A DNA stretch of 63,130 nucleotides, taken from positions 1 to 63,130 of the forward strand of contig JASJDT010000021.1 in NCBI GenBank assembly GCA_030065655.1. The letters are read 5' to 3'. This stretch comes from Desulfocapsaceae bacterium. GTDB taxonomy: Bacteria; Desulfobacterota; Desulfobulbia; Desulfobulbales; Desulfocapsaceae. Positions 1 through 63,130 of the stretch are shown here, in pieces (position 1 is the first letter of the stretch; the number at the start of each line of letters is the position of its first letter). A program made the position numbers and the translations under genes. The notes below the pieces were generated by a model. The model worked only from the letters and a program-made list of their open reading frames with translations, was not told where the DNA came from and did not search any database.

Positions 1-683
1 GAAATGCATAAATCACTAGACCTGCAGACTCTCAGACAGAGAAGAATCATACACTTAGCAATGGACTGCCACACAAATATAAATGTGAGTGAAGCAGGAT
101 TACACAAACTTTTCAAACAAAGTGATAAAAACAGAGCAAGGACTACCAGAAGCATCAACACAAATCACATGGAGGTTGCAAACTTAAAGACTGTAACTGG
201 TAGGAAAGCGTATAGCTTTCGAGGACCGAACTTCTGGAACTCAATTGACTCAGACAGCCGTCAAATTACCAACAAAAACCAGTTCAAATCAAACATAACA
301 AAGTTGGTCTGCAGAGATGTAAACCACCCGACGTGAGGTACCGTGTGAGACCCCGCGGTACTACCGCATATGTGTGACATCCGCATATGTGACAACATCT
401 CAGCCCCAACTCAAAGACTAAAGTAAAGAATGACTCAACGTTTGACTGGATTACGGCCATTGGGGCACTGGACCCCCTGAAGGATGCAGATTGGGGACTT
501 GGCGAGCTCAATCTCTAACTCTTACTCTTCTTTCTTAACCTTCTGCTTGGATTTTCTCTTTTATTGCTTCCAAGCAGCAACGGCGTCAGTTTAGACGAGG
601 GGGTAATATTTTTTAGTATTATGTATAACCCCTCATTTTGACTAACCCGTTGTGAAATAAATGCTTTTGAACTTGAACTTGAA
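1..683 (+). mobile_element. 3' end of a eukaryotic (metazoan-type) non-LTR retrotransposon (LINE, CR1/L2-like): ORF2 C-terminus (<1..336), 3'UTR, AATAAA and (TTGAAC)n tail
   Basis: The frame is open from base 1. The peptide L-x-L-QTL-x-QRR...TRS...GRKAYSFRGPNFWNSI...R....KNQFKSNI resembles the post-RT C-terminus of LINE ORF2. AATAAA at 656-661 is followed by ttgaac-ttgaac-ttgaa at 667-683, and a gagggg/cccctc stem (597-602/629-634) lies just upstream. Confidence 0.7.
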
Positions 684-751
684 GGTAAAGTGACCACTGT
701 AGTCAAGTGAAGGTTATCCAGAGGTGGCTGTTAGTGCAGGTTTGACTGTAA

Positions 752-1951
752 TTAACATGTTTTCAGATGGCTGCAATATGTGACTGTACAGATGACTGTA
801 TCGCCAACTTCGTGTGTTGTGCGCCTACAAGATGCGTGCTGAGTAAACCTAACGCTAAAGTCTGCCTCACCTCTGCGGGAGAGGGTCAACAAATCCTGAA
901 CAATCGCAGCAGCCCGTTTACCAGAAGATCGAATAGTCTCCAGGGGAGAACGTAATTTCGAATCACCGGGAAGGTTCATCAGCAGAAGATCCGGATAACT
1001 GACGATCCCGGAGAGTATATTGTTCAGATCATGGGCAACGCCACCAGCCAGAGTACCGATGGCCTCCATTTTCTCAGCGTGGGCGAGTTTATTCTGAATC
1101 TCCTCTCGTTCCCTGATTTCTTTTATCAGTTTCTGGTTAGCTTCCCGTAATTCCATGGTCCGCAGTTCCACCATGTCCTCAAGGTGATGGCGATGGCTTT
1201 CAAGCTCCTGGTCACGTTTGTCAATCTGGCCAAGCATGACATTGAAACCGTCGGCAAGAATACCAATTTCATCATTGTGAAACTTGTCCACTCTGATCCG
1301 GTAGTTCTGGGTTTGCGTTACATCAAGAATGGTTCCCGCGAAATCGGCGATGGGAGCAAGTATAGTCCTGTTCAAGCGCAGACAGAGGAACATGGCTCCG
1401 GCCAACAAGACGATGCTAAACAGTACTATGAGCGCAAGGAAAAGGCGCATCTGCCGGTGCAGCTCCTGAAGACTGGTTCGCAGAAGAATATGGCCGATAA
1501 CTTTGTTGTCTAGCTTTATCTCCTGCAGCGTATCAAAATATTCACCCCGGCCGAACTCTGTATTCTCTGGATTTCTATCAGTGTTCAACATCGGCGGAAG
1601 CAAGCTAGCGGAACCTTTATCAATTTGGGTTGTGCTGTGAAAGGAGGCAAATAGTGTACCATCGCCATTATAGAGCGCGGCCATGATTATGGCATCTTCT
1701 GCTGCAAGTGCGCCGAGCATTTCCCGCGCAGTTCCGGAATCTCTATAGATCAGGGCTGCGGTTGTGTTGTCGGCAATGACCTTGCCCAAGACTCTGGAAC
1801 TGTTCACCAGTATTTTCTGGTAACTTAGCTTTTTTTCAATGGCAACGCTGAGAATCATGACAAAAATTAACAACCCGGCGGTCAGCAGAACGACGAAGGA
1901 AAGCTTCCTACCTATGGGTTGATCGCTAAATTTTTGGTGTAGATTTTTCAT
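752..1951 (-). pseudogene. Membrane sensor histidine kinase (TM-CHASE8-TM-HAMP-HisKA), truncated near 868; HATPase and any receiver domain are missing in this assembly
   Basis: CHASE8-like motif [21 protein letters not shown] ([14 protein letters not shown]) and H-box [11 protein letters not shown]. Homology stops after DLLTLSRRG and the last ~35 aa are read from non-bacterial-looking DNA. The truncation may be an assembly artefact. Confidence 0.8.
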
Positions 1952-1958
1952 CGTTTCC

Positions 1959-2528
1959 TTAGTTGACCACGCGAGCCAGCCTCAGCAGTTTTGAACTCAC
2001 AAAAAGGCCGGCACGACTGGCGGCCTTTCTGTTTATTTCGAGCACAATCCGATTTTCTTCCTGCATCAAATTGATCATACCGCCTGATGCTATAAAATTC
2101 TGACTGTCCGCAACCGTGAGCGTCGGACCATTGTCAAGGAACGTTAGAATATCAGGCCATTGGTCAATCGCACTTGAACTTATGAAGAGAATGTCGCAAC
2201 GGTGGTCCTGTAAATCTGCGAGACTCGTATGCCGCTCAAGACGAATTGGCTTTCCATGCCACTGTTCGCCGGCCACCGTTTGGTCGAGGATCGAACCGAA
2301 GGGATCGTCACCCAGAATAGCTATTTCAAAGGCTCCTTCCTGCTCATACCTCTCCTCCGGCCAGGCCACGAAGTTGACCAGATTATAGAGGAACACGGCC
2401 TTTAAATGATACTCCGGTACCTGTTGCTCTTGAGCGATGGATAAACGCGGCTGAATAAGAAGAATGATGGCTGCAATCAGGCAGAAAACGCTCCGCTGCC
2501 ACCATATATAGGGAAATGTTATGGTCAT
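1959..2528 (-). CDS. yfiR: YfiR family (DUF4154) periplasmic protein
   Basis: Signal peptide, [26 protein letters not shown]...GGMINL and the C-terminal [11 protein letters not shown] signature. Confidence 0.9.
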
Positions 2529-2541
2529 TTACCTGCGATTC

Positions 2542-4572
2542 TTAAAAGGTATAGGTCGCTTTCAGCCAGAACTGTTCAGGTACTTCCGAGGATTGGATAT
2601 TAGATCCATCGATTTCAGCCTCTTGGTGGCGGGAGTTGAAAAGATTTTCCGCGCCTAAGGCCAATTCGAGTGTGTCGGTCGGGCTCCAAATCAACTGAAT
2701 ATCAAGCCGCAGATAGTCGTCAATATCATCGGTTTCGTATTCATCTACCCAATACACTTCAGTGTTGAGTGAGAGACGATTGCTAAAGTCATAATAACTG
2801 CAAATTTGCACTTGATGACGCGGAAAACTCTTTTCATCTCCCAGTGGTTCCGAGCTATCATTTTCCTGACGCTCAACCTCCAAATTGATCCAGGAGTAGC
2901 CTCCCTGCAATTTGAAATTGGGTCTGACCTGCCAGGATGCCGACATCTCGACACCGTATGAGTGTCCTTCAAGATTATTGACGAACTCCTCCGGAATGAC
3001 CAAATACGTTGACTCGACGAATGGTGTGCCGGACTCGACCCCGCGCAGGTCATCGTAGCTGTTATAGTAGGTGGCAATGTCCAGAGAGAAGGAGTTTGAT
3101 TTTTTCCAACGGTAGCCTAGTTCATAGGCCATGAGCTCCTCGGAATCGAAATCTGGATTGCCATTGAGGCGAATTACGCCGGGTGGTCCAGGGGGCACCT
3201 GAAAACTGGCAAGATTGATGATAATGTCCTGCTCGGAGCGTGAAGGAGTGCGCACTGCTCTGGAGATGGCCCCCCAGATAAGATGATTTTCTGCTGCCCG
3301 TAATCTGGCCCGTATACTTGGTTGTATTTCAAAACCGCTATAAGAATTATGCTCTAGCTTGGTTCCCAAAGTGACCCAGAAGGTGTCCTCCACCAGCATG
3401 ATATCGTCTTGAAAGAAGGCGTTCCAAAGGGTCAGCGATTCTGAGGCAGGGTCAAAACTGGTGAAAAAAGTTCCATCTGTGTCATCATGGCTCCAGCGGA
3501 AACCTGCACCCCAAACAAAATCGTGATATTTATTTAGATCAAGGTGATGTTTAAATTCAATGTCGAGCGTGTCCCGTTCTTCCTCTGCCACAACCAGATC
3601 CCGGGTATACGCGTCGTAGTAAAAGGTCAGGTCGACCTTTGACCTCTCCGAAAGCGTGTGAGCGAAATCAATAAGAAAATGTCCTCCCCTAAAATCCTCA
3701 ACTTCCTCACTCTCCCGAGTGAATGGAGGAGTGAGATAACCGGAAAGCACTGAGGTAAAATCGGCTTCTCCCGAAAAAACTTCGGCTTGCAGGGAGAGAG
3801 TATTCTTGGCGTTGATTTCGCTGTCCATTCGCAGACCTGTGCGATATGACTCCCAACCATCGTGGGCGGAAGTACCATCACTCTCTTTAAAGGTATCTCG
3901 ACGGAATCCCTTGGCGTAAAGGCGATAACTGGTGGTAGGACTAATTTTGCCGCCGTAGCGGGTCGTCACCAGCGGCTGTTCATAGGTGCCAACGGTGGTG
4001 GAGAACAAACCACCCTGGGTGTCCGCACTGTTTTTGGTAATGATGTTGATTACCCCGTTGACCGCATTGGCACCCCAGATCGTGGCTCCGGGTCCACGAA
4101 TCACCTCGATCCGTTCAATATCCTCAATGACAGTATCCAGTGAATTCCAGTAGACCCCGGAATAGAGAGGTGTATACATGGAACGACCGTCGATAAGCAC
4201 AAGCAGCTTGTTTTCAAAATAGTCACTGAATCCCCTGGCACCCACCTCCCAGCGTGAGCTGTCAATATGGCCCACCTGTAGGCCTGGAACGAGACGAAGA
4301 GCATCGGGGATGCTTCTTGCCCCAACTCTTCTAAGGTCCTCTGCGGTCAAAACGGTGATTGCCGCAGCGGCATCAAAAAGGGGTTCCGGTCGTTTAGACA
4401 CTGAGGTGACTTGAGTGTCGAGCAGCTCTTCGATGGATAAGGATTTGAGATAAGTTAATGTGTCCTTCTGATCATCTGCTATGGCGAGCTCTGCCAAACT
4501 GAGAATACAGAGAAGCAATAAGACACACCACCAACCGACAGCTGTCTTAAAACGGAGGAAAACTGTGGTCAT
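2542..4572 (-). CDS. TonB-dependent outer-membrane receptor
   Basis: Signal peptide, LSIEELLDTQVTSVSK, plug motif IERIEVIRGPGATIWGANAVNGVINIITK, GAENLFN and a C-terminal Phe (ATYTF). Confidence 0.92.
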   Translation of the reverse strand: MTTVFLRFKTAVGWWCVLLLLCILSLAELAIADDQKDTLTYLKSLSIEELLDTQVTSVSKRPEPLFDAAAAITVLTAEDLRRVGARSIPDALRLVPGLQVGHIDSSRWEVGARGFSDYFENKLLVLIDGRSMYTPLYSGVYWNSLDTVIEDIERIEVIRGPGATIWGANAVNGVINIITKNSADTQGGLFSTTVGTYEQPLVTTRYGGKISPTTSYRLYAKGFRRDTFKESDGTSAHDGWESYRTGLRMDSEINAKNTLSLQAEVFSGEADFTSVLSGYLTPPFTRESEEVEDFRGGHFLIDFAHTLSERSKVDLTFYYDAYTRDLVVAEEERDTLDIEFKHHLDLNKYHDFVWGAGFRWSHDDTDGTFFTSFDPASESLTLWNAFFQDDIMLVEDTFWVTLGTKLEHNSYSGFEIQPSIRARLRAAENHLIWGAISRAVRTPSRSEQDIIINLASFQVPPGPPGVIRLNGNPDFDSEELMAYELGYRWKKSNSFSLDIATYYNSYDDLRGVESGTPFVESTYLVIPEEFVNNLEGHSYGVEMSASWQVRPNFKLQGGYSWINLEVERQENDSSEPLGDEKSFPRHQVQICSYYDFSNRLSLNTEVYWVDEYETDDIDDYLRLDIQLIWSPTDTLELALGAENLFNSRHQEAEIDGSNIQSSEVPEQFWLKATYTF

Positions 4573-4868
4573 CTACTGGAAACTCCTGGTGAAATGAGAA
4601 AAGCTCTTGTTATTACATTTTTGCAACCGGCTCGGTATTGAATCATTTGACCCTGGGCATGTCAAGCACTTTTTCGTTGTTTCTGCGGCCTTTTTGCACA
4701 CCCCAAACAGTGGTGGAAGGTCGATAAATGCCGGTGTTTAAGACCTTATATATACCACTCGGTGGCATACATAGGTCTTTCGTAATATTCTTTATCGGCT
4801 GGTTTTAAAAAAGGTAAAGAAAAGAAATAAGACTATTTGATTTAAGCTATGAGGGAACTTTGCATCGG

Positions 4869-6506
4869 TTAAGAGGCGAGCACACGGCGAATAGTTTTCG
4901 AAATATCGAAAATACTGAAAGGTTTCTGAATGAAACCGGAACACCCCCGCTGCATGATCTTTTCGGCTTGGCCATCGAGGCTGTAACCGCTGGATAGGAC
5001 CACCTTAGCCTCTGCATCAATATCACGAATTTTAGAAAAGATTGCGGCACCATCCATACCAGGCATGATCATGTCGACAATTACCAGATCAATATCGTTT
5101 TGTTGCTCATCAAATATCTCCAACGCCGTTTCGCCGCTACGAGCAAGAGAAACTTTGTAGCCCAACGTTTCAAGCATGCCTCGACCGACATCAAGGATAA
5201 TCTCTTCGTCATCTACCAGGAGAATGTGCCCTTCACCTTTTTCAAATTTGGTAGCTGCAGGCACTTCCCGAACCGTCTTCTTTCGCGATAATGGCAGGAG
5301 TACCCGAAACGTCGCACCGTCACCTGGTTCACTTTCTACGCTGATAGTACCATTATGATTCTTGACAATCCCATAGGCTGAGGCAAGGCCCAGACCGGTG
5401 CCACGCTGCTTTTCCTTAGTGGTGAAAAAAGGATCAAAAACACGCTGGCGAACATCTTCCGCCATGCCGACTCCGGTATCGGTTACCTCGATGCTGACAT
5501 ACTCACCCGCAACCATGTCCTGAGGAGCACAAAAGGCTTCCGCCAATGAAACTACAGCCGTTTCAATGAAAAGATCCCCTCCGTCAGGCATGGCCTGCCA
5601 GGCATTGACAAAGAGATTTAGCAATACCTGTTCGATTTGGCGGGCATCAACTTCGGCAACCACATTGTCGTCAGCAAGCTTGGTATGAATCTTAATCTGT
5701 TTCCGGGTTCGGCCAAACATCTTGACGCTATTCAAAACCAGCTCATTGATATCCACGGGCTTAACCTGATATTTGCCGCCCCTGGCAAAACCAAGCAGCT
5801 GCTTGGTCAGATCCGAAGCTGAGCGTACATGCTCTTCGATGGCTTGAACATGCTCCAGCAACGGGTCGGAGGGGTTAAGATTAACACCCAATAGTGAAGC
5901 TCTGCCCTGGATTCCCATAAGCAGATTATTGAAGTCATGGGCGATCCCTCCGGCAAGAGTGCCAATAGCCTTGAACTTCTGGGCGTCGAATAGTTTAGCT
6001 TCAAGCTCTTTGGTTTCCTTGGCAGCCCGCCTCCTTTCAGTGACATCCAAACCGAGCACATAGAACCCGTCAACCTCATCAACATTATTGAACATAGGGA
6101 TGAAACTGAGCTCATGGATCTGCGTTCCGCCGTCCGGAAGATGGAAGGTGGTTTCAAAGCGAACATCCTGTCCATTCAAAGCTTGCTCACGGTACTGACG
6201 ATGATTGACATAGTTCGTCACCCCGATGAGCTCTTTGATACTCATCCCGATAATCTCATCCCGTGGTTTGCCAAAAAGGCGTTCGTACTCGCGATTTACC
6301 AGAATATATCGTTCGTCATTGCTGACATAGGCAATCCGGGCGGGCAGGTTATCGACGAGCAACTGTAAATGAAGCTCTTTATCCTTTGCAGCTTCAAGCT
6401 GCTCTCTCAGTTGAGGATAGTAGCTTTTACGAGTCGACTCGAGGCTAAGTCCTAAAAATTTCTCCCGAGCCGATCTATATTGCTTTTTGTTATCGGATTC
6501 GCTCAT
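4869..6506 (-). CDS. Cytoplasmic PAS-HisKA-HATPase-REC hybrid sensor kinase (ErcS-like)
   Basis: N-terminal LGLS..STRKSYYPQL motif, PAS domain, H-box GIAHDFNN, N/G boxes (LNLFVNA, DTGVGM, GTGLGL) and receiver (LVDDE, VDMIMP). No TM helix. Confidence 0.9.
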   Translation of the reverse strand: MSESDNKKQYRSAREKFLGLSLESTRKSYYPQLREQLEAAKDKELHLQLLVDNLPARIAYVSNDERYILVNREYERLFGKPRDEIIGMSIKELIGVTNYVNHRQYREQALNGQDVRFETTFHLPDGGTQIHELSFIPMFNNVDEVDGFYVLGLDVTERRRAAKETKELEAKLFDAQKFKAIGTLAGGIAHDFNNLLMGIQGRASLLGVNLNPSDPLLEHVQAIEEHVRSASDLTKQLLGFARGGKYQVKPVDINELVLNSVKMFGRTRKQIKIHTKLADDNVVAEVDARQIEQVLLNLFVNAWQAMPDGGDLFIETAVVSLAEAFCAPQDMVAGEYVSIEVTDTGVGMAEDVRQRVFDPFFTTKEKQRGTGLGLASAYGIVKNHNGTISVESEPGDGATFRVLLPLSRKKTVREVPAATKFEKGEGHILLVDDEEIILDVGRGMLETLGYKVSLARSGETALEIFDEQQNDIDLVIVDMIMPGMDGAAIFSKIRDIDAEAKVVLSSGYSLDGQAEKIMQRGCSGFIQKPFSIFDISKTIRRVLAS

Positions 6507-6530
6507 GTTTTTCCTGCTGCCATTTCTGCG

Positions 6531-7700
6531 CTAATCGTAGATCTGACGGTAAATGCCTTCGATGTCTGCCGGAGTTGCTTCTTGCGGGTTGGTCGCCAGA
6601 CAGGGGTCATTATAGGCATGACTTGCAAGCCCAGGCAAATCCTCAAGAGTAACTCCCATTTCGCTGAGTCGCTGAGAAATCTCGAGTTTATTACGCAATT
6701 CAGTAACCTTTTCCGCCAAAGCTTCGGCTCGTTCCTTTTCCGGTAGTTCAACCAGTGAAAGCCCCTGCGTCTCGGCCAGAATGTTATATTTTTTCGCTGC
6801 AGCCGAAAAATTATACTGTATGACTTTTTCCAGGAGCAGAGCATTGCACTCTCCGTGGGGAAGGTTTTTCAAGCCACCGAGACTATGCGCCATGGCATGG
6901 ACCAGACCAAGGCTGGCATTTGAGAAGGCAAGACCTGCCATGAGACTGGCCATCATCATGTTATCACGGGCCTCCAGATCGTCTGTCCGAACATAGGCGC
7001 GTTCCAGATTTTCAAAAACCAAACACACCGCGGTTTTGGCAGCCATATCGGTCAGCGGCGAAGATGCTGTGGATACATAGGCCTCAAAGGAATGACAGAG
7101 GGCATCCATTCCGGTTGCTGCAGTAAGATCGGCAGGCATGGTTACCGTGGTCAGGGGATCAACGAGGGCGATGTCGGGGATTGCCATTTTGGAGACGATG
7201 GCGATCTTAACTTCGCGTGCGGTATCGGTGATGATGGCAAACTGGGAAACGTCAGCCGACGAACCGGCGGTTGTGGGAATGAAGATAAAGGGGGGTGCCG
7301 GATTGGCTATTTCATCCACTCCTTCAAAATCAAGAACAGAACCCCCATTAGTGGCCACAGCACCTATGCCCTTGGCACAGTCCATTGGACTACCCCCACC
7401 AACAGCAACGATCAGATCACACTGCTCCCGGCGATAGAGCTCCACTCCGGCAGCAACTTCAGTGTCTTTAGGGTTGGGTGTAACATCAAGGAATGTGGTA
7501 AATGGCAACCCGGCATCTTTTATACTTTCCTCCACCTTTGCCGTCCACCCGTGCTTTGCGACACCGTGATCACTGACCAGCAGTACCTTGGTCGCCCCGA
7601 GATTTGTAGCATGCCGTCCGGCAAGGTGCAACGCGCCTTGACCGTAAACAATTTCCGGTGCCAAAAATTTCCGTAGATTTAATAGCAGCTGCGCATCCAT
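6531..7700 (-). CDS. ercA: Iron-containing alcohol dehydrogenase-like regulatory protein (ErcA-like)
   Basis: LRKFLAPEIVYG start, GGGSPMDCAK, PTTAGSSADVS and metal ligands DALCH, GLVHAMAH, PHG. It ends 24 nt upstream of the kinase, as in Pseudomonas ercA-ercS. Confidence 0.8.
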   Translation of the reverse strand: MDAQLLLNLRKFLAPEIVYGQGALHLAGRHATNLGATKVLLVSDHGVAKHGWTAKVEESIKDAGLPFTTFLDVTPNPKDTEVAAGVELYRREQCDLIVAVGGGSPMDCAKGIGAVATNGGSVLDFEGVDEIANPAPPFIFIPTTAGSSADVSQFAIITDTAREVKIAIVSKMAIPDIALVDPLTTVTMPADLTAATGMDALCHSFEAYVSTASSPLTDMAAKTAVCLVFENLERAYVRTDDLEARDNMMMASLMAGLAFSNASLGLVHAMAHSLGGLKNLPHGECNALLLEKVIQYNFSAAAKKYNILAETQGLSLVELPEKERAEALAEKVTELRNKLEISQRLSEMGVTLEDLPGLASHAYNDPCLATNPQEATPADIEGIYRQIYD

Positions 7701-8019
7701 GAATTACCTTTGACAAGGCTATCCTTAATGAGCAGCCTTGAAGCGCGGAAGATTGTAAATGAAGCAGGTATAATATATGGAGATTTAAACGATCATATAG
7801 TTGCTTGCCCAATAAGCCCTAACATCATAAATGATACCTATTTCCAGGATCAGATTCAAGCAAGCCCACTCGATTTAACCGGTTTTTTTTAAAAACTTCT
7901 CCATGGGAGACTCTCGTAGTTCTTAAAAGCTCTTTTAATGGCGATTAAAACCAGTCAGGCATATGCGCTGATAAACGTAAAAGATTTTGGCAAATCTTTG
8001 CTTGAAGATGGTTTGAGAA

Positions 8020-9192
8020 TCACTTCACTCCCAGGCTGCGCAGCAATTTGGTTTTTAAACCCTGAATCAAAAATGGCCTGAATCGCCCCTTTTCTTTAAG
8101 GATTTTCACAAAAAGATCCTTTTTCTTCTCGGGGGTAGCTGGCCGTGGATGAGGTTTCAAACTGAGCGAATCGGTCTTGCATTTTGAGATGCAGGCTCCG
8201 CAGCCAAGGCAGATTTCATGGTCAATAAGAAGCTTCGGTGTCTCCTTGTTTTGTCGCGGGGTCAGATCGAGCGCCTTAACATTGCAGGCTTTCATGCACA
8301 TTCCACAGCCCAGACAAGTCTCTCCATTTACCGCAAGCGTATAGGCAGCCTTGGCAATACCGTTGGTGTACCCCTGGAGGACACCACCGAGCAGCTCGCA
8401 ACAGCAGGAGCAGCAATTACAGATGAAGGAGGGCTTATGTCGGATGTTGTCAGTGATATGGGTAAGATTGTATTCCCGCGCAGTGGCAATAATCTGCAGC
8501 AATTCTTCTTTGCTGCGCTGCGTGGCAAAACCTCTCCGGGTCATGAATTTCGCAGCCGTACCCAGAGAAATACAGATGTTCTGCACCGGTGCCTCACGTT
8601 CACAGGACTTGCCGAGGTGCTCTTTTTTGTGTCGGCAGTAGCACTGACCGATGGCACCGAAACTGGACTGTTTAATAATCTCCCGTGCACTTTCGTAGGT
8701 CGTCACTACGGAACTCACCGGAATGTACTCTTCATAGGGCAGTGCTCTGGTCAATTGGGTGGTGGATCCGAAAAACTCCCTGGCCTGGCCTTGCTCCGGG
8801 TCATCATAGAGATATTCGGTCATCAGACGGGCCAACTCCTCCACGGGCAGATCGGCACGCTGTTTCATGAAGGTGAACTCAAAAAAACCGATCAATCCCG
8901 GCATGAGGAGGTAATAGGTCGTGCCGCCGTAGGTAAGATCCATTATAAGTCCTTTGTCAGCCATACTCTCAAGTATAGGCCAAAGCTCCTCTTCAGCCAT
9001 CCTGGTGGCTCTTCTCAACTCACCGATGGTTGATTCCTGCAGCGGAAAACATGAAGCAACATAGGCCTCTTCCTCAGAGAAAAGGTGGGCCAGAATCTGG
9101 CGGAGCTTGTCATTGTCAAACAGACCAATGGGGTAACGGTTCAGCCTGTCGATAAGCGGTACGAGATTTTCCTTGGCACCATGATGTCCCAT
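8020..9192 (-). CDS. Fe-S cluster protein (Cys-rich CxCR and CNCCxCCC motifs plus a 2x[4Fe-4S] ferredoxin domain)
   Basis: CYCRH, FICNCCSCCCE, CLGCGMCMKAC and CLGCGACISKC. Confidence 0.85.
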   Translation of the reverse strand: MGHHGAKENLVPLIDRLNRYPIGLFDNDKLRQILAHLFSEEEAYVASCFPLQESTIGELRRATRMAEEELWPILESMADKGLIMDLTYGGTTYYLLMPGLIGFFEFTFMKQRADLPVEELARLMTEYLYDDPEQGQAREFFGSTTQLTRALPYEEYIPVSSVVTTYESAREIIKQSSFGAIGQCYCRHKKEHLGKSCEREAPVQNICISLGTAAKFMTRRGFATQRSKEELLQIIATAREYNLTHITDNIRHKPSFICNCCSCCCELLGGVLQGYTNGIAKAAYTLAVNGETCLGCGMCMKACNVKALDLTPRQNKETPKLLIDHEICLGCGACISKCKTDSLSLKPHPRPATPEKKKDLFVKILKEKGRFRPFLIQGLKTKLLRSLGVK

Positions 9193-9217
9193 ATCTTCTC
9201 CTTTTCTTTCCCCGCCA

Positions 9218-10921
9218 TTATGGCTTCATACGGTAGACGCCTTTGAGCGGCAAAACGTAGTTGCTGAAAACATTTTCGGAGTCGCTGCCAATGCTGGCCG
9301 GTTTTTTAACCATCTTCTCATATATCTGCTGTTGCACTTCGGTATTTTCAAAATTCAGACTCATCTCCAGAGCATACCTGGAATAATCAACAATGAGAAA
9401 ACGGAAAATTTCTTCGAGAAGCTCCTTGTCAACGGGATAATCCTCCTTTTTTTCCAAGATGAGTTGAGCGTAGACAATTAACGTGAATAGTTCACCGGCA
9501 GCGAGCATATAATCGATATTGCCAGCTTGTTCCTCAGTTGGTGGAGCCTCGATTAGCAGGGTCCGGAATAACTCAACCTGTTCCCGGAAAACGTTGATAT
9601 TAGGTGAGCTATTTTCCCTATACACCAACCGATAATCGGGAAATCTGATTTTGGCAAGTCCACCGGTGTACTGACGAAAAAGGTAGGAATCGTCACCGGC
9701 TTCATTACGCAGCGGTACCTCGGGATACTCGACAGGACTGAAGAAATAGTTACGCACAAATTTTACGATCAGAGCCATGTTGACATGCTCGGTGCCCTCG
9801 AGCTTGGGAAGCATACCGATATCCCGCAGGGCCATTTCAAAATAGGTGTCCTGCTCGTAACCTTTGGCGGCAATCACCTCATGGAGCAAACCGACCACCT
9901 TCTCACCTTCACCGGTCACCTTCATCTTGACGATTGGGTTGAAGAGCAGATATCTCCTGTCTTCATCCGAGGCTGCGCGCAGATAATCGGCCGCCCGGTG
10001 AGCAAAAAGCTTCATGGCAATAAGACGAGCATAAGATTCGGTAAACAGCTTCTGCACATGAGGAAAATCCGTAACCGCGCGACCGTAAAGGACTCGGTCT
10101 GCCGCATGATTGAGCGCTTCATAGAAACAATGGGTGGCAATGCCAATGGAGGCGCACCCGAGCTCATACTTGCCGATATTTACCGTGTTGAGTGAGGAAT
10201 TCCAGGCAAGATCACCGGTGGAGAGAATTTCGCCCTCGGTGATGGGATAGTCATGGAGGGTAAACTCGGCAACATAGGCCTGACGGACCCCGGAAGTATC
10301 TATTTTTTTTACGCACTCGTACTGCGGATGATCCGTGCGGACAGCGAAAAAGACATATTGGTCACTGCCATCAATTTTTCCGAAGGTGGAGACCAGGGCG
10401 GCACAGTTGCCGTTACCGATATAATACTTCGAGCCGCGGGCCAGATAGGTTCCATCGCCCTGGGGAAAGAGTTTCACCTCACTTGAGTAAAGATCGGCGC
10501 CATGTTCCTTCTCCGAAAGACCAAAGGCGAAAACGCCGCCCTGTCGCAGCAGTTCCGCCGTTGTGAATTTTATCTCTTCATTACTGCCCATCCAGATGGG
10601 ACCAAGGCCGAGAATGGTCACCTGCCAGGCATACCAGTAGCACAAGCCATAGAAGGCCAGAACCTCGTTATACTCACTGAGCCGCCACATGTCCCAACGG
10701 GTGGAACCATCGCCATATTGCTCGGGTGTGAGGAGGTCGGCAAATATTTGCTCCTCCTTGATAAATTCGAGGAAATCATCGTACCAGACCATGGCCTGAT
10801 CGTCTTTCTTGATCCTGGCCAGTCCTTTATTCTCGAAAAAAGCGATGGTCTTCTCGACCAGTTCGCGGGAACGGTCGTCTGCATGTTCGCGCTGGTAATT
10901 TGCGGGATTAAAGAGGATCAT
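9218..10921 (-). CDS. Acyl-CoA dehydrogenase family protein
   Basis: AFGLSEKEHGADL, GSKYYIGNG, LPKLEGT. Confidence 0.88.
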   Translation of the reverse strand: MILFNPANYQREHADDRSRELVEKTIAFFENKGLARIKKDDQAMVWYDDFLEFIKEEQIFADLLTPEQYGDGSTRWDMWRLSEYNEVLAFYGLCYWYAWQVTILGLGPIWMGSNEEIKFTTAELLRQGGVFAFGLSEKEHGADLYSSEVKLFPQGDGTYLARGSKYYIGNGNCAALVSTFGKIDGSDQYVFFAVRTDHPQYECVKKIDTSGVRQAYVAEFTLHDYPITEGEILSTGDLAWNSSLNTVNIGKYELGCASIGIATHCFYEALNHAADRVLYGRAVTDFPHVQKLFTESYARLIAMKLFAHRAADYLRAASDEDRRYLLFNPIVKMKVTGEGEKVVGLLHEVIAAKGYEQDTYFEMALRDIGMLPKLEGTEHVNMALIVKFVRNYFFSPVEYPEVPLRNEAGDDSYLFRQYTGGLAKIRFPDYRLVYRENSSPNINVFREQVELFRTLLIEAPPTEEQAGNIDYMLAAGELFTLIVYAQLILEKKEDYPVDKELLEEIFRFLIVDYSRYALEMSLNFENTEVQQQIYEKMVKKPASIGSDSENVFSNYVLPLKGVYRMKP

Positions 10922-10987
10922 GACATATTCTCCTGTAAGCGCACCTTGAAAAATGATCGATTCACCTGGCCTGTTCCACCAACAAAG

Positions 10988-11506
10988 CTATACTTTGGTA
11001 CGAACACTCTTCCAGTTCTTCACCTGCCAGGTGGTTTTTACCCTGGCCACCATATTGCCGGATATATCTTCTAGCACCGTGGTCATCACAATGGATGTCG
11101 CCTCCGCCGATCTCAGCGGCTGAATGATGTTATCCTGGAGGTCATCTTCAGACAATTCTGCGGTGGCAACAATATCCTTTTTGGCCTGATAAAAGTACTC
11201 TGCCTCGAGTTTTCCCATAATCAGCCGGTATTTGGTCGGATCAAGCTTGGTGAGCAGCAGGAAGCCCGCGGAAAATTCAGCAACGGTGGCTATGGCACAG
11301 GCATGTACGCCTCGGATATGATTGAAGTTGCTCCGCCGATATGGTGCAAAGGTCTCTATGCTGTTTTCAGCGATGGAGCGGATACGAAACCTGTGCGGCT
11401 TGTTGAAAGGGATAGTGCGGGCCAACAGCACATTGAGGATAAACAGCCATTTCTTAGATCTTCTCGCCCGGGGGATGAGGTATGGCAGGATAGCAAAACC
11501 CTTCAT
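10988..11506 (-). CDS. Hotdog-fold (PaaI/DUF4442) thioesterase-like protein
   Basis: IPFN, N.NHIRGVHACAIAT.AE. Its start overlaps the fadH stop by 4 nt. Confidence 0.8.
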   Translation of the reverse strand: MKGFAILPYLIPRARRSKKWLFILNVLLARTIPFNKPHRFRIRSIAENSIETFAPYRRSNFNHIRGVHACAIATVAEFSAGFLLLTKLDPTKYRLIMGKLEAEYFYQAKKDIVATAELSEDDLQDNIIQPLRSAEATSIVMTTVLEDISGNMVARVKTTWQVKNWKSVRTKV

Positions 11507-13503
11507 ACAACCTCATAGCCGGCCCGGAATCCCTGATGCGTTGCGGCCATCACCGTTGCCGGCCGCCGGGCGTCTCCGACAACCTTGCAGTCAACTCCCA
11601 GCTCCATGGCAATTTTCTCTACGGGATTAAAAGCGGATGTCCCAACCGCCAGAACCACCGTATCTGCTTCAAGACGTACCTGTTCGCCGTTTTGCCTGAT
11701 CACAACTTCTTGCTTGCCGATTTGCTCAACCACAGCCTTAGCCCTGACGTCAACACCATGACGGCCAAGATCTTGAAGCATCGACCAGCGCGTTGATTTG
11801 CCAAAATTACTTCCCAGCTTCTCTTCCATTTCAACGAGGGTCACCTTTCTCGTGCCCTCCAGGGCTAAACGCTTAAGCTCGTCCGGGGGCTCGGCGTCAT
11901 GGAGAAAGAGAAATTTCAATTCCTCAGCCGAAAGCGTTCCCTGCTGGGCGACCAGCAAGGCCGTCTCCACCCCAACAGCACCACCGCCGATAATGATGAT
12001 ACGCTCTCCGAGCAGCCAGCCATCCTGCAAAACGTCCCAAGCCTGGACGACATGGTCAAGGCTGGCACCGGTAATGGTGGGAGTGATCGGTTTCCCACCG
12101 GTGGCCGCAATAACCAGATCCGGTTGCTCGGTTTGCAACAGTGGACCATCCACCTCGGTATTGAGTACAACCCGGACATTACTGTTCCATATTTTTCTAA
12201 CGAGATCGGCGGCAAGATTACGAAACTCTTCCCTTCCAGGCGATGCGCCGGCTAAATGCAACTGGCCACCCAAACGCATGCTTTTTTCATAAAGACTGAC
12301 CTGATGCCCTCTGGCAGCCGCAACCAAAGCAGCGTTCATACCAGCCGGACCACCGCCTGCCACAATCACCCGCTTGGTTCCGGCACCTGGCTCAAGACGA
12401 TACTCTTGCTCATGACCCGCCAGCGGGTTGCATAGACATTCCACCTGCTTCATGCGGACAAGATTATCGAAACAGCCCTGTCCGCAGGCAACACAATGAA
12501 GGATGTCTCTCTCTTGTCCCTCTTTAACTTTACGTGGCAGGTCGGGATCGGCAATCAGCGCCCTGCCCATGGCAACCATATCACAAAACCCCTCACCGAT
12601 AAGTCGACGGCCGGTTGCCGGATCGTTTATACGATGACTGGCAATCACCGGGATATTGACGCTGTTCCTGATTTCCCGGGCCATATAAGCAAAGACGCCG
12701 CGTGGCACTTTAGTTACGATCTGAGGAACCTTCGCCTCATGCCAGCCGACATTCACACAGAGCGCATCTGCGCCCTGCTCAGCCAGTGCAACGGCAAACC
12801 GATGCAACTCCTGGCGGCCATTACCACCATACATGAAGTCATTGCCGTTTATCCGCACCAGTATGGGAACATTACCTATTTGGGAACGAATGGATCGGAC
12901 AATCTCAAGACCGAACCGCATTCGATTTGTCAGGGGACCGCCGTAGCTGTCGGTACGGGTGTTGGTTAACGGTGAAAGAAACTCGCTGATCAGATATCCG
13001 GTCCCGGCAAGAATCTCGACAATATCAAAACCAGCATCGACCACCCGTTGAGCTGCCAGGGCAAAGCTCTGCTGCACAGCGGCGATATCTGCTTCGGTCA
13101 TTTCTCTGGGCGTCTCCCCCGTCAGTCTGGAAGCAATAGGTGACGGGGCAATCGGTGCTCTGCCGCCCAGCAGGGCCGAGTGATTGTAACGACCCGCATG
13201 GTTGAGTTGTACTGCTGCTTTGGCTCCACCTAAATGAATAGCCTCGGCCAGCTGGTTCAGCCCGGGTAGAAACCTGTCATCATGGGCCCCGATGTTGCCG
13301 CCATTGCCGGAGAGTTCATCGACGGTGGCATAGCCCGTACTGATCAGGCCGGCACCACCCTCGCTTCTTCTTTTATAAAACTCAATCAGCTTTTCGGTAA
13401 CCTCAAAATTCCGGCACATGTTGAGGTGCATGGCCGGCATAAAGATACGGTTGTCAATTTTCTGCGAGCCGATGGTGAGCGGTTGCAATAATGGATCGAT
13501 CAT
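11503..13503 (-). CDS. fadH: NADPH-dependent 2,4-dienoyl-CoA reductase (OYE FMN barrel + 4Fe-4S + FAD)
   Basis: NRIFMPAMH, GYLISEFLSP, CVACGQGC...C, GGGPAG, GGGAVG. The start was moved to ATG 13503 (MIDPLL), which has a GGGAG RBS. Confidence 0.88.
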   Translation of the reverse strand: MIDPLLQPLTIGSQKIDNRIFMPAMHLNMCRNFEVTEKLIEFYKRRSEGGAGLISTGYATVDELSGNGGNIGAHDDRFLPGLNQLAEAIHLGGAKAAVQLNHAGRYNHSALLGGRAPIAPSPIASRLTGETPREMTEADIAAVQQSFALAAQRVVDAGFDIVEILAGTGYLISEFLSPLTNTRTDSYGGPLTNRMRFGLEIVRSIRSQIGNVPILVRINGNDFMYGGNGRQELHRFAVALAEQGADALCVNVGWHEAKVPQIVTKVPRGVFAYMAREIRNSVNIPVIASHRINDPATGRRLIGEGFCDMVAMGRALIADPDLPRKVKEGQERDILHCVACGQGCFDNLVRMKQVECLCNPLAGHEQEYRLEPGAGTKRVIVAGGGPAGMNAALVAAARGHQVSLYEKSMRLGGQLHLAGASPGREEFRNLAADLVRKIWNSNVRVVLNTEVDGPLLQTEQPDLVIAATGGKPITPTITGASLDHVVQAWDVLQDGWLLGERIIIIGGGAVGVETALLVAQQGTLSAEELKFLFLHDAEPPDELKRLALEGTRKVTLVEMEEKLGSNFGKSTRWSMLQDLGRHGVDVRAKAVVEQIGKQEVVIRQNGEQVRLEADTVVLAVGTSAFNPVEKIAMELGVDCKVVGDARRPATVMAATHQGFRAGYEVV

Positions 13504-14461
13504 CTTGGTCGTTCTCCCGGATTTGGGTGGCTTGCTGGTATTTCTCGACAACGTGGTCGAAGAGGCCAATTGTCTGCAGCGAATCCTTCAGAATTTGCGG
13601 CTGTTCAAGAAAATCCTGCATGAAGGCGATTTCCGAAGCTTTGAGATAGACATGCAACGGATCTTTCACCTTACTGCCGAAGAGTTTATCAATGGTGCCG
13701 GCAATATTATCCTTGTGTACTGCCGACCCAAGCGAGACGACCCGATCCAGCATTTTGGCAACATAGAAAATTAGGGTCTCATCAACGCTGTCAATACTTA
13801 CCCTATGACCTGGGAAGACCTGTTTTTCACGGATTCTCGCCAGCTTCTTCAAAGTGGTGCAATAAGCCTCATAGTTTCTAAATCTTTCACCTGTTTCCAG
13901 ATCGACATCAAGTAGAGGAGATTGAAATACACCTTTGAGCAATACATCGCCGGTAACTGCCCAGTCTTCGGAAAAATAAATGATATCACTTTGTGAATGG
14001 CCAGGACAGCTCAGGAGATCGAGGCCCAGGGAAGAAGGAAAATCATCTTCAACGATATTATACCTCTCCGGGTATGAAGGAAAATTGCTGCGGCTGCCAA
14101 CCAGCTTATGAAGCTCCTCCAAATATGCACCACTAAAGCCCATATCTCGCAGGATAATAGACATATCACTGACCCTTTTCTCGTGTTCGAGCATTTTCAG
14201 GCTGTCACGATAAGGAAGAAATATCTCCGCAGATGATTCCTGGGCAAGCCAAGCTGCCAAACCGTAGTGGTCAATATGGCAGTGGGTAAGAAAGACATAC
14301 CTAAGCCTGCTCAAATCGATATGATTAAGGAAATACTCTTTTGCCGGCTCGGTGGGAGGTCCGGTATCAAAAAGTACCAAAGCACCATCGACCTCCGAGG
14401 TGTAACAATGGACCGGACCGACCATGTAGGGCGTGTTGATGGTATGCTGGGTAACTCTCAT
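13454..14461 (-). CDS. MBL-fold metallo-hydrolase
   Basis: LFDTG, THCHIDHYG, PGHS, GD and PGH motifs. ATG 14461 has an AGGA RBS. The 3' end overlaps the fadH start by ~50 nt. Confidence 0.85.
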   Translation of the reverse strand: MRVTQHTINTPYMVGPVHCYTSEVDGALVLFDTGPPTEPAKEYFLNHIDLSRLRYVFLTHCHIDHYGLAAWLAQESSAEIFLPYRDSLKMLEHEKRVSDMSIILRDMGFSGAYLEELHKLVGSRSNFPSYPERYNIVEDDFPSSLGLDLLSCPGHSQSDIIYFSEDWAVTGDVLLKGVFQSPLLDVDLETGERFRNYEAYCTTLKKLARIREKQVFPGHRVSIDSVDETLIFYVAKMLDRVVSLGSAVHKDNIAGTIDKLFGSKVKDPLHVYLKASEIAFMQDFLEQPQILKDSLQTIGLFDHVVEKYQQATQIRENDQDDRSIIATAHHRLAEN

Positions 14462-14477
14462 AATGTCCTGCAATTTG

Positions 14478-14521
14478 AAAAAATTCGACCGGAATACAAC
14501 TAATCGCGCTATATTCCGGTC
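14478..14521 (-). terminator. Putative intrinsic terminator/hairpin between fadE and the MBL hydrolase gene
   Basis: 10-bp stem gaccggaata (14487-14496) / tattccggtc (14512-14521), followed on the minus strand by gaaTTTTTT. Confidence 0.5.
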
Positions 14522-14584
14522 TTTCGGTATATTCTTTAAAAGATTATCCAGGACTGAAGATGTAACCTCTCACGAGGCATCACA

Positions 14585-16360
14585 TCAGAAAAGATACTTC
14601 TCGCTTTCAGATGACGCACTGGCAAGCAATCTCTTAGCCTGGAGCAGACCGGTTGCATCATACTTGGTGAAGCGGCGCACACCTGAAAGGATCATGGTCA
14701 GGGTGTCTCCTTCTTCAATATAGAAGGCCCCTTTACGGGCCGCGCTGCCGGTTGCTTCCGCGGCGTCAAAGGCAAACACCTTGACAGCGGCAAGATACAG
14801 CTCCTTCTTGCTCTCCGAAACGTTGTCGTAGTTTTTCTCTGCCCGCAACAGGGCGCTTTCCAAGGCATAGATCTGAATGGCGATATCAGCAGCAGCCATG
14901 AGAATTTCCTGCTCATCGGCGATCTTGTCCATGTATTTTTGAACGCCGGCCCCTGCCAGGATGAGGAACAGGGTCTTCATGTTTTTGAGAAGCGCTTTTT
15001 CCGCAGCAAAGGGGACATCTTCGATTTCCTCGAAGCTGGGGGTCATCAAAGCCTCAAAGGCTTTCATGGCTTCAGCCTGCAAGGGCAGCTCCCCTTTCAT
15101 GGACTTACGCAGGATCATGCCGGGAATGAGCAGGCGGTTGATCTCGTTGGTTCCCTCGAAGATTCTGTTAATCCGCTCGTCCCGGTAATATCTCTCTGCT
15201 GGATATTCGCTGCAAAAGCCGTAACCACCGTGGATCTGCACCACTTCATCCACCGTCTTGGCCAGAACCTCAGAGCAGAACACCTTGGATATACCGCATT
15301 CCGGAGCATATTCCTCAATACCCTTCTGGTATTCCTCGTAGTAGTTATCGATGCCCTTCTCAATAGTGGCCAGTTTATTATCGAGATCACCTGCCAGGCG
15401 ATAGACAAGTGATTCGGAGGCAAATATCTTGGCGGTCAGATCGGCAATTTTTTCTTTTATTGCCCCAAATTTGGCAATCGGTGTCTTGAATTGCTTACGT
15501 TCATTAGCGTATTTGATACCTTCCACCAGGGCCATTTTAGAGGCCCCGGTAACACCGGCGCCCAGCTTGAATCGACCAACGTTGAGCACGTTGAAGGCAA
15601 TCTTGTGGCCTTTGCCAATCTCGCCAAGCACGTTTTCCACCGGTACCTTGCAGTTATCGAGGATGATCTGGGTGGTTGAGGAACCTTTGATACCCAGCTT
15701 CTTCTCCTCTGCGCCAACCACCAGACCTTCAAAGCTTTTTTCCACGAGAAAGGCGGTGAAGTGTTCTTTATCGATTTTGGCAAAGACGGTATACAACTGG
15801 GCAAAACCACCATTGGTGATGTACTGCTTGGTACCGTTGAGGATATAGTGCTTGCCGTCTTCGGAGAGTACGGCCGAAGCCTGCGCCCCCAGGGCGTCAC
15901 TGCCGGAACCAGGCTCGGTGAGGCAATAGGCGGCAATCCATTCGCCGGAAGTAATTTTCTCGAGATATTTTTCCTTCTGCTCGGGTGTACCATAGTAGAT
16001 GAGCGGCAAGGTTCCGATACCGGTATGAGCGGCGTAAGCCACAGAAAACGAACCGCCCATGGAGACCTTTTCACTGACCAGCATGGAAGAGGCTTTATCC
16101 AGTTCCAGACCACCATATTCCTCGGGAGAATCCATCATCAGGAGTCCGAGTTCACCGCATTTCTGCATGCCATCTACCACGATATCAAAATTCTGCTTAT
16201 CGATCTCGTCGATGTGGGGCATGATTTCATTGACAATGAATTGCTCGGTGGTCTCACCCATTTGCTTCTGCTCGTCGGTGAAGTCCTCGGGAGTAAAGAT
16301 ATCTTCACATGCAAGATCCGCAATGAGGTATTCGCCGCCTTTTAATATAGTATCAGCCAT
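14585..16360 (-). CDS. fadE: Acyl-CoA dehydrogenase (Bacillus FadE/ACAD9-VLCAD-like, long form)
   Basis: KGGEYL, IFTPEDF, AYCLTEPGSGSDA, QIHGGYG, RIFEGTNEINR. Likely start MADTIL at 16360. Confidence 0.88.
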   Translation of the reverse strand: MADTILKGGEYLIADLACEDIFTPEDFTDEQKQMGETTEQFIVNEIMPHIDEIDKQNFDIVVDGMQKCGELGLLMMDSPEEYGGLELDKASSMLVSEKVSMGGSFSVAYAAHTGIGTLPLIYYGTPEQKEKYLEKITSGEWIAAYCLTEPGSGSDALGAQASAVLSEDGKHYILNGTKQYITNGGFAQLYTVFAKIDKEHFTAFLVEKSFEGLVVGAEEKKLGIKGSSTTQIILDNCKVPVENVLGEIGKGHKIAFNVLNVGRFKLGAGVTGASKMALVEGIKYANERKQFKTPIAKFGAIKEKIADLTAKIFASESLVYRLAGDLDNKLATIEKGIDNYYEEYQKGIEEYAPECGISKVFCSEVLAKTVDEVVQIHGGYGFCSEYPAERYYRDERINRIFEGTNEINRLLIPGMILRKSMKGELPLQAEAMKAFEALMTPSFEEIEDVPFAAEKALLKNMKTLFLILAGAGVQKYMDKIADEQEILMAAADIAIQIYALESALLRAEKNYDNVSESKKELYLAAVKVFAFDAAEATGSAARKGAFYIEEGDTLTMILSGVRRFTKYDATGLLQAKRLLASASSESEKYLF

Positions 16361-16394
16361 TTTTTCACCTAGATAATTTGTAGTCATCTGTAGT

Positions 16395-16539
16395 TAGTTT
16401 CCATCCTAAAATTAGCTATTTTGTTTGAGATCAAGGCATGCAAAAAATTTTGCCACAGGCATATAATTGATATTCCGCGGATAAAATTTTGCGCATAACG
16501 AAGATATCGGGCAAAAGAGCAGTTATAGGATAGGAACTA
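16395..16539. repeat. ~145-bp palindromic MITE/REP-like element with TA ends
   Basis: The left end tagtttccatcctaaaattagctattttgtttgagatc aligns imperfectly with the reverse complement of the right end, tagttcctatcctataactgctcttttgcccgatatc. Inner arms aaaattttgccacagg / ccgcggataaaatttt also pair. Confidence 0.7.
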
Positions 16540-16540
16540 G

Positions 16541-17713
16541 TTATAACTTCTCATAGATTCCAGCAGCACCCATACCGCCACCGATACACATGGAAACAAT
16601 GCCGTATTTTGATTTACGTCGACCCATTTCGTGAAGCAGGGTTGCCGTGAGTTTGGCTCCAGTACAGCCAAGCGGATGGCCCAAAGCAATGGCGCCGCCG
16701 TTGACATTGACGATGTCTGTATTTAATCCCAGCTCTTGCACAACCGCCAGGGCTTGGGCGGCAAAGGCCTCATTGAGTTCAATGAGATCGATATCGTCGA
16801 GCTGCAAATCAGCCATCTTCAATACCGCCGGTATAGCCTCCACCGGACCAATGCCCATTACCTCGGGGGGGACACCTTTGACCGCGTAGGCCACAAAACG
16901 GGCGAAAGGATCCTTGCTGATTTCTTTGAGAAAGTCTTCAGAAACCACCATGGACACTGCAGCACCGTCCGTTGTCTGGGATGAGTTACCAGCGGTGACC
17001 GGACCACCAACCTTGAAGACTGAACGCAGCTTCGCCAGAACTTCAGCGGTGGTTCCCGCCCGAACACCGTCATCGATGCTTACCATCTCTTTGTCACGTT
17101 TGATCTTCCCATTGACCAGAGTGGTTTTTTCCACTTCAACCGGGATTATCTCATCGGCAAAACGGCCTTCCTTGATCGCGGCAGCCGCTCTGGCATGACT
17201 TTGGGCGGCGAACTGGTCCATGGCCTCACGGCTGATGCCGTAGCGCTCCGCCACGATTTCTGCAGTCACGCCCATGGAACAAAAGGATTCAGGCCAATCG
17301 GCCACCAGGGTAGGGTTGGCGCTGTATTTATTGCCGCCAAGAGGTACTGAGGACATGGACTCTGCCCCGCCGGCAATAATGCAATCAGCATAGCCCAGCA
17401 TGATACGCTCGGCTGCCATGGAAATAGTCTGGATGCCCGAGCAACAAAAACGATTGATGGTCTGCCCGGGGACCTCGATGGGCAAGCCCGCCTTCATGGC
17501 TGCAACTCTCCCCATGTTCATACCCTGTTCCGCCTCGGGAAAGGCGCAGCCAAGATATACATCTTCAATCTTGGCTGGATCAACCTCGGTACGCTCCATC
17601 AGCCCTTTAATCGCCGTGGCGGCAAGATCATCGGGGCGAACATCCTTCAAATTACCTTTGTTGGCTCGGCAGCCGGGAGTCCGGTAGCTTGCCAGTATAT
17701 AGGCCTGTCTCAT
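16541..17713 (-). CDS. fadA: Acetyl-CoA C-acyltransferase (3-ketoacyl-CoA thiolase)
   Basis: [37 protein letters not shown]. Confidence 0.93.
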
Positions 17714-17780
17714 ATCTATCCTCCCAAGTGGGTATCTGGTATCACCAGGATGGTTATACGGTATCGATCGTTATTAACGC

Positions 17781-20171
17781 TTAATTGCGCAACGGCTTGC
17801 CTGTCTTGAGCATATGCTGAATCCTCTCGGAGGTCTTCTTCTTGCCACAGAGCTTGAGGAATGCCTCCCGCTCCAGCTGCAACAGATAATTCTCTGAGAT
17901 CAGGGTACCGCCATTGACATCGCCACCACAAAGCACGTCGGCGATGATGCCACCCATTTCCGCCTCATATTCGGTGACGAATTTGCCCATTTTCATATTC
18001 CAGAGCTGGCTCTTCACGCTGGCAGCCACGTTCTTGCCCGGAGCAGGAATATTTTCAAGTGGTTTTTTCGGCCGGTAGTTGGTTGATAGAGCGATCACTT
18101 TTTTCTTGGCATCGGCAATGAGCCTGTCGATGTCCATGGTAATGGAATCACCATGCCGCATATAACTCAAATCGTAGAGTTCGGTGGCCCCCATTGATAC
18201 CTTGGCCATACCGATCTGTTCGAAGTTCTTAAAGATGAATGGCGTTACATCGGTGTTGAACTGACGCGCCAAATCCACGGCCCGCAGACACATCTCCTTG
18301 GTTCCACCCCCCGCAGGCAGCAAACCTACACCAATCTCGACCAGCCCCATGTAGGTTTCCGCATGGGCGTTGATGGCATCAGCATGCAGGGAGAATTCGC
18401 AGCCACCGCCAAGGGTCATGGCGAAAGGTGCGGCAACCACGGGAACCTTGGCATATTTAACCGCCATGGTGGCCTTCTGGAAGTTGCGGATGACCATGTC
18501 AACATCTTCAAAAGCACCTTCGGCCAGAGCGACGGCGAGCATCATCAAATTGGCACCGACGGAAAAGTTAACCCCCTGGTTACCAATGACCAGACCGACA
18601 CCTTCATCTTCGGCCCGTTTAATGGCCTTATGGGTCATGGAGAGAATGTCGCCGCTAATGGCATTCATCTTTGAGTGAAATTCAAAACCAAAAACACCAT
18701 CACCAAGATCGACTATGGAGCAATTGGCATTTTTCTCGACAACTCCGCCCGATTTGCGCTTGAGGATGTCGAGTTTTATCTGATTTTCATTTAACGGTAC
18801 CGGCTTGTAGGAGGATGTTAGCAGATCATAGAATTCCTTGTCGCCACCCTCAGTGAACCGGTAGAACGATTCAACGTTTTTCAGCGACTCTGGTACTGCA
18901 ATACCATCCTTTTCCGCCCGCTTGACAAAATTCTGAACACCAATGGCATCGAGCATTTCAAAGGGGCCGATCTCCCAGTTAAAGCCCCAGCGCATGGCAT
19001 TATCGACATTAACCACATCGTCGGCAATTTCGGGAATCCGGTTAACTGTGTAGATGAGGGTGTCACGCAGCGAACGCCAGGCAAACTCGGCGGCTTTATC
19101 GGATCCGGCCATAACCATCTTGACCTTTTGGCCGGGATCATCGATCTGCTTGACCGCGCCGATTGAAGCAAATTTAGGTTTTTCCAGAGGCTTGTATTCG
19201 CGTTTGTTGTAATCGAAATAATAAATCTGTCGTTTGCCGTCGACCATATCCTTGGTGTAGAAGCCCTTCCTGGTTTTATTGCCATGCAGTCCATTCTTGA
19301 TCATATCCTGCATAAATTCTGGAACCTTGAACACCTCTCGCTCCTCGTCATCGGGGAGCAGCTCATAGGTATTTTCGGCAATATGACCCAAGGTATCGAG
19401 CCCGACCAGATCGACGGTTCTGAAGGCAGCACTTTTGGGCCTTGCTGTTGCGGGTCCAGCCACGCTGTCGACCTCTTCAACGGTCATTTCCAAATCCATC
19501 ATATGCTCAATGCCTTTGTAAATAGCATATACACCGATACGATTGGCAATGAAGTTGGGGGTATCCTTGGCATAGACGATACCTTTGCCAAGCCTTCTAT
19601 TGATAAACTCGGCCATACCGTCAACGACTTGGGGATCAGTCGCCTTGCAGCCAACTACCTCCATTAACCGCATGTAGCGCGGTGGATTGAAAAAATGGGT
19701 GACCAGAAAATTTTTTCGGATTTCCGCCGGTAGGGCCTCGGCCATTTCATTTACCGACAAACCGCTGGTATTTGTTGAGAGAATGGCACCCTTATCAATA
19801 TTGGGTGCGAGTTTCTTCAGTAGATCAAGCTTTATGGGCATGTACTCGACTACCACCTCGATAATCCAGTCGCATTCCTTAACCCTAGCCAGATCATCCT
19901 CAAAGTTGCCTATTTCAATACGATCAGCATATTCCTTAAGATAGAAAGGTGCCGGTTTCATCTTCATAAGGCCCTGCAAGCCATCTGCCGCAATTCGGTT
20001 GCGCACTTGCGGACTCTCGAGGGTTAGCCCCTTGGCTTCTTCCTGTTCAGTGAGTTCCCTGGGAACGATATCAAGCATGAGAACATCCAAACCGGCATTG
20101 GCCAGATGAGCAGCGATGGTTGCTCCCATAACGCCTGCGCCGAGTACTGCCACGCGATTAATTTGCCTCAT
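17781..20171 (-). CDS. fadN: 3-hydroxyacyl-CoA dehydrogenase / enoyl-CoA hydratase (FadN type)
   Basis: GAGVMG, THFFNPPRYM, C-terminal crotonase (FSVGANL, LGGGCE) and the ending HMLKTGKPLRN. Confidence 0.92.
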   Translation of the reverse strand: MRQINRVAVLGAGVMGATIAAHLANAGLDVLMLDIVPRELTEQEEAKGLTLESPQVRNRIAADGLQGLMKMKPAPFYLKEYADRIEIGNFEDDLARVKECDWIIEVVVEYMPIKLDLLKKLAPNIDKGAILSTNTSGLSVNEMAEALPAEIRKNFLVTHFFNPPRYMRLMEVVGCKATDPQVVDGMAEFINRRLGKGIVYAKDTPNFIANRIGVYAIYKGIEHMMDLEMTVEEVDSVAGPATARPKSAAFRTVDLVGLDTLGHIAENTYELLPDDEEREVFKVPEFMQDMIKNGLHGNKTRKGFYTKDMVDGKRQIYYFDYNKREYKPLEKPKFASIGAVKQIDDPGQKVKMVMAGSDKAAEFAWRSLRDTLIYTVNRIPEIADDVVNVDNAMRWGFNWEIGPFEMLDAIGVQNFVKRAEKDGIAVPESLKNVESFYRFTEGGDKEFYDLLTSSYKPVPLNENQIKLDILKRKSGGVVEKNANCSIVDLGDGVFGFEFHSKMNAISGDILSMTHKAIKRAEDEGVGLVIGNQGVNFSVGANLMMLAVALAEGAFEDVDMVIRNFQKATMAVKYAKVPVVAAPFAMTLGGGCEFSLHADAINAHAETYMGLVEIGVGLLPAGGGTKEMCLRAVDLARQFNTDVTPFIFKNFEQIGMAKVSMGATELYDLSYMRHGDSITMDIDRLIADAKKKVIALSTNYRPKKPLENIPAPGKNVAASVKSQLWNMKMGKFVTEYEAEMGGIIADVLCGGDVNGGTLISENYLLQLEREAFLKLCGKKKTSERIQHMLKTGKPLRN

Positions 20172-20270
20172 TTTTTCCTCCGTGTATTATTGTCGGTTCC
20201 GCTAAGAGCTGTTATCCCGACGTTCCGAGCTTTGTAAACTATTGACCTTACCAGTTCATCCTCAGTTTCT

Positions 20271-22136
20271 TCAGACGTTTTCCGAGGTTGTCAGTACTTT
20301 CGGCTTGACGTTTGCGCCATTGCCGTTACTTCCGTACATACCTTCAATCTTATCCCGATAGATTTTATATATTTCTTTTCTCTTAAGCTTTAACGTTGGC
20401 GTCAACTCACCATTTTCAATCGAGAATTCCCTAGGGAGAACGACAAACTTCTTGATAGTCTCATAGGATGGCAACGCTTCGTTAAAGTCAGCTATACGTT
20501 TTTCATACAGCTCCACAATCTGCGAGTTGGTGACCAACTCTTCTATATCAATATAATCAATCTTCTCGTCTCTGGCATAATCGATGATACGTTCTATGTT
20601 GGGAGTAAGGAGAGCGACCAGGTAGGGCTTACCATCTCCGATGACGAACACCTGTGAGATATATTTGTCGAGTTTGAGTTCATTTTCCAGGGGCTGGGGA
20701 GCTATGTTCTTACCTCCGGCAGTGACGATGATCTCTTTTTTCCGATCGACTATATAGACAAAGCCATCTTCGTCAATCCTGGCAATATCGCCGGTCAGCA
20801 GCCAACCATCGACAAACGTCTCCTCGGTTGCTTTTTTATTACGGTAGTAGCCCTCCATGACCTGGGGGCCTTTGATCAGCAACTCGCCATCGGAGGCAAC
20901 TTTTACCTCGGTATGGGCGAGTGGTTTGCCGACGGCATCGAAACGGACTTCGTCGATAGTGGTGAGGGTTACTGCTGGAGAAGTCTCGGTCAGACCATAG
21001 CCGGTAAAAACCGGAATGCCAATGGCCCACATAAATTCGTTAATCGTCTTGTCCAGGGGGGCTCCCCCACAGATAAAGAACCTGAGCCTGCCACCAAACC
21101 GGTCGCGCAGCTTTTTAAAGACCAGCTTGTCAAAGAACCGGTATTTAATTGCCAGTCCACTCGGAACCTTCTTATCAATATATTTTTTCTGGATATAGGT
21201 TCTGCCGATATCGAGTGCATAATGAAACAGACGCTGCTGCATTTTGGACATTTGCCTGACATTTTCGAAAACCCTGGAATGGATTTTCTCAAAAAGCCGG
21301 GGAACACTGACCATGGCCGTAGGCTTGATTTCAATGACATTTTCCATGACTTTCTGGACGTTCTCGGCAAAGGCAATATGGCTGCCACTGTAGATGGCCG
21401 CATAGTACCCTCCAGTGCGCTCGAGCACGTGGCTTAAGGGAAGAAAGCTTAAAAAGGTCTCCTGGCTGGTCATGCCGCCCAGCTGCTTGAGACCATATAC
21501 GGTGTCAAAGAGCACGCTTTTCTGGGAGAGCATGACGCCTTTGGGAACTCCGGTCGTCCCCGAAGTATAGATAATGGTAATGAGATCATTCGGGGTGAGT
21601 GCATCAATCTGCGCCTCGATAGTTTGGATCTCCTCCTGAGAGAGAGGATGAGAGATTTCTGAGAGCTGATACTGGGTAAATACCGGAAAAGTCCGATCTC
21701 CTAAAAATCTCTCATAGGAGACTATCATTTCAACATCCGGTATCTGATCTCTGATGGCCAAGAGTTTTTCGTATTGCCCCTTGGTGGAGACAAAAACAAT
21801 TTTGGCGGCCGAGTGATTGATCACATAGGCCGCCTGCTCGCCAGTGTTTGTGGCATAAATGGGTACTGTTATAGCCTGAGCCGCTTGGATGCCAAAATCG
21901 GAGATAGCCCAGCCAAGCCTGTTTTCTGAAAAAATCGCCACCCGGTCTCCAGGCATCACTCCAGCTTTACGTAACCCTCGAGCCAGCATCAGCACCCGTT
22001 CATAGAATTCTCCGTAGGTCAGTGATAGATAGGTGTTTCTTTTCTTGTAACTGATAGCTGTCCTGTTCTTGAAACGCTCCGCATTCGCTTTTAAAACGGC
22101 AGGTATGGATTTATACTCCAGCTCGATCATGGTCAA
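20271..22136 (-). CDS. fadD: Long-chain fatty acid--CoA ligase (AMP-binding)
   Basis: IYTSGTTGVPKG, GYGLTET, TGDI, DRKKEIIVTAGGKNIAP, ELTPTLKLKR. Confidence 0.9.
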   Translation of the reverse strand: MTMIELEYKSIPAVLKANAERFKNRTAISYKKRNTYLSLTYGEFYERVLMLARGLRKAGVMPGDRVAIFSENRLGWAISDFGIQAAQAITVPIYATNTGEQAAYVINHSAAKIVFVSTKGQYEKLLAIRDQIPDVEMIVSYERFLGDRTFPVFTQYQLSEISHPLSQEEIQTIEAQIDALTPNDLITIIYTSGTTGVPKGVMLSQKSVLFDTVYGLKQLGGMTSQETFLSFLPLSHVLERTGGYYAAIYSGSHIAFAENVQKVMENVIEIKPTAMVSVPRLFEKIHSRVFENVRQMSKMQQRLFHYALDIGRTYIQKKYIDKKVPSGLAIKYRFFDKLVFKKLRDRFGGRLRFFICGGAPLDKTINEFMWAIGIPVFTGYGLTETSPAVTLTTIDEVRFDAVGKPLAHTEVKVASDGELLIKGPQVMEGYYRNKKATEETFVDGWLLTGDIARIDEDGFVYIVDRKKEIIVTAGGKNIAPQPLENELKLDKYISQVFVIGDGKPYLVALLTPNIERIIDYARDEKIDYIDIEELVTNSQIVELYEKRIADFNEALPSYETIKKFVVLPREFSIENGELTPTLKLKRKEIYKIYRDKIEGMYGSNGNGANVKPKVLTTSENV

Positions 22137-22684
22137 GTCTCTCCCTCATCGTTGAATATATCTCTCCCGGTAATACTCACGCATTCGTTCAATTCTGTAG
22201 ACCGTAATAATCACCTTATACCTTACCTTAACGTTCAAGTCAATATTAAAGAGAGCATTAATTCATTATCAATATTTCTTTCATTTTCTCCGTTAATGTC
22301 CTGAACTCTAGTCGTTATTTGACTTCTGTCTAATATGAGAGAAAATTGATGCTGAGTATTCCGTTAACGAGACGAATATATTATAGTATCTTGCGTAAAG
22401 GTCAACATTCACTGTCTTTGCTTCGAGGTGAGTAAATCTACCCGGAGGATGTGATTAACCAATGTTTTCAGTGCAATTTAGAGTCAGGCAACCGAGCTTA
22501 AATGCGACTTTCTATAGTAGAAGTGCGGATCTTTTTCCGATTAGAAAAAAAACACGTTATAATCTGCATTTACTCAGGAGAATATGATGATTTAACACCT
22601 GAACAGTGAGAAAGAAAAGATTCTTAGAACTCTATAGAGTAGAAGTGGAGCTATCACCTTCTGCAAACATTGCTCTACAGATAT

Positions 22685-23242
22685 TTATGGATTACGTCTT
22701 CTCTCATACAGCATAAAGGCATTCAGGACGAGACCGTGCGTTATCTTTTCGGATCTGATCAGATGGTCAATTTCAGTCAACGGAATGGTTAGAACTTCAA
22801 TGTCTTCCATGTCATCCATCTGCTGATCAGCTACCCTCTCAACATTTTCAACAAGCACAGTATAGCAGAAATTACTCTGCAGAGCCGGGTTGGGGCAGAC
22901 CTTGCCGATAATCCGGCCATCACGGCCTGCAAATCCCGTTTCTTCAAGCAACTCTCGTAGACCGGCGCCCAGAGGAGACTCACCATTTTCGATGGCACCC
23001 CCCGGAATTTCCAATTCATAACGTCCACTACCAAAGCGGTACTGGTTCACCAGGACCACCTGCAAGTCAGGAGTCAGGGCGATAATGTTAACCCAGTCGC
23101 TGAAAGCAAAACGATAAAATTGCGCATCTCTACCTTTACGATGAGAGGTAACCCTGGCTGACAGGACATCTCCGATCCTGGTATGAAGCAGTGTTTTTTC
23201 CTCTTCGATGGTAAACTCGTTCTTCTCCTCACTTCGTGGCAT
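22685..23242 (-). CDS. Nudix hydrolase (ADP-ribose pyrophosphatase-like)
   Basis: Nudix box PGGAIENGE....AGLRELLEETG and QYRF motif. The start overlaps the sthA stop. Confidence 0.88.
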   Translation of the reverse strand: MPRSEEKNEFTIEEEKTLLHTRIGDVLSARVTSHRKGRDAQFYRFAFSDWVNIIALTPDLQVVLVNQYRFGSGRYELEIPGGAIENGESPLGAGLRELLEETGFAGRDGRIIGKVCPNPALQSNFCYTVLVENVERVADQQMDDMEDIEVLTIPLTEIDHLIRSEKITHGLVLNAFMLYERRRNP

Positions 23243-24662
23243 TCTCACAACCTTTGCTGTCTATGTAACAGATATTTTCTTCCGCCAACAGCTTGTTCAG
23301 ACCATTGAGTGCTGCAACTTTATAGGCCTCGGCGAGGGTGGGATAGTTAAAGACTGAATCGCGAAAATATTCGATGGTGCCGCCAAGGGTGAGCACGGCC
23401 TGGCCGATATGAATGAGTTCAGCTGCCTGGTCACCAATTATATGAACCCCCAGCAGTTTCAACGACTCGGGATCAAACAAAATCTTAACAAATCCGGTCT
23501 TGGTCCCCAGAATTTGGCCCTTGGCCAGTTCATCATAACGGGCTGTACCAAACTCGTAAGGAATCTTGGCTTTCGTCAGTTCCTGTTCGGTTTTTCCAAT
23601 CATGGAAATTTCGGGAATGGTATAAATACCATAAGGAAGAAGCTCATTGTGACTGGTGGCCGGTGAACAGAACATGTTGCAACTGGCCAGGCGACCCTGC
23701 TCCATGGAAGTCGCCGCCAGGGCTGGAAAACCAATGACATCACCGGCTGCATAGATGTTTTCTATATCGGTACGAAAACTTCCATCAACACTTATTCTCC
23801 CCCGTTCATCTGTTTGCAAACCTATTGCTTCGAGATTGAGGGAATCTGTATTGGTCTGTCTGCCAACCGCGTAAAGAAAGGTATCCCCGCGGACAATCTT
23901 ACCGCTTTCCAGGGTAACCCTGACCCGTCCCTCCCGCTCTTTTTCAACTTTGGTAACCGTCTCGCCAAGTCGAAAAACCGCGTTCTCCTCCATGAGCTGA
24001 TATTTCAGGCGTTCAATTATCTCGTAGTCAACAAAATCAAGAATCGTGCTCCGTTTATCAATGAGGGTTACATCGATATCCATGGCGGCAAACATGGAAG
24101 CATATTCCAGACCGATCACCCCTGCTCCGGCCACAATCATCTTTCTGGGAAGTACTTCAAGATCAAGGATCTCATCGACATCGATAATGCTCCTCCCATC
24201 GAATGGTATGGACGGATCACGAGCCGGATGCGTGCCGCAGGCAATCAAGAAATTATCGGCAGTAAGCAGGTGTTCCTCATTCTCGCCCTGAACCTGCACA
24301 GTCCCCCTGTCTTTAAAACGGGCCACTCCGTAATACATCTGGATCCGGTTGCGTTTGAGCTGGTCTCTGATGACCTGCATCTCCCTCTCTTCAACCATTT
24401 TGACCCGCATGAGCAGATCCTCATGGTTAATCTCCTCTTTCACCGTGAAATCATGGCCGTAGAATGCACGTTCACGCAAGCCAAAGAGAAACAGAATCGC
24501 TTCTCTCAAGGTCTTACTTGGTATAGTGCCGCCGTGCAGGGAGACGCCGCCGTACATGGCCTTCTTGTCAATGATGGCGACACTGCGACCGAGCTTTGCT
24601 GCGGCGATGGCTCCTTTCTGCCCCGCCGGACCGGAACCTATTACGATCAGATCAAAATGCAT
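23229..24662 (-). CDS. sthA: Soluble pyridine nucleotide transhydrogenase
   Basis: GSGPAGQKGA, GTIPSKTLRE, YGIYTIPEIS and FNYPTLAEAYKVAALNG. No redox CxxxxC, as expected for SthA. Confidence 0.9.
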   Translation of the reverse strand: MHFDLIVIGSGPAGQKGAIAAAKLGRSVAIIDKKAMYGGVSLHGGTIPSKTLREAILFLFGLRERAFYGHDFTVKEEINHEDLLMRVKMVEEREMQVIRDQLKRNRIQMYYGVARFKDRGTVQVQGENEEHLLTADNFLIACGTHPARDPSIPFDGRSIIDVDEILDLEVLPRKMIVAGAGVIGLEYASMFAAMDIDVTLIDKRSTILDFVDYEIIERLKYQLMEENAVFRLGETVTKVEKEREGRVRVTLESGKIVRGDTFLYAVGRQTNTDSLNLEAIGLQTDERGRISVDGSFRTDIENIYAAGDVIGFPALAATSMEQGRLASCNMFCSPATSHNELLPYGIYTIPEISMIGKTEQELTKAKIPYEFGTARYDELAKGQILGTKTGFVKILFDPESLKLLGVHIIGDQAAELIHIGQAVLTLGGTIEYFRDSVFNYPTLAEAYKVAALNGLNKLLAEENICYIDSKGCENATK

Positions 24663-24759
24663 GTGTGGTAACTCCTGTATCTCGATTGCCAGCTGAGCTT
24701 GATATAAATACTTCTATTTTATGGTAATCACACTGACGTATCTCGCTGCAATCTAAATC

Positions 24760-25533
24760 TCATTCTATAGTAAAACATCTTTGTGTTTCTGTCTGCGCTC
24801 CTTTTGTGCCATGCACAAAAGTTCGTTCCGAAAAGGTTATTCGCCCGTCATTTTCAATAGTGAGAATAGCCGAAGAACACGTCCCATAATTTTCGGTGGA
24901 AATAAAAATTGGTGCCAGTTTTCTCTCCCACTCCCGGCCAATACCCGTATCGGGCAGGGTGTGCTCCTCAGGCTGCCGGGTATCGCAGAGCACCTCTTCC
25001 AACATTTGGGTGGAAAATCCGTTCTTGCTCAGTACCTGCCTCAGAAGCATCTTGCCCCGTTCGACCTTGGGCCAGGGACTATCCAGTAAATGATTGCTCA
25101 ATCCATATATTCCAGGGGGTAATTCCTGAAATTGTCCATTCCGATTGGAATAGTAGCCAAGTGATTCTTCATCACCGACAAGCAGGTTAAAGCCACGGAA
25201 TTTTGATGCTTCGTTTTTAAGGGCATCGAGGAATTCAGCCGCATTCTGTGATGCTCTAAAATATTTTGGCAGAATAACTCCCCTGGAAACGGCCTTTTCG
25301 CGATCCGGGACTTGTGGTACTTCCCGGTAATTCGTGAGCACCCCGTATTTACCTGATCTTGCCACCCCAAGCCAGGTACCACCCCCACGCAAGTCGCGTC
25401 CGGCGAGAATCTCCCTGCTATCATCCCACCAGGAGAGGGGTTCACTCGGCCGCTCGAAAAATTCATCCCGGTTAGCGGCCAGCACCAGACGGTAACCGGG
25501 TGTTGTTTTATAGGAAAACAGTACGGTACACAT
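24760..25533 (-). CDS. NRDE / TANGO2 family protein
   Basis: MCT start, AANRDEF..RP, GRDL..GGTWLG, GLSNHLLDSPWPK, YGT.SS. Confidence 0.92.
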   Translation of the reverse strand: MCTVLFSYKTTPGYRLVLAANRDEFFERPSEPLSWWDDSREILAGRDLRGGGTWLGVARSGKYGVLTNYREVPQVPDREKAVSRGVILPKYFRASQNAAEFLDALKNEASKFRGFNLLVGDEESLGYYSNRNGQFQELPPGIYGLSNHLLDSPWPKVERGKMLLRQVLSKNGFSTQMLEEVLCDTRQPEEHTLPDTGIGREWERKLAPIFISTENYGTCSSAILTIENDGRITFSERTFVHGTKGAQTETQRCFTIE

Positions 25534-25563
25534 CTGTCATTCTCTCATGACAAATTCCTATCT

Positions 25564-26250
25564 TTACGTTATCTGGCTTCTTCTGTCGGCTTGAAACAAT
25601 TTATTTACAAGATTCTCAACAATTGCCGCAGTCAATCCCCAGATCACTTCGGGTCCGTATTTATAGACGAAGACCTTTCGGGTCCATTGACTTCTATTAT
25701 TCTTGTAACGAGGCGGCAGGCCGAGCTCTTCCACCGGTAGAAGAATCTGCTGTTTCCCATGTTCGTCCACGTAGGATGATTGCGTTTCAACCCTGGTGTG
25801 ATAAATCTCCGGAGGATTTTCTAAGAACCAAGAAACCGGCACCGTAAAGACTTTGGCAACCTCCCTCTCATCCAGTTGCAGCTCCTTTAGACTATCGATA
25901 TCCAAGATGCCAAGGAAACATTCGACGATAATGCCGCGTGGCGATACCAGTGTATCAAGCTGGCCGATAATGCTCACCATACTCTGATCAATGCCTAGTT
26001 CCTCATGGGTTTCACGCAGGGCGGTCTGCAAATAACCAGTATCTTTGTCCCGGTCACAGTGTCCTCCGGGAAAACAGATTTCTCCGCCCTGACGGATATG
26101 GGCTGCCCGTTTCTCAAATAATAAATGCTCTTCGGTATCAATATTAATCAGCGGCACTAGAACAGCTGAACAATAGTATTCCTCTCTGCCAAGTATGTCA
26201 TGGGGTGAGGCCAATCTTTCCCGAAGTTCAGCAAATCTGTGATTATTCAC
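25564..26250 (-). CDS. CoA pyrophosphatase (Nudix, NudL/PCD1 type)
   Basis: SAVLVPL, LLFEKRA..IRQGGEICFPGG, ALRETHEELG, IWGLTA. Confidence 0.88.
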   Translation of the reverse strand: MNNHRFAELRERLASPHDILGREEYYCSAVLVPLINIDTEEHLLFEKRAAHIRQGGEICFPGGHCDRDKDTGYLQTALRETHEELGIDQSMVSIIGQLDTLVSPRGIIVECFLGILDIDSLKELQLDEREVAKVFTVPVSWFLENPPEIYHTRVETQSSYVDEHGKQQILLPVEELGLPPRYKNNRSQWTRKVFVYKYGPEVIWGLTAAIVENLVNKLFQADRRSQIT

Positions 26251-26378
26251 ACTCTCTCCTAGTGGGGGCTGTCGTTTGATTCTGCTTCCGGCCCAAGCAA
26301 CTGTTCATTGACCTAGTGTAATCATTTTGCCATAAAAAACATTTTCCCTCATTTATGCTCTCGTGTTACTTTAGTAGA

Positions 26379-26422
26379 CTAGGAGTGTGTCGAAGAATAG
26401 CAATTCTCCGAAAGGCTCCTAG
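26379..26422. repeat. 44-bp CTAG-flanked palindrome (REP/mini-MITE-like)
   Basis: ctaggagtgtgtcgaagaatagcaattctccgaaaggctcctag. The arms pair, with several mismatches compatible with G-U pairing. Confidence 0.6.
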
Positions 26423-26451
26423 ATGAATCCAGAATAATAGAGGAGTTTTCG

Positions 26452-27321
26452 ATGCACTACGAGGGAAATGTTTTTCGACCACCGAGTGAAGCCAACAGCA
26501 TATTACTGCAGGTGACCACCGGATGTTCGCATAATAAATGCACCTTTTGTGGAATGTACAAGGAGCAGAGATTCTCCGTCAAGGACGATGCTACCCTGCT
26601 TGAGGATATTCTCTTTGCCGCTCGTCATTGCAGGCATCAACAGCGGCTCTTTCTTTGCGACGGTGATACTCTTTGCATCTCCCAGCAACGACTAGTCAGG
26701 ATCCTGGAACTCATCCGGGAGCATCTTCCCTGGGTAAATAGAGTAGGTATCTACGCTAATACTAAAAGTATCTATCACAAAAGCGATGAGCAGTTGCAGG
26801 AATTACGAAGGCTGGGCTTGAAAATTGCCTATATGGGCTTGGAAAGTGGTGATGATGAAACGCTGAAGGCGATCAATAAGGGAGCAGACGCCAGTAAAAT
26901 GATGGCCATGGGCCAGAAAATCAGGGCGGCGAACATAGCTCTTTCCGTGACCGTGCTCCTCGGTATAGCCGGCAAGGACAGGTCCCTCATCCATGCCAGA
27001 GAAACAGGTCGGGTGCTTAGCGCTATCGATCCGGAATACGTCGGTGCACTCAGTTTAATGCTGGTTCCAGGCACACCACTCTTTGAAGAGTATCAAAAGG
27101 GCAATTTTATTCTTCTCAAACCGGAGGAGATGCTTAATGAAATATCTGAAATGATTAAAAATACGACTCTTTCAAGCGGCTATTTCCATGCCAATCACGC
27201 CTCCAACTACCTGCCCATCAAGGCTCGCCTGCCACAGGATAAAGAGGCTACCCTCGCCCTAATCGACAAGGCCCTGCGAGGAGAGATCAGTCTCAAACCG
27301 GAAACGTTACGAGCATTGTAA
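26452..27321 (+). CDS. Radical SAM protein
   Basis: RPPSEA, GCSHNKCTFC (CxxxCxxC), GLESGD, ANHASNY. Confidence 0.9.
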   Translation: MHYEGNVFRPPSEANSILLQVTTGCSHNKCTFCGMYKEQRFSVKDDATLLEDILFAARHCRHQQRLFLCDGDTLCISQQRLVRILELIREHLPWVNRVGIYANTKSIYHKSDEQLQELRRLGLKIAYMGLESGDDETLKAINKGADASKMMAMGQKIRAANIALSVTVLLGIAGKDRSLIHARETGRVLSAIDPEYVGALSLMLVPGTPLFEEYQKGNFILLKPEEMLNEISEMIKNTTLSSGYFHANHASNYLPIKARLPQDKEATLALIDKALRGEISLKPETLRAL

Positions 27322-27344
27322 AAGAGAGAAAAACAGGAAATTTT

Positions 27345-27626
27345 TTAACATGCAATAATTGTAAAGGAAGCCACACCGATATGGCTTTCCCGGCATTGCG
27401 GACAGCGGCTCGGGCGATCCAACCGCTCTCTTTTGCGGAAGATATAGCCGCAGGAGCGACAGTGGTAAGGAGACACCTGCAATTTCTCACCACGGAGTGA
27501 TTTACGTACGTGCTGGAGATGATCGTAAATTTCTCGTTCCTGCACGGACAATTCCTGAGAGAGTTCCAAGGCTGTCCACTCTCCCTCGCGCAGTAGCTCC
27601 TGTATTTGTTGTCGAATGGTGGCCAT
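27345..27626 (-). CDS. HTH-Zn-ribbon transcriptional regulator (COG3357-like)
   Basis: TIRQQI..LL, HL.HV.KS, CRSCGY.F and PSRCPQC. Confidence 0.8.
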   Translation of the reverse strand: MATIRQQIQELLREGEWTALELSQELSVQEREIYDHLQHVRKSLRGEKLQVSPYHCRSCGYIFRKRERLDRPSRCPQCRESHIGVASFTIIAC

Positions 27627-27750
27627 CAACCTTTGCGTAGTTTCTTTTCAGACAATTTCATTTGATTCTTCGAGCTAAAACTAGCTCATAGGTACTATGC
27701 AATGGCCTCCTAAAGAAGCATCTAAGCTGTTCAAATGCTCATCTTATGGG

Positions 27751-28476
27751 CTATTTCCCCTCATAACCTCTATCGATGCCAAGATTGCTACCCCGGGCGC
27801 AGGAAACTGCCAGTTTGTCACACCGCTCATTCATTGGATTGCCGGCATGTCCCTTGACCCAACGGAAGGTTACTGGCAATTTCTCCGTCCAATCCAGCAG
27901 TTCAGACCAGAGATCCTGATTCAGCGCCGGTTTGCCATCCGCTTTCAACCAGCCTTTTTTTCGCCAGCTTTTTGCCCAACCCTTGCGAATACCATTAACC
28001 ACATAGGAGGAATCGGAATAAAGGATAATTGGTAAAGCACTTTTATTTACTTCCCGGAGAGCAACAATACAGGCCATGAGTTCCATGCGATTGTTGGTGG
28101 TCAACCGATAGCCACCGCAAAGTTCCTTCACTTCACCGTCTCGCTGGATCACCACCCCGTAGCCACCGGGTCCGGGATTATTGAGTGCGCCACCGTCGGT
28201 ATGAATGATTAGCTTGTCCTTCTCATCGAACTCCTCTACAGCCGCTGTCTGCCGGGTAGCTTTATGATTTGGTAATCTTTTTTGGTTTTTCTTTGCCTTT
28301 GAAGAATCTCCAACCGGGGCTTTTCCTGATAGCCAGGATTCAGCCTCCTTCTTCGTGGCGAACCCTTTGAACCTGGCTTTCGGAAAACCCTTGACCTGTA
28401 CTTCCGCCTCGGCCCAGGTCGTGTAGATCCCAGGCTCTTTCCCGCATTTAACGGCATACCATTTCTTTTTAGCCAT
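27751..28476 (-). CDS. rnhA: Ribonuclease HI with N-terminal hybrid-binding (Cauli_VI) domain
   Basis: WYAVKCGKEPGIYTTW...VKGF...FKGF, TDGG...NPGPGG, TTNNRMEL, WVKGHAG...NERCD. Confidence 0.93.
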   Translation of the reverse strand: MAKKKWYAVKCGKEPGIYTTWAEAEVQVKGFPKARFKGFATKKEAESWLSGKAPVGDSSKAKKNQKRLPNHKATRQTAAVEEFDEKDKLIIHTDGGALNNPGPGGYGVVIQRDGEVKELCGGYRLTTNNRMELMACIVALREVNKSALPIILYSDSSYVVNGIRKGWAKSWRKKGWLKADGKPALNQDLWSELLDWTEKLPVTFRWVKGHAGNPMNERCDKLAVSCARGSNLGIDRGYEGK

Positions 28477-28571
28477 TTTATTCTACAGACTTTTTTAGTT
28501 TCCGATTGGCACGACAATCCTAAGGTTTATGGTTCGTTGCACCAAAGTGGAGAATAATGGGTAAATCACGG

Positions 28572-28611
28572 AAAAAAAAAGTGACAAGCCCAGATGGACT
28601 TATCACTTTTT
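28572..28611 (-). terminator. Intrinsic (potentially bidirectional) terminator after yajC
   Basis: A9-gtgacaagccca-ga-tggacttatcac-T5 hairpin, ~40 nt past the yajC stop. Confidence 0.65.
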
Positions 28612-28649
28612 CAACTCCGCTCCTGCAAGACTCAGCAGCCGCTAACTCC

Positions 28650-28985
28650 TCAGGAACCGCCTTTTTTCTCAGGAGTCGCTTCGGACTTCACCGTGCTTCC
28701 GCCAATGGCATCACGAGACACTTTGACTTTTATGTCCTTGGCAATCTCCAGGGTGACAACGGTGTCGGTCAAACCGATGATTGTTCCATGCAGACCACCG
28801 CGGGTAAATATCTTGTCCCCGGTTTTAAGGTCTTTGAGGAACTGCTGATGCTGTTTAGCCTGCTTCTGTTGAGGCCGAATAAGCAGGAAATAAAAAACCA
28901 CAAAAATAAGGATAAGCGGTAGAAAGGATGCCAACCCTCCAGCTCCGCCAGCACCTGCATCTGCTGCATAGGCAATACTTGTCAT
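28650..28985 (-). CDS. yajC: Preprotein translocase subunit YajC
   Basis: FYFLLIRPQQK, GD.I.T.GGLHG. Lies directly after tgt. Confidence 0.95.
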   Translation of the reverse strand: MTSIAYAADAGAGGAGGLASFLPLILIFVVFYFLLIRPQQKQAKQHQQFLKDLKTGDKIFTRGGLHGTIIGLTDTVVTLEIAKDIKVKVSRDAIGGSTVKSEATPEKKGGS

Positions 28986-29124
28986 AAATCTTCCTCCAAT
29001 GGGATATTTGCTCAGGCATGTTTTTCTGTCCCGGGTTGGTCACCCTCTATCTGGACTGCAATGCCGTTTGGATGTACGGATGTATAATACATCGCTTATT
29101 TTCTTCAACAGCTGCCTAGGATAA

Positions 29125-30240
<1,116 letters not shown>

Positions 30241-30469
30241 CTAATTCTGTTTTGCTGTTCCTTGTTTTTTCTGTAGTTCTCTGTCCCCCTTACATCACTC
30301 AGACGTAGGAGCCTTGGCTAATGTTTTTAGCGGCTGTAAAAAAGGGGTTTTGTTAAGCCACGCAGAGTAACAGGTTGGTTAAATTTGACAAGCCTCTAAA
30401 GTTCAAAAAACCGGGAAATTTTTCAGATTAGAGTTTCTCAAAATCAATGCACTATTAAACTAATCCTGT

Positions 30470-31552
30470 CTATTCACAGGCGGAGGCGAAACGTTCAACC
30501 AATATTCCCTGTTGGTTGTCGATACTTTCTGCGAGTTTGAATTGGACCATGGCACGCTTCAGATTATCATCACTCTGCTGCACCTTAAAATAAGGATTGC
30601 CCTGCAGATAATCGGTGAAAAAGCGCAGGCCCAGCTCAAAGGTAATAAGGTAGAATGCTGTATGAAGATTTGCCTTTTCAAAGGAACTCAGCTCATTTTC
30701 GCTGGCATAGCCGGCAACAACGTGAGCTGCAAAATCAGCATTACAGTGGACAACTGCATCATATGCATCTTCACCAGTTTGAGAGCAACAGGAGCGTAAA
30801 CAATCACCGAGGTCCTGGAGAACAAGTCCCGGTCCCACCGTATCACAATCAATGAGGGTCAAAGCAGTGCTGTTTTGCCCATCGAACAGGACATTGGCAA
30901 CCTTCGGGTCACCATGAATAACTCTGGTTTGGACATCACCACGCCGACGGGCATCCTCGAAGAATGTTGCTCTTTTCCTGTTTTCATCAATATAGTTAAG
31001 ACAGAAACCAACACTGGCACCATCGTCTGACAGTGAATTCTGCAAGGCAGCATCGAACTTCTCAAGATATGTCGGTAAGTCGTGAAAATGCGGCAAAGCC
31101 GAACCCAGCATGGCCGGAGAGAGATCGTTGACCAATGCATGAAACCGGCCGAGACATCTGCCTATCTCATAAGCCTGGTCACCGCTCTGCACTGCTTTTA
31201 GAACATGCGTATCACTTAGATATCGCTGGGCTTTCCAGACGCCCCCACCCTGATCCCGAAAATACGTATCTCCCTGGGTGGTCTGCACCGCGGCAGGAAA
31301 ATAAACCTCCGTCTGTCCAGCCAGCTTGCCTGTAATGTATGCTGAGATAACAGCCGCATTTTCTGCGACGATTACCGGGTCAGGAAAAACGAATTCGTTG
31401 ATTCGTTGAAGGACGAGGGCTCTATCGCCATACCTTACCAGAAAGGTATCGTTAATGTTTCCCTGACCAAGAGTACTCCAGACCACATCCTTTTGCTGGC
31501 CAAGAAAAGCCGTAACCACCTCTGCTGGGATTATCAGATCTTCTCTAACCAA
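30470..31552 (-). CDS. Aminoglycoside-phosphotransferase-fold kinase (N-acetylhexosamine 1-kinase-like)
   Basis: GQGNINDTF, LQRIN..VF, HGDPKVANVLF, IDCDTV.PG, RFFTDYL.G..YF. Confidence 0.8.
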   Translation of the reverse strand: MVREDLIIPAEVVTAFLGQQKDVVWSTLGQGNINDTFLVRYGDRALVLQRINEFVFPDPVIVAENAAVISAYITGKLAGQTEVYFPAAVQTTQGDTYFRDQGGGVWKAQRYLSDTHVLKAVQSGDQAYEIGRCLGRFHALVNDLSPAMLGSALPHFHDLPTYLEKFDAALQNSLSDDGASVGFCLNYIDENRKRATFFEDARRRGDVQTRVIHGDPKVANVLFDGQNSTALTLIDCDTVGPGLVLQDLGDCLRSCCSQTGEDAYDAVVHCNADFAAHVVAGYASENELSSFEKANLHTAFYLITFELGLRFFTDYLQGNPYFKVQQSDDNLKRAMVQFKLAESIDNQQGILVERFASACE

Positions 31553-31556
31553 GGGC

Positions 31557-32549
31557 TTAACCTACTATTTTCTTGGCATAAACTACAGCACCATGCAAAT
31601 TGACGTGTTTTTTGGTGATTATATATACAGGAATGTGCTGCAGTAAGTCGGTCATCTTTCCCTTGGCTCTGAATGCCTTCACAAAGGGTTGGAATGAGAC
31701 TTTACCGAGCAAATGCAGAAGAACACCACCGCCGATATAGATGCCACCCCTGGCATAGATTTTCAAAGCAAGATTGCTGCTTTCACTACCGAGCAAACTG
31801 AGAAAACGATTGATGACCTGCACACACAAAGGACAGGGATCTGCTGATGTAGCCCCCCTAACAATGATCGGTGCCAGGTTATCAGCCAAATTCACCTCTT
31901 GCCTTACCCATTCAGCAGGAATCACATCCCCTCTGGCTATATAGTAATTGTATAGCTGGGTCAGCCCCGGACCAGAGCAGATTTGCTCGATACTCATGTC
32001 GAGATTATGTTGCAGCAGCCAGCTTGCCAAATCCAGCTCGTCTATGTTTGTGGGAGCAAACGTCGAATGACCACCTTCAGAACCCCGGGCAATATATTGC
32101 CCTTCGTGGAAAATCAGATACCCCTGGCCAAGTCCTGTTCCCGGGGCAATGACCCCTATAGTCTCCTCCTTTCTTGCCACACCACTGCATAACTCCACAA
32201 GGTCATCGGGATGAAGAGACGGGATTGCTTCTGCCAAAGCTGCCATGTCATTGAGAATCCATACCCTTTTAAAGCCGAAGCGATCTCGCAATTGGGCGGC
32301 ATCAGCCCGCCAAGAGAGATTGGTCAGTTCCACCACGCCGTCTTCGACCACTCCGGCGACGGCAATGCAGAGGTAGTCGGCTTTGAGCTCGTGCTCGGCG
32401 AAAAAACTCTCTATGACTTCTTCAATACTGGCAAATTGGACATTCTCATAAACGGCTTCCGTTTTGAATATAGCTGTGGTATCGGCCAGATCTGTAAATC
32501 CAAACCTGCTGTTTGTGCCACCGAGATCTATGGTAAGGAGATAAGACAT
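31557..32549 (-). CDS. glk: Glucokinase (Glk family)
   Basis: DLGGTNSR, LND, APGTGLG, SEGGH, GGIYIGGGV. Confidence 0.85.
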   Translation of the reverse strand: MSYLLTIDLGGTNSRFGFTDLADTTAIFKTEAVYENVQFASIEEVIESFFAEHELKADYLCIAVAGVVEDGVVELTNLSWRADAAQLRDRFGFKRVWILNDMAALAEAIPSLHPDDLVELCSGVARKEETIGVIAPGTGLGQGYLIFHEGQYIARGSEGGHSTFAPTNIDELDLASWLLQHNLDMSIEQICSGPGLTQLYNYYIARGDVIPAEWVRQEVNLADNLAPIIVRGATSADPCPLCVQVINRFLSLLGSESSNLALKIYARGGIYIGGGVLLHLLGKVSFQPFVKAFRAKGKMTDLLQHIPVYIITKKHVNLHGAVVYAKKIVG

Positions 32550-32701
32550 GAGATGATATTAAATCATATGCCGGGCAATAGCCATGACATACTCATCATA
32601 CGAGAATTGCTCGAGAGAGATTTTGTAAAATGAGAACAATTTCTTCATTGGCAAATCTTTCCCGAGCAATGATATGGAAGCAACTACTTTTCAGGTACCT
32701 T

Positions 32702-33523
32702 TCAGTTTTTCTCCTCGGAGAGAAGATGAACATCTCTCTGAGGATATGGAATGGATATACCGTTCTCATCCAGAGTTGTTTTAATTTGCTCAATTAACTG
32801 AAAACGAACACCCCAGTAATCGCTTGTCTTCACCCAGGGACGAACAACGAAGTTAACAGAGGAGTCGGCCAACTCGGCAACGGCAACTGTCGGTGCAGGG
32901 TCTTTCAAAAGATCATCCCGACCAGCGATGATATCCTCCAGTATCTTCTTGGTCTTCTGAAGATCATCGTCGTAACCGACCCCAATCACCAGATCCATTC
33001 TTCTGGTCGGATAAGCAGTGACATTGGTAATGGTTGAGCTGGCAATAGCACCATTGGGAATAATCTTTCTCTGATTGTCCGGGGTGTTGAGAATAGTGTT
33101 GAATATGGAGATTTCATCAACCGTTCCCGATTCTCCGCCGGCATCAATGTAATCACCCACCTTGAATGGTCGGAAGAGAATAAGCATGACTCCTGCGGAA
33201 AAGTTGGAAAGGGAATCCTTAAGCGCCAAACCAATGGCCAGTGAAGCTGCACCTATAATGGTTAAGAACGACGCCGTATTTATGCCCAGCTGACCGGCAA
33301 CGGCCACGAGCACTGCGGCAAGGAGAAGGTAATAAAGAATGTTTCTGAGGAACTTGACCAGGGTCTGATCAACATTGTTCTTTTCCATAAGACTGGCAAG
33401 AATAGAGCATATTTTACCTGCCAGCCACTTTCCAATTATAAAAACGAGAATGGCAAGAACAACCTTGGTACCATAGGTGATCAACAGAGTTTGAATTGTT
33501 TCCATATTAAATTCAAATTGCAT
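32702..33523 (-). CDS. mscS: Small-conductance mechanosensitive channel
   Basis: GAASLAIGLAL..SLSNF, RPFKVGD, IPN, IPYPQRDVH. ATG 33523 has an AAGGAGG RBS. Confidence 0.9.
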   Translation of the reverse strand: MQFEFNMETIQTLLITYGTKVVLAILVFIIGKWLAGKICSILASLMEKNNVDQTLVKFLRNILYYLLLAAVLVAVAGQLGINTASFLTIIGAASLAIGLALKDSLSNFSAGVMLILFRPFKVGDYIDAGGESGTVDEISIFNTILNTPDNQRKIIPNGAIASSTITNVTAYPTRRMDLVIGVGYDDDLQKTKKILEDIIAGRDDLLKDPAPTVAVAELADSSVNFVVRPWVKTSDYWGVRFQLIEQIKTTLDENGISIPYPQRDVHLLSEEKN

Positions 33524-33920
33524 TTTTCCCTCCTTCCCGAATAGTTGATAAGGACTCACTACAAAACTTAGCTAATTTCCAGACCCATACTCACAAGCTA
33601 ATTTCTTGTAATTCAAAATTAATACTTGAATAAGGTGCAAACAAAACGCACCTATACATGATTTTTCCACACGCACTGGTAGAAAAACGGCTTAAAAGAG
33701 TTTGGAAAATAAGAGACAGCGTTACCAAAGGCTAAATTATCGGCAGTAAATAATGAGTTCCGATAATTAACTATTTTCAACAGTAAATAAGCACTTTTTC
33801 ACGCCTTTCTAGCCAATTTCCCCAAAAAAATTGCGATAACAAATATTTCTGTGAAATTTGTGAGGGTCCTGAGGCGCACAGATTATTTTTAGTACTGCTC
33901 AGGCTGAGCAAGACTGTCGA

Positions 33921-34685
33921 TCATTCTTCCAACAGAGTTATATCCCAGGCTTCTGTACGTCCTTCACTGTCATCGCTTTCCACAACGGAAAACTCAAAGA
34001 CGTTGGCGGAATCGAGAAATACTGTGTCGTTGGAGAACTCGGATTTCGAACAATGGAAAAAAACTGTTTCAGGTTGCAGGCCTCCCTTGGTCAGGGTGTA
34101 GTAACGCATGAAGCCGAAGCCCCGCTCGGCATTGTAATTAATCGGTACCCCCCGTTGTCGATTCACCCCGACGGCAGAACTGATTGGCAGTAGGCCAGGG
34201 ACAAGGTACCCGGAGAGATAGCTGTCAGCAACCTCTTTTAATTCGCTACTGGCATGCTTGAAAGCAATGACATCTACCCGGCAGCCCATGTTTTGCAGGG
34301 CTAGTACCAGACGAATGAAATCACTGTCACCGGTCAGCAATATTATCCTGTCCAGGTTTCTGGCTTGGAGCAGGGCATCAATGGCAAGGTCCATATCGGC
34401 ATTTGCCTTAGTCGTCAAAATACCTTCGTCATCGATGAAATGTTTGACGTATTTCTTGATGACCTTGAATCCACATTGACGCAGAACGTCATGATAGCGG
34501 TAAAGTTTCTGCTTGTATTCCCGGTCTTCTTTGGTACGGGCCTGGTCTTCGGTGACATAGGAGTTTGCCCGGAGTAAAACGGAATTACCAACATTGGCAA
34601 GTTCGGCCAGAACGTCGTAGCGCATGCCGTAGCCACCACACAACCGGATATTTTCAGCATCGACATATATTCCAGTTTTCAGCAT
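33921..34685 (-). CDS. NYN (LabA/DUF88) domain protein with a C-terminal cold-shock-like domain
   Basis: YVDAEN, KANADMDLAIDA, LLTGDSDF, plus C-terminal RGFGF and VFFH motifs. Confidence 0.85.
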   Translation of the reverse strand: MLKTGIYVDAENIRLCGGYGMRYDVLAELANVGNSVLLRANSYVTEDQARTKEDREYKQKLYRYHDVLRQCGFKVIKKYVKHFIDDEGILTTKANADMDLAIDALLQARNLDRIILLTGDSDFIRLVLALQNMGCRVDVIAFKHASSELKEVADSYLSGYLVPGLLPISSAVGVNRQRGVPINYNAERGFGFMRYYTLTKGGLQPETVFFHCSKSEFSNDTVFLDSANVFEFSVVESDDSEGRTEAWDITLLEE

Positions 34686-34778
34686 GCAACACACCTCAAA
34701 ACGATAGAGTCAGATTACGTCAATAATAACCACCTTCTCTCTTCCTATTTTCTAGGTATTTAATGTTGGGAACTTTCG

Positions 34779-36329
34779 TTACTCCCACTCAATAGTAGAA
34801 GGAGGCTTGGAGGAGATATCGTAGACTACCCTGTTTACTCCACGCACTTCATTGATAATTCTTCCGGAAATTATTTGCAGAATATCGTAGGGTAAACGGG
34901 ACCAATCAGCCGTCATGGCATCCTTAGAATCAACCGCCCTAATTGCGATGACATTTTCATAGGTGCGATAGTCTCCCATCACACCTACGGTCTGAATGGG
35001 CAAAAGAACAGCAAAGGATTGCCAGACCTGCCGGTACAGACCGCTTTTCTTCATCTCTTCGAGCACAATCACATCGGCCTGGCGCAGAACTCGCAACCGT
35101 TCAGCCGTTACCTCACCCATGATCCTGATGCCCAGACCCGGGCCAGGAAAAGGCTGACGGTAAATTGCTTCTTCCGGTAAACCAAGTTCAAGGCCAAGCT
35201 CCCTTACCTCATCCTTAAAGAGCTCCCGCAGGGGCTCAATGAGATCAAGTTTCATAACTTCCGGCAGACCACCGACATTGTGATGGGATTTGATGGGAAC
35301 ATCGCCGCGGAACGATACCGATTCGATGACGTCCGGGTAGAGGGTTCCCTGAGCAAGGTAATCGACTTCGCCCAATTTGGCTGCCTGTTCTTCGAAAATC
35401 TTGATAAATCCCAGTCCGATGCGCCTTCGCTTTACCTCCGGATCAACAATACCTTCCAACTCGCCCAGGAAGAACTCCTCGGCATTGACATCAATGACTT
35501 TCAGCTTGCTCTTTTCTTTGAAAAACCTCAAGATTGATTCTGACTCACCGGTGCGCATCAAACCGTTGTTGACATAAATACAGGTGAGCTGATCACCAAT
35601 GGCACGATGGACGATGGCGGCGGTCACCGAAGAATCGACACCCCCGGAAAGTGCGCAGATAACCTTGGCGGAGCCGACTTTATTTCTGATCATCTCAACA
35701 TTGGACTCAATGAAGGAATGCATGGTCCAATTCGGACTGCAGCCGCAGATACCAAAGATGAAATTACGCAGCACATCTGTACCAATCAGGGTATGGGCGA
35801 CTTCAGGATGAAACTGTACCGCTGAAAACGGTTTGGTATCATGACGAAAAGCAGCATAGATTGAGTTATCGCTCGTGGCTGAGGTGACAAATCCTTCGGG
35901 CATCTCCTTGACCCGGTCACCATGACTCATCCATACCTGATGCTTGTATTCTCCCGTCTCCAGCCCGGCAAACAAACCATCGGTGAGCTGAATCGTCAAT
36001 TCGGCTTTGCCAAATTCCCGCTTGTCGGCGTTTTCGACACTGCCACCCATTTGCTGTACCATGAGCTGAGCTCCATAGCAGATACCCAGAATGGGAATGT
36101 CCATCTCAAAAAGCGCGTTGCCGCAAAGCGGAGCATCGCTGTCGTATACCGAAGCCGGCCCACCGGAGAGCACTATGCCCTTCGGCTTCTTTGCCAGAAT
36201 GACCTCCAGATCCGTTGAAAACGGCAATATTTCACAATATACCTTCTGCTCGCGAATTCGCCTGGCGATGAGTTGGGTTGTCTGTGAGCCGAAGTCAAGG
36301 ATTACGATTATTTCGTCATGAATATTCAT
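34779..36329 (-). CDS. guaA: GMP synthase (glutamine-hydrolysing)
   Basis: [32 protein letters not shown]. Confidence 0.98.
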
Positions 36330-36365
36330 AATATGTTTATTTTCCGGTTATGGTTGCTGTACTTA

Positions 36366-37829
36366 TCAGGCGGTACGGTAATTAGGCGCCTCTTTAGTGA
36401 TGATGACGTCATGGACATGCGATTCACGCAGGCCAGCCGAAGATATCCGCACAAACTTTGCTTTTGTACGTAGATCCTCTATGGTGGCAGCACCGACATA
36501 TCCCATGCCGGAGCGCAATCCCCCGAGTAGCTGATACATTACATTGATCAATGAACCGCGATAGGGAACTTTTCCTTCGATCCCCTCAGGTACCAATTTC
36601 ATCTGGTTTTTCACATCCGCCTGAAAATAGCGATCGGAGGAACCGGCACCCATGGCCCCAAGAGACCCCATACCCCTATAGCCTTTGTAGGTTCGACCCT
36701 GATAAAGAAATGTTTCTCCCGGTGTCTCGTCTGTTCCGGCGAAAAGACTGCCAATCATTATGGTATGAGCTCCGGCGCCAATCGCCTTGGCTAGATCACC
36801 GGAATGCTTGATACCACCGTCGGCGATGATCGGCACACCATATTTCTCACCAACTTTGACGCAGTTTATTATTGCGGTCACCTGAGGAACTCCAACCCCT
36901 GCCACAATTCTCGTCGTGCAGATCGAGCCTGGTCCGACGCCGACCTTGATGGCGTTGGCGCCCGCCTTGATGAGATCTTCTGCTCCTTCGGAGGTGGCCA
37001 CATTACCGGCAATAATCTGTAGATCAGGATAGGTTGACCGTAAGCTGCGCACTGAATCAATCACTCCTTTGGAATGCCCATGCGCCGAGTCGAGCACCGC
37101 GACGTCAACGCCGGCGTTGATAAGTTTTTCGGTATTCTCCAATAAATCATGCCCAACGCCCAGAGCTGCACCAACAATCAACCGGCCAAAGCCGTCCTTG
37201 GCTGCATGGGGATACTTCTTTATTTTTTCCAGATCCTTGATGGTGATAAGCCCTTTGAGGTTGCCGTTGTCATCAACCACCAGCAACTTTTCTATCCGAT
37301 GCTCGTGCAACAGTGCCTTGGAGTGTTCGAGGTCGATGCCAACCTTGGCGGTGACCAGATTTTTGCTGGTCATCACATCGGCTACGCGCAGATCATTGTC
37401 GGAGACAAAGCGCAGATCACGGTTAGTAACGATACCGACGAGTTTTCCCTGATGCAGTACTGGCAGGCCAGAGATTTTATAGGTGCTCATGATCTCCTGA
37501 ACTTCAGCGACCGACTGAAACTTGTCAACGGTAATCGGATCAATGATCATTCCGGATTCCGATTTTTTGACCTTTTCTACTTCCAGCACTTGCTGATCTA
37601 TACTCATATTCTTATGGATAATGCCGATACCACCCTCCCTGGCCATGGCTATGGCGGCACGATGCTCTGTCACTGTATCCATGGCGGCGCTGACCAGAGG
37701 GGCATTGAGTGAAATCTTTTGGGTTAATTTGGTGGCAAGCGACACTGTATTGGGGAGAACCTCCGAAGAAGAAGGTACCAGTAACAGATCATCAAATGTC
37801 AAAGCTAATTCAATTTCCTCCGGTATCAT
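36366..37829 (-). CDS. guaB: IMP dehydrogenase
   Basis: ALTFDD, CBS pair, [22 protein letters not shown]. Confidence 0.98.
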
Positions 37830-38069
37830 GATCGGCTCCTTTTCCGGTAGTTAGCTAAAAGGCTGGTCCAGGACTTACTTGACAAGGGTATGAACTTATC
37901 GGCTGCTTTTTTGCAAAATCTGCCTGGCTACTTCCTAAGTATTAATGTTGCAGGAAGGATGATAAAGTATTACCTTCCTTAGTCCTTGTGCTCTCAACAG
38001 GTGTTTTACTGAGTTCAGGTGTTCAGAGCATGTTGTAAATCTATATTGTGGAAGAGGAATTAACACCTC

Positions 38070-38678
38070 ATGCTCATTTCAATCAACCCGGAAAATCCGC
38101 AGCAACGACTCATCGACAAGATTGTCCAACAGCTGCGTCTCGGGGCCACCATGTGCTATCCCACCGATACCGGCTACGGCATTGGTTGCGATATGTTCAA
38201 TCAGAAGGCAATCAAAAAAATCTATCAGATAAAAAAAAGGCCAAAGCACAAACCACTTACCTTTATGTGCTCCGGCTTGAAGAACATCAGCGAATATGCG
38301 CATGTATCAAACACTGCCTATCGCCTACTCAAAAAAAATCTACCCGGCCCCTACACTTTTGTTCTGCCCGGGACGAAACTCGTCCCGAAAATCATGTCAT
38401 CGAAGCAGAAAACCGTTGGTATTCGTGTCCCCGACTCAGCTATCTGCAAACTTCTTATGGAGACACTGGGCAATCCTATAATCAACACCAGTATCCCCTA
38501 TGATAGCGATCCCCCTCCGACAGATGCCTATGATATCGACCTGCTCTTTGGCAACATTGTCGATATCATTATCGATGCCGGTCCTTCCTTTACCGATCCA
38601 TCCTCAGTAATCGATCTCACCAGCGATATCCCTGAGGTTCTGCGAAAGGGCAAAGGTGATGTCACCCCATTTTATTGA
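38070..38678 (+). CDS. Sua5/YciO/YrdC family protein (YciO-like)
   Basis: NPENPQ.R, YPTDT.YGIGC, PGPYTF, VGIRVP. Confidence 0.9.
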   Translation: MLISINPENPQQRLIDKIVQQLRLGATMCYPTDTGYGIGCDMFNQKAIKKIYQIKKRPKHKPLTFMCSGLKNISEYAHVSNTAYRLLKKNLPGPYTFVLPGTKLVPKIMSSKQKTVGIRVPDSAICKLLMETLGNPIINTSIPYDSDPPPTDAYDIDLLFGNIVDIIIDAGPSFTDPSSVIDLTSDIPEVLRKGKGDVTPFY

Positions 38679-38950
38679 TGGATAAGTGACTCCTTCAGCG
38701 ATTTACTCATGGTAAAATGAAGTGTTTTCCGCTCCGGAATATTCATCATTACTCCGGTCCGAGGATTCTTGGTATTTCTTGCCTTGCGTGTACGTGTGGA
38801 AAAACTACCAAAACCTCTAAGCTCCACCCGACGATTCTCTGCCAGTGCTTCTCCCATGGTCTCCAGAATTATATCAAGAGCGAGACTGACATCCTGCTTT
38901 TGCAGAACCAATTCTTCACTCACCTTATTTATCAGATCTTTTTTCAGCAT
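38672..38950 (-). CDS. ihfB: Integration host factor beta / HU family DNA-binding protein
   Basis: RVELRGFGSF, RNTKNPRTG and position downstream of rpsA. Likely start MLKKDLI. Confidence 0.8.
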   Translation of the reverse strand: MLKKDLINKVSEELVLQKQDVSLALDIILETMGEALAENRRVELRGFGSFSTRTRKARNTKNPRTGVMMNIPERKTLHFTMSKSLKESLIHQ

Positions 38951-38979
38951 AGTCGTTACCATCCAACCTTCAATTCTAT

Positions 38980-39022
38980 AAAAAAAGGTTGTTTTACCGA
39001 TTCCCATCGGTAAAACAACCTT
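38980..39022 (-). terminator. Strong intrinsic terminator after rpsA
   Basis: Perfect 17-bp stem aaggttgttttaccgat / atcggtaaaacaacctt with a 4-nt loop and a U-run on the minus strand. Confidence 0.85.
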
Positions 39023-39055
39023 AGCATACATTACCTGCAGGTAGTCATACCCTGT

Positions 39056-40786
39056 TTATTCCTCGTCGTTCTGACTTCCCTCGGCAGCCGCTTTCAGCAG
39101 GTCTCCAAAAGTAGATGGAGTTGCATCCGCACCATTCTCCTCATTCTTCTTCAACTTTTCGATGGCCTGCTCCTCTCCTTCATCTTCTAGAGTTTTGATG
39201 GAGAGACCAATTTTGCGATCCTTAGCTGAAACGTTGATGACAATAGCTTTAAGTGTATCTCCGACCTGGTACATTCCAACCGGAGTCTTGACCTTATCCT
39301 TGCTAATTTCAGACACGTGCACCAAGCCTTCGATACCTTCTTCAAGCTTCACGAAGACACCGAAATCGGTGACATTGGTAATTTCTCCTTCAACGACGGT
39401 GCCGGAAGGATATTTATTATAGGCTTCCTGCCATGGATCCGGTACGAGCTGCTTCACACCGAGTGAAAAGCGCTCATTTTCCTTATCAATTTTCAATACC
39501 ACGGCCTGGATTGTTTCACCCTTGGCATATTTTTCGGAAGGGTGCTTGATCCGTTCAGTCCAGGAAAGATCGGATACATGAATAAGGCCGTCTATACCTT
39601 CTTCAATGCCGATAAACACACCAAAATCGGTTATGTTCTTGATTTTTCCTTCGATGATGGAACCAACCGGATAGTTCTCGGTGACCAGATCCCAAGGATT
39701 CTGCTGGAGTTGCTTCATACCAAGAGAAATTCGCTTGGTCTCCGGTTCGATGTTAAGAACCATTACCTCAAGCTCATCACCTACGGAAACGATTTTGGAA
39801 GGATGACGCGGCTTTTTCGACCAGGTCATTTCGGAGACATGAATAAGACCTTCCACACCTTCTTCCAACTCGACGAAAACACCGTAATCGGTAATGGAGA
39901 CTACTTTGCCCACGGTTTTCTCACCCACCGGATATTTCTCGGTTACGGTAGCCCATGGATCATCGCGAAGTTGCTTGACACCCAGAGAGACACGATCATT
40001 TTCACGGTCATATTTCAGCACCTTCACCTCGAGTTCCTGACCAACCTTATACAGCTTGGCCGGGTGAGAGACACGTCCCCAGGAGAGATCGGTGATATGA
40101 CACAGGCCATCCATGCCGCCCATATCGATAAACAGGCCGTAATCGGTGATATTGGTGATGGCACCGGTAATAATTTGCCCTTCTTCCAGTTGCGACCGCA
40201 TTTTCTCGCGAAGTTCTTTACGCGCTTCCTCAAGGATCGCCCTGCGGGAAATGACTACATTGTTGCGCTTTCTATTGAACTTAAGAATCTTGAATTCAAA
40301 CGTTTGACCAATGAGCGCATCCAGGTCTTTAACCGGACGAAGATCAATCTGCGAGTAAGGCAGAAAAGCAGGCACCCCAATATCGACTGACATGCCACCT
40401 TTGACACGACTTTCGATCTTACCTTCAATGGTACCGTCCGCTTCCTGAATCTTGGCAATTTCTTCCCACACTTTGATGGCAATTGCCTTTTCGCGGGAGA
40501 GTAACAGGCCACCTTCTTCCTTGCGGCGCTCCACAAAGACCTCGAAGGTGTCTCCTATTTCAACATTTTCATCATCTTCCAGGCGGAATTCCGACTTGGG
40601 GATATAGCTTTCCGCTTTATCACCAACATCGACGAGGAAATAGTCGTCTACAGAACCGATTATGGTTCCTATGGCAACATCGCCAACAGCTACGACCTTG
40701 TTGTTTTCCTCCATCTCGAAGAGTTCTGCAAAGCTTAACTCTTCTCCGCCTTTTTCCTGGGTTGATTGGTTTAGTTCATCTGTCAT
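39056..40786 (-). CDS. rpsA: 30S ribosomal protein S1
   Basis: Six S1 repeats (ITDYG.F, DGL.H..D.SW, SLG.KQL) and the ending TFGDLLK. Confidence 0.98.
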   Translation of the reverse strand: MTDELNQSTQEKGGEELSFAELFEMEENNKVVAVGDVAIGTIIGSVDDYFLVDVGDKAESYIPKSEFRLEDDENVEIGDTFEVFVERRKEEGGLLLSREKAIAIKVWEEIAKIQEADGTIEGKIESRVKGGMSVDIGVPAFLPYSQIDLRPVKDLDALIGQTFEFKILKFNRKRNNVVISRRAILEEARKELREKMRSQLEEGQIITGAITNITDYGLFIDMGGMDGLCHITDLSWGRVSHPAKLYKVGQELEVKVLKYDRENDRVSLGVKQLRDDPWATVTEKYPVGEKTVGKVVSITDYGVFVELEEGVEGLIHVSEMTWSKKPRHPSKIVSVGDELEVMVLNIEPETKRISLGMKQLQQNPWDLVTENYPVGSIIEGKIKNITDFGVFIGIEEGIDGLIHVSDLSWTERIKHPSEKYAKGETIQAVVLKIDKENERFSLGVKQLVPDPWQEAYNKYPSGTVVEGEITNVTDFGVFVKLEEGIEGLVHVSEISKDKVKTPVGMYQVGDTLKAIVINVSAKDRKIGLSIKTLEDEGEEQAIEKLKKNEENGADATPSTFGDLLKAAAEGSQNDEE

Positions 40787-40892
40787 GGATTACGCTCGTT
40801 ATAGACCAGAGGCCAATTGGGTTGAGATTCATCTGTCCCCTTCTCGCACAGGGGCGTTCAATTTATATTCACGCTCCTTCAGCCAAAGGAGC
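40787..40892 (-). promoter_or_regulatory. Structured rpsA 5' leader (two hairpins with AU-rich linkers, no clear SD)
   Basis: Hairpins at 40873-40892 (gctcctt/aaggagc) and 40837-40854 (cccct/agggg). The sequence just before the ATG is tataacgagcgtaatcc. Confidence 0.5.
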
Positions 40893-41343
40893 AATTTGCG
40901 AAACTATAAGAATACAACATATAACAAAATATAATATCTATGACAAGCTTTTCTTAGGGTGATGCCAGTACCAAGATAAATATCTATTTTCGCCTGTCAA
41001 CCAATGGGAAAAGGGCTAAAGTTTTGTGTTGAAAGTTTTTCAGCTGTAGCTCTCATACAGCTTGTTCTTACATTTGGACGACACTAAATTAATCCCTCAT
41101 CTTAACCATTGTCCCAATGATAAACACGATATACATTAATACAATTATTCTTTGTTATTCTTTGTTAAACTCAAATTGAATTCTGTTCCGTAGCTCGAAG
41201 GAGATATCTGTGCCCCCGACATCCTGTAGCAACATTCTATAATTGCAGAGAAAATCGCTGAACACGAAAACTATTTACGAACAAGAATCCAATTATTTTT
41301 GAAAACCCTTTAGATTCAGCAAAAATACAACAAAGGAGGAGTA

Positions 41344-41862
41344 ATGGAACTATCAGGAAAAAAAATAGCTATCCTCGTAGAAGAGCTCTTTAATCTTTTT
41401 GAATTCTGGTATCCCTATTATCGCCTAAAGGAAGCTGGTGCGGAGGTCATCGTTGTCGGTTCCGGTAGAACTGAGGAATTCACTGGCAAACCGGGTTCGG
41501 TCGTCAAGGCTGACATAGCTGCCGGCAATGCCAGCGCCGACAATTTTGATGCCATCGTGATTCCAGGCGGCTATGCCCCGGATATGATGCGCCGCTATCC
41601 CGCCATGGTACAACTTGTCAAGGATGCTGATGCCAGTGGCAAAGTAGTCGCCGCTATCTGCCATGCCGGCTGGATGCTAGCTTCCGCTGATATTCTCAAA
41701 GATAGAAAGGCAACGTCGTTTTTTGCAATTAAAGACGATATGATCAACGCCGGTGCCAAATGGGTTGATGAACCGGTGGTAATAGATGGCAACCTGATAA
41801 CCAGCAGGAAACCCGATGATATGGTTTTTTTCCTACCAGCCATCATCAAAGCAATGCAATAG
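41344..41862 (+). CDS. pfpI: PfpI/DJ-1 family (type 1 glutamine amidotransferase-like) protein
   Basis: IPGG.APD, AAICHAGW, GNLITSR.PDD and an AAGGAGG RBS. Confidence 0.9.
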   Translation: MELSGKKIAILVEELFNLFEFWYPYYRLKEAGAEVIVVGSGRTEEFTGKPGSVVKADIAAGNASADNFDAIVIPGGYAPDMMRRYPAMVQLVKDADASGKVVAAICHAGWMLASADILKDRKATSFFAIKDDMINAGAKWVDEPVVIDGNLITSRKPDDMVFFLPAIIKAMQ

Positions 41863-41866
41863 TTGA

Positions 41867-42291
41867 TTATTCTTCGCTGACGGTTGGCAATTTCTTGCGA
41901 TGCCATACAGCAATTCCGCCGGCAAGGTTGTAAATTTCTTTGAATCTTTTTTCTAAAGCAGCTTCGCCGCAATAACTCTGCGGCCACCTACGGCACAATG
42001 GAGTAAAACAGGCTGCTCGGCTGAGAATTCGACCTTGCCACGAAAAACATCTGTAAGCAAAATATGCAGGAAACGTTCAATAGACCTGCGCTTCCGCTCC
42101 CGAGCCGTCAGTACATCTATAATAACAAGAGCAGGTCGTTGGTTGATGAGTTTTTGAGCTTGCAGCGGCATCAGATTGATATTTCCAGCTACCTGCTTTC
42201 CCTGCTGCTCTGCGATAGAGTTAGGTGTGTAGAGAGATATCAAGACAACACCCACCAACATTCCTAGCAGATGCTTAGCATACTTTTACAT
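41867..42291 (-). pseudogene. Rhodanese-like exported protein, pseudogene
   Basis: ATG 42291 is followed at once by TAA. There is an in-frame TAG at 41953-41955, then a frameshift into FKEIYNLAGGIAVW...LP. The active loop HCAVGGR is intact, but DVRT has decayed to DVLT. Confidence 0.75.
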
Positions 42292-42323
42292 GGCTATTAT
42301 CTCTAAATTATGAAAAAAATTAT

Positions 42324-43874
42324 TTATTTATCTTTTTCTGTCTTATAACTCCCTGCCTTCCGCCTTCGGGGTCTGCGTCGAGATTGACTTCGCACCTTTT
42401 CCAGGACAGGTTTGTTCTCAACCGTACCTTTGGGAGGAGGAGCCAATAATTCTTCATCCGGAAGGCTGCATTCGAGTTTTCTGCCAAGACATTCCTCGAT
42501 TTCCGGGATGACAAAGCTCTCTTCTTCGCAGGCAAAACTCACGGAAACACCTTCTGCTCCTGCTCTGCCGGTCCTGCCGATGCGGTGAACATAATCCTCC
42601 GGCTCATATGGCAAAGTATAATTGATCACATGGCTAATCCCCTCGATGTGTATACCTCGACCGGCAACATCTGTAGCCACCAGAATCTGGGTTCGTCCGG
42701 AACGAAAATTCTCCAGCCGCTTGGTCCTCTTATCCTGCGGAATATCCCCGGTAAGCAGGGTGCAATTGATGCCATTTCGACGCAACCGTTCATGGAGTTT
42801 TTTGGCCTCCACCTTTTGATTGGCAAAAACTGCCATCCGATTGTCCTTATTCTTCTTGATAAGGTTATAGAGGATGGGATATTTCTCCTCACTGGTAACC
42901 AGAAAGACTTTTTGCTCAACACTTTCCACTGCCACCTGCTCCGGTTCGATGGAAACGCTGACCGGTTTGGTGCACCATTGGTAGGCAAGTCTTTTCACTT
43001 CTTCGGTGATGGTTGCTGAGAACAATAATGTCTGCCTTTCCTCTTTCTCGGGAAGACGTCCAACAATGCGGCGCACATCAGGGATGAACCCCATGTCCAG
43101 CATACGATCCGCCTCATCAATCACCAAGGTATTACACCTGTTCAGTTCAATCACCTTCTTGGTGCAGAAATCGAGAAGCCGTCCCGGTGTGGCAACGATG
43201 ATATCGCACCGCTTTTTCTGGACAAAATCCATCTGCTTCTGATAATCCGTGCCACCATAAACTGCGGCAATTCGGATATTGGTATATTTGCTGAGCTGTC
43301 TGCCATCTTTGGCAATCTGGATGACCAATTCTCGGGTCGGAGCTATGATCAGGGCCTGCTCATTTTTACCTGTCTCAGCATATTTGTTTCTTAATAATCG
43401 TGAAAGAATGGTGATGAGAAAAACAGCGGTCTTGCCAGTTCCGGTATTGGCATGGCCAATGAGATCTTTCCCCTCAAGCAGATGCGGCAGAGATTCTGCT
43501 TGAATCGGAGTGCAGTAGCGAAAATTTTGATCGGCAACTGCATGCATCACCGATAACGGAATATCAATATCATGAAAACGAACCTTTCCCGGTACTGGCT
43601 CCACCGGGAAGTCTTCTATCCGCCACTTTTTTTTCTTGGGTCGCCGGGTTTTCCTCAGACTTTTCTGAAAATTGGACGATTGACTTGAATCCCGCACGCC
43701 AGAGCGTTCGGTTTGCCTAGCAGGACGTTGATCTTTCCCGATTGAACCGGCAGCTTCTTCTGCACCAAGTTCATTAGCAGAGCTTTCGGGAGAGCCAGCT
43801 CCCTTTTCTTCCTGGCGTGTTGCCGACGCTCTCCCCAGCCGAAGCCGGACCAGCTTAATGAACCGTTTTATCAT
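42324..43874 (-). CDS. DEAD-box ATP-dependent RNA helicase (RhlB-like)
   Basis: CTPIQA, TGTGKT, PTRELV, DEAD, SAT, HRIGRTGRAG, with a basic N-terminal extension. Confidence 0.93.
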   Translation of the reverse strand: MIKRFIKLVRLRLGRASATRQEEKGAGSPESSANELGAEEAAGSIGKDQRPARQTERSGVRDSSQSSNFQKSLRKTRRPKKKKWRIEDFPVEPVPGKVRFHDIDIPLSVMHAVADQNFRYCTPIQAESLPHLLEGKDLIGHANTGTGKTAVFLITILSRLLRNKYAETGKNEQALIIAPTRELVIQIAKDGRQLSKYTNIRIAAVYGGTDYQKQMDFVQKKRCDIIVATPGRLLDFCTKKVIELNRCNTLVIDEADRMLDMGFIPDVRRIVGRLPEKEERQTLLFSATITEEVKRLAYQWCTKPVSVSIEPEQVAVESVEQKVFLVTSEEKYPILYNLIKKNKDNRMAVFANQKVEAKKLHERLRRNGINCTLLTGDIPQDKRTKRLENFRSGRTQILVATDVAGRGIHIEGISHVINYTLPYEPEDYVHRIGRTGRAGAEGVSVSFACEEESFVIPEIEECLGRKLECSLPDEELLAPPPKGTVENKPVLEKVRSQSRRRPRRRKAGSYKTEKDK

Positions 43875-44058
43875 TGGAATATGCCTTTAAAACCACGAAT
43901 AATAAAAAAACACGAGAAACTTGGCCGATAAGACCAGTATACGCACGACAGACAGCAAGGAGGAAGAACCCTATCCCTGAAATCAGCGGTGAGATTAGCT
44001 ACATTATACCGCCTAAAAAATAGTCATCATAGCCTAAACGCCAATGGCTAACAATGTG

Positions 44059-44766
44059 CTATTTGCCCTGCAAACGAAGTTCTTCAGTGATCGGCCCGAA
44101 AAGCTCTTCGTACTCTGGTATGGCTTTTCGGATTATAACATTGAAAAAGGGGATTTCCTTTTCGTTGACGACGAGGTTGGCGGAATAGGCCAGGGCTTGG
44201 AGATTGTAGAGTGTCTGGAAATCCTTACCAATGAGGGTATAGAAAATAAACCGTCTCCGATCCATATTCATATCACACATATAACGGTGAAATATGGAGC
44301 TATGCAAAGTTTCTCCCTCGTACTCCGAGTGCATAACCACAGCGGAGTATTCGACAAACTGCATCTTTTCCATGGCATCTCTGCTATCTTTGACAATCTC
44401 ACTTTTATAGCCAATGCCTTCAATGCTCTCGATGATGGAATCTCTATTTGGCGAATCCTCCATGAGTACCAGAGCGAGGGGTACATCCTCAATGACATCC
44501 TCCTGGTCGAATACCCCATCTTCAAGCCAAGAAATATCAGGCGCTGCCGGAGGCTTTACCTTGGCAGTGGCAGAACTCACCAGGGGTGTTTGCTGCGGCT
44601 GCTCAGCCTGGTTAGCAGAGAGGATGGAGCTATCAAGAACAATTGGTTCTTCACATCCGGGACATTTTATCCGAATGGTTTTTTCGGGTCCGAGTTTCTG
44701 GATGCTAGCCAACATTTTTGGGCTGAGTTTCAACTGCTTGGCGCACGCATGACATTTCGTGATCAT
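44059..44766 (-). CDS. Zinc-ribbon domain protein with a degenerate receiver-like C-terminal domain
   Basis: CHAC...KCPGC, then ALVL..D, GY.......DAMEKM...YSAVV, RRFIFY.LIG..F.T. Confidence 0.7.
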   Translation of the reverse strand: MITKCHACAKQLKLSPKMLASIQKLGPEKTIRIKCPGCEEPIVLDSSILSANQAEQPQQTPLVSSATAKVKPPAAPDISWLEDGVFDQEDVIEDVPLALVLMEDSPNRDSIIESIEGIGYKSEIVKDSRDAMEKMQFVEYSAVVMHSEYEGETLHSSIFHRYMCDMNMDRRRFIFYTLIGKDFQTLYNLQALAYSANLVVNEKEIPFFNVIIRKAIPEYEELFGPITEELRLQGK

Positions 44767-44831
44767 TTTTTCCTCTTGGTAACAAGTGTCTCTAAATGAT
44801 TCGTATTCTTGGCCGGCCTGGGGACAGGAAG

Positions 44832-46004
44832 CTAATAACCGCCGTGAATATTATCCTCTTCTTCCATAGCCAGTCCGCTCAGTGAGGTTGTTGCTTCGCC
44901 CCGTTGGGCTTTGATCTGATCGATACCGCGATGCATCTCATTACGCTGCGAACAACTTGCCATGGCAGTCTGCTCGGTGATGATACCATCGCTGTACAGC
45001 TGAAGCATATGCTGGTCAAAGGTCCGCATCTCAAGGGCTGAACCATTCTTTATAACATTGTAGAAGGTTTTGTCTTCCGTCTCACCATTAATGATAAGAT
45101 CCTTGACTCGCAGGCTCGTACAGAGCACCTCCATTGCCGCGACCCGGCCACCACCGATACGGGGCAGAAGGCGCTGAGAGACTATCCATCTGATTGTATC
45201 AACCAGTCGGTTGCGTATCTGCGGCTGCTCTTCCTGCTCAAACATACCCAGAATACGGTTAATGGTCTGACCAGCATCAATGGTGTGCAGGGTGGAAAGC
45301 ACCAGATGACCGGTCTCGGCTGCGGTAAGGCCTATTTCCATGGTTTCCCGATCACGCATCTCACCGACCAGAATTACCTTGGGCGCCTGGCGGAGAGCTG
45401 CCCGCATGCCGCTGGCAAAACTGCTGAAGTCGTTGCCAAGTTCGCGTTGGTTAAAAGTCGCTTTTTTATGGGGATGAACATATTCGATGGGGTCTTCGAG
45501 GGTAACGATATGCACCGCTTTATTTTCGTTTATCCTGTTGAGCAAAGCCGCCAGTGAGGTGGTTTTACCGGTACCGGTGGCACCGGTGAACAGAATGAGT
45601 CCGTTCAGTTCCGCCGCCATTTTTTCAAAGGATGTTGGAAACTGCATGTTTTCAATGGTGGGCACCTGAGTTTCCAGTTTACGCAGAACCGTGGTGAAGC
45701 AACCCTTCTGGGTAAAAATATTCACCCTGAACCTGGCCTTGTCTCCCAGAGAGTAGGAAAGGTCGCAGGACCCGTTCTCCACCAGGTCGGTCAGCAAGCG
45801 TTTGTTGTTGCCGATCAGATTCATGGCAAAGGCCTCGGCCTGAAAGGGTGTGATCTCATTAACCGGCGGTGAGACCTGAACCGGGATCAATACGCCGTCC
45901 GCCTCCACTTGCAGGGATTTGCCAACGGTTATATTTAAGTCGGAAACGTTTTTATGCGCTGCCAACATGGTAGTTATCCAATAATCTATTTCCGGTTTTT
46001 TCAT
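44832..46004 (-). CDS. PilT/PilU family type IV pilus retraction ATPase
   Basis: GATGTGKTT, TLEDPIEY, QRE.G, GEMRD, HLVLSTLHT. ATG 46004 has a GGAGG RBS. Confidence 0.92.
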   Translation of the reverse strand: MKKPEIDYWITTMLAAHKNVSDLNITVGKSLQVEADGVLIPVQVSPPVNEITPFQAEAFAMNLIGNNKRLLTDLVENGSCDLSYSLGDKARFRVNIFTQKGCFTTVLRKLETQVPTIENMQFPTSFEKMAAELNGLILFTGATGTGKTTSLAALLNRINENKAVHIVTLEDPIEYVHPHKKATFNQRELGNDFSSFASGMRAALRQAPKVILVGEMRDRETMEIGLTAAETGHLVLSTLHTIDAGQTINRILGMFEQEEQPQIRNRLVDTIRWIVSQRLLPRIGGGRVAAMEVLCTSLRVKDLIINGETEDKTFYNVIKNGSALEMRTFDQHMLQLYSDGIITEQTAMASCSQRNEMHRGIDQIKAQRGEATTSLSGLAMEEEDNIHGGY

Positions 46005-46152
46005 GTTTCCTCCTGAAAAAAGTGCAAACCCCCCTTCTTTCATAGTATATTGTCGCACACGCTCCAAGAAAATCAAAACATCATATCATATGATTGCATC
46101 CCCTTACCAGTAATTTTGTTCCTGCTGGTTCAAACTTAAGAGGTTAAAAAAT

Positions 46153-47985
46153 ATGGCAATAACATTACGCAGTGCAACAACAACCATCGGCCGAAAAATG
46201 GCGGGTGCCCGCAGTCTCTGGCGAGCCAACGGCATGACTGAAGAACAAATCGGCAAGCCGATCATCGCTATTGTCAATTCCTTCACCCAGTTCGTCCCCG
46301 GTCATGTCCATCTCCACGAAATTGGCCAGCACATTAAAAAACTGATCGGCGAACAGGGCTTTTTTGCCGCCGAGTTCAATACCATCGCCATCGACGACGG
46401 CATTGCCATGGGCCATGACGGCATGCTTTATTCATTACCTTCACGCGAACTCATTGCCGACAGTGTCGAATATATGTGTAATGCCCATACCGTCGATGCC
46501 ATGATCTGTATAAGCAATTGCGACAAAATTACCCCAGGCATGCTGTTGGCGGCAATGCGCTTAAATATCCCGACAATATTTGTTTCCGGGGGGCCCATGG
46601 AAGCTGGTACGGTCGGCAAGAAAAAATATGACCTGGTGGATGCCATGGTCATGGCGGGCGACAGCGAAGTGAGTGATGCCGAGATTGATGAGGTTGAGCG
46701 CAGCGCCTGCCCAACCTGCGGGTCCTGCTCCGGCATGTTCACCGCCAATTCCATGAACTGTCTCAATGAAGCGCTTGGCTTGGCCCTGCCCGGCAACGGC
46801 ACCGTGGTTGCAACCCATGCCAACAGAGTGGCGCTTTTTGAAAAAGCCGCCCGCCAGATCGTCGCCAATACCAAGGCTTGGTATGAGGATGAAGACAGCT
46901 CGGTGCTGCCGCGCTCAATCGCCAGTAAGGCCGCCTTCATGAACTCCATGACCCTCGATATAGCCATGGGCGGTTCAACCAACACTGTATTGCACCTGCT
47001 CGCCATCGCCAATGAAGCCGGGGTGGACTTTACCATGCAGGACATAGACGCGCTGTCTAGAAAAGTTCCCAACCTCTGCAAAGTATCACCTTCTTCTTCA
47101 TATCATATAGAAGATGTCAACCGGGCCGGTGGCATCATGGCAATTATGGGAGAGCTTGAGCGAGCCGGACTTTTAGACACATCGGTTTCCCGAGTTGATG
47201 CCAAGAGCCTGGCCGAGACCTTGGCAAGCTTTGATATTCAGGCAGAAAAGGCAACGGTAGAGGCCCAAAAGCTCTATCTGAGTGCACCAGCAGTTGCCGG
47301 CAGAAATCTGGTCATGGGATCACAGAACACCATGTATCAGGAGCCCGACCTTGACAGGGAGAACGGCTGCATAAGGGATATGGAACATTGCTACAGCAAA
47401 GATGGCGGTCTGGCCGTGCTGTATGGCAACCTGGCTGAAAACGGCTGCATCGTCAAAACAGCCGGAGTTGATCCATCGATTTTCCAATTCACCGGTACAG
47501 CGAGGGTTTTTCCCTCACAGGAAGCCGCCTGCGATTTCATCCTCGACGGCACGATCAGCGCTGGCGACATTGTCGTCATCCGCTATGAAGGCCCCAAAGG
47601 TGGACCAGGAATGCAGGAAATGCTCTATCCAACCTCCTATCTCAAATCCAGGCATCTTGGCGAGAAATGCGCCCTGATAACCGATGGTAGATTTTCAGGA
47701 GGTACGTCCGGACTCTCCATCGGCCACGTGTCCCCCGAAGCAGCTGCCGGAGGAACAATTGCGCTGGTCAAAGATGGTGACAGAATTGAAATTGATATAC
47801 CGGCCCGCAGAATTCATCTGGCCGTCTCCGATGATGAGTTGGCCTACAGAAGAAGTGAGGAGGAAAGCAGAGGTGAACTCGCTTTCACCCCAGCAGGAAG
47901 ACAACGAACAGTCTCCAACGCACTGAAAGCCTATGCTCTTTTTGCCACCTCGGCAGATAAAGGTGCGGTACGCCAAATAGACTGA
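46153..47985 (+). CDS. ilvD: Dihydroxy-acid dehydratase
   Basis: [43 protein letters not shown]. Confidence 0.97.
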
Positions 47986-48037
47986 TAATAGGCCTATCCC
48001 AAGTGTAGCAACTTCATGACATCTGAAAAAGGCTTCG

Positions 48038-49306
48038 ATGGATAGCGCCTCCAAAACGCCCAATAGCTCAATTCTGGCTAGGATGCCTGTGCATTACGGC
48101 TGGATAGTGATGCTTGCCGGCACCTTGTGTATTTTCGGCTGTCTCGGTCTGGGCAGATTCTCGCTGGGAATGCTGTTGCCAGCCATGGGAGAGGCTCTGG
48201 ATCTAAATTATATCCAAATGGGGTTCATCTCAACGGCCAACTTTGTCGGCTACCTTGGTGCTGTTCTGGTGAGCGGCCGGATCATGGCCGCCATTGGTGG
48301 CAGAAATATCGTCGCCGCAGGTCTCTTGCTAGTTGCCCTGTCGATGCTGTTGATCAGCAAGGCCCAGACCATGGCCGTCATTACCGCACTTTACATTCTC
48401 ACCGGCATTGGCAGTGCACTGGCCAATGTGCCGATTATGGCCCTTATTTCCATCTGGTTCAGCCAACGCAGCCGGGGGAAGGCTGCTGGTTTTGTAGTCA
48501 TCGGCAGCGGTTTTGCAATTATACTCTGCGGCCGACTCATTCCCTATCTCAACAGTCTCCACAATCAAGGTTGGCGTACAAGTTGGACGAGCCTCGGCTT
48601 GATCGTTTTGGCATGCAGTCTGATCTGTTTCCTTATCTTGCGCAACAGTCCGGCGGACATAGGTTTGCAGCCGGTGGGCAAATCCCCAACAACTGCCGCC
48701 GAACCAGAAAGGGAAACCTCGGCAGATACATTACCAATGTTTTCCCGCATCGTCCTGCACTGTGCCGCCATCTATTTTCTTTTTGGTTTTACCTATGTTA
48801 TCTATGTCACCTTTATAGTTACCTCGATGATCGAAGATAGAGGCTATGCTGAATCGGCAGCCGGTTTGTTCTGGTCACTTGTTGGTCTGCTCAGCCTCAT
48901 ATCAGGCCCGGTACCAGGAATCTTCTCCGATAAGTTCGGGCGAAAGGCAGCACTCACCGGGGTGTTTTTCATCCAAGCTACTGCCTACTTGCTGGTGGCC
49001 CTGCCATTGCCTGATCTGTTTCTGTTCATCTCCATCGGCTGTTATGGTATCGTTGCCTGGAGCGTACCTTCGATCATGTCTGCACTGGTTGCCGATTATG
49101 CAGGCCAGCAAAGAATTGCCGCCATTTTTGGCTTTGTTACCTTCATTTTTGGTATCGGCCAAATCTGCGGGCCATACCTTGCTGGTCTTTTAGCAGAGCG
49201 GACAGGTGACTTTTCAGCGAGTTTTTTGTTGGCCTTTTCCCTGGCGTTGACCGGCTCTGTCCTCTCTTTTCTCCTCCCCACGCAAAAGAAAGAGCCCATA
49301 ACCTAG
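48038..49306 (+). CDS. MFS transporter (YbfB/YjiJ-like)
   Basis: About 12 hydrophobic segments, GLGRFS, GYL.G, SDKFGRK. Confidence 0.88.
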   Translation: MDSASKTPNSSILARMPVHYGWIVMLAGTLCIFGCLGLGRFSLGMLLPAMGEALDLNYIQMGFISTANFVGYLGAVLVSGRIMAAIGGRNIVAAGLLLVALSMLLISKAQTMAVITALYILTGIGSALANVPIMALISIWFSQRSRGKAAGFVVIGSGFAIILCGRLIPYLNSLHNQGWRTSWTSLGLIVLACSLICFLILRNSPADIGLQPVGKSPTTAAEPERETSADTLPMFSRIVLHCAAIYFLFGFTYVIYVTFIVTSMIEDRGYAESAAGLFWSLVGLLSLISGPVPGIFSDKFGRKAALTGVFFIQATAYLLVALPLPDLFLFISIGCYGIVAWSVPSIMSALVADYAGQQRIAAIFGFVTFIFGIGQICGPYLAGLLAERTGDFSASFLLAFSLALTGSVLSFLLPTQKKEPIT

Positions 49307-49431
49307 AAAAACTGATCAAATAATGCACATTTCAGCGAAAAAACAACTTCACAACCTGTGGTGAATGTGATTAGAATATCTCTGTGTCCAAGAACACCTA
49401 GCAACAACAATTTTTTTTATGGAGATTTACC

Positions 49432-51180
49432 TTGGAACCAACTGATACCAATAACCCGGAGTACTTTCATAGAGTCATAGACTGTCAATATGGCTGTCCC
49501 GCCCACACCCGAGTCCCCGAATATATCCGTCTTATAGCCAATAAACGATATGACGATGCCTACATGATCAATTGGGAATCAAATGTTTTCCCGGGCATTC
49601 TGGGCAGAGTCTGCGACCGTCCCTGTGAGCCGGTCTGCCGCAGGGGTAGAGTTGAAAAAAATGCTGTAGCAATCTGTCGCCTCAAACGGGTTTGTGCCGA
49701 TAACAAAGGCGATATCCGCGACCGGCTACCGAAAATCCCTGAAGAAAAAAATGGCCGCAAAATAGCCTTGATTGGTGGAGGGCCGGCATCACTAACGGTT
49801 GCCAGCGATCTCATGCCCTTAGGTTATGAAGTGGATCTCTTTGATGATCAGGAAGCGGCCGGCGGGTTCATTCGCAGTCAGGTACCCTCTTTTAGACTCC
49901 CACAGAAGGTTCTTGATGAAGAGGTCAACTACATCCTGGATATGGGAGTGAAGACCCACTTCAGTACCTACATCAGCAGCATGAAGGAATTCCTCGAAAA
50001 GGACTACGACGCCGTCTTCGTCGGCACCGGAGCTCCACGAGGCAAGGATTTGATGTTGCCTGGCAGGGAGGAAGGCGAGGCCTTTATTCATGTCGGTATC
50101 AACTGGCTGGCCAGCGTGCAATACCGACACGTCGAAAAGATTGCGAAAAAAACGCTGGTTATTGGCGGCGGTAATACCGCCATGGACTGTTGTCGTACTG
50201 CCAAGCGCTTGGGTGGTAATGACGTCGCCGTGATCATCCGGGGTTCTCAGGAGAAAATGAAGGCATCACCCTGGGAAATCGAGGACACCCTTCATGAAGA
50301 TATCCCCATACTGGAATATCTTTCTCCCCTTGAGTATGTCATTGAGGATGGCAAACTCACAGGCATGCTTTTCGAACATGCCAAAGGCAGTCCCAAAGAA
50401 GGCGAAGAGCCTGTGTTAATTCCCTGTAACGAAGTACTGCTGGCCATCGGCCAGGACAATGCGTTTCCTTGGATAGAACAAGACATCGGCATAACTTTTG
50501 ATGACAAGGGACGTCCTGATATCAACGCGAAGACTTTTCAGTCCACCTTGGAAAAAGTATTCTTCGGTGGTGATGCAGCCTTCGGTGCCCAAAACATCAT
50601 TACGGCAGTGGCTCACGGCCATGAAGCGGCGCTTTCCATCCATCTTTTCCTCGAAGGCAAAGATGTAAATCAGCGCCCTATTCCGGCCAGTGATCTTGCC
50701 GGGCAGAAATTAGGTTACCACGACTGGATCTATCACAGTGAGGTTCATGAGGAGCAGCGCCATGAAGTGCCGATGCAGCCCAAGGTCAAATCCATCAAGG
50801 ATCGGCTTTTGGAAGTTGAACTTGGTTTTGATAAACAGGTTGGCCTGAAAGAGGCGTTGCGTTGCATTAACTGTGATATTCAAACAGTTTTTTATCGAGA
50901 CAAATGTATAGAATGCGATGCCTGTGTCGATATTTGTCCGACAACCTGTATTAACTTTCTCGCCAATGGAGATGAAGAAGATCTCCGCTCCCGACTGGCC
51001 ATTCCCGCCAACGTCCTCTGGGAACCCCTCTACGTCTCCGATCTTCTGCCAACAGGCAGAGTCATGGTAAAGGATGAAAACGTCTGCCTGCACTGCGGAC
51101 TGTGTGCAGAAAGATGCCCGACCGCTGCCTGGGAAATGGAAAAATATACGTATAAAATTGCTAAAGCAGGCCAAAAATGA
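49432..51180 (+). CDS. FAD/NAD(P)-dependent Fe-S oxidoreductase (GltD-like + ferredoxin; KorC-like)
   Basis: CQYGCPAH, GRVCDRPCEPVC, GGGPAS, GGGNTAMD and two C-terminal CxxCxxCxxxCP. TTG start with a GGAG RBS. Confidence 0.88.
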   Translation: MEPTDTNNPEYFHRVIDCQYGCPAHTRVPEYIRLIANKRYDDAYMINWESNVFPGILGRVCDRPCEPVCRRGRVEKNAVAICRLKRVCADNKGDIRDRLPKIPEEKNGRKIALIGGGPASLTVASDLMPLGYEVDLFDDQEAAGGFIRSQVPSFRLPQKVLDEEVNYILDMGVKTHFSTYISSMKEFLEKDYDAVFVGTGAPRGKDLMLPGREEGEAFIHVGINWLASVQYRHVEKIAKKTLVIGGGNTAMDCCRTAKRLGGNDVAVIIRGSQEKMKASPWEIEDTLHEDIPILEYLSPLEYVIEDGKLTGMLFEHAKGSPKEGEEPVLIPCNEVLLAIGQDNAFPWIEQDIGITFDDKGRPDINAKTFQSTLEKVFFGGDAAFGAQNIITAVAHGHEAALSIHLFLEGKDVNQRPIPASDLAGQKLGYHDWIYHSEVHEEQRHEVPMQPKVKSIKDRLLEVELGFDKQVGLKEALRCINCDIQTVFYRDKCIECDACVDICPTTCINFLANGDEEDLRSRLAIPANVLWEPLYVSDLLPTGRVMVKDENVCLHCGLCAERCPTAAWEMEKYTYKIAKAGQK

Positions 51181-53024
51181 CCAAACTGGAAGCAACAAAC
51201 GACTTTGTAATTCGCTTTGCCAATGTGAACGGATCCGGCTCAGCCAGTGCAAACAACCTCTTCGCCAAGGCGATCTTTCGGATGGGCATCCCGGTGAGCC
51301 CGAAAAATATCTTTCCATCAAACATTCAGGGACTGCCAACTTGGTATGAGGTGCGAGTTAGTGGAGATGGTTATCTCGGTCGCCGTGGCGGCTATGACTT
51401 CATCGTCGCCGTGAATGGCCAGACGATGCGGAAAGACTACGACGATTTGCTCCCTGGAGGATATTTCCTCTACGATTCCACTCGGCCATTACCTGAAAAC
51501 TACGACAGAAAAGATGTGACCCTCATTGATATCCCTCTCACGGAGATATGCAATAGAGAGATAAGCAATCCGAAACTACGCCTTTTACTTAAGAATATCG
51601 TTTATGTTGGTGCGCTTGCCTATCTTCTAGACATTGAATTTTCTGTTCTAACCGACTCGCTGAAAAAGCAATTCGCTAAAAAGCCGAAACTAGCAGAACC
51701 TAATATCCATGCCTTGGAGCTAGGCTTTAACTATGCCAGGGAAAACCATACGGAAAGCTGTTGTTTGAAAGTGAAGCGCAGCAAGAAACTCTCTGACCAT
51801 ATAATAATGGATGGCAACAGCGCCACCGGATTGGGAGCGATCTATGGTGGGGCAACCGTTGCCGGCTGGTATCCGATAACTCCGTCCACTTCGGTCGTTG
51901 AGGCCTTTAGTAAGTTTGCCAATAAATATCGCCAGGATGACAAAGGCAGGGTCAAAGCCGCCGTCATTCAGGCAGAAGACGAACTTGCCGCCCTCGGTAT
52001 TGCCATGGGTGCATGTTGGAATGGCGCCCGTGGGTTCACAGCAACTTCTGGCCCCGGTATATCGCTGATGAATGAGTTTCTTGGTCTGGCCTACTTTGCC
52101 GAAATTCCGGTGGTTCTCATCGATGTTCAAAGAACGGGTCCGAGTACCGGCATGCCCACGAGAACGCAACAGTCGGACCTGTTCATCTCCGCCTACGCCT
52201 CCCATGGTGACACCAAACATATTCTTTTATTCCCGCATGATCCGGAAGAATGCTTCACCATGACTGCTAACAGCTTCGATCTTGCTGACCAACTGCAGAC
52301 ACCAATAATTATCATGAGTGATCTGGATCTCGGCATGAACGATCATGTCTGTTCGCCACCCCAATGGGACGATAATCTCCAATACAATCGTGGGAAAGTA
52401 TTAAACGAAAAACAACTTGAAGAAATTAAGGGAAATTGGGGACGCTATCACGACATTGACGGCGACGGCATATGCTACCGAACCATCCCTGGGACTCATC
52501 CGGAGTACGGTTCCTATTTCACCAGGGGTTCCTCGCATGACCAAAAAGCCGCCTATACGGAAGACAGCGACAAGTATGTAGAAAGCATGGTTCGTCTCGA
52601 GAAAAAATGGCTGACTGCCAAGAAGTACGTACCGGCCCCGGTCGTTCAGATACACGATAAAAAATCACCCTGGGGTATAATCTTCTTTGGAACAAGCACC
52701 TACTCTGCCCATGAGGCCATGGATCGACTGACTGAGAAGAATATCAGGGTTAATTCCTTGCGATTGCGGGCTCTGCCGTTTCACGACGAGGTAGGAGAAT
52801 TCATCGATAAACATGAAACTGTCTTTGTTATAGAGCAAAACCGTGACGGCCAGATGCGTAAAATTCTTATCAATGAAGGTGATTTCGACCCGCATAAGCT
52901 GATTTCCGTGCTTAACTATGATGGACTCCCCATCACCGCCGGCCAAATCTGCAAGCAGATAGAAGAAGCCCTCGAGGCCATGTCGCCGCCAGCTAAAAAA
53001 GCAGTTCAGGGAGGTACAAAATGA
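51177..53024 (+). CDS. korA: 2-oxoacid:acceptor oxidoreductase alpha subunit
   Basis: NGSGSASAN, YPITPS, QAEDE, ATSGPG, QRTGPSTGMPT. ATGA overlap with the upstream gene. Confidence 0.92.
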   Translation: MTKLEATNDFVIRFANVNGSGSASANNLFAKAIFRMGIPVSPKNIFPSNIQGLPTWYEVRVSGDGYLGRRGGYDFIVAVNGQTMRKDYDDLLPGGYFLYDSTRPLPENYDRKDVTLIDIPLTEICNREISNPKLRLLLKNIVYVGALAYLLDIEFSVLTDSLKKQFAKKPKLAEPNIHALELGFNYARENHTESCCLKVKRSKKLSDHIIMDGNSATGLGAIYGGATVAGWYPITPSTSVVEAFSKFANKYRQDDKGRVKAAVIQAEDELAALGIAMGACWNGARGFTATSGPGISLMNEFLGLAYFAEIPVVLIDVQRTGPSTGMPTRTQQSDLFISAYASHGDTKHILLFPHDPEECFTMTANSFDLADQLQTPIIIMSDLDLGMNDHVCSPPQWDDNLQYNRGKVLNEKQLEEIKGNWGRYHDIDGDGICYRTIPGTHPEYGSYFTRGSSHDQKAAYTEDSDKYVESMVRLEKKWLTAKKYVPAPVVQIHDKKSPWGIIFFGTSTYSAHEAMDRLTEKNIRVNSLRLRALPFHDEVGEFIDKHETVFVIEQNRDGQMRKILINEGDFDPHKLISVLNYDGLPITAGQICKQIEEALEAMSPPAKKAVQGGTK

Positions 53025-54073
53025 CCTATCGTCGCCCAACTTTTCGTCATCCCAACCTCCCTAAAAACGATCTCGGTTATACCAAGAGAGACTACGAGGG
53101 TGGAATATCAACCCTTTGTGCCGGTTGCGGACATGACTCAATTTCCAACGCTATCATTCAGGCCTGTTATGAAATGGCCCTGGAGCCGCATAAAGTTGCC
53201 AAGATGTCAGGAATTGGCTGCTCTTCCAAAACGCCAGCCTATTTTCTCGGTAAATCGCACGGTTTCAACTCCGTCCACGGTCGAATGCCTTCGATTGCCA
53301 CCGGAGCCAATCTCGCGAATAGGGATCTAACCTATATCGGCGTTTCCGGTGACGGAGATACCGCCTCCATCGGCATGGGCCAGTTCGCCCATGTAATCAG
53401 ACGCAATATCGATATGACCTATATCGTCATGAACAACGGTTGCTACGGCCTCACAAAGGGACAGGACTCGGCCACAGCCGACCGTGGCTCGAAAAGCAAG
53501 AAGGGTGCGCCTAACCCGTTTGAGTCTATCGATCTTTGTGAGCTGGCCATCCAGCTTGGTGCGGGGTTTGTGGCACGCAGCTTCTCCGGCGACAAGCAGC
53601 AACTGGTGCCATTACTCAAAGCAGCCCTGGCCCATAAAGGCTTCTCTCTTATCGACGTCATTTCTCCCTGTGTTACCTTCAATAACCCCGATACCTCAAC
53701 AAAGAGTTACCAATATGTGCGGGATCACAGTGAAGCAACGGCAACTTTCGATTTCATCCCATTGCGAATGGAGATAACCACCACCTATGATAAAGGTACC
53801 ACTACGCCGATCACCATGCATGACGGCAGCATTATCAACCTCTACAAAAGCGATGATTCCGTAGATGTCACTTCACGACGGGCAGCCATCGATGCACTCG
53901 AAGAACATCGGGAGCAGAATCAAATTCTTACAGGCATCCTTTATATCAGTGAGGAAATGCGCGACACCCACGAGATCCTGCAAACCTGCGACACTCCGCT
54001 CAACACTCTGACTGAAGAAGATTTGTGTCCAGGCTCTACAACCCTGGCAGCAATAGTTGATCAATACAGATAG
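53021..54073 (+). CDS. korB: 2-oxoacid:acceptor oxidoreductase beta subunit (TPP-binding)
   Basis: LCAGCG, SGIGCS, GDGD, NNGCYGLTKGQ, SPCVTFN. Confidence 0.93.
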   Translation: MTYRRPTFRHPNLPKNDLGYTKRDYEGGISTLCAGCGHDSISNAIIQACYEMALEPHKVAKMSGIGCSSKTPAYFLGKSHGFNSVHGRMPSIATGANLANRDLTYIGVSGDGDTASIGMGQFAHVIRRNIDMTYIVMNNGCYGLTKGQDSATADRGSKSKKGAPNPFESIDLCELAIQLGAGFVARSFSGDKQQLVPLLKAALAHKGFSLIDVISPCVTFNNPDTSTKSYQYVRDHSEATATFDFIPLRMEITTTYDKGTTTPITMHDGSIINLYKSDDSVDVTSRRAAIDALEEHREQNQILTGILYISEEMRDTHEILQTCDTPLNTLTEEDLCPGSTTLAAIVDQYR

Positions 54074-54078
54074 GTTGG

Positions 54079-54112
54079 CTGGGGCGCGAGTAAGATTCTT
54101 CCTGCGCCCCAG
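54079..54112 (+). terminator. GC-rich hairpin after korB
   Basis: ctggggcgc...gcgccccag stem without a strong U tail. Confidence 0.4.
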
Positions 54113-54198
54113 TGGTCTGGACAGCGTTTGATTTTCTACAATTGGAGTTTTCAGACTGGCACGCTGAAAACATCCACGTTTTTGGGGAGGTAAACAAG

Positions 54199-55260
54199 AT
54201 GAAAAAGTTGATCACCCTGCTGCTCATTGTCATCTTTATGGCAACACCGGCAATGGCGGAGAAGAAAATACGCTGGAAACTTGCCATGACTTGGCCAAGC
54301 GGCCTCACCCCTCTTACCTCTCCACCAGCGAAACTCGCCAAAATGGTAGATGATATGACTAATGGAAATTTCATTATCGTCGTTGATGGTGAGGAGAGCC
54401 ACAAGTCAGCTCTGGGCATCCTCGACATGGTCGAAGAAGGTGTTTATGAAATGGGTCATAGTGCCTCCTATTACTGGAAAGGAAAAGACGTTACCACGAC
54501 CATTTTCACCACCGTACCCTTTGGCATGACTGCAGCAGAGCAAAACTCCTGGTTGTACTACGGCGGCGGCATGGAACTCATGCAGGAATGTTATAATCAA
54601 TTCAACGTTTATGCATTCCCTGGTGGAAATACCGGAGTTCAGATGGGTGGTTGGTTTAGAAAAGAAATAACCTCGCTGAAAGATCTACAGGGGCTAAAGA
54701 TGCGGATTCCTGGTCTCGCCGGTGAAGTCTTTGCCAGGCTGGGTGTTAGCATCGCCAACATTCCAGCAGGCGAACTCTACACTCTACTTGACCGGGGCAC
54801 CATTGATGCTCTTGAATGGGTCGGTCCCGGCATGGATATCCGTATGGGCTTTCACAAGGTGGCACCATATTATTATACAGGCTGGCATGAACCGGCTTCA
54901 GATTTACAATTTCTCATCAACAAGCAGCAGTACGATAATCTCCCTAAAGAGTATCAGGCCATCCTCAAGGCTGCGATGAAGGCGGTGAGTGCTGACATGT
55001 ATGCCGAAAATTTTTATGACAGCGCCGAAGCCTGGGCCAAAATGAAAAAAGATTATCCCGGCATCCAGGTGAAATCATTTCCAGAAGAAGTATTGAAAAG
55101 AATGAAGGAAGAAACGGAAAAGGTACTGGATGGCTATGCTGACCAGAATCCTTTCTTTAAAAGAGTGCTAACCTCCCAGCAAGAATTCATGAATAAAGCA
55201 AGGGAGTGGACCACGATTTCTGATTATTACTACATAGAGACTTCTGCCGCCATTCAATAG
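54199..55260 (+). CDS. dctP: TRAP transporter substrate-binding protein (DctP/TakP-like)
   Basis: Signal peptide, SYYWKGK, GNTGVQMGGWF, GLKMRIPG, DALEWVGP, GWHEP. ATG 54199 has a GGAGG RBS. Confidence 0.9.
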   Translation: MKKLITLLLIVIFMATPAMAEKKIRWKLAMTWPSGLTPLTSPPAKLAKMVDDMTNGNFIIVVDGEESHKSALGILDMVEEGVYEMGHSASYYWKGKDVTTTIFTTVPFGMTAAEQNSWLYYGGGMELMQECYNQFNVYAFPGGNTGVQMGGWFRKEITSLKDLQGLKMRIPGLAGEVFARLGVSIANIPAGELYTLLDRGTIDALEWVGPGMDIRMGFHKVAPYYYTGWHEPASDLQFLINKQQYDNLPKEYQAILKAAMKAVSADMYAENFYDSAEAWAKMKKDYPGIQVKSFPEEVLKRMKEETEKVLDGYADQNPFFKRVLTSQQEFMNKAREWTTISDYYYIETSAAIQ

Positions 55261-55483
55261 CTGGCTGGGCTTTATCGTATCAGACGTGAGTATGGATAGC
55301 TGTTCTATGCCAGCTCTTCAACCCCGTGTCGGGTTATTCTTTGCCATTCTGTAACTAGCTGTGATATATTCAGCAAAACCCAGTAATACGATCTAGAATT
55401 ATCACCGGTAGACACCTGGATTTAGAGATATCTCTAAAATAAGACCCATTGCCGGTAAAATATTTTGTCAGAAAACGAAGGAT

Positions 55484-56842
55484 ATGCCTATATTCGCACG
55501 CACTGAGCTGCAGGAAAAACTTGATAACATAGTGGCCGGTTCCGGCCAAAAAGTTTTCCTTTTCTTTGGGGAGAGATATCTCTGCCAGAAAGCGGCAGAC
55601 CAACTACAGGAAGCCTTTTTGCAAAAACATGAAGGCTGCATATGCAGCATTGATGGAGACCGTGAAGATGGCTCGCAAACCCTAGCGAAAATAATGAGTT
55701 ACAGTTTGTTGCCGGGATTGCAGATCTTCAGGATCAATGACACCCGGTTGTTTCATTCAAAAAACATATCCCAATCTATCTGGAAAAGGGCACGACAGGC
55801 CTATGAAGCAAATCGGTCTGAGCAGGCGGCAAAATATATTGGAGATCTTTATGGTCTCGCCGGTCTTACCGATGAGAATCGTGAACCGCTGGACCAGCTC
55901 AGTGAAGAACAGTGGCAGAAGCTATTTGGTCTGGCAAAGCCCGCCGACCTAAAATGGACCAATGCCTTAGCTGACCTCCTGGCCAGTCAGGAAAGCTTAG
56001 GTGGCGGGCCAATGGATCTGGCGGAACAATATATTAAGAGTCTGGAAAAAGGTTTACCAGCCAACAATATTTTAATTCTCTGCGCTGAAAACATCGATAA
56101 GCGCAAACGTCTATTCACCTACATTAAAAATAACGGTTTTATTGTCGATTGTTCGGTTGTCGAAGGCGCCGGAGCGGCAGCTCAACGTGCCCAGAAATCT
56201 GTTCTGCAGGAGGTCATGCAAAAAACGCTCAAAGAATTCGATAAAACAATTGAGCCGGGTGCCGTGGATATCTTTTTTGAAAGGGTCGGTTTCCATCCGG
56301 TGGCCGTGGTCACAGAAACTACAAAACTGGCACTTTATTGCCATGATCGACCACAAATCACTCTCAAAGATCTCAATGAAATGGTGGGCAGAAGCAGAGA
56401 GGATGCTCTTTTCGAATTGACCGACTTTTTTGGTAAAAATCAGCTTGCTAACACCCTTAAGACCCTTGCACATCTACTTGAAAACGGGGTACATGCTCTG
56501 GCGATAGTGGCAACAATGCGCAACTATGTCCGTAAACTTCTCATCTTTAAATCGCTGCAACAACAGCCTTCCCCGAGCTATCAGAAAAACATGAACGCCA
56601 AGTACTTTCAGGATAGTTATCTTCCCCAGCTCAGGGAAAAATCAGAATGGCAGGAAATGCTCAAAGGACATCCCTATGCCTTATTCATGAGTTTTAGTAA
56701 AGCAGCAGAATTTCGTACCGATACATTAAAGAAATGGCTGGCCGCACTTCTCGAAGCTGAATTCAGACTGAAAGGTTCCGGAATCGCCGACAATATCATT
56801 CTAGAAGAGCTCTTTATGGCAATGTTGCAAGACAATGCCTAA
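55484..56842 (+). CDS. holA: DNA polymerase III delta subunit (long form)
   Basis: FLFFGERYL, DKRKRLF, KLALY, ALFELTD, HPY, E.RLKGS. Confidence 0.75.
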   Translation: MPIFARTELQEKLDNIVAGSGQKVFLFFGERYLCQKAADQLQEAFLQKHEGCICSIDGDREDGSQTLAKIMSYSLLPGLQIFRINDTRLFHSKNISQSIWKRARQAYEANRSEQAAKYIGDLYGLAGLTDENREPLDQLSEEQWQKLFGLAKPADLKWTNALADLLASQESLGGGPMDLAEQYIKSLEKGLPANNILILCAENIDKRKRLFTYIKNNGFIVDCSVVEGAGAAAQRAQKSVLQEVMQKTLKEFDKTIEPGAVDIFFERVGFHPVAVVTETTKLALYCHDRPQITLKDLNEMVGRSREDALFELTDFFGKNQLANTLKTLAHLLENGVHALAIVATMRNYVRKLLIFKSLQQQPSPSYQKNMNAKYFQDSYLPQLREKSEWQEMLKGHPYALFMSFSKAAEFRTDTLKKWLAALLEAEFRLKGSGIADNIILEELFMAMLQDNA

Positions 56843-57069
56843 CAGTAAATGATCGGTAAAATTATTTAACGAAAGTTACCTGTTCCTCACCAAAAACATC
56901 TGGTTGAATTGTCATTGATCATGCTAAAATAAATATGGAAAGAGAGAGTTGAAATCCTCAAAAACAACCTCGTAACCAACATTATTTGCACATTGAAAAA
57001 GAATTATTCGTAACTATTTTACCTCTAAAGAAGCAGAAAGAGGCGATACTATCAATATTTATTTAACCT

Positions 57070-57378
57070 ATGAGCGATACCGGCAGGAAAGGGTCAGTTT
57101 CAACCCAGGAGAAAATTGAAACCAGGGAACCGCCTCTTTACAAAGTGCTTCTTCATAACGATGATTACACAACCATGGAATTTGTTGTGGCAGTATTGGA
57201 GAATGTATTTAAAAAAACGAACGCCGAGGCAACAAGAATAATGCTCAGCGTTCATCATGAGGGAGTTGGGGTTGCTGGAGTCTATACCAAGGAAATCAGT
57301 GAAACCAAAGTATCAATCGTTCATGAGCTGGCAAAACAGAATAATTTTCCGCTACGATGCTCCATGGAGAGTGTCTGA
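57070..57378 (+). CDS. clpS: Clp protease adaptor ClpS
   Basis: YKVLLHNDDYTTMEFV, ML.VH.EG, FPL.C.ME. Confidence 0.97.
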   Translation: MSDTGRKGSVSTQEKIETREPPLYKVLLHNDDYTTMEFVVAVLENVFKKTNAEATRIMLSVHHEGVGVAGVYTKEISETKVSIVHELAKQNNFPLRCSMESV

Positions 57379-57406
57379 GCTAAAATCTAGAGAAAGACAA
57401 TAGACA

Positions 57407-59674
57407 ATGCTGAGTAAAACATTGGAAATGGCCCTTATTCGGGCGATACGAGAAGCGAAAAGTCATAACCATGAGTATGTGACGGTTGAACACATGCTCT
57501 ATGGTTTGCTGCATGACGACTTGACCAACTATATCATCTCTGAATGTGGCGGCTCCATTGATAACCTCAAACAAAAGCTGGAAGAATTCTTCGATGCAGG
57601 AATCCCCCAGCTCTCGCCGAAAGCGGAGAGCGAGCCCGCTCAGACGCTGGCCTTCAACCGGGTGCTGCAACGAGCTGTGGCTCATGTGCAAAGTTGCGGC
57701 AAGATGGAGGTTGACAGTGGCGACGTTCTTGTTTCCATCTTTTCCGAATCGGAATCTCATGCCGTTCATTTCCTCGGTACGGAAGGTATTGGACGTATGG
57801 CTGTAGTCAATTTTGTCTCCCATGAGCTTCCGGAAAACCTGCAGAAGGAACCTTTTCCCAAGCCTCAGGAGAGCAGTCCAAAGAAAAAGGAATCCAGCAC
57901 CGAAGATAAAGCACTTGAAGAATTCACCGTCAATCTTACGGCTCAGGCCGCTGAAGCGAAGCTTGACCCGCTCATCGGCAGAGAGATGGAGATCGACAGG
58001 ATCATGCAAGTGCTCTGCCGCCGCAAAAAAAATAATCCTTTGCTGGTAGGCGAACCAGGCGTTGGCAAAACTGCTATGGCTGAAGGGCTGGCCCTGTCAA
58101 TTCATGCCGATGCCCTAGCCCGACTTAATGATGAGCAAACAAATGTTCCGGATCTGCTCCGCGATGTGGAAATCTATCTACTCGACATGGGCGCACTCGT
58201 TGCCGGTACCAAATATCGAGGCGACTTTGAAAAACGGCTAAAAGGTGTTATTGGGGCAATTGAGAAAAAGGACAATGCTATACTCTTCATCGATGAGATT
58301 CACACCGTCGTTGGTGCTGGAGCGACAAGCGGTGGCTCGATGGATGCTTCAAACCTGCTCAAACCAGCTCTGCAGGCAGGAGTACTCCGCTGCATTGGTT
58401 CAACCACTTATGAGGAATACAAGAATCAGATAGAAAAAGATCGAGCTCTTTCCCGCAGGTTTCAGAAAATCGATATCGAGGAGCCCAGCGTTAAAGACAC
58501 TCAAGCCATCCTGCATGGCTTAAAAGGTCGTTACGAGGAACATCATAAAGTTAGGTATTCCAGAAACTCAATTGATTCCATTGCCGAGCTTTCGGACCGT
58601 TATATCAATGAACGCTTCCTTCCCGACAAAGCAATCGATGTCATGGATGAAGTCGGCTCATTGTTCAGAATGAAAGGCAAACTTAACAAGACCGTTAAGA
58701 TTACCGATGTGGAAACCGTTGTTTCCCGCATGGCGCGTGTTCCTGCAAAACATAGTACCCGCAGTGAAAACCAATCCCTGCAGCAACTAGGTGAACGACT
58801 GAGAAGCGTCATTTTTGGTCAGGACGCAGCTATCGACGCGGTTGTACAGGCGGTGAAGCGATCACGAGCGGGTCTGGGCAATCCCGATTCGCCCACCGGC
58901 AGTTTTCTCTTCGCCGGTCCAACCGGAGTAGGTAAAACAGAAGTGGCCAGGCAGCTCGCCGATAAGCTGGGAGTGCACTTCGAGCGGTTTGACATGAGTG
59001 AATACATGGAGAAACATGCTGTCGCCAGGCTCATTGGTGCTCCCCCAGGTTATGTCGGATTTGATCAGGGTGGACTGCTGACTGAAGCGATCAGGAAACA
59101 TCCATATTCGGTTCTGCTTCTCGACGAAATAGAGAAAGCCCACGGCGATATCTACTCTATTTTGCTTCAGGTGATGGATCACTCAACCCTGACGGACAAT
59201 ACCGGAAGAAAAGCCGATTTTAGAAATGTCATCATAATCATGACCACCAATGCTGGGGCACGAGAGATGAGCAGCGCTTCTATCGGTTTTGTCACCTCCG
59301 GCAACACGGGTAAGGACAAAACCGCGGTGAATAAGATTTTCTCACCGGAATTCAGAAATCGCCTGGATGGTATCATTTCCTTCGCCTCTCTCGAAACCAA
59401 CACTATGGAGAAGGTGGTTGATAAACTCATAGGTGAACTCAGAAATCAACTCGCCGACAAAAGAGTGAGTATCGTCTTGAGCGACAATGCCAGAAACTGG
59501 TTAGCTCGGAAAGGGTATGATCCCGCCTACGGCGCTCGTCCTCTAAGAAGATTGATTATGAAGGAAATAGGCGACGTACTAACAGAAGAAATACTTTTCG
59601 GCGAACTTACCCAGGGCGGACAGGCATCCGTTGATGTCAGTGACGACAAACTTTCCTTTGCCTACGAGAAATAG
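57407..59674 (+). CDS. clpA: ATP-dependent Clp protease ATP-binding subunit ClpA
   Basis: Two AAA modules ([16 protein letters not shown]), no ClpB middle domain, IGF loop and position after clpS. Confidence 0.96.
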
Positions 59675-60030
59675 CATACACCTGTCGGCATCTCGCCGGC
59701 AGGCTTGCTCCTAGCAGTTCTTTTTTTCCCACCTCGCTTTACAAAGAACAGACGACTAATCAGAAAACTCTGCGCTATTGACTATCCCAAAACCATCTTA
59801 ACTCTTACCCATTTTTTAAGACCGAAAGCCAACATTTATCACTCGTTTCTGATTTATTTTGGATCTTCGCTTACAAAGCTTTTGAATTTTTTACGATAAT
59901 GTCGATAATAGATTGTTGAAAGATTGTTTCATTGATTTATTTGCGCTAGTATATTTACTCAGGGGAGATAATTAGCGTGGTGAGAACTCAATAAATTTGC
60001 GGGATATACTTTTGATATCTCCTTAATCAT

Positions 60031-61617
60031 ATGCCAGCAAACGAAGAACGACTCATAGAAGACCACCAGAAGGTCATTCAAACCATAAGAAAATATACCA
60101 ATATTTTCCTTGTCAACACCTCGGGTGATCCCCCCGACGAATATGACATTGAATACAAGGTACGGGGTTATGCTTTAACCACGGATGGTAAGGTCGTCAC
60201 CAGAAAGCATCATCGGATTAAAATAAAAATACCCTTCGGTTACCCTCATTTTCCTCCGACAATCAAACCGCTCAGCCCTATATTTCACCCAGAGGTAGAT
60301 GATTATGTAATGCCCATTGCCAACTATTGGGAGGAAAATAAATCACTGCCTGACCTGATCATCCATATCGGCAATATGCTCTGCGGAGCGGTTTACAAAA
60401 CCGACTCGGCATTCAATGAGAAAGCTGCGGAATATTATCAGAAGCATCGTAAAGAGCTGCCGCTCGATTCTCTCCAGCTCGTCAAAAAGAGTAAACGACG
60501 TGCCGGTCGTTCCATCTCTTTTGGTTTTCTCATCCCGGTTTTCAAGTCCCTGTTCTTCCTATTATTCCTCGCCATCATTGGTGTTGGCGGTTTGTTCTTC
60601 TACGAAAAATTGAAGATCCAGCAGGCTGGTGCGGTATTGACTAAGGCGGAAATCTATGAAGTTGACAAGGATTTCGAAAAAGCTCAGCAAACCGCCCAGA
60701 AAGCCTTGAAGAGTCTGGACAATTTTTACCTATTGGAGCACTCGCAAACGGCCATGCAGAAAGAGATAGAGGATTTTCTCCAATCGGAATCACTCCTCCA
60801 GGGTTTGCAAGGCAATATTCGCTACGGTAATAAATATGTCAGCATCACGGATGTTCAGAAAATCAATTTCTTTAAAGATCTGGTAGCTGATGCTGAGATC
60901 TCCATGAACAAAGATGCACATGCGCAGGCCATCCAAACTTTTGAGAAAGCGCTTGATTATGCCACATCAAACAGTCTTGATGTGGATACAGGTGAAATAA
61001 GAAATACTTTAGTACATTTAAAATTCCAGGTTTTGCAAAAAGAAGCTGAAGAGGCACATGAGAATAAGAACTGGGAGGAAGCAGTTAGCAGACACCAGCA
61101 GATTCTTGAGTTTATTGAAAATAACAGAGAAAACCTGAAAGACACCAAGAAACAGGAAGACTCCTTCAAACATATGTTGCTCGTAGCTCAGATAGCCCAT
61201 CACTCGCAGGAAGCCGTCAACTCAGAAAAGGCTGGTGAATTCGCCCTTGCCCTCCAGCATCATCAGACTCTGGTCGATCTCATCGGCAATTCCGAGTCCG
61301 GTGACAGTGCCACCATGAAGAACACCTTGGCCGATTCAGTCCAGCAAGTGGCTACCCTTCAGGAGAAGTTACGCCTGCAGAAACAGCGCCTCTGGCTGCT
61401 TAAAAACTACAAAGAAATCTTTAAGATACACTATCCAACCGTACTTTCTTCCAGTCTCCAGAATCCCCAGGCGCTCTTCCTCAAATACGATGGCATCAAC
61501 AGTGTCTTTGACCTGAGCTGCCTAGAAAAGGGAGCGGGTACCGTCGTCAGGCTGCGGGTCTATTATCAATTTAATCCCGAAACCGGCGAGTGGTCAATTT
61601 ACGACGAAAAGGCTTGA
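60031..61617 (+). CDS. Membrane-anchored protein: N-terminal E2/UBC-like (UEV-type) domain, one TM helix, C-terminal TPR-like helical region
   Basis: I.IPFGYPHFPP.I..LSPIFHPEV...W....SL.DLI..I..ML...AFNEKAA.YY matches the UBC pattern. A basic stretch precedes a hydrophobic helix (aa ~161-191), followed by helical repeats. Confidence 0.75.
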   Translation: MPANEERLIEDHQKVIQTIRKYTNIFLVNTSGDPPDEYDIEYKVRGYALTTDGKVVTRKHHRIKIKIPFGYPHFPPTIKPLSPIFHPEVDDYVMPIANYWEENKSLPDLIIHIGNMLCGAVYKTDSAFNEKAAEYYQKHRKELPLDSLQLVKKSKRRAGRSISFGFLIPVFKSLFFLLFLAIIGVGGLFFYEKLKIQQAGAVLTKAEIYEVDKDFEKAQQTAQKALKSLDNFYLLEHSQTAMQKEIEDFLQSESLLQGLQGNIRYGNKYVSITDVQKINFFKDLVADAEISMNKDAHAQAIQTFEKALDYATSNSLDVDTGEIRNTLVHLKFQVLQKEAEEAHENKNWEEAVSRHQQILEFIENNRENLKDTKKQEDSFKHMLLVAQIAHHSQEAVNSEKAGEFALALQHHQTLVDLIGNSESGDSATMKNTLADSVQQVATLQEKLRLQKQRLWLLKNYKEIFKIHYPTVLSSSLQNPQALFLKYDGINSVFDLSCLEKGAGTVVRLRVYYQFNPETGEWSIYDEKA

Positions 61618-61899
61618 GCACTGAAACAGCCGGCTCTCTCAAAAACTTATCTTTTCCAATTTAAAGCTCTAGCCCTGATTCCTCAACAGCCGAGAATGCG
61701 AGGTACAAAGCAATAGGCTATGGTTGCTTGCGAAGCCTACGCTTATCTGCCTCTTGCTTTGGTAAGGCTGCAGAGTCGGTGAGATCGGCTGGCCTTTGGT
61801 GAAGATAGTATTGATTGAGAGGGCAGAAAACCAAAAGGTTAGAAGTCGAAATCCCAATATTTTTTTAAAATTTAACACAATGTTCATGAGAAATCCGGG

Positions 61900-62565
61900 C
61901 TAGGACACAATCTCACCATTGGCCATTTCCAAGATCCGTTCAGCCCGCTTGGCATACAGCGGCTCATGGGTAACCATCACCACGGTCAGACCATCTTTAT
62001 GTAATTCTTCCAGCAGGTGGATGATCTCTTCACCGGTCTTCTGATCAAGGCTGCCAGTTGGCTCGTCAGCAAAGAGAACCCTGGCCGACTTCACCATCGC
62101 CCTGGCAATGGCAACACGCTGTTGTTCGCCACCGGAGAGTTTACCGGGTAGCCTGTCTTTCTTATCAGCCAGTCCGATGCGATCCAGACAATGTTCAGCC
62201 CGGGCGACAATATCCCTCGGTACCGGAGCAAAGGAACTCATAAAGGGCAGCAGGGTATTTTGCATCACTGTGAGATAGGGCAGTAAGTGATGAAACTGGA
62301 AAATGATCGCAAAATCTTTTTGGCGAAGCGTGTTAAGATGCTCAGCCGATGCCGAAGCTAGATCGTTCTTGTGGTAATAGAGTTTTCCTTCATCGGGGTG
62401 GACCAATGTGGAGAGAACATTGAGCAAAGTGGTCTTGCCGGATCCGGACCTGCCCACGATCGACAGAAATTCTCCCTCCTCTATTTCGAGACTGACATTC
62501 CGCAGTACCTGTATTTTCTCGCCGCCATTGTTAAAGAATTTATTTAAATTCTGAGCGTACAACAT
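61900..62565 (-). CDS. ABC transporter ATP-binding protein (LolD/MacB family)
   Basis: [34 protein letters not shown]. Confidence 0.93.
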
Positions 62566-62574
62566 GCTGATCTC

Positions 62575-63129
62575 CTAAAATGATACCAATGCCTGAGATG
62601 GTTCGGTAACTGCACCTTTCCAGGCTGGATATAAAGCGGCAAGCAAGGCCACAAAAGCAAAGAGCAGCGCGCTGCCCATCAGTTGACCACCACTGAATAC
62701 TGGTTGAAAACTGTCCGAAAGCTGAAGAATATCAAGCGCTTTGAAACTTGCGCCATACCCCGCCAGATATCCGCAGATACCAGCCGCCATACCGATAAGT
62801 GCGGCTTCGGCACAGAATATGGTAAATACCTGGGATTTTGCATAGCCAAGTGATCGGAGAATACCGATATCCTTCTTCCTCTCGTTTACCGCCGAAAGCA
62901 TGGACAGACCAATCATTGCCGCAGCCGTCACCAGGATAACGATACTGATGGAAAACGCCAGCTGCTGAACAAAGGTGATTGATTCCATGCGTTGATTGAC
63001 GATATTTTGCAGCGCTTTGATATCGGCGCCCGGCAGGTTGGTCCGTATCTGTGCGACAATATCATCAATCGGACATCCTGAACAAAGGGCGGCAACCTCG
63101 ATAAAGCTGACCCCATCTGGTTTATCGAG
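62575..63129 (-). CDS. ABC transporter permease (FtsX/MacB family), 5'-partial
   Basis: The frame is open to the window edge. ERKKDIGILRSLG and YPAW.......P.QAL motifs. Confidence 0.88.
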   Translation of the reverse strand, partial: LDKPDGVSFIEVAALCSGCPIDDIVAQIRTNLPGADIKALQNIVNQRMESITFVQQLAFSISIVILVTAAAMIGLSMLSAVNERKKDIGILRSLGYAKSQVFTIFCAEAALIGMAAGICGYLAGYGASFKALDILQLSDSFQPVFSGGQLMGSALLFAFVALLAALYPAWKGAVTEPSQALVSF

Positions 63130-63130
63130 C

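What the first reader, a model, noticed from the sequence alone, without database searches (positions are those of the whole stretch)
60031..61617. Membrane-anchored ubiquitin-conjugating-enzyme (E2)-like protein without the catalytic cysteine, next to clpS-clpA
Seen: aa ~35-140 follow the UBC pattern (IKIPFGYPHFPPTIKPLSPIFHPEVDDYVMPIANYW...LIIHIGNML...AFNEKAAEYY). The HPN motif is HPE and the expected active-site Cys about 6-8 residues later is absent; the only nearby Cys (ML-C-G) is at a non-catalytic position. A basic patch (KKSKRRAGRS) precedes one TM helix, predicting a cytoplasmic E2 domain and a ~335-aa periplasmic TPR-like part. Known: bacterial E2s usually sit with E1, Ubl and JAB genes (for example in defence systems), none of which are in this window, and Cys-less E2 folds (UEV/RWD) act as binding modules in eukaryotes. 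Inference: this may be an undescribed trans-envelope adaptor or signalling protein that couples a periplasmic cue to a cytoplasmic partner, possibly the neighbouring ClpS/ClpA N-degron machinery. The 356-nt gap after clpA means co-transcription is not shown.
Basis: partly seen in the sequence, partly recalled or inferred. Interest (0 to 1): 0.82.

Follow-up and report, generated by a model that had tools for sequence, protein, structure and literature searches.

The report
Membrane-anchored retired ubiquitin-conjugating enzyme
This sulfate-reducing bacterium carries a predicted membrane-spanning protein whose head has the fold of a ubiquitin-conjugating enzyme but lacks the catalytic cysteine and any partner enzymes we could find, so it likely works as a docking arm across the cell envelope, and its place beside the ClpS-ClpA protease genes is likely incidental.

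Summary
It is the second, short copy of a gene nearly universal in three Desulfobulbales families. The genome's long copy keeps the Cys, but the short form groups with the Arg-type forms of another family (AU p=0.0002): a transferred or ancient copy, not a recent duplicate. The closest outside relatives are Cys-bearing E2s, two seen in E1-Ubl operons; no such E1 or Ubl was found here. The head is the best-conserved part, so it is most likely a non-catalytic docking module. The Clp link is not supported: the sister short clade sits after recD2, 138 long loci lack clpSA, and a conserved hairpin follows clpA with or without this gene. The family's lasting neighbour is a Cys4-DUF4388/PATAN gene (68 of 90 genomes). 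I found no paper on the family; this scan has already reported it in at least eight other windows.

The parts
60031..61617 (+). Gene for the 528-aa single-TM pseudo-E2 protein (short subfamily)
   Evidence: 36 full-length homologues at 44-87% identity
60031..60465 (+). E2/UBC-fold head (aa 1-145), predicted cytoplasmic
   Evidence: Pfam UQ_con over cut-off; PDB phmmer; VIA Z 12.9
60232..60258 (+). Loop P68-F69-G70-Y71-P72-H73-F74-P75-P76; F69/H73/F74 near-invariant in the family but not in the operon-type relatives; candidate docking patch (maps to the E3-binding loop of canonical E2s, recalled)
60286..60294 (+). HPE, replacing the HPN motif
60313..60315 (+). Pro95 at the catalytic-cysteine position
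   Evidence: aligns with the Cys of the long paralogue and of operon-type E2s
60484..60513 (+). Basic patch (aa 152-161) before the TM helix, in a low-confidence linker
60529..60600 (+). Single predicted transmembrane helix (aa ~167-190)
   Evidence: hydropathy; exactly one segment in 36 of 36 short proteins
60601..61365 (+). Helical-repeat (TPR-like) arm with one beta-hairpin, predicted periplasmic (aa 191-445)
   Evidence: AF2 secondary structure; Pfam TPR below cut-off
61366..61605 (+). C-terminal helix plus four-stranded sheet, NTF2/cystatin-like, with conserved Cys497 (aa 446-525)
   Evidence: model pLDDT 93.7; VIA Z 6.0-6.5 to TcpC/VirB8-like/cystatin chains; Atlas TM 0.68-0.75 on homologue P0021
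59681..59703 (+). GC-rich 9-bp hairpin just after the clpA stop, U-tract ~15 nt later; likely ends the clpSA transcript
   Evidence: z -3.4, 0 of 200 shuffles; in 10 of 11 other loci; not listed by the strict terminator scan
57070..59674 (+). clpS-clpA, upstream neighbours; likely not functionally coupled

Best explanation
The protein is a pseudo-E2 fused to one predicted membrane helix and a long arm, and it likely works as a non-catalytic adaptor that spans the inner membrane, independent of ClpS/ClpA. Shown: E2 fold, loss of Cys and HPN, one hydrophobic segment, conserved head, second copy of a near-universal gene. Inferred: the family descends from membrane-anchored Cys E2s of bacterial E1-Ubl-E2-JAB systems and lost E1 and Ubl. 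The active-site position then changed lineage by lineage (Cys, Arg, Lys, Pro, Ser, Tyr), while a family-specific patch (F69/H73/F74) was fixed as a docking site. The periplasmic helical arm and NTF2-like tip would bind an envelope protein and position the head, which would recruit a cytoplasmic regulator. The best candidate partner for the family is the Cys4-(cNMP)-DUF4388/PATAN protein encoded head-to-head with the long copy (about 0.25; no binding data). The short copy, without the ~200-aa acidic/TPR cytoplasmic spacer, would be a second arm with different reach, inserted after clpA in one clade and after recD2 in its sister.
For: Fold and lost Cys. Site 95 over 454 distinct domains: C 211, R 176, P 32, K 10, other 25; 18 of 18 operon-type relatives have HPN+Cys (redundant sample, and about 4 operon-type rows slipped into the 454). 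Cys absent in 23 of 23 f17 genomes sampled and 10 of 17 f5, yet the gene is in 33/34 f1, 33/35 f17, 21/35 f5 genomes. Head 65.8% mean pairwise identity against 41.0% for the arm and 60.0% for the tip. No full-length conjugation-type E1 in 41 genomes: all matches lie within query aa 11-227 of 424; one-contig G040 has the E2 gene and no match. Own genome: three ThiF-family genes over cut-off, read as thi-operon ThiF, MoeB-like and TcdA-like from their context; ThiS/MoaD only; JAB hit reads as RadC; no YukD, no Prok-RING_1 over cut-off. Topology: more Lys/Arg on the N-side in 101 of 115 long forms, and a C-x15-C pair right after the TM in 114 of 115, consistent with a periplasmic disulfide. DUF4388 neighbour head-to-head in 68 of 90 E2 genomes; all 70 genomes with the strong orthologue have the E2 gene. 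Origin.
Against: No experimental data and no partner shown. 20 of 90 E2 genomes lack the strong DUF4388 orthologue, and kin share synteny without function. The short gene has no DUF4388 neighbour, and a second close DUF4388 copy occurs in only 2 of 10 genus genomes. Head-less homologues exist (f16 6/6 and f4 2/2 hit the C-terminal profile, 0/11 and 0/2 hit the E2 profile, in different samples), so the arm can work without the head. 38 of 42 f1 long forms keep the Cys, which a purely inert head does not explain. The positive-inside bias is weak in short forms (22 of 36 for, 10 against). The genome is 84.5% complete.
Confidence: 0.55

Rival explanations
1. Membrane adaptor for ClpS/ClpA: the head tethers or feeds the N-degron machinery.
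For: clpS-clpA lies directly upstream in 6 of 8 same-genus loci, the other 2 lacking upstream DNA, and in 12 of 22 short-form loci. The clpA-linked clade has a long stem, so it may have changed function.
Against: Sister short clade (6 loci, including Desulfopila aestuarii and Desulfosediminicola flagellatus) follows recD2. 0 of 138 long loci near clpSA. 0 of 8 further clpA loci are followed by the gene, including same-genus G004. clpS is in 41 of 41 genomes, so no shared profile. Gaps of 148-822 nt and a conserved hairpin after clpA.
Confidence: 0.08
2. UEV-like partner of the Cys-bearing long paralogue (as Mms2 is for Ubc13, recalled), or a receptor for a ThiS/MoaD-type protein, with residual thiol chemistry in the long copy.
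For: All 14 genomes with a short form that I could check also have a long form, mostly with Cys. Cys95 occurs only with Cys78 (211 of 211). ThiS/MoaD and ThiF/MoeB-type genes exist in the genome. Bub E2s were first called inactive and proved active (bioRxiv 10.1101/2024.11.21.623953, passages).
Against: No conjugation-type E1 or Ubl found. f17 genomes have one copy and no Cys. No Ser at the site in the short form. The D. aestuarii long copy has Ser, not Cys. Cys78 is ancestral (18 of 18) and its loss maps mostly to one clade, so the pairing is not independent evidence.
Confidence: 0.12
3. The function lies in the periplasmic arm (an envelope scaffold); the head is a passenger or a folding/localisation tag.
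For: Head-less homologues in f14, f16 and f4 and a head-less tandem copy in G662. The tip resembles NTF2-like domains of conjugation-scaffold proteins.
Against: The head is the most conserved part, and its family-specific invariant residues hold in both Cys and non-Cys members.
Confidence: 0.15
4. One-component trans-envelope receptor: a periplasmic cue triggers cleavage or release of the head, as with transmembrane anti-sigma factors (analogy recalled).
For: Small head, one TM and a large periplasmic repeat arm; a cNMP-binding regulator gene sits beside the long copy.
Against: No sigma factor or protease gene was recognised among conserved neighbours; no signal-binding site identified.
Confidence: 0.1

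Closest known systems
Canonical UBC/E2 enzymes (Pfam UQ_con PF00179; UBE2C, UBE2S, Rad6)
   Same: Fold over aa 1-145 (Z 12.9, rmsd 2.6 A), P-x-x-Y-P-x-x-P-P loop, His-Pro, Trp100
   Different: HPE for HPN, Pro for Cys, N-terminal head of a membrane protein with a large predicted periplasmic arm, no E1/Ubl found
Bacterial HPN+Cys E2s fused to Zn fingers, FHA, TPR or TM (Sumerlaeota P0285, Spartobacteria P0302), and E2s of E1-Ubl-E2(-JAB) operons (G390 locus L083; Crinalium plasmid NC_019754)
   Same: Closest sequence relatives outside the family (E ~1e-36 to 1e-43); shared Cys78; some have E2-TPR-TM layout. Two more distant relatives sit in operons
   Different: They keep HPN and Cys (18 of 18); the family here is orphan, vertically kept, and has fixed F69/H73/F74. 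I could not fetch the gene context of the closest fused forms. Operons of this type were described by Burroughs, Iyer and Aravind 2011 (recalled; paper not held)
Eukaryotic UEV/RWD pseudo-E2 modules (Mms2, Tsg101, FTS/AKTIP)
   Same: E2 fold without catalytic Cys; FTS complex 8qat is among the top structural matches
   Different: Bacterial origin from a different E2 branch; membrane-spanning; no ubiquitin-like ligand known
Bub, Bil and CBASS Cap2 E2s
   Same: Bacterial E2 fold; Bub E2 also lacks Cys (bioRxiv 10.1101/2024.11.21.623953, passages)
   Different: Those act in operons with E1, Ubl and a peptidase; Bub has an invariant Ser at the site. Here Pro/Arg, no operon, no PADLOC match
Single-pass envelope proteins with NTF2-like tips (TcaA, TcpC, VirB8-like OrfG/TraM)
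   Same: Similar C-terminal fold at middling scores
   Different: No sequence match; different cytoplasmic head; no conjugation genes recognised nearby

Membership tests
Catalytic UBC/E2 enzyme | UBC fold | tested here: met
Catalytic UBC/E2 enzyme | Catalytic Cys after the HPN motif | tested here: not met
   Pro95; 0 of 37 short homologues have Cys
Catalytic UBC/E2 enzyme | HPN motif | tested here: not met
   HPE here; Asp in most of the family
Bacterial E1-Ubl-E2-JAB conjugation systems (operon type, Bil, Cap2) | E1, Ubl and JAB genes linked to the E2 | tested here: not met
   none on the contig; none recognised in the neighbourhoods read
Bacterial E1-Ubl-E2-JAB conjugation systems (operon type, Bil, Cap2) | A conjugation-type E1 and Ubl somewhere in the genome | tested here: inconclusive
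   not found with the queries used in own genome (84.5% complete) or, for E1, in 41 genomes; a divergent E1 could be missed
Bub oxyester E2 | Invariant Ser at the catalytic position | tested here: not met
   Ser in 6 of 454 domains, none in the 37 short homologues
UEV/RWD pseudo-E2 | E2 fold lacking the catalytic Cys | tested here: met
UEV/RWD pseudo-E2 | Descent from the eukaryotic UEV/RWD families (profile match) | tested here: inconclusive
   Pfam lists UQ_con, not UEV or RWD, at E<=1; closest relatives are bacterial Cys E2s; no tree with UEV/RWD sequences was built
UEV/RWD pseudo-E2 | Non-covalent binding of a Ubl, peptide or partner E2 | not testable with these tools
   needs binding assays
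ClpAS adaptor | Conserved linkage to clpS/clpA across the family | tested here: not met
   12 of 22 short loci, 0 of 138 long loci; sister clade at recD2
ClpAS adaptor | Co-transcription with clpSA | tested here: inconclusive
   conserved hairpin and long gap argue against; strict scan did not call it a terminator
ClpAS adaptor | Physical binding to ClpS or the ClpA N-domain | not testable with these tools
   needs pull-down or two-hybrid
NTF2-like domain (C-terminal aa 446-525) | Helix plus curved antiparallel sheet matching NTF2/cystatin folds | tested here: inconclusive
   VIA Z 6.5, rmsd 3.1 A, 82 residues to 3ub1; Foldseek no hit at E<=0.001; Atlas TM 0.68-0.75

The most novel reading that the evidence does not exclude
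Desulfobulbales, cable bacteria included, domesticated an E2 from a ubiquitin-like conflict system into a core trans-envelope signalling module, a bacterial counterpart of eukaryotic UEV adaptors that arose independently. Its head recruits a Cys4-cNMP-PATAN regulator to an envelope machine such as the type IV pilus motor, and Desulfopila-related lineages run two versions, a Cys-bearing long arm and an imported Pro/Arg short arm, possibly as a heterodimer.
Probability: 0.2. Interest if true: 0.8.

Novelty: new variant of a known kind. Interest (0 to 1): 0.5.

Why it matters
The bacterial E2s in the papers I read act inside ubiquitin-like operons. Here an E2 fold is kept in nearly every genome of two families and most of a third, with no E1 or Ubl found and with the catalytic residue replaced in several lineages. 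That captures an enzyme turning into a binding module, in parallel with eukaryotic UEV/RWD domains, and gives a natural Cys/Arg/Lys/Pro series for testing it. Cultured species carry these genes (Desulfopila inferna by homologue name, D. aestuarii, Desulfobulbus and Desulfogranum species), so the partner can be found by pull-down. The more exciting idea, an E2 fold wired to the ClpS N-degron pathway, is not supported.

Tried and rejected
Complex prediction of the E2 head with ClpS plus the ClpA N-domain: no answer, score 0.00 against a mark of 0.32; no evidence either way. RNA runs: none was listed, so transcript ends were not examined. Viral contigs: no relative. NCBIfam: nothing near cut-off for the protein; PADLOC: no match. 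C-terminal domain: no meaningful PDB sequence match, no Foldseek hit at E<=0.001, no Atlas hit by features. Recent duplication of the genome's own long copy: rejected (AU p=0.0014; short plus all f1 long forms, p=0.00016; quick trees on 34 and 24 selected rows; unrooted, so transfer and ancient paralogy are not separated). C118 as substitute nucleophile: invariant in 37 close homologues but Arg or Ser in more distant short forms and at a non-catalytic position. C497 as catalytic residue: replaced in several long forms. Cys78-Cys95 disulfide: not testable, no model coordinates available. Co-transfer of a second DUF4388 gene with the short form: only 2 of 10 genus genomes. Type IV pilus profile: PilM in 191 of 201 genomes, uninformative. 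GC content shows no recent-transfer signal (gene 45.1%, genome 46.6%). The careful tree on 96 E2 domains did not finish; the quick tree was used. Literature searches (listings only) showed no paper on this family. Burroughs 2011 and 2012 are not held; their supplements list bacterial E2 architectures and may include it.

Full report
Observation. The ORF at 60031-61617 encodes 528 aa. Its N-terminus matches Pfam UQ_con above the curated cut-off (30.9 against 27 bits) and human UBE2C by phmmer (E 1.1e-5). An AlphaFold2 model on 35 sequences (pLDDT 87.8) returns mainly E2 structures by Foldseek and aligns to UBE2S at Z 12.9, rmsd 2.6 A, 128 residues. HPN reads HPE. The catalytic position is Pro95 by alignment to Cys-bearing relatives. 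C118 lies at the end of helix 2. One hydrophobic segment (aa 167-185) follows a basic patch. The rest is a helical arm (aa 191-445; Pfam TPR only below cut-off) and a separate helix-plus-sheet domain (aa 446-525; model pLDDT 93.7). That domain resembles NTF2/cystatin-like domains at middling scores (VIA Z 6.0-6.5; Atlas TM 0.68-0.75 on homologue P0021).

A family with two forms. Sources name close homologues as Desulfopila proteins. Full-length orthologues occur in 8 of 9 other genomes of the genus. The genome also has a long paralogue on contig C23 (14529-17015, 828 aa): E2, acidic spacer, TPR, TM, arm, same tip. It keeps Cys at the catalytic site. The head-to-TM spacer has a median of 24 aa in 36 short forms and 206 aa in 115 long forms. 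An E2-head profile finds the family in 33/34 genomes of f1, 33/35 of f17, 21/35 of f5, 1/13 of f8, 1/3 of f11 and none of 80 others in the order, and in 9 of 401 genomes across the phylum. I read f1 as Desulfocapsaceae and f17 as Desulfobulbaceae, with cable bacteria among the Arg-type forms, from the titles of records with the same sequence types; this is an inference. All 14 short-form genomes checked also carry a long form.

The catalytic site. Among genome-derived heads: Pro in 9 of 9 short forms; Cys in 38 of 42 f1 long forms; no Cys in 23 f17 (20 Arg); f5 has Lys 9, Cys 7, Arg 1. Over 454 distinct domains: Cys 211, Arg 176, Pro 32, Lys 10, other 25 (redundant, with about four operon-type rows included by mistake). 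Even so, the head is the best-conserved part of the short form: 65.8% mean pairwise identity against 41.0% for the arm and 60.0% for the tip. P68, F69, H73, F74, P80, G119 and F128 are at least 85% conserved in both Cys and non-Cys members but differ in the 18 operon-type relatives. By recalled UbcH5 numbering, F69/H73/F74 lie on the loop that binds RING E3s. I infer a new docking patch there.

Origin. The profile search of 1.84 billion representatives shows that the next relatives are HPN+Cys E2s fused to Zn-finger arrays, FHA, TPR or TM segments, two named from Sumerlaeota and Spartobacteria. More distant relatives sit in operons: E1-Ubl-E2 in G390 and ThiF, two small proteins, E2 and JAB on a Crinalium plasmid. 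Within the family, trees of the head, the periplasmic part and both place the short form with f17, not with the long copy in the same genome. AU tests reject a duplication inside f1 (p=0.0014; p=0.00016). These are quick, unrooted trees on selected rows, so early transfer and ancient paralogy with loss remain open. GC content is not anomalous.

No conjugation machinery found. The genome (84.5% complete) has three ThiF-family genes over cut-off and three ThiS/MoaD matches, which read as thiamine, molybdopterin/AOR-linked and TcdA-like genes from sequence and context. Its only JAB-like match reads as RadC (labels from my knowledge of these families). YukD was not found, Prok-RING_1 gave no match over cut-off, and operon Ubl and JAB queries gave no match. 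The 424-aa operon E1 matched only adenylation-domain stretches in 39 of 41 genomes and nothing in one-contig G040, which has the E2 gene. Bub E2s were once called inactive and use a serine (bioRxiv 10.1101/2024.11.21.623953, passages; Iyer 2006 PMC1779556, passages). That caution applies, but the short form has Pro or Arg at the site and no E1 partner. BilABCD is a complete operon (bioRxiv 10.1101/2023.09.26.559546, abstract). Kaur 2020 (PMC7159879, passages) added nothing specific.

The Clp link. holA-clpS-clpA precedes the gene in 6 of 8 same-genus loci; the other two lack upstream DNA. Of 22 short-form loci from two collections (with some duplicates), 12 follow clpA, 6 follow a RecD2 helicase gene and 4 lack upstream DNA. 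The recD2 group, which includes D. aestuarii and Desulfosediminicola flagellatus and has Arg at the site, is the sister clade (support 99). None of 138 long-form loci has clpS or clpA within the DNA fetched. None of 8 further clpA loci is followed by the gene, including same-genus G004, and clpS is in 41 of 41 genomes. A GC-rich hairpin directly follows the clpA stop here (z -3.4), in 10 of 11 other loci (one is near-identical to the window) and in G004. The strict terminator scan did not list it. The simplest reading is an insertion behind the clpSA transcript end in one clade.

A better partner candidate. The long gene lies in secDF-ykgJ-HAD-[Cys4-(cNMP)-DUF4388]-E2, convergent with kdsD. 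The DUF4388 gene is head-to-head with it, 146-787 nt apart, in 68 of 90 E2 genomes. All 70 genomes with the strong orthologue (at least 90 bits) have the E2 gene; 20 E2 genomes lack it. I had noted this neighbour; an earlier scan note calling it a PATAN partner prompted the count. DUF4388 is the PATAN domain, which in Synechocystis binds PilB1 and PilC and reaches the membrane through unknown partners (bioRxiv 10.1101/2021.06.11.447907, passages). This is suggestive only: kin share synteny, PilM is near-universal, and the short gene has no such neighbour.

Mechanism. Most likely (0.55) a non-catalytic, single-pass inner-membrane adaptor: the periplasmic arm and tip engage an envelope partner, and the pseudo-E2 head recruits a cytoplasmic protein through F69/H73/F74. 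Fold, lost Cys, distribution and phylogeny are shown. Topology is predicted: Lys/Arg bias in 101 of 115 long forms but only 22 of 36 short forms, and a C-x15-C pair after the TM in 114 of 115 long forms. Partners and pathway are inferred. Against it: head-less homologues exist and most f1 long forms keep the Cys. Rivals: arm-only scaffold 0.15, UEV-like partner of the long copy 0.12, cleavable receptor 0.10, Clp adaptor 0.08.

Novelty. Seven literature searches (listings only) showed no description of this family. Burroughs 2011 and 2012 were not available and may list the architecture. The scan's notes report membrane-anchored orphan E2s in at least eight other windows. What this window adds is the short subfamily, its separate origin, the Cys-to-Pro state, the NTF2-like tip and evidence against the Clp link. 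Verdict: new variant of a known kind; interest 0.5.

Noticed in passing
G000:C23:14529-17015 (L031): Long paralogue (828 aa) with Cys kept at the catalytic site, HPD motif, acidic spacer and a C-x15-C pair after the TM.
   Followed up: yes
G000:C23:13142-14179 (L031) and G000:C266:605-1687 (L378): Cys4-cNMP-DUF4388 proteins; the N-terminal four-cysteine domain has no Pfam match. A second close copy occurs in 2 of 10 genus genomes.
   Followed up: partly
L083:8409-10777 (G390): E1 (424 aa), YukD-like Ubl ending in an extension after the last Gly, and a Cys E2 in one operon near a contig end; no JAB seen in the stretch read.
   Followed up: partly
L326:4239-9457 (Crinalium plasmid NC_019754): ThiF E1, two similar small proteins (one ending GGY), E2, JAB and a type IV coupling protein in a row on a mobilizable plasmid.
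   Followed up: no
L081:6254-9418 and L082:1951-5130 (G064, G101): A 1054-1059 aa Cys-less E2-TPR-TM-TPR protein ending in a long predicted coiled coil instead of the NTF2-like tip, in another family of the phylum.
   Followed up: partly
L064:328-2424, L065:8177-10327: Homologues with TPR-TM-arm-tip but no E2 head, in families f14 and f16.
   Followed up: partly
L367:4521-8705 (G662); L054:6806-9276 (G020): G662 has a head-less tandem copy beside the full gene; in G020 the gene is in two ORFs (316 and 508 aa).
   Followed up: no
P0276, P0273, P0291-P0295: Cys E2s fused to long arrays of short cysteine repeats, some ending in a TM helix.
   Followed up: no
G000:C16:13164-15002: 612-aa protein with an N-terminal zinc ribbon, a very acidic middle, a second Cys cluster and a C-terminal membrane domain.
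   Followed up: no
window 61900-63129 (-): ABC transporter ATPase and FtsX-like permease convergent with the gene; kept nearby in 5 of 22 short-form loci.
   Followed up: partly
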